In this document: piece by piece, positions 1-64,000 of the stretch
Numbering within the stretch: the first letter of the stretch is position 1
Layout: each line of letters opens with the position of its first letter
Assembly (NCBI GenBank): GCA_964016885.1
Contig: OZ024742.1
Location: 240,560,001 to 240,624,000, forward strand
DNA length: 64,000 nt
From: Eledone cirrhosa
Taxonomy: Eukaryota
Direction of reading: 5' to 3'
Translations under genes and position numbers: made by a program
Notes under the pieces: model-generated
Told to the model about the DNA's origin: nothing
Seen by the model: only the letters and a program-made list of their open reading frames with translations
Database searches by the model: none

Positions 1-760
1 ATCACTTCCTTCCACCCCTATTTTCTTCCTTGTCTGCTTTCCCCTTTCGCCTACCCCGATGCAGCCCATCGGGCCTCTGTAGTATCAGTTACCCCACCCC
101 TGTAATTTTAAGATAGAATTGGTCGATTACGTTTTACTAACTACTTATAACAGATGTGTTAAACCCCTTTAATTTTGTATTAGTTTTGTTACTACTCAAT
201 TTCTATAAGTTTTTTTCTATTCTCAATTGTAATTGTAAGATAGCATTGTGATTTTTTTTATTCATTTCTCACTATCTAATTTTATATTTTTTTATATATT
301 TTTTTATTTCTTTCTATTATCTTTTATTGTCTCCTACTCTCATTCGATTTACCTATTCTATAACCTCCCTCCTCCATTTCATACACTATCCTTAGATTCT
401 GCTGTATACATATCACTTTCAACGCTTGACTGCTCCACTCACTCCCTATTGTTCTACAGGCAAGTTCAGCCACCCCCACCTCTCACCAAATGACATGATA
501 GACTTATTTGTGTTTACAACAAATTTTAACCAATCCTCTTGACAACTACAATCTTCCCATATAAGGAAGTACCCCCTTGACAAGTTCGGCTATTTATTCA
601 CCAGGCTAAAAATTCTAATTTAGTCCAGAAATAGCCGTTGAAACGGCTTGAGCTCTGCCATTGGGGTCATACTTTTTCCTACTTCCCACTCTACTACCCT
701 AAGTATTGAGTACTCTGGTGTGTTATGGTCCATCTAGTTCCTTACCACAATTCCTTTGTT
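1..760 (+). mobile_element. Probable decayed 3' tail/pLTR of a Penelope-like element
   Basis: Pyrimidine-rich tail ending at (TA)n. Contains a hammerhead relic (cttgacaag ttcggcta...tagccgtt GAAA cggc) whose 3' half recurs at 44477-44525. Confidence 0.35.
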
Positions 761-1789
761 ATATATATATATGTATATATATTTATTTATTTACACTATA
801 TTTATACTGCTCATATCCTGAAACTGCTAACTATAGAAATATAGTTACCTGAAGGTTATGATCTAACCATACACATTTAATTAGGTTATGTTGATGGCCT
901 TAAACACCTTAAATTTAACATCACAATAACAACAAGCATTTGAGGCCATTTTTGCTGCTAAAGCAAGAGTTAGCTTTGCATGGGGAGTGTAGGTATGACA
1001 AATTTCTCCACTTTACCCTATTGTATTTTCAGTATTCCGTTGCCATACTACCTCTCCTGGCTTTCATTTCCTCCTTCATCATCCCATGCCATTTCTTGAT
1101 CTTCCCCTACCTATTTTTCTTTCTCCATTAATTTCCATCACTTCTCTTACTCAGTTACTTTCATTGCCGTATTTCATTTAATCATTTGATTACAACCCGG
1201 GCCAAACCAGCTCTGATTCTTTGAAACAAAACCAATCTTTTTAAAGAGTTCCTATACAAATTAGAATTTTTCAAACATAATTTTATATCAGAACTATGTG
1301 ATTATTGGCAACATCATTAGCAGTGTCTTTCTTTAGATTTATGGTAATAAAAGTGACTGTGTCCCACAAGTGAGCAATTGGGATGTTCTGTGTGGGCCTT
1401 TGATCCTTTCAAATATCTATATATAAGATATAATATAATATGATATAACATACATGTGGGCCTTGGTCAACATTTAGAAATATCAAAAATGGCTCATTAC
1501 AAAAACAGTTGTTGATCCCTTGACTAATAATATCAACTTGGTCAAAACTGGCCCTGGTTCTATGAAACAAAACCACATGTTTTAAAGGGCTCTTATTTAA
1601 ATTAAAATCTTTTAACATCATTTTATATAAGAACTATAAGTCAAGTTGCAATCTTAGCAATTAAATAACTAATAATTTTAGTAAATCCCTCAAGGTTCTT
1701 AATTTATTAAAATAGAGTGTGTTTCATTAAAAATACAGTTACGAATGTGCTAAGTATCTAATGCTTTTTTGTTTTATTTCTGCTTCCAG

Positions 1790-1885
1790 GCTTTAGAGAA
1801 TATATGTTTAAAGAATGGATGGGGTACTCCAGTTTATCATCTATTAACTACCAACATAGGGGGCTATCAATGTTATATTTTTAAG
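1790..1885 (+). CDS. Internal exon of an A1CF/RBM46/RBM47-family RNA-binding protein gene; first half of the C-terminal dsRBD-like (DND1_DSRM) domain
   Basis: Pyrimidine tract + cag| acceptor and AAG|gtaatt donor; 96 nt, phase 0/0. Encodes ALENICLKNGWGTPVYHLLTTNIGGYQCYIFK, matching the A1CF motif (I)LEEICQKNNWGQPVYQL...FLYK recalled from knowledge. Paralog not resolvable from this part. Confidence 0.9.
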
Positions 1886-2574
1886 GTAATTGTACTCTTT
1901 ATTAAATAAAAGAAAAACAAACAAAATTTGATAGAGTGCTAGAAATAGTGTGCTAGATTTAAACCTTTTGGCACCTGGTATTGCGGCTGCTAGATGGTAC
2001 CAGCAATGGAAAGACCAATGGAAATATTGTTTTTTTGGGTCTGATTTGATGAATTTCACTCCACTTGGTACGCGAATGAAGTTTGGGATCTTGTCAATCA
2101 ATTTGGTTGATTGATCGGTACCAAACTACCTGAAACCATTCCTGATTTTACAATACAAAACTATTTGTTTTAAGGTGTTTACATTTATTTAAAAACTTGC
2201 CATCATAATTTTATCAAAGGACTTTTATTAAGTTATGTTTCAAACATCAGCTTAGTAATGAGAAAGTTAATTATATTACTAAATTTCTCCAAAATCTTGA
2301 ATATTTTGAAAAATTTATGCTATATTTTTCTTAGAAATATGGTAGCAAAAGGATTAATGTTTCCGTGTTAAGTTTCATTCCTTTTTTTATCCTAAGTTAA
2401 ATTCCTGCTCAAGCTAACTTTGCCTTTCATCTCCTGGAGGTCAATACAATATTACAGTCAATTTTGTTGACTAAAGCTTTCTACTAAGATCTGGAGATAA
2501 TGTAGGTTAGAGGGAAGTTTTTAATCTTGTTGGCAACTACTTCTATACTGATAGTGGTTGACTGCTTAGCGCAC

Positions 2575-3110
2575 TTCATCATCATCATCACTGTTTAACA
2601 TACATTTTTCCATGCTAGCATGGGTTAGAAGAGTTGTCTCATTTGAGACAAGTCAGTTCAGGTGACTGTCTTGCTCATGCAGAACTGTTTCTGGCTTAGT
2701 TTCTATGGCTGGATTCCCTTCCTAATGCCGACAACCCTTACAGTGTGGACTGAGTGCCTTTTGTTGTGTCACCAACATGACCATTTTACTGTGTGGGCTG
2801 GGTGCTTTTTATTGTGTCACCAACACAATGACTTTACAGTGTGGACTGGGTCCTTTTTGTGGGCTGGATTCCCTTCCTAATGCCAACAACCCTTACAGTG
2901 TGGACTGAGTGCCTTTTGTCGTGTCACCAACATGACCACTTTACTATGTGGGCTTTTATTGTATCACCAACACGATTTTACAGTGTGGACTGGGTACTTT
3001 TTGTGGTGGCACCAAAACAACTTTAAATTGTGAACTGGGGGCTGAAGTGGATGGGTAGGTGTCAAGACGTGGGTAAAGGGTAGTGTGTTATGGATGGAGT
3101 CCAAACGTCT
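2575..3110 (-). repeat. RTE-associated 3' repeat with internal ~38-bp minisatellite (partly duplicated)
   Basis: Repeated tttacagtgtggactgggtgcttttt..tgtcaccaacatgacc units; (CAT)n end; same motifs at 12600-12830, 18400-18610, 26520-26900, 41580-41900. Confidence 0.7.
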
Positions 3111-3249
3111 TAATATATATCTTAATTAACTACCAACACTAGTGATAATTATATGCAAATTAGTATGTCTATTTCAGAATACTACTAAGAGTGAATGGCT
3201 ATATAAGCCCATCAAATATGTGTTTCCTTGTGGTTGTTTAGATGATATA

Positions 3250-3297
3250 TACATCTTCTGATGAGGGTTCATTAAATCCGAAAATCAATTAAATGTA
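3250..3297 (+). ncRNA. Partly degenerate type-I hammerhead motif (intronic, sense to host gene)
   Basis: tacatctt CUGAUGA ggg-ttcattaaa-tcc GAAA atcaat UA/ aatgta; core intact, bulged stem I. Confidence 0.45.
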
Positions 3298-3411
3298 TTT
3301 ATCATTTTCAGTTTACAAGGGAAATTAATATTTTTTGGCATGTTTACATGTCTTCATATAACAATATGTATATTTATATACACACATTAGTGCAGTCTCA
3401 GTTACCCACTC

Positions 3412-3447
<36 letters not shown>

Positions 3448-3734
3448 CAGATATAACTTAATCGTACATTTTCGACTGTTTACAACACTTCTTAATATAT
3501 ATTAACATTTAAATTAAATCTGCCATTAAATTAAATCTTCAAGACCTTCACAGAGGTACTCCCTTGATAATGGGTTTTTAAACCGGAAAATATTTGGGAT
3601 AATTAAATTTGCTATGGTAAAATTCTGTCGTTATCTTAGGACCTGTAATTTTATAATGCATTGTATGGCTTTTAAAATTATTTAAATTTATATTTCCTAT
3701 TCAACAATGCTTCAAGCAAACTACAACATCATGA

Positions 3735-4262
3735 TGATCATCATCATCATCATTTTACGTCCGCTTTTCCCTGCTTGCAAGGGTGGGACGGGTCTTATTC
3801 AGCACAGCATCTGTCCACTTGTCACGGTCCTTCGTCATCTCCACCGTGAGCTTCAGCGATCTGAGGTCTGTTCACACCACCTCAGCCCATATTTTTCGTG
3901 ATCTACCTCTACTACGTCTTCCTTCAACTGGCATTTCCCTGCACTTCTTCACCCATCGGTCATCCTCCATGTGCATCACATGTCCATTCCACTGCAGTCT
4001 CCTCTCTCGCACACTACATTCTATCTCTCTCAGACACAGTTTCTCTCTCAACACATCCATGCTGGGTCGTTCACGCACATTGACATTGCACATCCAATGG
4101 AGCATGCTCGCCTCATTTTTCTCCAGCCGTCGCATATCCTCTGCAGTTGCTGCCCATGTCTCATTACCATGCAGCATCGCGCTCCTCACACAGGCATCAT
4201 ATAATCGGCCTTTCGTACGCAGAGAGAGGCATCATATAACCGACCTTTCGTACGCAGGGAGA
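3735..4262 (-). mobile_element. RTE-clade LINE 3' fragment
   Basis: ORF 3872-4189: VRSAMLHGNETWA...RRLEKNEASMLHWMC...RRLQWNGHV...GRRSRGR, a typical RTE C-terminus; (GAT)n tail; ~35-bp tandem duplication at 4192-4258. Confidence 0.9.
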
Positions 4263-4513
4263 AACCCTTCTGATACACTCTGATACATATATATATATGT
4301 ATATTTGTATGCATGTGTATATATTTTCCACCCTACCTGTCTCTTCAATCTTTCTATTTCTTCTTTAATTTCTCATTTTATTTTCTGATAAAAGACTAGC
4401 ATCTGAAACGTTAAGACTCTTTTCTTACTATATCAAGTGTAAAACTAATAATATATTTCTTCATTGTACTGTGTCGTTTGCTTTGTTCTTTCGGTTTGCC
4501 TTTTGCATATATA

Positions 4514-5421
4514 CGAGGGCAATCCCAAAAGTAAGGTCTCCAAAGCGATGGGGACGCAGAGAAACTGTTCGTACGGCTGTTGGCAACACTGTTGTGATTG
4601 GTGCTTCCTTCACTCCCAAACAAGCATGCGCGCACTTTGCTGGGATACTCAATGTTGGCTTGGCAGCCGTTGAGAATGGAGCTCCCGTTGAACACTACCG
4701 CCAAGTGCGAAGTTCGCGCAGTTATTCGGTTTTTGAACGCAAAAGGCGTTGAACCGATTGAAATTCATCACCAATTGACGGAAGTGTATGGACAGTCATG
4801 TATGGATGTCAAAAACGTTCGCAACTGGTGTAGAGAGTTTACAGCCGGTCGCACTGAAATTCACGACGAACAAAGGAGCGGGAGACCGTCATTTTCCGAC
4901 GAGACAGTCGCAAAGGTTGACGAAAACATGCGTAAAGATCGGCGGATCACTCTGGATGCTTCTCTGCATTTTGGTTCCTGGGGTTTCCTGAAGCACCATC
5001 CACAGGACTTTAACGGAAGAATTGCGACTGTCTCGTCGGAAATTGACGGTCTCCCGCTCCTTTGTTTGTCGTGAATTTCAGTACGACCGGCTGTAAACTC
5101 TCTACACCACTTGCGAACGTTTTTGACATCCATGCACGACTGTCCATACACTTCCGTCAATTGGCGATGAATTTCAATCGGTTCAATGCCTTTTGCGTTC
5201 AAAAACCGAATAACTGCACGAACTTCACACTTGGCGGTAGTGTTCAACGGGAGCTCCATTCTCAACGGCTGCCAAGCCAACATTGAGTATCCCAGCGAAG
5301 TGCGCGCATGCTTGTTTGGGAGTGAAGGAAGCACCAATCACAACAGTGTTGCCAACAGCTGTACGAACAGTTTCTCTGCGTCCCCATCGCTTTGGAGACC
5401 TTACTTTTGGGATTACCCTCG
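4514..5421. mobile_element. Mariner-derived fold-back element made of two head-out copies of the 5' end (TIR plus transposase HTH)
   Basis: TA|CGAGGG(c/t)AATCCCAAAAGTAAGG termini on both sides; ~400-bp inverted arms each encoding EVRAVIRFL..K..EIH.QL.EVYG...VR.WCREF..GR....D..RSGRP; no DD34D domain. Confidence 0.92.
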
Positions 5422-5544
5422 TATATATATATACAAATAGAAGGTTAGTAAAATCGAAGTTATGACAGTGGCCAAGCTAACGAGATACAATTAGGTTTGC
5501 ACAAAAGCACTCAATAAGGATGTATCGATGAATCGATAGGCTGC

Positions 5545-5900
5545 ACCTATCATCATCATTTTACGTCTGCTTTTCCTTGCTTGCAAGGGTGGGACGGGTC
5601 TTATTAAGCACAGCATCTCTTCATTCGTCATGGTCTCTTGTCATCTCCTCCATGAGCTTCAGTGATCTGAGGTCTGCTCTCACCACCTCCGCCCACGTTT
5701 TTTTATATATATATGTGCACCATTATCACACATATATGTGCATATATATGTGTGATAATGGTGCACTTGACCTCACCGATGAGAGACTGATGAATGAGAA
5801 GAATGCATGGGAGGAAGATAGTCTGCCTCATGTAGACCCAATAGAGAGACCAGTCTGTCGCAGCATAGTAAGTAAGGCAATTAAGGATATGAAGACTGTA
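5545..5900. mobile_element. Two small RTE fragments (3' end on -, pre-RT piece on +)
   Basis: 5550-5700 matches 3745-3900; 5780-5900 encodes ERLMNEKNAW...VSKAIKDMKT. Confidence 0.65.
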
Positions 5901-6009
5901 TTTTTTTAAATAGGGAGAAAGCCTTTGTTTACAACAGAGGAAGTAGCTCTCTAAACTTATTTCATTGTATCTTTATTCTAGCTCATATGCTCTCAGAGCA
6001 CCCTCATCC

Positions 6010-6545
6010 ATCGTTGTTGTTGTCTTCCTCCTTCTTTTTTCTTCTTTATTTGTGAGAGGGTCTTGGGAGCAGAGTCCTCAAACACTCCTTCCAATGGGTC
6101 TGGTCAGAAACAATCGTCTCCAACTTATCCAGCTAGATCCCCAACCAAGACCAACCAAGCTCATGGGTGTTATCTGACCATCTTGCTCGGGGTTTACCCC
6201 TGAGTCTCCTACTAGTTGGTTTTGCCCGTAAAATCTGTCCAGTGATTCTTTCCTGAGACATTCTAACTATATACCCATAAGTATCGGAGCTGTGATCTCT
6301 CAATTCAGAGAAATAGTGGCTCTACCTGGAGTGACTCTCTCATCTCGGAGCTACGAACTCTATTGAGTAACGTTACTGCAAAGGTCCTTTGGAGGAAACC
6401 CATTTCAGCTGCTTGTATTCGCGATCGTATTCTTTTGGTCATCACCCAAGGTTCATAAGGGTTGGCATGGATACCAAATTGAAGATAGCAAGTTTGGCTT
6501 TTACAGTTACCTCCTCTCTTCTCAGAACAGGTCACAGGTGGGGGA
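6010..6545 (-). mobile_element. Rex3/Expander-like RTE LINE, 3' fragment
   Basis: YEPWVMTKRIRSRIQAAEMGFLQR...RVRSSEMRESLQVEPLFL, followed by an A-rich/(AAC)n tail. Confidence 0.8.
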
Positions 6546-6559
6546 TAGTGATATATGGC

Positions 6560-8035
6560 CACCAAATATGATAGTTAGTTGTGATAGAAGCAGGCAACTG
6601 CTGGACGAATAAGCAACCCCTGACAGTAAATTACTAGGGGAGATGGAGCAATGGGTGACACCTGTCACTCCCAAGAAGACTCACAATCCAGTGACATAGC
6701 TATGACGAGGCAAGTAAAGGCCACCCCTAAAAAAGCCTAATCTTTGTGGGTTTGACAAAGTACTAGATTGATGACTGGCGCAAATAAGACCCAAAACTGC
6801 AATTACAATATGGTGAGAGGAACAAAAAAGAACTTATACTGCATCGTCCTTTGCACGGGTTAACAAGGGACATGTTCAGGCCTTAGGTAGAGGAGCCTGT
6901 TTGAAAAATATATTGCAGTCTCCATTTCATGCCTCAAAAACTGGCGATGGGCCTGCGACCTGTCCTAGGAGGTGGGGATGGATGCACAAAGATTGCTGAT
7001 ATCCTGAGACTCCAAAAAGTGTTCGGAAGGGAGCAAACCTTGACAATTGGAATATCATAACCCTTACAGGTAAGGAGCAGGAGCTAGTGGAGGAGGCTAA
7101 ATGCTACCAGCTAGATATAGTTGGGGTTTCCTCAACAAAGTTCCATGGCTCAGATACTGTAGATTTGGATGGAGGATGAAAACTCCACTATTCAGGTGTG
7201 GCACCAGAAATAACTGCACAGGCGGGAGTGGGGATACTCACAAGCCTCTGGTTATCAGAATGTGTTATAGACTGAATCCAATTAGGAGGAAGGATTTTCC
7301 TCTTGTGGGTGATGCAAGTTTATGAATCAAACAAGGAGCCCGAATACAGGTCCTTTCTTGATGAAGTAACTGCAGCATTAGATGTAGTTAAGATTGAGTT
7401 ATATATCCTGATGGGAGACTTCAATGCACATGCTGGCACTGACCACCTGACATGGAATAAGTGATTGGAAGGAATGGCGATCCCAATCTAAATACAAATG
7501 GTGAGGCCTTACTAGACTTCTGTTCTAGCAATGGACTGTCTATTATGAACACCTTTCAGCACAGAGATATCCATAACTATACAAGGTATAAAGGGAATCA
7601 GGGACACAGATCAATAATTGATTTTGTTATTGTCTCTGATCTCTTTGATTTTGTGCTGGATGTTCATGTTAAGAGAGGTGCTGAGCTGTCAACTGACCAC
7701 CATCTATTTATCTGCACCTTGAGACTATCTAAAGCCAATGAAGCCCACAAAATTGACAGGTCCAGGGCAACCTACAGAATAATGTGGGAATCATCGGTGG
7801 ATAAGGAAGTCAGGATCAGGTATGTAGATACTATTGCATCTATATTCAGAGAACTCTCTGAGTAAACTGAAGATTTTGAGATAGAGTGGAGATTGTTCAG
7901 CTTCTGCTTCAGCTGTTCAGTTATGATGGCGAAAGGGGCTTTGTATGGCACTAGATGACAGGCGGACCCCTTGGTTCAATCAAGAGGTCAAAGATGCCAT
8001 TTGAGCCAAGAAGGAGGCCTACAAATCCTGACTAT
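6560..8035 (+). mobile_element. Rex3/Expander-like RTE LINE, 5' UTR plus AP-endonuclease region (decayed)
   Basis: Frameshifted ..WNIITLTGKEQELVEEAK.YQLDIVGVSSTK..DGGWKLHYSGV..GDFNAH..N.NG..LL.FC..N.L.I.NT.F..RSIIDF..GAELSTDHHL. Confidence 0.85.
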
Positions 8036-8061
8036 AAAAATAGTCGATCACTATAAATAGT

Positions 8062-8125
8062 TATAAAAAAATAAAAAAATAAAAAAATAAAAAAATAAAA
8101 AAATAAAAAAATAAAAAAATAAAAA
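8062..8125. repeat. (AAAAAAAT)n tandem repeat
   Basis: Direct reading. Confidence 0.9.
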
Positions 8126-8453
8126 TCGATTTTTATTATTATTATAGTCATCTGCATAGGGACGACTGCATTTCAAATTTTCCCAATGCTCTTTGCTATG
8201 ATTTTTATGGCTGGATGTCTTTCTTAATACCAATCACTTTATAACGTGTACTGGTTGCATTTTATCTGTGACATGGTCACCAATGAAGTTGTGACTTCAG
8301 AAGAGTGAATACAAGCAATAATAGGAGAGGGTGGTGAGATTGTGACAGAAGAGGGGTAGGGTAATGGTAGTTATATACTTGTTACTGAGAGAGGGGTGGA
8401 TGTATGTGAGAGCCAGAACAAATGTTTAAACATTGTTTTGTTTACTATTGTAG

Positions 8454-8595
8454 GTCACTTTACCTAGTATATCTGGTTCTCATGTACCCTTTACAAATGG
8501 ATGGCAACCCAGATTATTTAGCCGCACTATAGAGGAAGCCAAGATCTGTGCAGCAGAACATGTTCTTCAACAGTTGAGATATCATAATGAACAGG
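8454..8595 (+). CDS. Next exon of the A1CF/RBM46/47-family gene; second half of the dsRBD-like domain
   Basis: tgtag| acceptor, CAGG|gtaagt donor; 142 nt, phase 0/1. Encodes VTLPSISGSHVPFTNGWQPRLFSRTIEEAKICAAEHVLQQLRYHNEQ(G), resembling A1CF ITIPAL...PFTPPKLSAFVDEAKTYAAEYTLQTLG. In frame with exon 1790-1885. Confidence 0.9.
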
Positions 8596-8759
8596 GTAAG
8601 TATACGATACATACTATGGTTCCTTTCTTTTATCATCTTTTATCTTTATTGATTTAGATTGAAAAGTTTAGCAGGATGGTCTTCAAGCTGATATTATTTA
8701 CAATAAATTTGTTGGCAATCCCTAGGGTTTAAAAAGTCTAAAGTCTGTTTTGAATCTGA

Positions 8760-9020
8760 GGCTCATCAGGCCGCTGCTTATCCTAGTTTCCATAGCATAA
8801 AGCAACTGAAAGTACAAGACTCCCCTCTGGACAAGATGAGACTCCACCGCAGAGTTAAACCCCCAGCCATTGCTGGTACTCATTTCCAACTGAGTATACT
8901 GGATCAAAGTGAAATGAAGTGTTTTTCTCAAGAACACAATGCACAAACCAGTCTAGGAATCAAACCCACGACATTACGATTGTAAGTCCAACACCCTTAC
9001 CACTTGGCCCTGCACCCCTT
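8760..9020 (-). mobile_element. tRNA-derived SINE (family 2); relatives at ~10285-10500, 10565-10920, 14110-14400, 15220-15530, 15540-15760, 20715-20985, 23777-23990
   Basis: Head gtgtggcttagtggttag...ttcgattcc (A/B-box-like) followed by tgtccttgagcaaggcacttt shared by all copies. Confidence 0.65.
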
Positions 9021-11082
9021 ATGGCTGGCATTTAATTTATGTGGACCCACATGTACCACTAAATTTAAATTTTATGAATTTATATGTGTATATTATATTA
9101 CTGTGTATTATTCTGACTAGATAACAAGGCAGTTTAATGTTTCTTAGTAAAAAGACTAGGTTTTATTTTTTTTGTGTGTTTGGGGGTTCTGTGATACTTC
9201 ATTTGAAATGGGACAGAGTAGCTTGTAATGATAATATCATGATTAGGGGGTTTATCAACTGGAAATAGTTTATTGAATATCTTCTATATTGGACAAATAA
9301 ATTGATTATTCATGTAAATGATAACTATATCTATGATAATTATTTGCATTCTTCTGATTTAAGTATTAACTATTGTTTTCACCCATAGGAAATACCTAAC
9401 CCCTTGTGATATGGAGATTTTTTTTTTCTATGATCATAGTCTTCTTCTCTATTCTTTGCGTTCAAACTGAGGAATAAATATTTTCTTATCTTATCTTATC
9501 ATCTATGTCAGAAAGGTGATATGCTATGCTAACAAGTACTCAAAAGTTCAAGAGAGTATAATCTTTATGAGTATGAGGTTTTGAAAAACTGAAAAATGTC
9601 ATATAAGATCTAAATGTACAAGTGTTTCTTGTAAGGAGAAGGCTCAGTTAACATGGGTATAAACATTGTGAAGAATTGTCTTTGTTTAATATTCTTAAAA
9701 AATTAGAGACAGTGTACTGGGTGTGTTTTATCATGGCACCAGTACTATTGCACTTACAGCAAATTTATTCATTTTTAATTTTAGAGTTTTCTGGGTTTTA
9801 TCAAGTTTTGGGATTTTATCATCAAAGTGTAAAATGCAATTATTTAAAACACCATTTTGTTACCAAAGACTGGGTCTTTTGATTATGATATGCCCACCTT
9901 TCCTTTAAATAAACTCTTGTCATTCCCCTTTGAACTATCTTTTGCAGTTGAAATTTTGCAGGGTTTGAGAAAGTTAGTTATTTTACTAAATTCCTTCAAA
10001 TTTTATTATTATTTTTTTTTAATTATTACAAAACCACAGGAAGTGTCTTTCATTAGAAATTTGGTAATGAAAGGGTTAAATTATAGTATGTCGATGAAGT
10101 TGTATATTATCATAGTAGCAAAGGTTACGAATCAAGCTACTACTGCTAGACTATAGACGTTGAAATTACAGTCAAGATTAGATAAATCTACTATAGAAGT
10201 AGGTTAACAATTTACTTACTAACTAAAATTGCTGTATCACATGTCTTCTGAGGTTTTTGCTCTTCTTATAATTATTATCACTGTGTGAAGGTGTGTGGCT
10301 TAGTGGTTAGAGAATTGAAGTCACAATGATGCAGATGTGAGTTTGATTTCTGGACTGGGCGATGCGTTATGTCCTTGAGCAAGGCACTTTATTTTATGTT
10401 GCTCTTTCTGCCAGGAGTTGCGACCAGTATATAGTATCAGCAATGGAAAGATCAATAGAAACATTGTTTCCTTGGTCCGATTGGACTAGTTACACCCCAC
10501 TTGGTAAGCAAATGAGGTCTGGGATCCTGTTGATTGCTCTTTTGCTTCTTGCATCACTATGTGAACACAGCATGGCTAAATGGTTAAGAAGTTTACTTTG
10601 CAATCATTAGGTCCTGGGTTCAGTCTCACAGTGTGGCATCTTGAGCAAGTATTATTTATCATAAACATTGAGTCAGCTCATGCCTTGTGAGTGAAAATGT
10701 GTTGATGGAAACTGTTCAGAAGCCTCTCAGATAGACAGTACCTGGAATTCAAAAGGTCTGTTTAGTTACACACTGTCCTGCAGAAGCTCCCTGAGAATGA
10801 CATTAAAAGTACATGTGTTTGAGGAATGCTCAGTCACTTGTATGTTAATTTCATGAGTTGGCTCTACTATTGATTGAACAACTGGAACACTCATCGTCAA
10901 AATCAACAGATGTCCATTCCATATTAGTGCTGCCCCGAATCCTCAATCTAAGATAGACATACCCATGTACGTATTTTTGTTATAAACTCACACTTGTAGC
11001 AACATTAACCCTTTCAATACCAATATCATCATATGCCTGTGGCAACTCTGTTCCTATCATAAAAAAATAAAAATGTTCATCT

Positions 11083-11296
11083 TTAACCCTTTAGCATTTA
11101 AACTGGCTGTATCTGGCCAGAATTCTCTCACTTTTTTCTGTTCAAACCAGCTGTAACTGGCCACTCATACTGATGTTAAGGTATTGCTCTCAAAATCTCA
11201 TAGATTTGATATTATGTGACATGATTATGTGAGGTAAAGCCTTTACCGTGAAAATACAACAGTATATATAGAGTAATGTCAATGCTAAAGGGTTAA
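11083..11296 (-). mobile_element. piggyBac-type MITE (~210 bp)
   Basis: TTAA|CCCTTTAGCATT...AATGCTAAAGGG|TTAA. Confidence 0.85.
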
Positions 11297-11699
11297 ACTA
11301 AAAACTTCTATCATAATTTTATGTAAACACTTTTTTTAATTTTATTTCTAAACAATCAGGGTCATGTTAACCTATCCTTTTACACTAAAGAGAAATAGAT
11401 GGGCCTTTTAGTCCCTGCAGGGTACCTAGGCTTCAGGTTAGTCAGCTTTATGAAAATATGGCTCCACATACAATAGCCACTACTGTGAATCAGACTCTGT
11501 ATCTCTTGAATTCCATAATTCCTAATTTGGACAGAAACTGTGGTCAGCTTCCATATGACATAAAAGTAACATACATAGTTTGAGTCTCTGTAGTGGCTGA
11601 TGGCTACTTATTTTCTGTCCCTAACTCTATTATCATTATAGAGAATCATTCAAATGCCTTGGTAGATTATAAGATATATAAATCTTAAAATATTGTAAA

Positions 11700-11913
11700 T
11701 TAACCCATTAGCATTTACATTACTCTATATTTACTATCATATTTTCACGGTAAAGACTTTACCTCACATAATTATCTCACATAATATTGAATCTATGAGA
11801 TTTTGAGAAAAATACTTTAACATAAGTATGAGCAGCTGGTTACAGCCAGTTTGAATAGAAAGAGATGAGAGAATTTTAGCCAGCTACGGCTGGTTTAAAT
11901 GCTAAAGGGTTAA
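11700..11913 (+). mobile_element. piggyBac-type MITE, same family, opposite orientation
   Basis: TTAA TSD, same TIR; internal sequence is the reverse complement of 11083-11296. Confidence 0.85.
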
Positions 11914-12114
11914 GGGTATTTTACCTGATTTTCTAACTCTATTATCATTATAGCGAATCATCCATATGCCTTGAGAAATCATAAGATTTACATATAATCA
12001 TCAATTCATTTTATGTCTGCTTTTCCCTGCTTGCAAGGGTGGGACGAGAACTGATTCTAGCTTGATTTCTACAGCTGGATGCCCTTCCTAACACCAACCT
12101 CATATATAAATATA

Positions 12115-12835
12115 TAAATGAACTAAGTGAGAAATTAGGAATAAGAGGGATCAGATGCTGTTTACTTGAGAGAAGACTACGTTGGTATGGCCACGTGATG
12201 CACATGAAAGACGACAGCTGTATAAAAAAGTGCAGGGCGATCAAAATTGATGGTAGTTATGGAGTAGGTAAACCCAGAAAAACCTGGGACGATCTGATAA
12301 ATTCCGACCTTACACACTTGCACCTCTCTAAGAGAATGTTACTGGACCGAGATCTTTGGCGCTACACAGTAATACAGAAGACCCGCCTTGCCTATGTATA
12401 AAACGAAACCTACAGTCAGTAGGTACCTCTTAACCAAATATACACCCCAATCCACTACCCCTACCCTATCCTCCCACTCCTACCAACACCACCCTCTCTC
12501 TGCAACGTTGGTACCACAACGTCCAGTCCAAATAAATGAGATAATGAGATCGAGATCGTGTAGGTGTCACGACAACCCCCCCCCCCCAAAAAAAAAAAAC
12601 CAGTCCACGCTGTAATGTGGCCGTGTAGGTAACACGGTAAAAAAGTTCCCAGTTCCACACTGTAAATGTGGTTGGTGTTAGGAAGGGCATCCAGCCGTAG
12701 AAAACCTGCCAGATAGTCCTATATGAGCGAGACACGGTCACCCGACCTACCTTGCCTCAAGTGGGACAACTCCCGTCTAACCCATGCTAGCGTGGAAGAT
12801 GGACGTTAAACGAAGATGATGGTGATGATGATATA
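12115..12835 (+). mobile_element. RTE LINE 3' end with long 3' tail
   Basis: ERRLRWYGHVMHM.DDSCIKKC..G.YGVGKPRKTW...DR.LWR then minisatellite-containing tail and (GAT)n; same composite at 26517-27118 (-) and 41580-42295 (-). Confidence 0.8.
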
Positions 12836-13259
12836 TATATATATATCATCTTAAAATGAGTTGCACCTTAAATTCAAAGAGCCAGCCTTATCTTACTTAA
12901 ACCTTTTTGAGAATTACGTTAAGGGTAGACGTGTTTGTGGAATGCTCAGCTACTTGCACAGAAATGTTACAAGCAGGCTGTTCCATTGATTGAACAACTA
13001 GAACATTCATCATCAGAAACAACAGAGGTCAAACACTAAAGGGTCCTTTTAACCCTTTGTTTGGCAAGCTTTACATGTATATGTAAATGTGGTTGGCATT
13101 AGGAAGGGCATTCAGCTGTAGAAACCAAGACAAAATCAGTTCTGTGTGAGCAAAACATGGTCCTTCAACTTGGATGTGTCACAAAGGGACAGCACATCCT
13201 ATCCATGCTAGCGTGGAAACTGGAGGTTGAATAATAATGATGATGAGGGCGATGATGAT

Positions 13260-13268
13260 TCATCATCG

Positions 13269-13305
<37 letters not shown>

Positions 13306-13990
13306 TTTACGTCTGCTTTTCCTCCGTGAGCTTCAGCGATATGAGGTCAGCTCTCACCACCTCCGCCGATGATTATATATATATATATATACACATACAT
13401 ACATATACACACATATATACATACATATACACACAGATGTATACATGTGTGTGTGTGTATATATATACATATATATATATGTATACACATATATACATAC
13501 ACACACACACACGTACGGAAGGACGGTTATATGATGCCTGTGTGAGGTGCGCGATGCTGCATGGTAGTGAGACATGGGCTGCAACTGCAGAGGATATGCG
13601 ACGGCTGGAGAGAAATGAAGCAAGCATGCTCCGTTGGATGTGCAATGTACGTGAACGACCGAGCATGGATGTGTTGAGGGAGAAACTGTGTTTAAGAGGG
13701 ATAAGTTGTAGTGTGCGGGAGAGAAGAATGCGATGGTATGGACATGTGATACGCATGGAGGATGACCGCTGGGTAAAGAAGTGCCAAGAAATGCCAGTTG
13801 AAGGAAGACACAGTAAAAGGAAGACTACGAAAAACATGAGCGGAGGTGGTGAGAGCAGACCTCAGTTTGCTGAAGCTCACAGTGGAGATGACGAAGGATC
13901 GTGACAAGTGGAGAGATGCTGTGCTGAATAGGACCTGTCCCACTCTTGCAAGCCGGGAAAAGCGGACGTAAAATGATGATGATGATGATA
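13260..13990. mobile_element. RTE 3' fragment (+, 13512-13990) preceded by a short inverted 3' piece (-, 13260-13370)
   Basis: GRLYDACVRCAMLHGSETWA...RRMRWYGHV; (CAT)n and (GAT)n tails point outward on both sides. Confidence 0.85.
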
Positions 13991-16202
13991 TTATATTTAC
14001 GCCACTCTAATCTCTGTGGTCACACTAGAAGTTAGCAGTATAGACTTGTCACATTTGCTGTTCCTGTGGATTTATTCAGTGTTGGATCCCCATTGTTTCT
14101 GTTGATAAGTGGTGTTCTAGTTGTCCGATCAATGGAACAGCCTGCTCGTAAAATTAATGTGCAAGTGGCTGAGCATTCTACAGACATGTCTACCCTTAAG
14201 AGTCAGTGTGACACAGTGCAAGGCAAGGCTTGCACTTTTAATTAAAGGTGTAACTCATTTTTTCCAGCTGAATCGTTTGAAGCAACTTGAAATAAAATGT
14301 CTTGCTTAAGAGGACATCCAACACACTACCTGTTCTAGGAATTAAACTCATGATATTAGGATTGTGAGCCCAACACCTTAACCACTAAACCACTCACTTT
14401 CACTACTATTGTTAATGTTGTATTTGTTTGCATTGTTGTTGTTATAAATATCTGCTAACAAACTCAGTTATTCTTGTATATACCATATATACTCAAATAT
14501 AAGTCAACCCTCTATTTTGTGTCTGATAAATAGGCAAAAATCCAAACCCCTGTTAATAAGCTGAGGCAGGTTATGTATAGATGGTGCTGTTTTGAAATTA
14601 TCATTAGTGGAGAATATATTTATGAAGTTTTAATATTTTGATATTTAAAATGTTTTAGTGTTGTTTAGAACATTGCTTTGTTTTACAACTTCATTATGTA
14701 ATGATTTTTTTTAACAAATTTGAAGGCCATATTCATTCAAAATATAAAAAAAAAACAATAGGAAATACAAATTTCATAGTGAAGATATTTCTCGGCTTAT
14801 GTATGAGTATATATGGTAATTCTATTAATCTGTTTGTTTTTTTATGTTCTTGTTTTATTTATTTATATATTTATTTATTTTCCAAATGCCAATCAAAAAT
14901 TCAATTTACCATTACTAGATGCAACAAAGATATAATGTGAAGTTGAAGCTAGATTTTAGAAATTTAGACTTTATGCAATACATGATACTTCATAGAGACA
15001 ACATAGGAGCAAGAAATAAGGATTTCCAATTTAGGCACAAGGCCAGCAATTTGTGGGGAGGGGAAAGTTGATTATATTGACTCCAGTACTTTATCAACTT
15101 TGAAAAGATGAAAGGCAAAGTCGACCTCAGTGTGATTTGAACTCTGAATGTAAAGGAACCAGAACAAAGGCCACAGATACCATATTGACACTCTTATGTT
15201 TCTACCAATCCTCATCGCTTACGGTGACGAGTATTCCATTTGATACAATCAATGGAAAAGCCTGCTTGTGAAATTAACGTGCAAGTGGCTGAACATTCCA
15301 CAGACATGCGTACTCTTAATAGTTCTCAGGGAGATTCAATGTGACACAGAATATGTCAAGACTGGATCTTCGAATTACAGGTACAACTCATTTTTGCCAG
15401 CTGAGTGAACTGGAGCAACGTGAAATAAAGTGTCTTGTTTAAGGACACAATGCATCACCTGGAATCAAACACGAGACCATACAATCATGAGCTGAATGCC
15501 CTAATTACAAAACCACATGCCCTCACACTAATTGTGTTGTTTAGAGTGTTGGTCTCACAGTGGTAATGTCTTTGGTTTAATCAGTGTCTTTGAGCAAGGC
15601 ATTTCATTTCACATTGCTCCACTCTACTTAACTGAAGAGTCTTAGTACCAGTAGCAGCATCTTAGAAGTCAACTGTGTGTTGGACTGATATCCTCTCCAC
15701 AGGAGAGTCATGTACTCTGTCATTGAACACCACATAAAACTAAGATAAGTTCTGAGACAGACTGCCTTTTAAAACATTGTCATTGGATCTAGACTCTGTT
15801 TCTATCTGGGGTAACACCATTTCACTTCTGTCTGCTGAGACCAAGGGCTAACCTCCACCTGACATTCTACATGTCAAAGAGATAGAACGAGCAAGCATGA
15901 CAACTTTTCATTGACTGATTCATGCTGTTACCAGTGTTTACTACATACAAGCTGTGTTTTGCAACAGCCTGTTTCATAGGTCATGGAGTACTTTTCAGCC
16001 AAGATGCATTGTCATCAATGTTTAAATGAGAATATATTTCTTTCAGAATTGATGGAAGCATTTTCAAATCAGAAAATTATTTTATTTTCAATGAAAGGAA
16101 TATCTGAATGATAGTGTTGGTATTTTAGCCCTGATTGGAACCTAGCAAATGTATTGATCAATTATAAGATTTAAAATAGATTGCTGTTTCCGATTGCTGT
16201 AG

Positions 16203-16439
16203 GTTTGGAGCCGCCTTTTTTAACTATAGCACCAACACCATATTCTTTTGATGGTGCTTACTATCAGGGCCGTCCAATAGCTCCAGGAACCATTTTCCAC
16301 ACCAGCAATGGAGTAATTCCTCACACAGAACAATATCATCATCACCATCACCACCTTCCTGCTATGTTGTCTTCAGTACCCATATCTGTTGTACATGATC
16401 CAACTTCAGGAAAGGTATCTCAACAAAACAACACACAGA
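16203..16439 (+). CDS. Penultimate exon of the same gene (Pro/Tyr/His-rich low-complexity tail); alternative donors after 16414 or 16439
   Basis: ctgtag| acceptor, phase 1 entry matches the previous exon. Encodes GLEPPFLTIAPTPYSFDGAYYQGRPIAPG...HHHHHHLPAML...PTSGK. Donors AAG|gtatct (16414) and AGA|gtaaga (16439). Confidence 0.75.
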
Positions 16440-16654
16440 GTAAGATTATTTTAAAACTCTTTTCTCTTTTCTCTTTTTTTCCCTTATATTTTCCTCACAT
16501 TCTTCTTTATAGTTCTTCCCTTCCTTTAACTCACTCCAATCAGATAACTACCGAGTAATTTGCTAGAAATATGAATTTCAGCAAGCTTAAAATCAGTTTA
16601 TTTATTATCATTTCAATAATACAATAGAAATAATTTTTTGGTTGGCATCCTACT

Positions 16655-17145
16655 TTAACCCTTTTGATACTAAGCCACATGAAATCACCCATGAGTCTAC
16701 AATATGAAGCTATTTATTTTAAAGAGTTTATATTTATCTAAACACCTCCCATCATAATTTTATGTTACAACCTTTCTTAAGTTATTTTCTAAACACCAGC
16801 TTAACCCTTTAGTATTTACATTACTCTATATATACTATTATATTTTCACGGCTTCATCTCACATAATATTGAATCTACAAGATGTTGATATTATTTATTT
16901 TGAGAACAATACCTTAACCTCAGTATGAGCAACCAGTTACGGCTGGTTTGAACAGAAAGAAGTGAGAGAAATCTGGCAGATATGGCTGGTTTAAATGCTA
17001 AAGGGTTAAGCTATTTTCCAAACACCAGCTTAATAATGAAGAAGTTAGTTATATTGTTAGATTTCTTCAAATTCTTGATTATTTTGAAAATTATTTGAAA
17101 ATCATAGGCTGTGGTTTTCATTACAAATATATTAAGAAAAGGGTT
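16655..17145 (+). mobile_element. Second TTAA MITE family (also ~11005-11370, 19263-19530, 9850-10079, 24400-24620) hosting a nested MITE
   Basis: TTAACCCTTTT(g/a)ATAC...g(t)aa(t)gaaaGGGTTA termini. Confidence 0.6.
16801..17009 (+). mobile_element. piggyBac-type MITE (nested)
   Basis: TTAA|CCCTTTAG...CTAAAGGG|TTAA. Confidence 0.85.
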
Positions 17146-17282
17146 ATATGTTCCATTTAAAAGGATTTTTTTGTTTTTGTTTTGTTAACAATCTATAAAA
17201 GCATTTGTAATTTTGTTTTTGTGATCCCTGTTTGTGGGTATATTAACTCTTAACATCCTGTGGTAATTTAGCAGAAAATATG

Positions 17283-17499
17283 TTAACCATTTGGTATTTA
17301 CATTACTCTATATATACTATTGTATTTTCACAGTAAACACTTTATCTCACATAATATTGAATCTGTGAGATTTTGATTATTATTTATTTTGAGAACAATA
17401 CCTTAACATCAGTATGAGTGGCTGGTTACAGCTGGTTTGAACAGAAAGAGGTGAGAAAATTCTGGCTGGATACAACTGGTTTAAATGCTAAAGCATTAA
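17283..17499 (+). mobile_element. piggyBac-type MITE (decayed TIRs)
   Basis: Internal sequence matches the 11700 and 16801 copies. Confidence 0.8.
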
Positions 17500-17894
17500 A
17501 ATGGATTTGTTAATTTAAATGTTATAGTATCTTTACTAGTGGACAGATATAATGTGAACAATTGTTGTAAACTTAAAAGTAAAGACTTTAATTTTGAATA
17601 ATTGTTGTAAACTTTAATTTTGAATGTGATGCACTCAAAGCGCTGCTTTATACTTTTCAAGAATGTTTTGTTAATGGGGTTTTATGTGGTACAGGATGTT
17701 ATGAGTTAAAGAAAGAATAAACACTTTAAAAAAGTTGTTTTAAAAGTTACTTGAATTCTTTCATAAATATTTTTACCTACTAACATTTAAATTCAGTAAA
17801 ATTGCTGTAAAAGAGTTGTTTAAAAATGAAGGTGAAATTTTCTTTAGCAGTTAGCACAATTGATTTTAGAAAAAAAAAACGTCTATGAAGGTCT

Positions 17895-18345
17895 GATCAT
17901 TATCACCAACACCATCACCACCATTACCCTCATCATCACAGTCACCATTATCACTATCACTACCATCATCACCACCATCACCATTATCACAACCATCACC
18001 ACCACCACCACCACCACCACCATCACTATCAACTTCATCATCAAATCCATCATCACCATCGCTATCACCACAACTGTCACAACCACCATCATTACCATCA
18101 CCACTACCACCATCAACACCATCACTATCACTACCATCACCACTATCACCATGACCACCATCGTCATCATCACCGTTACTACCATCACCATTACCACCAT
18201 CACTGCTATCACTATAATCACTATTACCATCACTACCATCAACATCATCGTCACCATCACCACCACCAACAGCATCATCAACATTACCACCACCACCACC
18301 ATTGTCATCATCACTACCATCACCATCATTACTACTACCATTTCA
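17895..18345. repeat. Degenerate (CAT/CAC)n trinucleotide tract
   Basis: Direct reading; generates the spurious Thr/Ile and Val/Met ORFs. Confidence 0.95.
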
Positions 18346-18760
18346 TGTCTGCCTTAAATAAATCACATTTTGGGACTAGAAAGTCCCTGTCTTGTGGCAT
18401 GGTCTCTACAACTGGATGCCCTTCTTATCACTGACCACTTTACAGTAGGGACTTGGTGCATTGTATCATGAAACCAACACTACCACTTTACAGAGTGGAC
18501 TGGGTGTATTTAATCATGGCACTAGCTCTAGCATTTTACAGAGCCGACTGGGTGCATTTTTTCATGGTACTAGCAAAACTACTTTACAGGATGAACTGGG
18601 TGCATTTAACCTTTTTTATATCAAACTGCCTGTAACCAGATTCTTGAATATTTTCATAATTATTTGGAAATCATAGGCAGTGCCTTTGATTAGAATTCTA
18701 ATGAAAAGGTTAATGAATAGTCTGTATGTATTTTTATACTTTTATCTTTTATTTTCTCAG

Positions 18761-18816
18761 TTGTACCAATGCTCCCAGATGGTGATGGCCCCTATATCCA
18801 AGAACAACAGAACTAG
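18761..18816 (+). CDS. Probable terminal coding exon (stop 18814-18816 if donor 16439 is used; stop 18884-18886 if donor 16414 is used)
   Basis: Very strong acceptor tttttatacttttatcttttattttctcag|. Phase-1 reading (I)VPMLPDGDGPYIQEQQN*; phase-0 reading LYQCSQMVMAP...AKTSV*. Confidence 0.65.
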
Positions 18817-19619
18817 CAGGTACTACACAGCATCAACAACAACATCAACACAGTTGATATTGCATATTGCAAAAACATCAGTTTAAAACAACAACCCAAA
18901 ATCTAAGAAAACAATGCTGATATGTTTGTTGACAGCAACAACAACAACAACAATGATGATGATGGTGATGATGATGATCATGAGCTGCCATGACAAATAT
19001 CTACTTCACCATTTAATTCTGATCTAGTCTACTATAAGGATGTTGACTCTTTCAAATATTCACACTCCTGTCTTCACCCAACACCATCTCCAACTTTCTT
19101 CTTCTGGTTCTTATTTATCAGTTTTTTTCCATTATTAAAAATAATGTTTTTGTTTTTTTTTAACAAAAAGAAAGAGAGAAAGCAAAAGTACAAGTCTATG
19201 GTCGTTTGCTTTCAAAATCAATCCTTATGAATTCTCAGATGGTCTTTCAATCCAAATACTTTTAACCCTTTTAATACCAGACAGTCTGAAACTACCTATG
19301 TTTCTGTGACACAAAACTGTTTTAAAGTTTCTTATATTTAACTAAAACCTTTCCATCATAATTTTATGTAAGAACCAGTGTAAAGCCATGCTCAAAACAC
19401 CAGCTAAATAATGAGTATGTTTGTGATATGACAAATGACAAAATAACTCCAAATTCTTGGATCATTCTTGAAATGACTTGAAAATTATATGCAGTATCTT
19501 TCTTGAGAAATATGGTAATGAAAGGGTTAATATACCCCTTTTTAAAAAAAATTTTCCTGCTATTTATTTTACTTTTTATTTATATCTTTTCTTTTTACAT
19601 GTATGCATGTACATATAGA

Positions 19620-19900
19620 AGGCAGTGAATTAGCAGTCATTCAGGCGTTGGATTAAAATATGCTTCTGTATATATTCCAACTCACTGAGCTCTGAGTTGA
19701 AATCCCACCATGGTCAACTTTATGTTTCACTCTTTTGAGGTCAATAAATAAAGTACCAGTCTAGTACTGAGGTAGATTCTTCCTCTATCTCTCTTTACCA
19801 CTTTCTCTTGCTCTCTCTCCTTCTCCGGAAGAAATTGACTGTGTTCTGATGTGGAGAGGGATGGGCTCTGCCAGGTTTAAAATGTCCAAGCCACGCCGTG
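19620..19900 (+). mobile_element. tRNA-derived SINE family 1 with variant tail (similar copy 60160-60410)
   Basis: Decayed A/B boxes and ..gaggtcaataaataaagtaccagt core; tail ccggaagaaattgactgtg..gggctctgccaggtttaaaat shared with 60345-60410. Confidence 0.6.
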
Positions 19901-20984
19901 TGTCAGGATGGCACCCCTATGACCCCACTAGGAATTAAGTAATGTCTCTTTGCTTTCCTTTCCTGTATATATACATATATTTGCAACATAATAATATATA
20001 ATATTTGTTTTATTTGTTCGCCATTACTTTGTGATATTAATGTCGGGTTTGATTCACAGATCAGGCAGCATGTTTTCTTGAGCATGACATTTAATTTTCT
20101 GTTGTTCCAGTTCACTCAGTTGGAAAATGTGTACCAGTAACATCTGAGGGTTAACCCTGTCACACAAGGCCAGTGTGCTGCAGTATCTTGTACTGTTAAC
20201 CACATGATACCAATGAAACCAGGATAAACTCCAGCCTGATGAGTCTGAGTTTGGAACAGATTTCATTATTTGTTCCAACTATGGCATAGATTTACTGCGC
20301 TTTACAGTCTGAGTTCAAATCCTGCCGAGGTTAACTTTGCCTTTCATCCTTGCGGGGTCGATAAAATAAAGTACCTGTAATGCACTTGGATAATTGCTGT
20401 CCTTGTGCCAAAAGTAGAAACAATTATTTGTTTCAACTTGAAATATAATTTTTAGAAAAGAGATAGAAACCTAAATATATCCAGACACAGGGAGATATGT
20501 GTAATAGATAGGTAATTTTGAGGTATGTCTGCTTTTACAACCCCACTACCACAACTCTCACCATCATCATTACCACTACTACCTCCACCACTACTACCAG
20601 CATCACCACTACCACCAACACTACCACTACCTACATCACCACAACTACCTCCATCACCACCACCACTACCTCCACGACCACTAACTCCACCAAGAACTCC
20701 AACACCATTGTTGTTGGACCTCCAACCTGCTCGTGAAATTTATGGGGACACAGCTGAGCATTCCACTGACATGTGTATCCTTAACATAGTTCTCAGGGAG
20801 ATTCAGCATAACACAGTGCGTGTGTGTGTGAGACAAAGTTGGCCCTTTGAATTATATGTACAACTCAGTTTTGTCAAGTGAGTGGAGTGGAGCAATGTGA
20901 AATAGCATCTCTTGTTCAAGGATACAACGTATCACTGAGAATTAATGTCATGGTGTTATGAACACAAGCCAAACACCTTAACCA

Positions 20985-21202
20985 TTAACCCTTTAGCATT
21001 TACATTACTCTATATTTACTATTATATTTTCATGGTAAAGGCTTTACCTTACATAATTATCTCACATAATATTGAATCTATGAGATTTTGGTTAATTTAT
21101 TTTGAGAACAACACCTTAACATAAGTATGAGTGGCTTGTTACAGCTGGTTTGAACAGAAAGAGGTGAGAGAATTATGGCTGGTTTAAATGCTAAAGGGTT
21201 AA
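20985..21202 (+). mobile_element. piggyBac-type MITE inserted in a SINE head
   Basis: Perfect TTAA|CCCTTTAGCATTTA...TAAATGCTAAAGGG|TTAA. Confidence 0.88.
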
Positions 21203-21289
21203 GCTACTTACCTTCACTGCTCTACTGTATACCAACGTTGCCAAGTATTGTAAAGCATAGTAAACAAACAGCATATCATAAGGGACAGT

Positions 21290-21425
21290 CGACCTTGTGG
21301 TCCTGGAGGCAGACATGCTGGAACAGCCACTCCAGCCCGCGAGGCTCACACTTGCGGGTAGCCATTTCCGCTCCGATAGCAGTGATCAGGGATGTGGTCT
21401 AGGGGCCAATGTCCTTCCACTCCAC
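21290..21425 (-). mobile_element. CRE-like (restriction-like endonuclease) non-LTR fragment
   Basis: Minus: IGP*TTSLITAIGAEMATRKCEPRGLEWLFQHVCL, homologous to 25620-25945. Confidence 0.55.
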
Positions 21426-21552
21426 AGAATAAATCTTCTATTGTGGCCTTCTAAGTATGTATTAACAGTAGAACAACATCAGCAACAAGTGTTTTAAGGG
21501 CATCCCTACTACTTTCGCAGCATAGACTTAGCATTGTAGTGAGTGACATGGG

Positions 21553-21814
21553 CAGGGTTGGATTTAGTCCTTTGTGGGGCTAGTGCACTTCAGGTTTGGG
21601 AGGGGCTCCTCATACACAAAAAATTAGAAATATCAAAGTTAGCTTGGCACAAGTAATTGGAATGTTAAATTCAGAAATTCTAACCATCCTAAAACTACAA
21701 CGTCTAGCTGTAGGTACAAATAAATTACTACGCCCATTGCTGTGGGACTGTCCACTGCAGGAGATCTCGGGGCATTTGACCCCTTTGCACCCCTCCCATT
21801 AAATCCGGCCCCGG
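21553..21814. mobile_element. Possible hAT-like MITE
   Basis: Imperfect TIRs cagggttggattta / taaatccggccccg; TSD not confirmed. Confidence 0.35.
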
Positions 21815-22504
21815 TCACAGGACCCCGACATGCTTAAACATACTCTATCATGGGGTCCTTATTCTTTGTCAATAATTTATAGCCAGATGCCATTCTTGGC
21901 ACTGACCATTTTAGTTGCTTAACATTGACTGTCAATTATTCCTTACTACAGATGAAGGGGACCACAATTTCATGCAGTCTTCTCATTTCATTCACCATAT
22001 TGGTGGTGATGATGGAATATTTATATTGTACACCTGTTTACCATATTAGCTGTGGTTCCATAGCAATCCTGATCTGTTGTACAAAATGCTAATATAGTAT
22101 GTATGATTTCATCATCATAATTTTACATCTGCTTTCCACACTGGCATGGGTTGGCTGGGTTGTCATTGTCCAAGAGACCACAGAATCAACTAGCATTAGC
22201 ACTAACACAGCATGATTCTTGTCTCAGTACCAAGTGAGTAAATGCCATTGATGATGGATAAAAATCCAGAAACAAGTGTCTGACATTCTCAAATGGCTCC
22301 TGAGATAGCTGTGAAATGATCACGGCTATTAACTGGATTTAAAACAGTCATAAAAAGACTCTTGTATGTTTAGTAGATATGAATAGATTGTATATGCCTT
22401 CTTATTTATATATAACTTTAATAATAACAACAGTGTTGCTATTATTGTGTATAGACTTAACCAGAAGGTTTAAAGCTCAATATAGTAGGGTTCATGCAGA
22501 GCTG

Positions 22505-22882
22505 ATATATAAAGAATGATGGGTGCCAGAGAGTCGATATGTTGTCAGACTAACACATGTTTCAACCAAGAGAGATTCCTCCTGAGGATATGAGGCTATA
22601 AAATCAGGAATCTTAGAATTTTATTAAGAATTAAGAGTTTTTATCTAAAGTTCCATTATGATTTCATACTTCAATCATAAGAAATAGGCTCGAAATCGGT
22701 ATCATCAGTTTTATTATCATAGAATATCAGCTTATATACACATCAATAAATCAATGAGTCAATGATAGAATTGGCAACAGTTCCATTTTATAGTCTTATA
22801 TCCTCAGGAGGAATCTCTATCGGTTGAAACGTGTTAGTTTGACAACATATAAATTCTTAGGTGTTTATTATTCTTTATATAT
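22505..22882. repeat. Spaced inverted repeat (~100-bp arms)
   Basis: atatgttgtcagactaacac..agagattcctcctgaggatatgaggctataaaa versus its reverse complement at 22786-22850. Confidence 0.8.
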
Positions 22883-22973
22883 ATATGTGTGTGTGTGTAG
22901 AGAGAGAGAATAGGTATCTTTATTATAGATAGAAATGACTTCTACAGGAAGAATCACACACACACACACATAT

Positions 22974-23024
<51 letters not shown>

Positions 23025-24001
23025 TTACATAAGCATGTGCATTTAATTCATGTTTAGTAACCATAAACATTTTTGGTTAAAGAAGTGTATAGAAACATTT
23101 TTTTTTTTCAATCAATGGTTTATTTCTGTCAAATTTTCTTAACATTAGCTGAGTAAGTGGCAATTTGAATAGAATTTTTAATATATATATATATGGATTC
23201 ATAGTAATTTCCTCCTTGTCAAAATGAATGGAGTTAAATTTAGATATTAACTCAATAATTGTTGGTACATATAACTATTTATACAGTTGACTGCTCTTGC
23301 CAACACACACCACACCCTCTTGTTATATATATATATATATGCTTTTCATTTATATATATATATATATATATATTATTATTATTATTATTAATCACCAGTC
23401 AAATTCAGGTCTTGTTTTTTCCAGTGAACAGATAAGGACTACTGAGAATTGACTAGGTCATATGAACCAAGTTAATGTTTGTATGTGTGTCTATAATATA
23501 TATACACACACACATATATGTTATAATATATACACATATATGTGTATGTATATACCTATACAAATATGTATATATATTTATGCACTCATATATATACATA
23601 TACATATCTATATATACACACACATATATGTTATAATATATACACATATATGTGTATGTATATACCTATACAAATATGTATATATATTTATGCACTCATA
23701 TATATATACATATATGTATATACATACATACATATATGTATGTATGTATATATGTATATATAGATATATATATTTGTGAAGTTGTGTGGCTGAGTGGTTA
23801 GAGAATTGGATTTGCAATCGTGAGGTTGTGAGTTCGATTCCTGGACTGGGTGATGCGTTATGTCCTTGAGCAAGACACTTTATTTCATGTAGCTCCTTCT
23901 ACCTGGAATTGCGACCGATAGAAAGTATTAGCAATTTGAAAGACCAATGGAAACATTGTTTCTTTGGTCCGATTTGATGAAAGTCGACTGACTGACTGTT
24001 G

Positions 24002-24049
<48 letters not shown>

Positions 24050-25353
24050 AGATCCTAAAGCCATTTCTATATGAAACAATTATATATACGCACACATACA
24101 TTATATATATATATATATATACATACATATATATATACATTCATATATATTCACACACGCACACATACACACACACACATATAGGTTTGATGATAAATTT
24201 ATGAGAAAGTGACTTGTACTTCAACGACATGTGATCTTTAAGCTTGCTCATAGAATACTCTACAGTTAAAGCGTTTCTGACTGGTTGTGAACCTGATTCT
24301 TTTTTTTTTTTTTTTAGAAAAGGCTAGGAAATATGCAAATATATGTAAATTTATTGGTCAGTGTCTATTTTCTTTTCTTTTTCTTCTTTTTTCGTGTTTT
24401 AACTTTTTTAATACCAATCTGACCAAAACTGTTTCCAGTTCTATGAAACCAAACATATTTTAAAGCGTTTCTATTTAAATCAAAATCTTTCAACATAATT
24501 TTATATAAGAACCCTATGTTATGTTTAGTATGAAAAATATAATAATTTTAGTAAATCCCTCAAAATTCTCTATTAATTAGTTGAAACAGAGTGTATGTAT
24601 TTCAATAGAAAAGGGAGCTAAAAGAATATTTGAAAATGTAGTCTTACTGTTGTATTTTAGACAAGTACATTGGTGGTGTACTTTAGACAAGTACATATGA
24701 AATTAATTAAATTTAAGCTTCAGGGCCTTTTAATCCTTGAGGGGCTCCAGAAGAAAATTTGAGATTGTGAGAGGTCCTTATAACAGTTCATGCTTCAGGG
24801 TTCTACAAATGTAGGTCCACTATTGGACAAGTGTGCCAATTTTGTAAATAACAAATGCAGGGTAGAGTCTTCTAAACAGTCAATAGTAAAAAGAAGAAAC
24901 AAAAACAAAACAAAACACACAGGACATCTAGTACTAACCATTAAATTTAAGCTAGATCAAGGAACATAAAATATATATTTGTAGATTGAGTTAAGCTCAA
25001 AGATTATCATTCATTGTGTCTTAACATTAAACTAAAACATTACTTAGGATTGAGATCTCCTGAGTTGGGACTTCTAACAGTGTTGTCCCTTTCTTTTGCA
25101 AGCTAGGATGATTGTTTAAAATGAACCTAACACTAAAATAATATAAAACATCGTATAAGAATTGAATCTACACTTTGTAAATAAAAGCTAAATATTTATA
25201 AGCATCCATAAATACATTAGTAGTTTTGCATTTTGGTGTTTTGTTTTCAGAAAATAAGAATACACAACTGGATGTGTTATTAAATGGCCAAGTTCATGTA
25301 TATATATTTTGTTGTTTGTTTTAACCTATCACTTGTATTGAAAACTAATTTTG

Positions 25354-25385
<32 letters not shown>

Positions 25386-25619
25386 AAGAAAGAAAAAGAT
25401 ATATATTTCGTTATTTTCTTGTTAATAAAAGAACAGTTCTATTTTCTTTCTTGATTGTTCCATATATTTCATATTTCCGAATAAAGTTGCCTGTATTTTC
25501 ATTCTATATTATTTTACAACCCTAAGTAATCTTTAATAGAAGGAGATAGTAACTATTAACTATATTTCTTTACTGTCAGATCTTATACAAACTCGACTAT
25601 CATTACAATTATCACCTCT

Positions 25620-25945
25620 AGTAGTGGTTGATAATGTAAAAATACACACACATGTACACCAGGTCTGAACACAGAGGAGCGAAACTCCCACTGTCATCAC
25701 TTCCGTCTCTATAGCCCTCCCCATCTCTCACTAGTATGAGCAAATGGGGGTCCCACACGCTGGCTCCCCGATGGCCCTCGCTGACAGAATTGAGAAGGCA
25801 TTTCCCCAGAGGATGGTGAGGGAGATATGCTGGAAGAGCCATTCCAGCTCGCAAGGCTCACACCTGGGGCTAGCCAGCCCAGCGCTTATGATGGTGAGTA
25901 GAGAGGGGGCCCCAGGGTCAAGGACACCAGAAGTCGATTGTTAAC
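25620..25945 (-). mobile_element. CRE-like RLE non-LTR retrotransposon 3' end
   Basis: Minus: TSGVLDPGAPSLLTIISAGLASPRCEPCELEWLFQHISLTILWGNAFSILSA, fitting the ET.G..GP.A...L.QR.S...RGNA..I C-terminus of CRE-type elements; third piece at 32605-32780. Confidence 0.65.
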
Positions 25946-26393
25946 TTTTCACATTTGCCAGGACACAATATTCTATTTATCTATGATGGTAGTTAAGCAT
26001 TAATAATTGACCTTTGGAAGATAGTTTTGCTTTTATTTTAATCCAGTCCCTTAATTGGTGATGAAATACACTTAACCTTAGCTCTATCTTATGCTCTCTA
26101 CCACCCCAGTTGTTTATCCTGCTCCCACCTTAAGAAAGAGTCTTAATTTTGAAATATTTCTGCATTAGAATACTTATCAGATAGTTATTATGAAACCACC
26201 AAATTCCAAACTGATACAATATCCCAGAGTAAAAGGTTACTTATAGATAACTAAGCTTTATTCATACATAAACAACACTGTTATTGATATGTATATATAT
26301 AAATATATGTTATATATAAAATATATATAATGTAAACATACATATATATAAGAATAACATTAAGAAAAATGCTGATGTTACATAAATCGTTTA

Positions 26394-26482
26394 TTCATAA
26401 TAATTATTTCAACGGTTCCCTTATGCAATCCATGATGTAATTTATGCATTTGTTGTTATGAGAACGGTATCTTCAGATGAAA
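26394..26482 (-). ncRNA. Type-I hammerhead-like motif with long stem II
   Basis: Minus: ttcat CUGAAGA taccgttctc...gggaaccgtt GAAA UAAUUA UU/ atgaa; core intact, base of stem II imperfect. Confidence 0.55.
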
Positions 26483-26516
26483 ATCCAATTTTGTAATATA
26501 TATATATGTGTGTGTG

Positions 26517-27118
26517 TATCATCATTGTTTAATGTCCATTTTCCACGCTAGCATGGGTTAGATGGGTTGTCCCATTAGAGGCAATTTGGGTCAGGTAACT
26601 GTGTCTTGCTCATATAGGACTGTTTCAGGCTGGATGCCCTTCCTAACGCCAACCACATTTACAGTGTATGCTGGGTGCTTTTCAATGTGACTCCTACACG
26701 ACCACTTTAGAGTTGTGACGCATACATGACCACCTTACAGTATGGGTTGGGTGCTTTTTGTTGTGACTCCTTCACGACCACTTTACAGTGAAAGGGTGGT
26801 GTGGACAGAGTGGGAGGGTGGTGTATAGTGGTTAAGAGGTCACAACAAGATGAATATTTAAGTTCGTGCGGAAAGGAAGGTGGGTCTTCTGTATTACTAC
26901 TTAACGCCAAAGATCTCGATCCTGTGTCATTGTCTTTGAGAGGTGCAATTGCGTAAGGTCAGCTTTTATCACCTCGTCTCCTGAGTCTTCCTACTCCATA
27001 GATTCCATCAATTTTGATTGCCCTGTACCTTTTTATACAGCTGTCCTTCATATGTATTACATGACCATACCAACGCAATCTCCTCTCTAGTATACTGAAT
27101 CTGATCCTTCTTACGCAG
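26517..27118 (-). mobile_element. RTE LINE 3' end with long tail
   Basis: ERRLRWYGHVIHMKDSCIKRYRAIKIDG; homologous to 12115-12835. Confidence 0.8.
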
Positions 27119-27240
27119 TATATATATGTGTGTGTGTGTGTGTGTATGTATGTATATGTAGATTCCTGAGTTGTGTTGGGGGTAACCACAGTTAAAAATG
27201 AACTCAATACAATGGTGGAGTATATACATCTTTATAGAAA

Positions 27241-27822
27241 CTAGATGGGGGTACCCGGCTTCGCGCGGGAGAACAGTTAAAAGAAGACGGATAAAAGAGA
27301 AAACGACTGTATTGGATGTGTTGTCTGATATGGGGTGAGACCTTAATGTGTGTGTGAGAGAGAGAGAGAGACATAGAAACAATCATAAAACTTCCTTAGG
27401 CTGGAGGAGTAAACTGCAGATTAAATGGTAGCATTGGTCTTGGATTTTAAATGTGATCTTTTTCAACGCCAAAGGACGTCATCTGAAATACAGCAATATA
27501 CTGCATAACATTGCTTCTGAAGTGTTGCTTCGTTAGAACGGACTGTAAGTAGTATATGGATAACAGCTGAGGGTAGATTAATTTCAAATAGTATGAATTT
27601 TTCTTTGTTTTGTAAAATCAAAGACTGTAAAACGCCTTTATAAAAGCTAACGCAATATTGTTAAACCTTCCTCTAGATCAAAGGATCTATAGTTTAAGTC
27701 GATTCTCGACTTTGTGGGACGTCACTCTCTCTCTCTGAAATCTAACACTTTCATTGTATCTCTCTCTTTAGATGTGTGTGTGTAGTTTTCGTGTGATTCA
27801 ACCAATAAACAGCTTTCTTTTA
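27241..27822 (-). mobile_element. Helitron 3' end fragment
   Basis: Minus: hairpin cccgcgc-gaa-gccggg, spacer, CTAG|T terminus at 27241; 5' limit uncertain. Confidence 0.6.
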
Positions 27823-29516
27823 TCTGTACTATAAAGCTGACGGCCGTATGTAAGTAACAAACGGCACCAAATTTGCACCATAGATGTAACTTTTTCCAAG
27901 TAAGAAAGTGAGGGTATTTTTGTCTACTGAATTTTGTTAAAAGATTAAAGACATTATTTAAATATTTACTTCTTTAAAATTTTCAAATGTCAACACTTCC
28001 GGTTATACGACATTCCTAACGTTTTCACGAACCAAAGTATCATCTTCCTGTTTTCTTTCGGTTGCAACGTTTTTCGAAATATTTACTTCCGCGTTCACAG
28101 CTTGATTTTTTTTTAGTTTCAGAGATCCCGTTAAGAGTGAAAGCAGCGATTCTTTGCTTAAACTTTAATATGTTATTTTAATATATATATATATATATAT
28201 AATTATATATTCGTGTACAGATATTTTTGCATACACAAAAACAAAATATAAACAAACGTATTTATTTCACGAAAGCACAGACGGCTTATCGTCATTGCTA
28301 CTGCCGAGATGCCACCCAAAAAGTCCCAGCCTGGCCGCAAGATCAGATTTTCCAGAAGAAAAAATGTTATAACAAATGTATTTATTTCATGAAAGCACAG
28401 ACGGCTTATCGTCATTGTTACGGCCGATATGCCACCCAACAGTCCTAGCCTGGCCGCAAGATCAGATTTTACAGAAGAAAAAATATTACTAGAGCAACAG
28501 AGAGACTAAGCTTCACGATTAACATCAACAAAGCTCAGAATCAAACCCTAAATGTGGCTGGCCTTCATCTGCGAAAACCATGGTCAATTGTATGTAGGAT
28601 GCTCTAGGTTGAGCTCGCCAATCTCTTCATCTTTGCTCCCGAGGGCCGAACAAAAAATATTGTATACTCTGAGGCTCTAACAATGTAATTTATGTATTTT
28701 CTGTTACTTGGAATTTCCATTATGGTTGTACAAATTATTGTAAAGTTTGTTAAAAAATGTGTTTTCTGTTCAACCTTTATTGTTGTAACTATCAATTTTC
28801 TTTAACGTACTGGCTGAGAGAGGAAACCTACAATGAAAGAACATCTTAAAGTTTACCCAAGCCAAATGTATTTATTAACATTTCTCTCTGTAGGTTCTTA
28901 GCAAGCTTACTGGCGCTTTAGTATGGTATTCATATCGTTTTTGATTGATATGTTGCATATATCGCAGCTATTCATATGTTTTAAACATTAGATAACGATT
29001 ACTGATGTATATTGTACGTCAGAATTAGCTGGAAAATATTTTGAACGAACAAATAAAAGAGAGATGTTTGTTGGTTGGTTCCTTCGCGTATGACACGAAA
29101 AAAACGGAAAGTGACAATCGGAAAGTATGTACAGGATTGGGATAAGAGTATATCCATGACAGTTTATTGATACTAATTTTATAACACCAAAGAAAAAGAA
29201 AGACATACCACGTATGCTAACCAACCTGACTACTATTTCTAGCAGGTTGGGAATCAACCATAAGGGATTCTCTCTCGAGTTCGTTGTCAGTGATGATCGT
29301 GTTTCGCGGCCTATGTCTCCGATTCCAACGGTGGTTTACACACACACGCACACGTACACACACTCACACTCGCACACACACACATATATATACACAAACA
29401 CACACGCAATACACACACACTGTAAACAAGACAATGCATTCAATACAGACGTTTTCTCTTCTTCCGGTCTTCTTTTATCATTTGTTAACCTTGGCGAAGC
29501 TAGGCACCTCAGCTAG
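27823..29516 (+). mobile_element. Non-autonomous Helitron carrying a helicase C-terminal remnant
   Basis: A|TCTGTACTATAAAGCTGA candidate 5' end; 28502-28688 encodes RLSFTININKAQNQTLNVAGLHL..HGQLYVGCSR..TKNIVYSEAL; hairpin ccttggc-gaa-gctagg then CTAG|T at 29513-29516. Confidence 0.7.
28247..28488. repeat. Tandem duplication, ~120-bp unit x2
   Basis: ..gaaagcacagacggcttatcgtcattg..gcctggccgcaagatcagatttt.cagaagaaaaaat occurs twice. Confidence 0.9.
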
Positions 29517-29609
29517 TATTATATATAGATGACGTCCACAGGACTAGAATTGTTTCATTCGCATGAATGATGATTACATACGAATGAAACAGTTCTAGTC
29601 CTATATATG

Positions 29610-30115
29610 AAAACAACAGGCAAAGCAGCAGGTTCATCAGGGATAGTAGCTAAGATGCTGAAAGCATCTGGTTGGGTAGGGCATTCACTAACTATGTGTA
29701 TTGTAAATCAAGTAATAAAGGGTGGCATCATACCTAATGACTGGCTTAGCTTCGTCAGCGTCAACTGCTACAGGGGCAAATGAGATGCACTAGTCAGAGG
29801 AAACTACAGAGTTAAATTGATAGAGCTGGTTATGAAAGTTGCTGAAAGAGTTTTTGCACAGCTAATTCAGGCTAGAATTAACATAGACGAGATAAAGTTT
29901 GGCTTTATGCTCGGTAAAAGTACCACAGATGCTTTCTTCCTTGTGAGACAGCTGCAGAAGTACCGAGCTAAGAGTAAGCCCCTCTACCTAGTATTTGTTG
30001 ACCTGGAAAAAGCTTTAGTGGGTTTTTAGGAAACTAGATGTAGAGAAATGGCTTGTAAGAGTGGTACAATCCATGTACAGAGTTGGAGGCAGTAAGTCTA
30101 GAGTCAACAATGAAT
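29610..30115 (+). mobile_element. RTE reverse transcriptase fragment
   Basis: GKAAG.SGI.A.MLKA..IP.DW...NYR..KL...MKV.ERV...FGFM.GKSTTDA.F..RQLQ...L...FVDLEKA. Confidence 0.85.
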
Positions 30116-30565
30116 ATATATTATGCCTGTAACTGTCTTCTATATCATACATCACACTACCAATTGACTCGAACTATTTCATAACAAACCGGACACAAAT
30201 ATACACACTACATCACAATTTTCATTGAAACACGTGTCACCTCCCTTAGAAAATGGAACAACAGATTTTCTAAGTTGCGAGCCTTTTAAATTTAAGTGCA
30301 AGAAGGGGGGAGGGGGGCTATCAATTTATTATGAAATTTCGTTCAGATATTTTCTCTGTGCCTAAGTCTTGCATTGCTGTTTCATGCATCCTCACTGCCG
30401 TGCACAGTTGCTGCCGTACCTAGGCCTTGAAATCTAAGGCAATACAATACGTGTTACATGTATGAATCATAATAGTTCTTTCTTTTTTTTTTCCTTTTTT
30501 CCTTTTCACAGACATTGTTGCCAAACACACACACACACACGTACATACATATAGAGATAGAAAGA

Positions 30566-30640
30566 TGTTATACTCTGGGAGGGTTATGCTACAATAAAAA
30601 CATGCAACAGTCGCGTTTCACTTCGGTTTTTACTATTATA
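30566..30640 (+). repeat. Short TG-starting dispersed repeat, possibly a solo-LTR remnant (also 31487-31570 on -, 48850-48900, 49908-49930)
   Basis: tgttatact(t)gggagggtcatg...aataaaaacac shared among copies. Confidence 0.45.
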
Positions 30641-31156
30641 AAATACCAGTAATGCACTGGCGCCGATTTAATCGAATTCCCACCAACCCCTCCCGCAAAA
30701 TTGCTGGCCTTGTGCCTAAAATAGAAACCATTATTAGTCTGTAACTTATCAATTTGCACCTTAATGGCACATTAATTGTCAAAACTTTTTCGTCACAAAT
30801 TTTGTGATTGCCTCAATGACTTCTTGGCTCACCGTGTCACTTTCTAGTTTTGACTTTGCTTCAGTAACTGGAGAGTCTTGACAATTAAATAACAATTTTC
30901 TGCTTAAGTACCCGATGAATGGCTTAGTTATGTAGCGCTCTCTGGACAACGGAAGTAGCTGGAGTTACTTCCCGTTGAAATTCCAGAACCTTCTTTGTAA
31001 CTTCCGTCCAGGGAACTATAAAGGAGAGAGCTCAAAGCTATCTTTCTCTTCTTCACCTCTTGGCCGCCTGGCTTAAGGCCAGGCATGGTTACGCCAAAGG
31101 TATACTCTCTTTCTGGCGGTTTTCTTCTCAAGCTGACAACACCGAGCACAAGGATG

Positions 31157-31197
31157 TTAACTTTTCTCTAACCACCTATCATGGATCTGGACTATAC
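31157..31197 (-). CDS. Candidate terminal exon of the same unrecognised gene
   Basis: aattag| acceptor with a weak pyrimidine tract; G-IVQIHDRWLEKS*; phase-compatible. Confidence 0.2.
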
Positions 31198-31309
31198 CTA
31201 ATTATGTACGAGAATATTTGTGTACAACAATTATAACATGGAGCTACAATAAAAATGAAGACTTATATTTGATACTCGTTCCGAGAAACTGCTTACGTTT
31301 TATCATTAC

Positions 31310-31370
31310 CTTTGTAATGGGAATTAACTCTCACTCGACATGGTGTTATGTAAAAATCTCTTATCCTTTT
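31310..31370 (-). CDS. Candidate exon of the same unrecognised gene
   Basis: Minus strand ttttataaag| (weak) ... AAAG|gtaatg; 61 nt; the only open frame (KRIRDFYITPCRVRVNSHYK-G) is phase-compatible. Confidence 0.3.
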
Positions 31371-31920
31371 CTTTATAAAATTTAGTAGTCAGATTCCGGT
31401 GACATTTACTCGAGTAAATAACCCTGGGTCCAGCAACACTAAAATGGTGACCCTGACGGAGTGAAATACCAACTACTAAAGTTACTTGCCGAATAACAAC
31501 AAACCAAAGTGAAACTCAACTAGTGCGTGTGTTTTTATTGAGCGCATGACTTTCCCCAAGTATAACAATACATATATAGTTTTAATTACATACATTTTCG
31601 AAAGACTAACCATTTGCAGTAAGAAGATGCAAGGCAAAAAAGGAAAAAAATTGTCACACGGAATTACTCGCCACAACAGGTAACACAGGAGTTTCGCTCT
31701 AACTATGTTTCAGGCAAGCTAATACATTTGCAGTGTTGCCGCAGATGATAGCGAGTCTAAGTCGTTGGAATAACCAAACACCCTTGTGATCATCACCCGT
31801 ATCGCCAGCAACAAGAACCTCGTTCTCAGCGGCCCAGCTCCTGCAAATATCTTGAACGTTATGTTAATGCTACTGGTAATTCATCCCAACCAAGTCAAGC
31901 ATGCATTATATGGCATATAC

Positions 31921-32335
31921 GGTGGATTGGCAGTATCGGTAGAGGGTGAGACACCATGCTTTGCAGCATCGAGTTACGGCCCTTTATGGTCTGAGTTCAA
32001 ATCCCGCCAAGGTTCACTTTGTCTTTTATCCTTACGGGGGTCGATAAAATAAAGTAACAGTAATGTACTGGGATATTTGCTGGCCTTGTGCCAAAAGTAG
32101 AAACAATTATATGGCATATACAATATGCTTATGTATTATAAAGGCGGTGGATTGGCAGTAACAGTAGAGCGTCAAACACCATACTTTGCAGCATAGAGTT
32201 ATGGCCCTTTGCGTTCTGAGTTTAAATCCCACCGCGGTTAGCTTTGCCTTTCATCCTTACGAGGTCGATAAAGTAAAGTACCAGTAATTCACTGGGGGTA
32301 ATTGCTGGCTTTGTGCCAAAAGTAGAAACAATTAT
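31921..32335 (+). mobile_element. Two tandem tRNA-derived SINEs (family 1); the first has a 16-bp TSD
   Basis: A box TGGCAGTATCGG, B box GAGTTCAAATCC, core gcctttcatccttacggggtcgataaaataaagtacc; TSD attatatggcatatac at 31905-31920 and 32106-32121. Confidence 0.9.
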
Positions 32336-33369
32336 ATGCAAATGAACCTCTCCAGCAAATGTTTTATATTTGAAAGTATATAAGTTAAAAGCATCGGAAT
32401 GAAAGAATGGAGGTGGCAAACCAGATTTTATAATATAGCTATTCGATTCTGTCATTCTACTCTAATGGCTGCCAGGTCACATCTACGTGGTCACACAACT
32501 TACTAGAAATAACAGCCAAATCTCTCTTAAATGAGACTCCCTCTTTAGGTATAGGCAAAGATACCCTTGGTGAGAAAATATGTACCTCAATATACACTCT
32601 TGACAGGTGCAATGTGCCCGAACACGGAAGAGCCAAACTCTCACCGTCATCGCCCCCATCTCTCTGTAAGGTGAGCAAATGGGGTCCCACGTGCTGGCCA
32701 CCCCACAGCCACAGCGGACAGAATGGAGAAGGCGTTTCCCCGGAGGATGGTAAGGGAGATGAGCTGGAGCTTATTCTTGTCTCAGTAAGTAAACGTCACC
32801 GATGGTGGATTAAACATCACGAAACACTAGTGTTTGGCGTTGCCACTCGGTTTCTGAGACAACTGTGACATGGTCACAGCTTCAAATATTCTTAGCGAAA
32901 CTCTTGTATGTTTATTATACATAAACATATCGTATATGACTTCATATACACCTCCAATATGAATCACGCCATGTTAGTGCTACTGATATTTAATCAGGGA
33001 ATAGTTTACGTGGAAAGTCGGTATCAAAATTGATGAAAGTAATATAAACTGCAATGATTATTTTAAGGAAATTTTATAACTACACAAAACTCTGTGTTTG
33101 GTATTCTTCGAGTCTGAGAAGCATTAGTATATAGATTTCGATTGACAATATCCCAGATTTTGTGGACCTCGTTAAATCGGACCAAGGAAACAATGTTTCC
33201 ATTGGTCCTTCCATTGCTAATACTGTTTAGCGGTCGCAATTCATGGAAGAGAAATATTGATAATGGATATTTTAAACATTTGAGTCTTTTTAGCCACTAT
33301 TTACCATGTAAGCATATGAAGTATTTGACTCTGTAACATAATATATTATACTTCATCTAATCTAATTAT

Positions 33370-33560
33370 ATAATTGTTTCTACCTTTGACACAAGGCCAG
33401 CAATTACCCAGTTCATTACTGGTACTTTATTTTATCGACCCCGTAAGGATGAAAGGCAAAGTTAACCTCGGCGGGATTTGAACTCAGACCGTAAAGGGAC
33501 GTAACTATGCTGGAAAGCATGGCGTCCGACTCTCTACCGTTACTGCCAACCCACCGCCCC
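33370..33560 (-). mobile_element. tRNA-derived SINE family 1 (further copies 15020-15210, 20283-20430, 37343-37446, 41141-41357, 42519-42620)
   Basis: Full reverse-complement match to the 31921 copy; the 37343 copy has TSD cttcagaaataat. Confidence 0.9.
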
Positions 33561-33773
33561 TAATTATATAATGTAAACAAACTCCCAGTCACGAAACCGA
33601 ATCATAATACATTATTCTTCAGTCACTGTAAACAGAGTCCTAGTAAATCTATGGCAAGAAACTGCACTACCATATAAATAGCCAATCTCTCGCTTTAATC
33701 GTTGAGAATAAAAAGCTAATATAAAGAATGGCGTGCTCATGCGCAGGGTTGCTATACAATAGGGTGAAAACTC

Positions 33774-33995
33774 TTAACTCTTTAGCATTTACATTACTCT
33801 ATATTTAATATTATATTTTCATGGTAAAGGCTTTACTTTACATAATTATCTCACATAATATCGAATCTGAGATTTTATATTATTTTGAGAAAAATACCTT
33901 ACCATCAGTATGAGCGGCCGGTTACAACTGGTTTGAATAGAAAGAGGCGAGAGAATTCTGGCCGGATATGGCCGGTTTAAATGCTAAAGGGTTAA
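33774..33995 (+). mobile_element. piggyBac-type MITE (CpG-intact copy) inside a ~55-bp-arm inverted repeat (33723-34140)
   Basis: TTAA ends; flanking aaagaatg..gctcatgcgcag..atagggtgaa / ttcaccctat..ctgcgcatgagtac..cattcttt. Confidence 0.8.
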
Positions 33996-34227
33996 AAGAT
34001 GTTAAAAAAAGTTGCCATCGGCCGCTATGAGGAATTGAACTTCATATCTTCCAGATAACGGCTTTCTCGTCTTTTAAGGGTCTTCACCCTATTTTATAAG
34101 CTATTTTATAACATCTCTGCGCATGAGTACTTCATTCTTTGTACTATAATATCATTTCCTCGTAATCTAATTATATCATGTTAACAGAATCCTGCAGCAA
34201 CACACACAACCATGTGTGACTACTCAC

Positions 34228-34276
34228 CAAAAGGGAAATCAAAGTATTGAAATATTTACAGGTGGTCCTTACAAAG
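34228..34276 (-). CDS. Candidate exon of the same unrecognised gene
   Basis: Minus strand ttttattgtgttgccttag| ... TTG|gtgagt; 49 nt; the only open frame (G-FVRTTCKYFNTLISLL) is the one dictated by the 40901-40965 exon. Confidence 0.4.
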
Positions 34277-34395
34277 CTAAGGCAACACAATAAAAATTAC
34301 ATAAAAATAATTGAGCAGTATATAACAATAAAACACTCTGTCTATGGCAGGAAAAAGAAAGAAGGAAATGAAAAAAGAAAAGAAAGAAAAAAAAT

Positions 34396-34830
34396 CTCCG
34401 TATGGTCTGGATTTGGCTAGAACTTTCCATTGAATGGAGAAATTCACGTCTGCATCCTTGAGTGACCATGCCTGGCTTGTCAGTTTTGTGGACGATCGGT
34501 TATCAGGTCGTTTGATGGTTAAGGAAGTGTTCTTTAAACCGGCCCGCCGTCATATCCACACTTGTTTTGACCTCCCGCTGTTGGTACCGTGCCGGTTCAA
34601 AGAACGCTTCCTTAAACATCAGACGACCGTTAGACATACTGATAAGCGATCGTCCACGAAGCTGATAAGCAACGTATGGTCACTCAAGGATGCAGATGTG
34701 AATTTCTCCATTCAATGAAAAGTTTTAGTCAAATCCAGGCCATACGGAAATGGAGCAGTGTCTTGTAAGGTGTGTATTGATGAAAGAGTGAATATCTTGC
34801 AGAGTTACGTAACATCACTTGCCTTTCCAA
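34396..34830. mobile_element. Penelope-like (Naiad-type) GIY-YIG 3' fragment, head-to-head diverged pair
   Basis: + arm: RFKERFLKHQTT..STKLISNVWSLKDADVNFSIQ*KVLVKSRPYGNGAVSCKVCIDER; - arm (34396-34560): MTAGRFKEHFLNHQ..WSLKDADVNFSIQWKVLAKSRPYG. Confidence 0.8.
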
Positions 34831-34954
34831 ACTGCAAAGTATCTGTTACACAACTGGAAAGACCCGGGATAACCATATATCTCACTCGGAATGAACTATA
34901 TATATATACCGTATTTCCCGGTCGATATAACTCATACGTACATATGTATGTATA

Positions 34955-35079
<125 letters not shown>

Positions 35080-35198
35080 ATACGTATGCATACATACATA
35101 CGTACGTACATATACATACATATATATATATATATAATATGGAAAACGAAGAATCAGTGAGGCATCAAACCCAAGCCACAGATTCAAATAAACATATA

Positions 35199-35340
35199 TA
35201 CAATTTATTACGTATTACAATTGTTTCTCCGGCGAACAGGTCGAGGTGCGATCTGTTTGTGGATCGAACCTGATTCTGGATTCGCAGATACGTCTCCGAG
35301 TTGTTCGCCGGAGAAACAATTGTAATACGTAATAAATTGT
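35199..35340. repeat. Short fold-back containing a hammerhead relic
   Basis: ~40-bp perfect inverted arms; minus strand cgtat CUG-CGA a tcc...gga GAAA CAAUUG UA/ atacg, one core base missing. Confidence 0.6.
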
Positions 35341-35668
35341 GTTCCGATGCATCACTGATTATTCGTTTTCCATATTATTATACCCTGCTCCGAAGCAGCA
35401 TAGAGTGCTCAACCGGCATACCGCCTATGGACGCATCCAAGCAACCTTACTACAAATATATATATATATAAATCTGGGACTTGACTCTTTCTTCCTCACT
35501 TTTCGTTGCTTTACCATCTTTGTTTGTTTACAGTGTCGCTCGTTCCCCTTATTTACGTGTCCCAACGACTTTCTTTAGCCGTTGCTCGCACCAACCAGAG
35601 GTATATGGTCTTTAAAGCGATGAAATACCAACGATGGTTGGAAGATCACTGATGAAGGACTAACTTTA

Positions 35669-35732
<64 letters not shown>

Positions 35733-36021
35733 TATGTACATCGTTCCTGTGTCAGTGTTGAACAAAAAGGTGACGTGGTTGCCTAAACACTGTACGGCGT
35801 AATTCGGGCTGTTTGTTTGTTTACAAACAAACAAACCGAGCATTATAATAAATGTTCGGTAAACCGATACGTGCATATATATATGTGTGCATGTATGTAT
35901 ATATATATATACATACTACTGTACGCCTGTATACATGTATGTATGTACGTATACATACATACTTACATTTAAGTAAGTGCCGTACTAAGAGTGAGAATGA
36001 AATTTCGTTTCATTCTATTCC

Positions 36022-36059
<38 letters not shown>

Positions 36060-36163
36060 TTCGTATTTCCAAAGAAATACGGTTTTAGGAAGCCGTAGCT
36101 ACGCAAAGACAGGGGGGGGGGGCTAACGCCCTCTGGTGATGTCCAGCAGAAGCAACGGGGTCA

Positions 36164-36207
36164 ACCGTCTATGCATTTCAGGCTTAACTGGCCTTCATCA
36201 GGACGGT
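36164..36207 (-). ncRNA. Minimal type-I hammerhead ribozyme
   Basis: Minus strand: accgtc CUGAUGA aggc-cagttaa-gcct GAAA UGCA UA/ gacggt; perfect 6-bp stem I, 4-bp stem II, palindromic stem III (AUGCAU). Confidence 0.88.
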
Positions 36208-36453
36208 CCCTCCCACCGCTTGCAACTGCTTAAATAGAAGACAGAATATATACTTTTCTCGTCTGTGTAAATCATGGTGATTAATCTCATTTGCATATGA
36301 AGCTGCATAAGTTGGCTCAACTTATAATAAAAAAGAAATAGGATTTCGCTTCAAGCATAGCTTTATACAATATGTATAAATATGTCGTATTTCCAAAGAA
36401 ATGCGGTTTTAGGAAGCCGTCTTCTAGTCCAGCAGTCGCAAGCGGTGGGAGGG

Positions 36454-36497
36454 ACCGTCCTGACGAAGGCCAGTTAAGCCTGAAATGCATAGACGGT
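36454..36497 (+). ncRNA. Minimal type-I hammerhead ribozyme (predicted cleavage after 36491)
   Basis: accgtc CUGACGA aggc-cagttaa-gcct GAAA UGCA UA/ gacggt; all core nucleotides intact. Confidence 0.9.
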
Positions 36498-36776
36498 TGT
36501 CCCCTTTGCTTCTGCTGGACATCACCAGAGGGCGTTAGCCCCCCGGTGTTTGCATAGCTACGGCTTCCTAAAACAGCATTTCTTTGGAAATACGACATAT
36601 TTATACATATTGTATAAAGCTATGCTTGAAGCGAAATCCTATTTCTTTTTTATTATAAGTTGAGCCAACTTATGCAGCTTCATATGCAAATGAGATTAAT
36701 TACCTCATTTACACAGACGAGAGAAGTATATATTCTCGCCTGTCTTCTAGTCCAGCAGTCGCAAGCGGTGGGAGGG

Positions 36777-36820
36777 ACCGTCCTGACGAAGGCCAGTTAA
36801 ACCTGAAATGCATAGACGGT
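36777..36820 (+). ncRNA. Minimal type-I hammerhead ribozyme (predicted cleavage after 36814)
   Basis: Same motif with one substitution at the top of stem II (acct); core intact. Confidence 0.85.
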
Positions 36821-36973
36821 TGTCCCCCTTGCTTCTGCTGGACATCACCAGAGGGCGTTAGCCCCCCCCCCCGGTGTTTGCATAGCTACGGCTTCCTAAA
36901 ACCGTATTTCTTTGGAAATACGAAATATTTATACATATTGTATAAAGCTATGCTAGAAGCGAAATCGTATTTC

Positions 36974-37018
<45 letters not shown>

Positions 37019-38184
37019 GATAAATCTACCAAAATATACGGTATTGTCCAATCCGTATGAAGAACTCGATGTAATCCAAATATCAAGAAAAGAGAAGATG
37101 TATTCAACATTTTTTTCGATGAAAAACACAGGAAAACAGAGTCAAGATAAATTAATAAAAATAATGAATAAAAACAAAGAAACAGTTCCTTATATTAAAA
37201 AATTCATCATTTTACGATTGTTTCTAGGATATATATGTGTGTGTTGGTATGTATATCATATAGATTTATGTAAAAGTTTTACAAACTATTAGAGGGAATA
37301 TACATACCTACTCATATATATATGCTGTCTTCAGAAATAATTGTTTCTATTTTAGGCACAAGGCCAGCAATTACCAGTACATTACTGGTACTTTATTTTA
37401 TCGACCCCGTAAGGATGAAAGGCAAAGTTAACCTCGACAGGATTTGCTTCAGAAATAATGATATTTGTTTATTGAAAAAAACCAACAAAGATTTAATATA
37501 ATAGGTCTGTTTGGGAACAGGTTTTGAATTGACCAATAGAAAGGTAGTAAGTGTTCAAGTTAATAGAATAGTAGTAGTAGAAATTTAATTTAGGGGTAGA
37601 AGAATGCAGACTTCAGTTTTGAATGGAAAGAATATTTTGAATGAAAAGATTACTTTGGGGATGAAAATGGGTCAAGCCGGTGAAAGGTACACGAAAAATT
37701 GATGTTATTAAAGAATAATGCTAATGTTAAAATCTAAGAATAAAATTTTACGATAAATGTGTTAGTGAAAAATATCAATCTTATTTAAAACATAAAGAAT
37801 TTAGATCTATAAAAAGAAATTAAATTAATTTAATTGATAGGTATATTTATAGGGATACATTTATATTAATTCATATAGATATGATAAATAAGAGTTAGAT
37901 GTTATTAAAGAATGTTGTTAAAAACGAATGAAAAAAAAAAATTTTTTTTGGCGGGAGATAAATGTATTAGTGAGAAATAACAAACTTATATAGATTACAA
38001 GGAATATAGATTCATAACAGGAAATTAAAATAGTTTATATGTATACTTATTGGTATAAATTTTAGGAAAAGATAGCTGTAAAAGGGAAATAAAATTATGC
38101 AGTTCTTAGTAGTAGAATATTAATTATAGGTTAACTAATTTTAAAAAAATTTAATTATAATAATTTGTAAAATATAAGTGTATA

Positions 38185-38605
38185 TTAATTAGGATTATAA
38201 TATTTGAAAGTTTTTCTAATTCTATAATTGCATGATATAATTAATTCTTGTCGCTTATTTAATAGGATATCCTTAGATTTCATTATTTCAAAGAGTTCCT
38301 GGGAACATAGTCTACATTCATATCTATTATTTTGATAAGGGGGTGAGCACACTCCAGGTCAGGTTATAATCGATATTCTTTTTTCTATAATTATTAATTA
38401 TTTCAGCTAAGGATGTTGTATTAGCTAATGCGGCATTTTTAAAACTGTGTTTGTGGGTATTAAATCTTACTTTAAATTGGTTAGAAGTAGCTCCTATATA
38501 TGAATAAGTTGAGTCCTTAGTGCTAATTTTACATTTATATACTATGTTATTAATAAGGCAATTTCCTTTTAATGGGCAATTTGCTTTGTTTCTACAGTTA
38601 CAACC
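38185..38605 (-). mobile_element. Penelope-like (Naiad-type) GIY-YIG endonuclease fragment, absent from the ORF track
   Basis: Minus: GCNCRNKANCPLKGNCLINNIVYKCKISTKDSTYSYIGATSNQFKVRFNTHKHSF...LTWSVL..ECRLCSQELFEI..LLNKRQELIISC; AT-rich 3' tail to ~37460; (CAA/CAG)-rich linker 38605-38830. Confidence 0.88.
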
Positions 38606-38829
38606 TTGTTGTTGTTGATGTTGCTGTTGTTGTTGTTGTTACTGTTACTATTGTTGTTGTTACTGTTGTTGTTACTGTTGTAACTGTAACTATTGTTGCT
38701 GCTGTTGTTGTTGTTACTATAACTATTGTTGCTGTTGCTGCTGTTGCTATTGCTGCTATTGTTGCTACTGTAACTATTGTTGCTGCTGCTGTTGTTGTTA
38801 CTGTTACACTTGTTTTGCTGCTGCTGTTT

Positions 38830-39509
38830 TAATAATTGTTTCTACTTTTGGCACAAGGCCAGAAATTACCCAATACATTACTGGTACTTTATTTTATCGA
38901 CCCCGTAAGGATGAAAGGCAAAGTTAACGTCGGCGGGATTTGAACTCAGAACGTAAATGGCCATAACTCTATGCTGCAAAGCATGCCGTCCGACCCATGC
39001 CGATACTGGATAATAATAAGGATTTCTATTATAGGCACAAGTCCAGCAATTTGGAGAGAGGGTAAAGTCGATTAAATCGATCCCAGTGCATTACTGGTGC
39101 TTTATTTTATCGATCCCGTAAGAATGAAAGGCAAAGCTAACCTCAGTGGGATTTAAACTCAGAGCGTAAAGGACCATCACTCTGTGCTGCAAAGCATGGT
39201 GTTCGATGTTCTATCGATTCTGCCAATCCACCGCCCGAATAATAATAATAATTGTTTCTACTTTTGGCACAAGGCCAGCAATTATCCCAGTGTATTACTG
39301 GTACTTTATTTTATCGACCCCATAAGGATGAAAGGCAAAGTTAACCTCGGCGGGATTTAAAATCAGACCGTAAAGGGACGTAACTCTATGTGGCAAAGCA
39401 TGTCGTCCGACCCTCTACCGATACTGCCAATAATAATTGTTTCTACGTTAGGCACAAGGCCAGCAATTATGCCAGTGCATTACTGGTACTTTATTTTATC
39501 GACCCCGTA
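38830..39509 (-). mobile_element. Array of four consecutive family-1 SINEs
   Basis: Units begin at ~38830, 39010, 39240 and 39430, each with (AAT)n tail, ggcacaaggccagcaatt and tactttattttatcgacccc. Confidence 0.9.
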
Positions 39510-40900
39510 GTTTAAACGGTAGACGGAAAAAATAACAAGAAACGTTGGACCGTAACGAAATGTGTTCGGGTATTTAATGCGTTATTCAATGTGATAAATA
39601 CATTAGAGATCGTTTCAAGTTTGCAGTAGATGGTGTCAATAACAATGAAAAGTCTCTCTATATTGAAGTAAAATTAATCAGAAGATACATTGTATTGGAT
39701 GACTGACATAAACCGTGTCAGGGCCTGCAATCTGGTGTTGGGAAGGGCATTATCTGTAGAAATTATGCTAAACAAGGGGTTGGGAGGACTAATAAATAAA
39801 TGAATAAATATAATACAAAATAAATAAGCCATAAAGATTGGTTATATATAAATCAGAAACTTGTATAATCATGTATTGTAGTATCTAATACTACAATATA
39901 TTTTCATTTCTTATACAAATGTCAGATTTTGTCGCAAAAGTCCAACCAACCCCCTGCGTAGTCTCACTGAATCTATGGTTTCGATATCGACTACTATAGA
40001 GATTCCTGATTTAAGCCAAATAATTTTTATCATAGAATTTAACCGCGAATTAGTTAAAAATTCAAGGTCGATAACTCCGACTAACACAATTTTTAGCCAT
40101 CAATGGTTAACTTCTCATGATTAACATTGCCAATATTTTTAAATTAATTTTTACAATAATCAAATATTTAGAGGGATTTAGTAATATAACCAACCCTCTC
40201 CATACAGGTGTTTTGAACATCACTAAACAAAGGTTCTTACATAAAATTATGATGCAAATGTTTTAAAATAAATATAAACAAGTTTATAATATAGAACTAG
40301 GGACTGATTTGGTATCGAAACAGCTAAACTATTTGATAAGATTATTACCACCATCCTTATCACATGCAGTTCCCTACATTATGAACTAGATTTGTCTGAA
40401 TTATAGAATATATTTTGTTATTTATATTGTGTCTCCGCCTCATTGTTTCTTAATTTCTATTTTTTGAATATGAATTAACAATCAATTTTGTGAGACTTCT
40501 TTTACCTACATTTCCTTATATTTTCATATAGAAGTAATAGTTATTACGTTAATGTACTGATAGAAAAATGTCCCCCACTCCACAAAAAAATTAACTATAT
40601 TTTACCCAAATCAGTTGATAACTATTGCCGCAGTTATGTCCCTTGAAAGTGCAAATTTGTTTTTTAAGTCTTCTATTGAACATATTCTTCTATCAATAAC
40701 GATTTCTTTATTAGCCACGGGTGCTAAACTTAAGCTGTTGGGTGGTAGACTTAATAATCCATTAGGTGGTAGACTTAATTCATTACCTGGTCCAATACCA
40801 TTACCTGGTTGTTGAGTGCTTTTAGCAAAGTCCAGCCTATTACAAGCATTTGGGCGAAGTCTCTGGTTTGAGGGTGCCTTCCTCTCTTGCCCTCTCTTAC

Positions 40901-40965
40901 CCTCTAACCTTCGCACATTTCTTGGAGATCCTTAAAATGGCCATGCCCACCTCATACCAACGAAA
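40901..40965 (-). CDS. Candidate exon of an unrecognised small spliced gene
   Basis: Minus strand ttttgttttacag| ... GG|gtaaga; 65 nt; only one frame is open (FRWYEVGMAILRISKKCAKVR-G). No homology recognised. Confidence 0.4.
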
Positions 40966-41579
40966 CTGTAAAACAAAAATATAAAAAATTTAAAATGCTT
41001 TGTGAAATGTTACCGTAAATTGGATTTCCTATAGTATATTTCTGGTAATTGTGTCATCGCTGATGTAAGAATGAAAGGTAAAGTTGGTGTGCTGCATATC
41101 TTGTGATTGTCCCGTTTCCCTGTGATCATTATCGTAACATGTGGATTGGCAGTATCGGTAGAGGGTCAGACGTCATGCTTTGCAGCATAGAGTTAGGGCC
41201 CTTTATGATCTGAGTTCAAATTCCGCTGAGGTTAACGTTGCGTTTCATCCTTACGGGGTCAATAAAATAAAGTACCAGTGATGCACTAGGGTCGGTTTAA
41301 TCGACTCCCCCCACCCTCTAAATTGCTGGCCTTGTGCCTATATAAGAAAACAATTATCGTAACATTCATGTTCAGGATAATATGTTAATGTTGTCTCTGA
41401 AAAACAAGCATTAATTTTTACATGCGATTCCTGGAAATATCGAAGTTTTTCATAAAAATTAGTGGGATGACTTTTACATGAGTAGCTTATAAAATCAATT
41501 TATTAGCATAATATTGGAAGAAATGTTTAGCCTATTTGTGACTTTATTTTTAGAAAGAATATACTGCCTTTGTGTTTTC

Positions 41580-42295
41580 ATCATCACCATCATCATCGTT
41601 TACCGTCCATTTTCCACGCTGGCATGGGTAGGAAGTACTGTCCCGTTGTGAGACATCCAGGTCAGATGGCCGTGTTTTGTTCACCTCAGAATTGATTTGG
41701 GCTTGGTTTCTACGGCTGGATGTCCTACCTAACGCCAACCATATTTACAGTGTGTACTGAGTACTTTTAGTCGAGTCACCTACACGTCTACGTTACAGTG
41801 TGGACTGGACGCTTTCTGTCGTGACACCTATACGACCAAATTACAGTGTGGACTGGGCACTTTTTGTTGTGGTTTCAGGACAATCACTTTATACTATGGA
41901 TTAGGGACTTGGGTGGGCGAGATCCATGGGGAATTGGGGAGGTAGATATAGGGGTGGAATGATTATAGCGAGGGAGGTGTAGGGGAGGAGTGATGACAGG
42001 GAAGGTGGTGCATATTAGATGTATGTCTCAGCTCCTGCATATCGGAAGGTGGGTCTTCTGTATTATTGCATAGTGCCAGAGATCACCGTCCTGTGCCATT
42101 GTCTCTGAGAGGTGTTATAGTGCAAGGTCAGCTTTTATCACCCCATCCCAAGTCTTCCTACACCCACTCCATGGTTTCCGTCAACTTTGAGCGCTCTGCA
42201 TTTTTTTTATACAGCTGTCATCCTTCATATGCACCACATATCCATACCAACGCAATCTCCTCCCCTGCACACTGCATCTGATCCCTCTGAATAGC
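41580..42295 (-). mobile_element. RTE LINE 3' end with long tail
   Basis: Homologous to 12115-12835 and 26517-27118. Confidence 0.8.
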
Positions 42296-42463
42296 ATGGG
42301 TTGGGTTCTCAATATGTAAACTAAACGACAAATTCTGTTTTTTTTTTAAACAAATCAACGATTTTCCACCCCATTATTTGGGTACCTGGTGTAGAGAGTC
42401 TGTCTGCATAGTGATGAATTTCTTCTACTACCATTACCACCACCACCACCACCACCGCTGCTG

Positions 42464-42519
<56 letters not shown>

Positions 42520-43099
42520 GGCACAAGGCCAGCAAATAACCAGTACATTACTGGTACTTTATTTTATCGACCCCGTAAGGATGAAAGGCAAAGTTCACCT
42601 CGGCGGGATTTGAACTCTGTTAATAATGATGATGGTGATTACATAAGTTATTTAGAGAAACTGCAGGAATATATTCTCTGTCCAGTCAACCGTATTTTTC
42701 CATAAAAATCTGTTAAATACGATTGGCACAAACCATTATTATTTCAACGTAATTTAACGGTTTTGAGGCGGACCAAATATTTTAATGGCTTGCATTCGTT
42801 GAAGGCAGCGAGGTGTTTCTTCACGAGGTGTTTGCGCGGAATATCCACGTCGACGGCGAGCCTTCTACCCTGAGAGGGTCCTGCCCATTATAAGGAGTTT
42901 AGTTGTCTCGAATCGTGTTTGTCAGAGCTGTCAGTTCGCTTTACGGTTTCGTTCGATTGGCATATTTTAAAGCTGCTCTTCTTCTCCTTGAAAGATATTT
43001 TAACATTTGTGTCCGCCTGTCAGCGTTGTTGGTTTTTACGGCTTCTATTCGTTGGTAACCGGCATTCGAGACAAAGCAGCCCGCTTCGCCGCCAACTTC

Positions 43100-43465
43100 T
43101 TTTCCCGAAAGATGGCTTTCAAAGGGTCACCGCCAGCCCGGCTGTTCGTTCGTTGACTTTTTGGTCGGGGTTACCGAGTAAGCCCCTTTCCTCGAAAGAT
43201 GGTTTCCAACGTAATCTCTCTATCGGCGCCGCCCGCCGAGGTTGTGTTTAAAGGGTCGTATTTGTTGTAGCGTTCGTTCGTCAGTAGTTGAACACAGGTC
43301 ACCGCTGGCTCTACCGTTCGTTCATTGAATTGTTGGTTGGGGTGGCCGAGCGAGCCCCTTTTATCGAAAGATGGCTTCCAGCGCAATCTCTCGTATCGGT
43401 GCTGCCCGCCGAGCTTGTGTTTAAAGAACGTTCGATCGTTGGAAGCGGTTCACTGCCGGCTCTGC
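43100..43465. repeat. CpG-rich imperfect tandem repeat (~173-bp period)
   Basis: ggtcaccgc..gttcgttc..ccgag..agcccctt..tcgaaagatgg.ttcca.cg.aatctctc..atcgg..cccgccgag.ttgtgtttaaag at ~43124 and ~43297, partial third at ~43447. Confidence 0.8.
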
Positions 43466-44085
43466 AATTTCTAAAATTTCCCAATCGAGTGTCCCCCGTA
43501 GATATTTTTTAAAAGGGTTACTTTCAAAGTAGCTTTCGTTCATAACCTTACATTTCATTACGCGTTGCTGCCCTGGTAAAAGGGATTTTTCGATAAAGTT
43601 TCACTTCCACACAGTTTTAATATTTTGTGTATCTAAAAGAAACTAATTAGACTGAACTTCTCCGTTTGAATGGTCGCCGACGTACTTTTCGTTAAAGAAA
43701 AAAAAAAAAAAATTGTTGAACTCGCCAAAAAATAATATTTCTATGATATGAGACATCAGGTATCTATGATCCAGCACGGACAGATATTGAATGTTGGTTG
43801 CAAACGAAAAGAAGTGACAATCGGCGAAATTGTTTTGGAAAAACTTTGGGAAAAGACCCTACCGGCAGCGAAGTGTAGGGGACTTGAACTGTATTGAATA
43901 TAATTTGAAAAATGAAACGCTACCATGAATGCGATTTGTGTGAAGTGCAAGCGCCGATGTATGAGATTGCGTTAGAATATCTTTCGGGAATATGAGTACC
44001 GCGTCGGATGTCGGTTAGGAAAATAAGCTACTACGATTAGAACCCTTGAAATATAATCTAGTTAGACAAATAGATAAGTTGCATG

Positions 44086-44225
44086 TATAATCACAAAATC
44101 AAAATGCCTTTTTAATGCTAGTGATAGCAGCGAATTGCGGAAGGACGGCGTGTGAGTGTGTGCCAGCTATACGCATTTCGCTGCTACTTTTAGCAATTAA
44201 AAGGCATTTTGATCTTGTGATTATA
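44086..44225. mobile_element. ~140-bp hairpin MITE with TA ends
   Basis: tataatcacaa.atcaaaatgcctttt..tagcagcgaa.tgcg / cgcatttcgctgcta..aaaaggcattttgatcttgtgattata. Confidence 0.65.
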
Positions 44226-44226
44226 T

Positions 44227-44311
<85 letters not shown>

Positions 44312-44402
44312 CACACACACACACACACACGAATATATATATATATACATGCAATCACACACACATACGAATACTTATCTATCTACTGCTATCTACACAC
44401 AT

Positions 44403-44439
<37 letters not shown>

Positions 44440-44523
44440 GAATTATATATATATATATATATATATATATTTAGAATTAGCCGTCGAAACGGCTTGAGCT
44501 CAGCTGTCGGGGTCTTACTGGTT

Positions 44524-44565
<42 letters not shown>

Positions 44566-44594
44566 AATGTATGTCCATAGAATCATTTGATAAA

Positions 44595-46664
<2,070 letters not shown>

Positions 46665-47837
46665 AAATACAGCAAAATTCTGAACTCTAAAACTATTAGA
46701 CTATCATACTCCACGGTACCAAACCTTGAAGCATACATAAAAAACTTAACTTAAGGCAATTAAACAACTCTACAAAACAAAACATTTTAGTAACAGATGG
46801 GCAGAACGTAATATCTGTCTCCCAACCACTAAATGGGAGACGGGTATTACACAATCTACCTGTACCGCTATCACAACCTATCCATGGTATACCCGCTACC
46901 CACAACAAAGAATGTAACTGCCATCTACCTGAAAGATGTCCATTGAAGAATGAATGCCTAAAGTCCAACATTGTTTACCAATGCACGGTTGAATCGAACG
47001 ACCAGAAATGGTATTATATCGGATCTACCACCACCTCGTTTAAATCTCGCTGGTACCGTCATCGATTCTCAATCAAACATCCTAATCACCGTTTTGTGAC
47101 CACGCTCGCCAACAAGACCCGGCAACTCCGTGAACGCAACCAACAGTTCACCTTAAAATGGGATATACTTTCCAGCGCAAGTGCATATCGGAGTGGATTG
47201 AAGTACTGCAGGTTATGTAACCTTGAACTTTTTTACATATTAAAATCCCAAAACAAACTACTTAACGATAGAATTGAACGATCATTATACTGCAATCACA
47301 AACTAAAATCTAAATTCTCTCACTATAAAATAACTTAACATTCGAACCCGTAACTATAACATCGCTTTCTAGCTAACCACCTTCTCTTTCCCCACACTAC
47401 AAGACAATACACTGCTTATCACTATAAATGGTAACTCAGTGCAATTCACAGATTACTACTACAAACCCAAAGTTCACTCACCGCATAAACTTCGTCTGTC
47501 CCCTCTCTACCTCTCTCTCTACATCCATTACACTCTCTCTCTCTCGCCTTTGGCCTACCTCCCTCTCCACATCTATGAACCTGCCCTCTGGGGCAATAAA
47601 TAATTCCGACCTTAACTATCAACGCATCTTCCCCAACAACCCCACTTAAGGGTATTTACATTGTACATTTTACCATTCTGTTCTGAGGATACAGTGGTCA
47701 CAGCATTGGATATTTGAGTTCTGCAAATACTTGTAAATTTGCACATAGCATAACTAGGCTGTAGTACCACCGTGGAAACATTTGTAAGCACACGGAATAA
47801 ATTACCTTTTTATGATGTCTACCTGTTATTATTCATT

Positions 47838-47845
<8 letters not shown>
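46665..47845 (+). mobile_element. Inverted partial copy (pLTR) of the same Penelope-like element
   Basis: Near-identical reverse complement of ~44850-46185; GIY-YIG ORF 46943-47338 differs by one residue; ends in (TA)n. Confidence 0.92.
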
Positions 47846-47879
<34 letters not shown>

Positions 47880-48025
47880 CCAAAGATTAGTATGGTTCGT
47901 TGATTACTCAACGAATACAATTTTACAAAAGATTAGAAGCACGAAACACCATAGTATCTTTGAAATATGTGTAATAAAGTATATATTTTGATTATGTGAA
48001 TATTGTTCATTTTGTTAACATTTTG

Positions 48026-48139
<114 letters not shown>

Positions 48140-48140
48140 A

Positions 48141-48480
48141 TATATAGTAATAATAATAAATTTGAAGACTAAAATCCAAAGAGGGCTCGATAAGGATAAA
48201 TACATATCAAATATATAAGAACCGTAGAGCAAATATTTATTAAAATAACAGATTAAAGTTTAAGCAAAGAATCGGTGCTTTCACCCTTAACGGGATCTCC
48301 TGAAACTCAGTCTCAGAAGATCCCGTTAAGGGTGAAAGCAGCGATTCTTTGCTTAAACTTTAATCTGTTATTTTAATAAATATTTGCTCTACGGTTCTTA
48401 TATATTTGATACATATTTAACCTTATCGAGCCCTCTTTGGATTTTAGTCTTCAAATTTATTATTATTACTATATATATAT
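48141..48480. repeat. Near-perfect ~340-bp palindrome between microsatellites
   Basis: Arms meet at ~48300-48315; a central piece also occurs singly at 28117-28182. Confidence 0.9.
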
Positions 48481-48514
48481 ACACACACACACACACATAC
48501 ACACACATATATAT

Positions 48515-48698
48515 ATACAATATGTTGAAAAGGTAACACACCAGAGAGAGATATAGAGTGCACCATCAATAAAACAGGGAAAAAAACCCACCAGTGTATG
48601 GAATCTATAAATTCCATACACTGGTGGTTTTTTCCCTGTTTTATTGATAGCGCACTGTATATCTCTCTCTGGTGTGTTACCTTTTCAACATATTGTAT
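48515..48698. repeat. Near-perfect ~185-bp palindrome
   Basis: caatatgttgaaaaggtaacacaccagagagag..ccagtgtatggaat / attccatacactgg..ctctctctggtgtgttaccttttcaacatattg. Confidence 0.9.
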
Positions 48699-48788
48699 TT
48701 TAAAGAGCTCAGGATTCGTTCTCCTTTGAGCACATTATTTACAGGGAATGGCGAGGCTCTATGGCTCCGTTAATTTATCGTGATATAT

Positions 48789-48830
<42 letters not shown>

Positions 48831-49188
48831 ATATATAATATATATATATTGTTATACTTTGGGAGGGTCATGTTGCCAATAAGAAACACATGCACCAGTT
48901 ATATATATATAAATGCATACGAAGCCATAATTATTTAGATGTGTGTATAATATTATCATCATAAAATAATGATTTTGATTGCAAACATTTAACAAAATTG
49001 GAAAATGTAATGAAGATAAATATTTTTTCAAGGGAGGCTACTTATCTTTTTTTATATTCTTCTAATTATCTCCCTTGGTGTGTGTGTGTATGTGTGTATA
49101 CAACGCTGAGTCTCGAAATTTACCCGTATCTCTTGATACTGTTGATGGACAAGAAAAATTCACCACACTTTTTACAGTTGCCAACTAA

Positions 49189-49906
<718 letters not shown>

Positions 49907-49929
49907 TTGTTATACTTGGGGAGGGTCAT

Positions 49930-50635
49930 ATTTGTGTAATATTGCCAGAATTAATAACAGAACACACTCACTGTTTGGTTGGTTTTTGCTTCTCGCTTCT
50001 GTGTCTTTTATATCGGTAATCTAACTTACTCGGTCCTCAATGTTGCCATTGACTGACCAACGGTCAAAAATAATACAGATACCATATAGACACAAACACA
50101 TATATATAGTTTATCAATGTTCTTTCGTTGCACATCTGCAACATCGTCAGTGGTGCTATTGTTTCCTCCCGTTGCATTGTATTTTCTACGCCATCTTTAT
50201 TTAGTCTGTTTATATATTTATTTATTAGTTTATTTTATTTTGTCTTCTTTGCGCATGCGTTTGCGTGTGTGTATAGTGTTTTGTTTGATGTGTGTTCGTG
50301 ATTGGGTGACTGTGTATTGGTTAATGTATTCTATCTTTACTAGTGTGTGTTTATATGTGTTTGTTGTTATTGTGCTTGTGTATGTATTTATTTATTTAAT
50401 TATCTATTTATTTATTTATACTTCTCTTAGGTCAGTGTTGTTTGTTTGGGTGTTGTTGTTATTCCATTCATTCTTTCTGTTTAGCCTTGGCCTTCTAAGT
50501 TCTATTTCACTGGCCTCTCTGATTTGCCTATCTGCTGGGTCATTTCTATGTTTAGATATTATTCTAATTTCTATGTTGTCTATGTTACCGTCGTGTTGTT
50601 GTCTTGCATGTTCGTATAGTACTGAACTGTTTTCT
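49930..50635 (-). mobile_element. Penelope-like element of a different clade: GIY-YIG C-terminus plus 3' tail
   Basis: ENSSVLYEHARQQHDGNIDNIEIRIISKHRNDPADRQIREASEIELRRPRLNRKNEW fits the S.L..H...H.G..RQI.EA..I...LN.K.EW pattern. Confidence 0.75.
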
Positions 50636-50709
50636 TTTTTTTTCTTTTTTTTTCTCATATATATATATATATTCATATATATATATATATTCATATATAT
50701 ATATATATG

Positions 50710-51808
50710 AATAAATTTAGTCCTTCATCAGTGATCTTCCAAACTTCATTGGTATTTCATCGCTTTAAAGACCATATACCTCCGGTTGGTGCGAGCAACA
50801 GCTAAAGAAAGTCGTTGGGACACGTAAAAAACGGGGAACGAGCGAGACTGTAAACAATCAAAGATGGTAATGCAACGAAAAGTGAGGAAGAAGGAGTCAA
50901 GTCCCAGAAATCGATGAATATAAATTCTGTGAAATCGTGGATGAGAGAGAATAAAGACCATCAAACCTAGTCGAAATGTGAGGAAGGAAATAATTTCGCA
51001 CAGGTCAAACGGGAGGAAGAAGGAGTCAAGTCCCTGAATTCGGTGAACATAAGTTCTGTGAAATCGTAGACGAGAGAGATAAAATAGGAACAACCAACCT
51101 GGTCAAAGTGTGCGTGAGGAAAGAATTTCGCACAGGTCTAACGGGAGGAAGTGGGAGAGGGAGTAGCAGCGAGTGAGTGAGTGAAAGGTAAGGAAGAGAC
51201 TAACAGAGAGAGAGTGACTGTTAGAGGGGGTAAAGGGAAGTGAGAGATACAGAGAAAGAGGAAGCAGTAAGAATGAAAAAGACGGGTCACAGCGGAGGAA
51301 AATATATATGTGTGAATATGAAAACAAGACGTACTGCGTGGTTGCAAATGGGTTACATATGAATACATTTAGTCCTTCATCAGTGATCTTCCAACCTTCA
51401 TTGGTATTTCATCGCTTTAAAGACCATATACCTCCGGTTGGTGCGAGCAACGGCTAAAGAAAGTCGTTGGGACACGCAAATAAGGGGAACGAGCGAGACT
51501 GTAAACAATCAAAGATGGTAATGCAACGAAAAGTGAGGAAGAAGGAGTCAAGTCCCAGAAATCGATGAATATAAGTTCTGTGAAATCGTGGACGAGAGAG
51601 AATAAAGACCATCAAACCTGGTTGAAATGTGAGCAAGGAAAGAATTTCGCACAGGTCAAACGGGAGGGAGAAGGAGTCTAGTCCCTGAATTCGGTGAGCA
51701 TAAGTTCTGTGAAATCGTAGACGAGAGAGAAAAAAAAGGAACAACCAACCTGGTCAAAGTGTGCATGAGGAAAGAATTTCGCACAGGTCAAACGGGAGGA
51801 AGTGGGAT

Positions 51809-51810
<2 letters not shown>
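50710..51810 (-). repeat. Two tandem units (~652-bp period) with internal ~125-bp subrepeats, flanked by (TA)n; partial copy at 35472-35672 (+)
   Basis: tttagtccttcatcagtgatcttccaa.. at 50716 and 51368; aaggagtcaagtccc.gaa.tcg subrepeats. Confidence 0.85.
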
Positions 51811-51871
<61 letters not shown>

Positions 51872-52473
51872 AAAGTATGTCCATAGAATTATTTGATAAA
51901 ATATATACATTATTTCCTCTTCCAATCAGCATCATCAACCATACAAAAAAACAATTAAACAAGGCTATAAGATTAAAAGGCACATATGAAGAAATAATAG
52001 ATAAATAAACGACATATATCTATCCGCGATCAACAGCTATAGAATATTTACCCAGAATTTTTAATAGCACGTGGAAATCGATTAAATATATCGTCAACCA
52101 TACACAATTAGGTATAAAATCAAAGTTCGAAGAAAAAAATGTATATAAACATACCAAAATTATGTTTCTACCCCATGAGGTTTCATTCGCTTTTTGGAAA
52201 TATCCGATCAAGGATAAATTCACGAGTTTCGAAATCATCAGGAAACAAACTCACTTGGACGAAGATTTTTCTTAAATGATCCCCGCCAGAAACGAATTCA
52301 AAATGGCTAAGAACTCTGACGTGGCAGTGGTCAAGTCAGAAAGAATGTGATTGGTGCCTTACGGCGAGTGGGCTGGTTGCTAGAAAGCGCAGCCTAATAC
52401 TGCCTAAATTGCATCTCAACCATATGGGAGATTATCAAATATAAAGATTTACATATACATAAACTAGACAAAG

Positions 52474-52553
<80 letters not shown>

Positions 52554-52785
52554 TTTTGGCAACCATTCACGATGTGGCTCAATGACGAATTAATTAATTA
52601 AATAATCAACAATCAGAGCAATATACAATAAAGTATGTCCATAGAATCATTTGATAAAATATATACATTATTTCCTCTCCCAATCAGCATAATCAACCAT
52701 ACAAAAGCCCAATATATATATATATATATATATATAAAATAATTAAGTCAAATATTAAAAATTTGGCCTCGTTTATTAAAGATGT

Positions 52786-52840
52786 ACTGTTATATATATT
52801 TCGGTGACAGCCATGATTGGCTGTGACCTCTTCAGGCAGT
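52786..52840 (-). ncRNA. Type-I hammerhead ribozyme (left arm of palindrome)
   Basis: Minus: actgc CUGAAGA ggtcacagcca-atca-tggctgtcacc GAAA UAUAUA UA/ acagt; one mismatch at the first stem-I pair. Confidence 0.7.
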
Positions 52841-52985
52841 CCGAATTGGTGTGGTAGAGACAGGTACACATGTTGTTGAAGTGTTTTACTCCGTCAATAC
52901 TCCGATAGTATTGACGGAGTATTCCGGAGTATTGACGGAGTAAAACACTTCAACATGTGTACCTGTCTCTACCACACCAATTCGG

Positions 52986-53040
52986 ACTGCCTGAAGAGGT
53001 CACAGCCAATGATGGCTGTCACCGAAATATATATAGCAGT
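52986..53040 (+). ncRNA. Type-I hammerhead ribozyme (right arm of palindrome)
   Basis: actgc CUGAAGA ggtcacagcca-atga-tggctgtcacc GAAA UAUAUA UA/ gcagt; 5-bp stem I, 10 of 11 pairs in stem II, palindromic short stem III. Confidence 0.85.
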
Positions 53041-53159
53041 ACATCTTTAATAAACGAAGCCAAATTTTAAATATTTGACTTAATTATTTTACATTACTCC
53101 GGAGTAACGAAACCAACCTGCATACTGAGATGTCGGTAAACAACCAACATATACTCAAA

Positions 53160-54172
<1,013 letters not shown>

Positions 54173-54173
<1 letters not shown>

Positions 54174-57100
54174 TAGCAGTTTAGCCCGGCGTTGCTCGGG
54201 TTAGTTCATTTGCTATGAAAACTTACATACAGGTAAACGTGGCTTGAAAGCGAATAAGCTTATCAATTAAGTGCATAAAGCAGTTGAACCAGTTATTAAA
54301 AGTTACGAACCAATTAGCATTTTGGACAATCAATGATGGGTTAATAATCTTCCAATAACGAATTTAGTAGACCAAAGTTGCAAGATGGTGGCCCTGATGC
54401 CGCTGGGTGTCAGATCTATCCGCCATGGGTGACCCTACCAGGAAATAGTTTTCCAGATGGCATAGCTCCAACACCACCAACACCTGCAACAACATCTATA
54501 GCACCTCTTTGTAGACGATATTGCGTGTTATCCCTTGAGGAGTGTAAGCAAAAAGTCCATTCCTGCTCCCTACGCGGAAACAGGCAACATAAAGTTGGCC
54601 ATGGGAGAAGCATGGCTCCCGCAAATGGATGCCCGCCACCGACAATGTTTGCCCTTGTGACTTGTTAATGGACATGGCAAAACATGGTCTCACCGGGAAT
54701 TGGGATTGCCGGAAATCGAACTGGATATCTGACGCCGAGGGGAAAAGGTTTATCCTTGGAATGAAAACATTCTCCCTTCTCCCGCACCCCGTTACAAGGG
54801 TGGCCTCAATCAAGTGGGGCGTCAGTGACTTGACGACCATGCGAGTACCGTTGCACTGCTTTGGTGAACGCAAGTTCCTTATTAGCATAATGGGACAGCC
54901 AACCCTAAGCTTAAGAATGTGAGGTGGGAGCCCTGGGGGCTCAAGGGAATTTAATAACTCAACCGGATAATTAACGATATCGTCGGGGTCTGACGTCCGG
55001 TCGATATATTTGAAGATGTGCTCATTACTGGGAATCTTCTCAATCAGCTGCTCGTTAATAAAATTAACCATGGTATTTTTCGGAGCAAGGATGGCTCTTT
55101 CGCTGAGCCAATCAAGGTTTTTAAAGTTAGATGAGACATTAGGAAAAACTGCTTCCCAAAGGTCAGAAGGGCTGCTCACAATATTGCACAGGGAGTCGAT
55201 TGCTATGCCACCCTTTTCATCCGCAGGGACCTTGCCCTCACCAAGTGCTAAAATGTTCTGAGAAAATGCTGCAGACATGTTGTCACCATGCAAATGAGCA
55301 CGCATATTTGTGCTCAGGTACAAACTCTTCACCTGGAGCCACAAACTCTTCACCTGGAGCAGGCACGCACTTCATCAGCTCTTGTCCCTTTGGGGATGAC
55401 AGGCAGCGTTTGCCGAAAATCCCCTGATAGCAGAAGGGTTACGCGGTTACGCCACCCATAGAAGCCGTAGAATCCCTAATATCTTTCAGGGTCCTGTCCA
55501 ATGCCTCAAGGGCACCCCTGTGTGCCATTGTGCACTCATCCCAAACAATGAGGCAACATTTTTTGAGAACCAGAGCTTCGTGTGAACTCTTGCTGATATT
55601 GCATGTTGGTGTCTCAGTTTTTACTAAATCCAAGGAGAGTTTAAAGGTTGAATGTGCTGTCCTGCCTCCCGGCAGCAAAGTAGCAGCGATCCCGGACGAT
55701 GCAACGGCCAACGCAATTTTTTTCTCCTGACGAATCTTAGCGAGAATCAATTTCGTTACAAAAGTTTTTCCGGTACCCCCAGGAGCATCGAGAAAGTAAA
55801 TACCCCCAGTCTGATTTTGAACCGCATCAATGATAATTAAATAGGCCAACCTTTGGTCCCACAGAAGTTTGGGTTCATTTTCCTCTAAGTATTGGGAAAG
55901 AGATTCGATGTCATATTCTGTTTCCCGCAACAAATCCGGGGCCAACGTGTTAGCTTCCTCTCTAACGGTCGATGGCAAGCCATACGTCGCCAATTCGCTC
56001 CCACCCATGTCGAGGAGGGCGTCCTCGATATCAATGAGTGCCCTGTTGTAGATAATGTCGCTGTAACCAACTTCCACTGAAGGATACTGCAGATGAGCCA
56101 GGCGCAGGAAGTCCTCAGACAGGAAGTCTCTGTACTTGACCCATAAAGATTTGGGATCACCCAATTCACACTTTTGAAGCGAAATGGCAAAGAGTTCCCG
56201 TAGACTTTTAGGTGATTTCAACAAAGCACCTTCTGCTAAAGTGGAATCCCATTGCGAATCATCTTCCAAAAGACCACGCTTAAAGCAGACTTCCCGGTAC
56301 GTATCACATATTTCTCCATCAACAGTTTTGAGGTCCTGAAAACTTTGTGGGCCTACAACTTCATGCAGAAGAAGGCGGAGATTAAAGCACTCATGCTGAG
56401 TTGGCGTCACAGTGTAAACCCTTCCAAGACAGCTGTCAAATTTTATACCGGGATGTCTTTCAACAGTATGACCTGACTTTCTTCGTACCCAAGTGTTTTT
56501 CGACCATATAAAGTAGGATGGAACCTGGGGGGTACACAATTGTTTGCGCAAATGTATCGAACTGGCAAAGTTTGAAGAAACCCGTCAGAGTGGTCTCTTT
56601 CGGATCGGCGGCCAGCTTGGCGGCGGTTTGGTCCATAAAGTAAACCCTTTGCCCATTTTCCAAATGTACCGCAAGCTGTACGATGGCGGGGTGCCGTTGG
56701 TGTAGGGCTAAACCAAATAGGCGCCAAAAAGCTTCATTGCTACTGATGTACCGCCCCGCCAGGTATTCTGTGACCTCATCCCTGCTATTTTCAGCTTGAA
56801 ATGCGGACATTGCGGCACCAGAGCTCTTATTTACATATTTGCATATGTATTTTATCGACTTGACAGAGTTGCAAAACTCAACGTTGATGTGGGCGTTGAA
56901 TATCTTCAAGAGAAGCGGGCAGTAAGAGACCACCCATCTATTGTCAACTTGACCTCCCTTTACTGTTGTGGTGAAGTCACTGTTTTCGGGCCGTCTCCGC
57001 CTGTACAGGGGTACCTGTCGCCACCTGTCTGAGTATCATCAACAAACTTTTTTGAGTATCCCTTACTGTACGACCCCCCCTTTCAGACACGTGTGATTCT

Positions 57101-57433
57101 CATTAGGACCCAACGCACACGGACCATGTTAGCTTTGACGATGTCATGTAATTCCTGGTCAGTTGCTGGGTTAGGGATTTCAGCCAAAATGAAGCTGTCT
57201 ATGGCATTTGAATTGATTTTATCAGCTAACCAAATCAAAATGTGAGCATGTGGCAGCCCTCGTTTTTGCCATTCGACGGTGAACATGTCACATTTTACAG
57301 CCCCAAATACCTGACCCTTTTTGATTAAAGCCATGAGTTTAGCCAGTTTCAGTCTGAACACTCTGACAATGAGGTCATGTCTGTTCGAATAATTTTGCCC
57401 AGGAAAAAGTTCACGGGTTACATTCCGATTCAT
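54173..57433 (-). mobile_element. Helitron RepHel pseudogene (5'-truncated, frameshifted) with intact 3' terminus
   Basis: Rep HUH motif VEWQKRGLPHAH; HINVE.C.SVKSIKYICKYVNK; Pif1 motifs FLDAPGGTGKT, ASSGIAA, GGRTAHS, WDEC, NGTR, FAMSINKSQGQ, HGQLYVA; hairpin cccgagc-aac-gccggg plus CTAG|T at 54173. Confidence 0.95.
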
Positions 57434-58585
57434 ATGTCTATCTATATATTAATTTCAACAATGTCAGTATTCCGTGTGTCATAATTCTCGATTATCATTG
57501 GTTCATAGGTTTCAAACGACTCCGCCCACCTCAACGACGCCAAACTTAAATTAATATGCATAATGCCAATGAGGGTGTGATTCACTTATTTTTTCCCTTT
57601 TTATTTTGTATCTAGTCCTTATCCTTAGGACTCATGTAGTTTTGACTTATATATTTATAGTATATATCTATTAAATAATCCTTTTACAATAATTGATCTG
57701 AAACATTAATTTTTAACAATATTTTCAGTAACTTATTTACTATATTGTATTATGTTATGTATATTTGAAAGGTATCATCTTAAGTCTTTAGATAATATAA
57801 TCTTTGTGTATTTTTTTTGATAAACACATATATGTAATTTAAAATTTAGACCTCTTTAAGTTTGATTATAAGGCCTGTTGATCCTTTAGGCACTCAAATT
57901 GTTAATCATAAATTCTTTAAAAATTATAACTGTAATTATTTTCTAAATTATATTATATAAACTGTTGTCAATATTATAAATAATTTTGGTAAAGTTTACC
58001 TTCGTGAGGTTGTAAAAACATTATGTTTTCTTTCTCGTGTTTGTAAATCCTTTAAATTTGATTTCATAAAATTTGATTTTAGAAATTAAATTTGATAGTT
58101 TACTTTAATATTAATACAGATACCTATTAACTTTTAAAACCTAAAATATTATTCATTACTCTGAACTAACTTAAATTAAATATTTTGAATATTAACGGTC
58201 AACCAGATATGTTTAGATATATATTGTATATATGGATAATTGTCTAAAGACTTGAACATAAGTTATTCCTTTTTATCTCTCTCTCTGTAATCAACTCTCT
58301 TTTATTTTTCTAGGCCCCTACTAACTATATTATCCCATCAGCTGTTTCTTCCTCTATGCTTTCTTTTCTTTCCTCTTTCTTCAGTAATTTAAATTATTTA
58401 ACAGTTATATTGATGCCAAGTATTTTTAAGCTGTCTCACACGAACCCTCTCTATTGTATGTATTATATATTTTTCTCATGTTTCTCAATATTAAGGTATA
58501 TAAATATTGAGCTTTGTCATATATTACTCACTACCATGACTGAATCTTAATCATCTACTATGTCAGGGTATGTCATGTATCATCT

Positions 58586-58652
58586 TATTTTATCTGATGA
58601 GGACGTACTGTTGAAGTTAAGTCAGTACCACTGAAATATGTATAATAAAATA
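58586..58652 (+). ncRNA. Type-I hammerhead ribozyme
   Basis: tattttat CUGAUGA gg-ac-gtactg...cagtac-ca-ct GAAA UAUGUA UA/ ataaaata; perfect 8-bp stem I. Confidence 0.75.
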
Positions 58653-58789
58653 TACTTGATCACAAGAATATCTATTTTGTTAATAATTTGAATTAATATT
58701 AATAACTCTGGAAAACCATTTTTGTTGAGTGCTTCCAATCTATTGTAAAACTCATTCTTTGATTTATTCATTGAACCTTGTTTAACTTT

Positions 58790-58829
<40 letters not shown>

Positions 58830-59552
58830 AATATACAAATGGCTTCTACAGGACTCGTTCGAAGGAAATCCTCAGGGAAGCCTGGGACTCACACACACAT
58901 TCCTCCTTTCCTTACGCTCCCCTTCCCCTCATTCCCCTCCTTCTCCTTCTCCCCCTCCTCCCCTCCTCTTCTCCTACTCTCCCTCCTCCCCTCCTCTTCT
59001 CTTACTCTCCCTCCTCTCTTACTCCCCCTCTCCCCTTCCTCCTCTCCTACCCTTCCTCCTCCTCGGTTTTCTTCTCATCCGTCGTCAACACCTACTTAAA
59101 CGCGTCATCACTATGTCTCTTTACCACCACCACAACCACAGTTGACTAACTCCCCCGCTCTGCTTACTACCACCATCACCACCACCATTAGACAGACGTA
59201 CATTGTTTAGAAGCAGATGTTTTACGGCTAAATCAACTCCTGGTCAGTAACATTTATCTAATCTGAGAACAGAACACAAGACAGTTTTCATTGCACTAAA
59301 TTTCGAAAATACGCACCAAATATATTTTATTCAATATGTTCTTTTACTTTCTGGCCTCTGTTCATTCGTTGTTAGTCATCACCCCACTCCCCACAACCAG
59401 TGTAACCTGTCCGTTCTCCAGCCAACCATCAAGTCAACCAACCAACAACCAGCTAGTCAGAACGATCACCACGCCACCAACAATGGCCACAACTGACATC
59501 ACACGAAATGTCACTTTAATCACAGACGATAGTTCCATCAATCTCATTTCCA

Positions 59553-59554
<2 letters not shown>

Positions 59555-59630
<76 letters not shown>

Positions 59631-59643
59631 CTCTCTCTCTCTC
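59555..59643. repeat. (CT)n microsatellite
   Basis: Direct reading. Confidence 0.95.
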
Positions 59644-61761
59644 TTCGACTGTCAGACTGTTTGTCTCTGCCCCCCCCCCCCCCCTCTTGCCGATCATTCA
59701 ATATATCCTGGAGTACATTGTGAAAAGTATCCCCCACTCTTCTAGAAAATCTTTGACTAATTTGATTTATATTTCTTGCAGGTTGACTGAAAAGGTGGAA
59801 TAAAACCCTTAGACGATTTTCGGAGACCATACATATATTTTACGGACATCTCATCATCTCCTTAGTAAGTTATTTTAGAGAGAGAATGTATGCATATAAA
59901 AAGAAATATATAATATATTTCTTCATTTTGAAAATAGAACTAAGAGCCCTCACCGTAAATCGACTACAGAAAATAGTCTAATATAACGGTGAGGGCTTTA
60001 ACATTTTCTTCTCTTCATTTCAGCCGTGAAGCCCTCGGCATCAAAAAGCTAGAAGAGAAGAGAAAGGCTTTTAGTTCTATTTTAAAAAATTTCTCTCATC
60101 ACCGTATCCTAATCCACACGTGCTTTCATAGTTGATTACATTTTATTAAAGGCATACAATTGGCTGAGTTGTTAGAAAGTTGGCATATGCCGCAACTCGT
60201 AGTGCTGTGAGTTCAAATCCTACTGAGGTCAAAATTGCTATTCTTTTTTTCGGGGTCAAGAAAAAGAAATATACCAGTCCAATACTGGGATCGATTCTTC
60301 CCTTATAACGCTTTCTTACTTCCTCTCTTTCACTCTCCCGTTCTTTCTGCGGAAGGAATCGACTGTCTTCAGACTTGGAGACAGATTGGCTCCACCAGAT
60401 TTTAAAATACTCAAAACGACGACCCTACGACTCCATTAGAAGTTACGGTTCCATACATGATTGGCTTGAAGATTTTATGAAAACACATCTTATCTTGTTT
60501 CGTAGGATCCTTAGTTTTTCCCGACACCACTCTAGGAAACGTAAATAATATTTTGGTGAGAGACACGAGCATTAAAGGCAAAACCCTCAGCCCAAACAAG
60601 GAACAATGTACAAAGTCAATGTATTTAACGCTGTGGAAGAAAGGAAGGGAAGAAAACAAAGTGACGCTTCAGACAGTGGTCGTTTGTCAAGACAGAAGGG
60701 CGAAGAGCGGAAGAGAAATAGAAATAGCAGAGAGAAAAAGACACAAAGTGTTGGTCCGAAGATGTAATAGGTTTGAAAGGCCGACAAGCTGGAGAATTGT
60801 TGGCTGACATGAAGAACAAATGGATCCAACAGTCTGGGATTCTGTTATAAGTGGATGTTAGGTGCATTGCTTTCATTAAACCTTGATAAGAGGATGCAGT
60901 GTGTTTTATAGGTAAGAAAGAGTAAGTAAAAGAAGAAAGCTTATAAGAAAAACCTATTTGAATGTGTGTCTATTTTTCATAGTTCGTTGGGTGAGCACTT
61001 GAAGTGCTATTTGGAGCAGAGAATAACAAAGAGTAAGCTTTAGCACCACAAATCTGTAAAAATATGACAAGATAGTGGAGTTAAGTTTAATACTACAAGT
61101 AAAATAGTTTATAGACAAATCAGAGACTGTATAATCATAAGAAAACTAACCTGAATTATTTAAAATGATTCTCTCATATAAATCGTCATTGGTCATGATG
61201 TATCGAGTCAAAGGAGATGATGTGTTTATTCTTATAATTACTGTAAGCCTATCAAGTCTTCAGTTAGAACCCATGTGACTATAGTCACCTTTCGACCATT
61301 GAAACGCTAAATAAATTAACAGAGTTCAGAACTAGACTTTTAAAGTAGTGTATTTGAAAAGAAAAGAAAACCGCCTCTTTCTGTATAATCTTTAGCAGTA
61401 GGCAGTTTGAAAAGCAGTGAAAATAACGTGTGCACATTTACATTTATCAGAAATATTGGATTAACTGAAAACGTCGCTCACAGGATAGCATTATCTTAAT
61501 TATTGTTATACTTCTCTGTTTTATATCTTTATCTGTTCCTCATTTTGTTTAATAATACTGTTGAGCCATGTGATGGTGGAATACGTCTTAAAATATATGC
61601 AACAATATCCGCTTTCAGATTAATGCTACGGTATTGATTTTTCTACTAAGGTTTACGATTACAAAGCACACTTTATTTAACAGGGCAATCAACAATAAAC
61701 AATATCGTTCCATGTTGGAATTACAATGAGAAGATACAAATCACTGATCAGAGACGACTGA

Positions 61762-62651
61762 TTGACTCCTGTAATATTAACTCAAGCCTCAACATTTCTG
61801 CTCAATGAACAATACGTCAGCCCTTCCATCAGTGCACAAAAATTGACGGTCCAATTCATTGAGTATTGGCTTGACAACCATCCACATGACACCCCTTTCT
61901 TCACCCTAACAGAGACCCATTTCGACAACTCCCACTTGGAGGCTGAAGTGAAAGTGAGGAATTTTACAACCATCCGCGCGGATTATATCATCAGAAGGAA
62001 AGGTGGAACTGTCATTTTCCTGCATGATTCTTTTAAGACAGGCGGAAATAATATATTCTTCAATAGCTACTGTGAATCAGACACCGTACACAACAAAGCC
62101 AATGATTTGATAGTAGATGTGCTCTATAGATCACTTCAAACACCCATTCTGCACTTCAAAGAATACCTCAACATCATTAAATGTTATATTCAACAGAGTC
62201 ATTCTGGTAACATACTAATAATGGAAGACTTCAATCTACTCTGTGTTGATAGGTCTACAAACAGTTTGAAATCAGGTACTTCCACCACAACCGCTGACAA
62301 GGCAGAAGTAGAGTCACTTCTCGACTTTATGGATGCCATTTTTCTGTCCCAGCTTGTTATTGCACCAACAAGATATCAGAAAAACATTTCGGACCTAGTG
62401 TTTAGTAACCCCACTAACACTATACACAATATTACAGTGGAAAAAAAGCCCTCCTCCTCGTAGACGACGACATGGTTCTCTGAAACCTGAGATTCCTTCA
62501 GTCGAAAGTTAAACCCAATGACCTCTCTTAGCCGACCCATTTGATAACATGGATCTTTTTTATAATGCCAACTAATAACGATCTATCACATGTCGAATGA
62601 TCTTTCACACACACACACACGCGCGCACGCACACACACACACACACGCGCG

Positions 62652-62730
<79 letters not shown>

Positions 62731-64000
62731 TCACTAACATCAAAACATCCTGGTAGATATTTATAGACATTATTACAAACATATGTGCAAAACATACCCC
62801 ATCAAGATCTGTGAACAAACCTAAGTGCAGAATACCAAAAACTGAAAACCTATTATCAGAAAAAATCAAAAGAGCGAACAAACCACCACCAAAAAAAAAA
62901 AAAAAAAAAAAAACTGAAATGCTGTTAACACCAACATAAATTTGACTGCTATTGCACTGCCCAAATCAAAAAAGTATAATCAAAATTCATGAAGACCAGC
63001 ATCAATAATCAAAGAACAACTGAGGAAAAATGGGCCATTGAGAAAATCAAACTCAATCCAAAAGTGTTCTTTTCATTTGCAAAAATGCACAAAGTCACTG
63101 TCTCCATAGTTGGCCCTTTGATTGATGAAAATGGCAGTCTCCAAGACAATGCTAAAACCATGGGTGAGATACTGCAGAATCAATACTGCTATGTTTTCAG
63201 CAATCCTGATATGGATGATCTGGGCTGTATCAGTGATGTTAATCCCCAACACAATATCGGACATAACGTTTGGTACATCTGATGTCATAGCGGCAATAAA
63301 TGAAACTAAACACAATTCAGCAGTAGGCCCCGATAGGTTCCCTGCTGGTGTCCTGAAGGTGTGTCGACACGAACTTGCACTTTCTCTAGCTAATCTGTGA
63401 AGCAACTCACTGGACGCTGGCTATATCCCTCCAAACTTTCTGCCCCAGTCTGTCGTCCCAGTTTTCAAAAAGGGAAACAAGTCATTTGCAGTGAACTACC
63501 GCCCGATCTCACTCACCTCTCATGTCATTAATATATTTGAGGCGGTGAATTGGCAGTATCGGTAGAGCGTCGGACGTACTTCCCAGCATAGTTACGTCCC
63601 TTTGCGATCTGAGTTCAAATCCCGCCGAGGTTAACTTTTCCTTTCATCCTTACGTGGTCGATAAAATAAAGTACCAGCAATGTACTGGGTATTTGCTGGC
63701 CTTGTGTCAAAAATAGAAACAATTATTATATTTGAGAGGGTGGTGAGATCACGAATAACTCATTTCCTTGAAAGCAACAATCTCCAGAACTCCAACCAAC
63801 ATGGATTCCTCTAATGGCAGTGACTGCCTAACGTGCTCCTGCATCACTTTGATGACATTTTAAGAGCTTTAGGAGAGGGCTCCAACACTGATGTCATCTA
63901 CCTTGATTTCAGCAAGGCCTTGACAGGGTTGAACACAACATTCTACTGAAAAATACTATCCAACATTTGTGACACTGGAAAGTTACTACAATGGATTAAG
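61762..64000 (+). mobile_element. CR1/L2-type LINE ORF2 pseudogene (AP endonuclease to RT), running off the window
   Basis: LTETH, R.D..RKGG, YRS, (G/E)DFN, PTR..N.SDLV; then PKVFFSF, GPD.FP..VLK, P.FKKG...NYRPISLTS, QHGF, YLDFSKA; interrupted by (CA)n and a SINE. Confidence 0.92.
63541..63726 (+). mobile_element. Young family-1 SINE inserted in the LINE
   Basis: Intact A/B boxes; TSD tatatttga at 63532-63540 and 63727-63735; removing it restores HVINIFE|RVVRS. Confidence 0.92.

Follow-up and report, generated by a model that had tools for sequence, protein, structure and literature searches.

A dispersed non-coding hammerhead unit of Eledone cirrhosa that carries the insertion footprint of Penelope-like elements

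We identified a non-coding unit of 323 nt, dispersed in the genome of Eledone cirrhosa, that bears a predicted type I hammerhead ribozyme and is inserted in the manner of Penelope-like elements (PLEs). The copy studied lies in a window of 64 kb, the whole stretch of DNA that was analysed. We consider it fairly probable that this insertion is a dispersed non-LTR retrozyme, copied in trans into (TA)n by the reverse transcriptase (RT)/GIY-YIG protein of a PLE, most likely one of the Neptune type.

A descriptor scan of the whole window found three type I hammerhead motifs in this insertion and a single further match, a weak one, at 52991. The scan confirmed the two forward-strand hammerheads of the preliminary description, with predicted cut sites 323 nt apart, and the third on an inverted arm (Table 1). 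Two points of that description need correction. In the second motif, a G>A change leaves three stem II pairs and a predicted pairing of 0.43 versus 0.96, and in the inverted copy the core reads CUGAUGA instead of CUGACGA and the outer part of stem I is damaged. As had been stated, the insertion has no evident coding capacity: the window copy holds no ATG-started ORF of at least 46 codons in 36419-36978, and two stop-to-stop frames across this interval gave no Pfam match. The (TA)n reported on both sides is present and masks a target-site duplication, if there is any. Upstream of the hammerhead are two motifs, which we take to be octamer-like and TATA-like, that could possibly form a putative internal promoter.

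Table 1. Parts of the window insertion; unit positions are numbered from 36492.
Feature	Position	Strand	Description
(TA)n target, left	36025..36052	.	
Inverted arm	36046..36420	-	375 nt; unit position 69 round to about 119
Inverted arm terminus			short 3' site, leading into (TA)n
Hammerhead 3, inverted arm	36163..36208	-	core at 36201; predicted cut after 36170
Forward arm	36419..36977	+	about 1.7 units; unit position about 250 round to 157
Forward arm terminus			tail 3' site
Extended stem I	36427..36520	+	outer 9-bp helix, 36427-36435 with 36512-36520
Hammerhead 1 (type I)	36453..36498	+	core at 36460; predicted cut after 36491
Hammerhead 1 stems			stem I 7 bp, stem II 4 bp, stem III 6-nt palindrome
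One unit, cut site to cut site	36492..36814	+	323 nt, 43% GC; predicted monomer or circle
Octamer-like (36684-36691) and TATA-like (36727-36732) motifs	36684..36732	+	upstream of hammerhead
Hammerhead 2	36776..36821	+	core at 36783; predicted cut after 36814; stem II weakened by G>A
Tail, about 40 nt between the family's two fixed 3' ends	36939..36977	+	forward arm only
(TA)n target, right	36978..37015	.	

Comparison of 22 hand-chosen copies from three subfamilies showed that the predicted hammerhead fold is conserved and covaries. Three of the four stem II pairs and two of the seven stem I pairs change on both sides, which is the stem covariation that the preliminary description had proposed to look for; 90% of cells pair (21-45% in slid controls), and the covariation score was reached by none of 500 shuffles. 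The invariance of the core is in part a product of the sampling, because copies were picked with core-covering patterns; the stem I changes are unaffected by this. The Rfam covariance models, also proposed as a check, gave no hammerhead match even at E<=10. The motif with its long extended stem I folds with a z score of -3.8, and the monomer with one of -5.7, for which none of 100 shuffles was as good. In the predicted structures the circle is 63% paired and a transcript spanning both arms 88% paired, and the helices of the extended stem I would keep the 5' and 3' ends of the monomer together.

The motifs in the window are not chance matches, because a 35-mer across the hammerhead has 453 exact matches in the 3.0-Gb genome and its reversed control has none. 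A 26-mer near the 3' end has 1167 exact matches, again with none for the reversed control. Both are minimum values and refer to arms instead of loci; they establish the dispersed family that the preliminary description had suggested searching for. The whole unit gave 2467 first-look candidates in the genome. Outside CpG, copies diverge from the majority by about 3%. Older subfamilies were traced via variants in four public sequencing runs made up of contigs of unrecorded kind (39 exact matches and 11 with one mismatch), and a pattern that leaves stem II free found further relatives (151 matches versus 4 for its control).

Tandem copies of the unit range from dimers up to about ten units. The largest, a tandem array of about ten units (L232:2131-5435, contig C2), has internal higher-order duplications and a common private change, at unit position 291, beside the hammerhead core. 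We rejected this array as a master copy, since its private change is present in only 1 of 91 dispersed passes, which indicates that it is not the source of the dispersed copies. The octamer-like and TATA-like motifs are retained in most copies that reach them in the three main subfamilies, with an exact TATA-like match less frequent in one. Loose hammerhead patterns yielded more ORF-free relatives of the unit as well as unrelated families, and L332-L350 contain additional old hammerhead families that have the same stem III palindrome, for which we found no clear unit likeness and no ORF link.

Copies of the unit bear the PLE insertion footprint, as shown by loci sampled along contig C1 in order of position, among the first 100 matches listed for the 35-mer and for the 26-mer. 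PLE insertions are described in PMC8557442 as carrying an inverted, 5'-truncated copy and a tail at one end. A head-to-head inversion is present in 91 of the 143 position-ordered loci. Arms with a regular 3' end (216 in all) are divided equally between a short site at about position 119 (108 arms) and a tail site at about 157-166 (108 arms); the two fixed ends lie about 40-47 nt apart, usually with one per arm. Accordingly, 61 of the 91 inversions pair a short with a tail end, and the others are short-short (3), tail-tail (2) or have an irregular end (25). For the anole PLE, such a structure with two 3' ends has been traced to two internal RT start sites (PMC11167929). In the first sample, a dinucleotide run lies within 12 nt of 97 of 124 regular ends, 57 of which go directly into (TA)n. 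The copies show 5' truncation, and their 5' ends have no clear pile-up at any position; the idea that transcription begins at a fixed place near unit position 263 was dropped for want of a clear pile-up there. Arms longer than one unit (80 of 216) always re-enter the unit, and 9 of the 216, the window copy among them, hold two hammerheads.

These data support the view, already taken in the preliminary description, that the unit is a non-autonomous, hammerhead-bearing element and not the pLTR of a coding element. If the copies were 5'-truncated pLTRs of an autonomous PLE, with nothing non-autonomous about them, the footprint would be the same, as it is that of any truncated PLE; however, the arms of more than 323 nt loop back into the unit, and thus the unit is not the end of a coding element. 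Moreover, none of 53 and 33 free 5' flanks, tested with Hydra- and Neptune-type proteins, runs in sense into a PLE endonuclease-UTR junction, and the three PLE matches in 5' flanks are antisense (L026, L140) or beyond (TA)n (L107). The same ORF-free unit recurs in the older subfamily and relative copies inspected. The pLTR reading, which had been named earlier as the alternative that would overturn the proposal, is therefore largely refuted, and we regard it as very improbable. No DNA likeness to the unit was found in the PLEs of the window or in 30 GIY-YIG loci, and none of the PLE families sampled is an autonomous partner sharing its 3' sequence.

The driver of these insertions had been sought in a neighbouring Naiad-type element. 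The neighbouring PLE (window 44709-47840, 44.7-47.8 kb) is a young, inverted insertion in (TA)n whose GIY-YIG domain is a C-terminal endonuclease, with a CxCx5C linker, CxxC and CxH, and with DKT in long copies. PMC8557442 gives a C-terminal endonuclease, DKT, CxCx5C, CxxC, CxH and a (TA)n target as marks of the Hydra clade. Because its C-terminal endonuclease carries Hydra-clade motifs, the neighbour is not a Naiad; judged from motifs and not from a tree, it is of the Hydra type. It lacks both Naiad marks, the N-terminal GIY-YIG domain and DKA, and the three GIY-YIG pieces found within the window match, in alignments, the C-terminal endonuclease of a Hydra-type ORF. Naiads do share the (TA)n target and the same inverted structures, and cephalopod remnants are listed (PMC8557442), but they are described as devoid of canonical hammerheads and as long inactive in cephalopods; mobilisation by a neighbouring Naiad is thus hardly tenable. 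Nor did we find any DNA common to the unit and the Hydra-type neighbour, or a canonical hammerhead in the neighbour's UTR by scan; the clade is described as having them.

A GIY-YIG search revealed several families with a Neptune-type linker, the name here denoting the linker motif and a C-terminal endonuclease, not a position in a tree. They end in (TA)n at two sites; judged by eye, the spacing is about 40-45 nt for two of the families and about 65 nt for another. We screened 271 locus records (about 242 places) of the unit for fusions with the 3' ends of four Neptune-type families and of the Hydra-type neighbour. In 15 records, a PLE 3' end lies within 40 nt of a unit arm, most of them being either nested insertions with (TA)n in between or low-complexity matches. 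Three loci are in-sense fusions: at L014 and L091 the unit is joined to the 3'-terminal 130-177 nt of one Neptune-type family, and at L300 to the 3'-terminal 124 nt of a second one. At each of these loci the Neptune part runs out into (TA)n but is not separated by (TA)n from the unit, and the upstream sequence of the element is missing; we read these fusions as template switches within one reverse transcription. On these three events in about 242 places, with the 3' ends of five families screened, the Neptune-type families are the best driver candidates. At a further locus, L326, an arm of the Neptune type and an arm of the unit together make up an inversion. Such co-insertion is not driver-specific, because the unit also lies head-to-head with a different Hydra-type element (L026) and with a third PLE type (L140).

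Alternatively, the driver may be a Hydra-clade element, either this neighbour or one related to it, or PLEs of several clades may act promiscuously. Hydra-type elements are abundant (59,443 first-look endonuclease candidates), target (TA)n (PMC8557442) and include young copies; L026 joins the unit head-to-head to a Hydra-type arm, and L140 to an arm of a third type. However, the two 3' ends of the neighbour's family are 145 nt apart, leaving a 145-nt tail, its 3' end stands beside the unit at none of the approximately 242 places, and all in-sense fusions found are of the Neptune type. Moreover, the Hydra hammerheads listed in the PMC8557442 supplement have a stem III of 3-4 bp, whereas the 6-nt palindrome of the unit resembles that of the Neptune-type family in L274. 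We therefore hold a Hydra-clade or promiscuous driver to be unlikely. The L274 family has an intact hammerhead with this 6-nt palindromic stem III, and three other Neptune-type families (L245-L273) have, by eye, an apparently eroded core before the palindrome.

As to the template, of the 99 arms extending as far as the cut site, 96 continue beyond it, and the stop rate there equals that of the neighbouring bins, which indicates that the RNA copied was a circle or an uncut multimer, not a cut linear monomer. Mismatch at polymorphic sites is 7.0% between turns within an arm, 5.8% between opposite arms and 21.3% between loci (all three rates are diluted alike by 8 invariant sites in the list), and this sharing of haplotypes between turns fits either a circle or a uniform multimer. 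Among 79 inversions, variants occur in all turns at 27 sites (23 triplet and 4 quartet), in in-register turns only at 10 (8 triplet sites elsewhere and 2 in the window copy), in a single arm only at 9 and crossed at 2. The window copy has its two variants in the same turn of both arms and lacks them in the last turn. In-register variants of this kind suggest that some insertions, the window copy too, were copied from a dimer whose units differed, or else underwent later conversion between arms. The truncation rate rises threefold past about one unit; a model with truncation at a fixed coordinate (log-likelihood -975.7) fits slightly better than one with a fixed length (-978.5), but the two are not separable. 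Reads joining 36814 to 36492, which had been proposed as a sign of the circle, would not discriminate, since this junction is present in genomic dimers too.

We give even chances to the circle as the main template and somewhat lower ones to uncut multimers. The circle is modestly favoured because religation would most simply reconcile a conserved ribozyme with free read-through of the cut site. The same element could be driven by a PLE with no circle at all, the template being long uncut read-through or multimeric RNA and the hammerhead being slow, protein-dependent or engaged in end trimming. The turn-specific variants common to both arms in the window copy and at the 8 in-register sites elsewhere are consistent with such a template, as are the existence of the ten-unit array and of several arms of 2.3-2.7 units. 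In addition, uncut RNA is the main substrate of the anole PLE (PMC11167929), and motifs with a minimal stem III are reported to cleave poorly as monomers (PMC4209133). Against this stand the near absence of the array's private change from the dispersed passes, the scarcity of two-hammerhead arms, such that linear copying would shrink the family in the absence of long donors, and the lack of a clear 5'-end pile-up. Most shared variants, moreover, are present in all turns, and the hammerhead stems remain paired through several subfamilies. For these reasons we think it improbable that the element spreads with no circle involved. In the Xenopus study (bioRxiv 10.64898/2026.07.22.740005), in vitro cleavage is reported for only 1 of 9 retrozyme dimers.

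We propose that copying in trans by a PLE protein could proceed as follows. A copy with two hammerheads, as in the window, would be transcribed. The hammerheads, probably as a dimer formed via the palindromic stem III, would excise the unit by the predicted cleavage, and the ends of the excised unit, kept together, would ligate to form a circle. The PLE protein would then cut both strands of (TA)n, and would prime reverse transcription at a pair of internal sites in the RNA, separated by 40-47 nt and each serving one DNA end. Each cDNA would extend for up to about two units, and the joining of the 5' ends would produce the inversion, with the tail on one arm. In its most specific form, in which a ribozyme-made circle of 323 nt is reverse-transcribed repeatedly by a Neptune-type protein from two internal starts and the fusions represent jumps from that protein's own RNA to the circle, the model is tentative. 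If it is true, it would provide the first named driver and template of an animal retrozyme, and a ribozyme lineage would have stayed intact through several subfamilies while the helpers' own hammerheads eroded.

The class of animal non-LTR retrozymes has been described (PMC7229834; bioRxiv 10.64898/2026.07.22.740005). Cervera and de la Pena (2020; PMC7229834) report repeats of 350-390 bp in mussel and of 330/350 bp in axolotl. Like those retrozymes, the unit is non-coding, falls within 150-450 bp, has one type I hammerhead per unit and a GC content below 50%, occurs as dimers to multimers and has a self-paired predicted circle; its short stem III is also found in the amphibian motifs that work as dimers. 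Target-site duplications, where such retrozymes have them, exceed 4 bp; in the unit, the (TA)n flanks would mask one. In contrast, its copies are mostly dispersed insertions of one to two units; about two thirds carry an inversion, and their 3' ends are fixed and lie in (TA)n. The passages of PMC7229834 on which this comparison draws mention no inversions or tails, and as to the driver they go no further than to propose PLEs, a 'strong candidate' for mobilisation. Cleavage and circles were shown there, whereas both are predicted from sequence here. Li, Clavereau and Pollet (bioRxiv 10.64898/2026.07.22.740005), who treat vertebrates, insects and a coral, come to the same conclusion on origin and mobilisation and likewise describe dispersed monomers and rare multimers. 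They argue from co-occurrence and from pLTR similarity in Xenopus; we rely on the footprint and the 3'-end fusions and found no pLTR similarity.

The unit also resembles insertions of endonuclease-bearing PLEs (PMC8557442, PMC11167929) in its 5' truncation, partial tandem structure, inverted 5' copy, one-end tail, microsatellite target and hammerhead upstream of the 3' ends. Its two 3' ends are 40-47 nt apart, compared with about 30-40 nt for PLEs. Unlike those elements, it has no ORF, and its repeat measures 323 nt versus about 3 kb. Chlamys MRC1 offers a precedent for non-coding PLE derivatives with pLTRs and head-to-tail copies; however, the Chlamys elements, as far as PMC8557442 characterises them, generally match the 3' end of an autonomous partner and mostly lack hammerheads, which is the reverse of the unit. 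Taken on its sequence, the unit has the testable features of a non-LTR retrozyme, with a predicted ribozyme, and of a non-autonomous PLE, except for likeness to a partner's 3' end. The literature searched, which included few subscription papers, held no description of the unit family or of such footprints for a retrozyme, and the portions of PMC13282606 considered do not mention hammerheads. The unit family is therefore new in a known class, and the genomic evidence for its mobilisation is unusually clear. On the route by which animal retrozymes return to the genome, the family provides countable genomic evidence in the form of inversions, paired 3' ends, cut-site read-through and fusions. It also puts forward candidate helper families together with a pair of RT start sites, so that a direct in vitro test becomes possible, as for the anole PLE.

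The window also contains other repeats and element fragments. Hydra-type endonuclease fragments of other families lie at 38197-38602 (minus strand) and 34400-34805, the second being a decayed inverted pair. A (TA)n-bounded repeat at 35735-36025 adjoins the element and also flanks unit copies at L042, L093 and L107, and a short inverted structure flanked by (TA)n at 35135-35360 is possibly another small PLE-type insertion. At 32860-32960 there is a hairpin-plus-motif 3' end as in older subfamilies of the unit, with similar ends in the repeats of L082, L246 and L250. Pfam matches further identified Helitron helicase/Rep remnants, a mariner-type HTH inverted pair and two LINE endonuclease fragments (54499-57448, minus strand; 4598-5337; 7461-7862; 61762-62460). 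At 33370, 37336, 38832, 39045, 39249 and 42502 there is a dispersed repeat that recurs often, measures about 140-200 nt and resembles a SINE in its size and spread.
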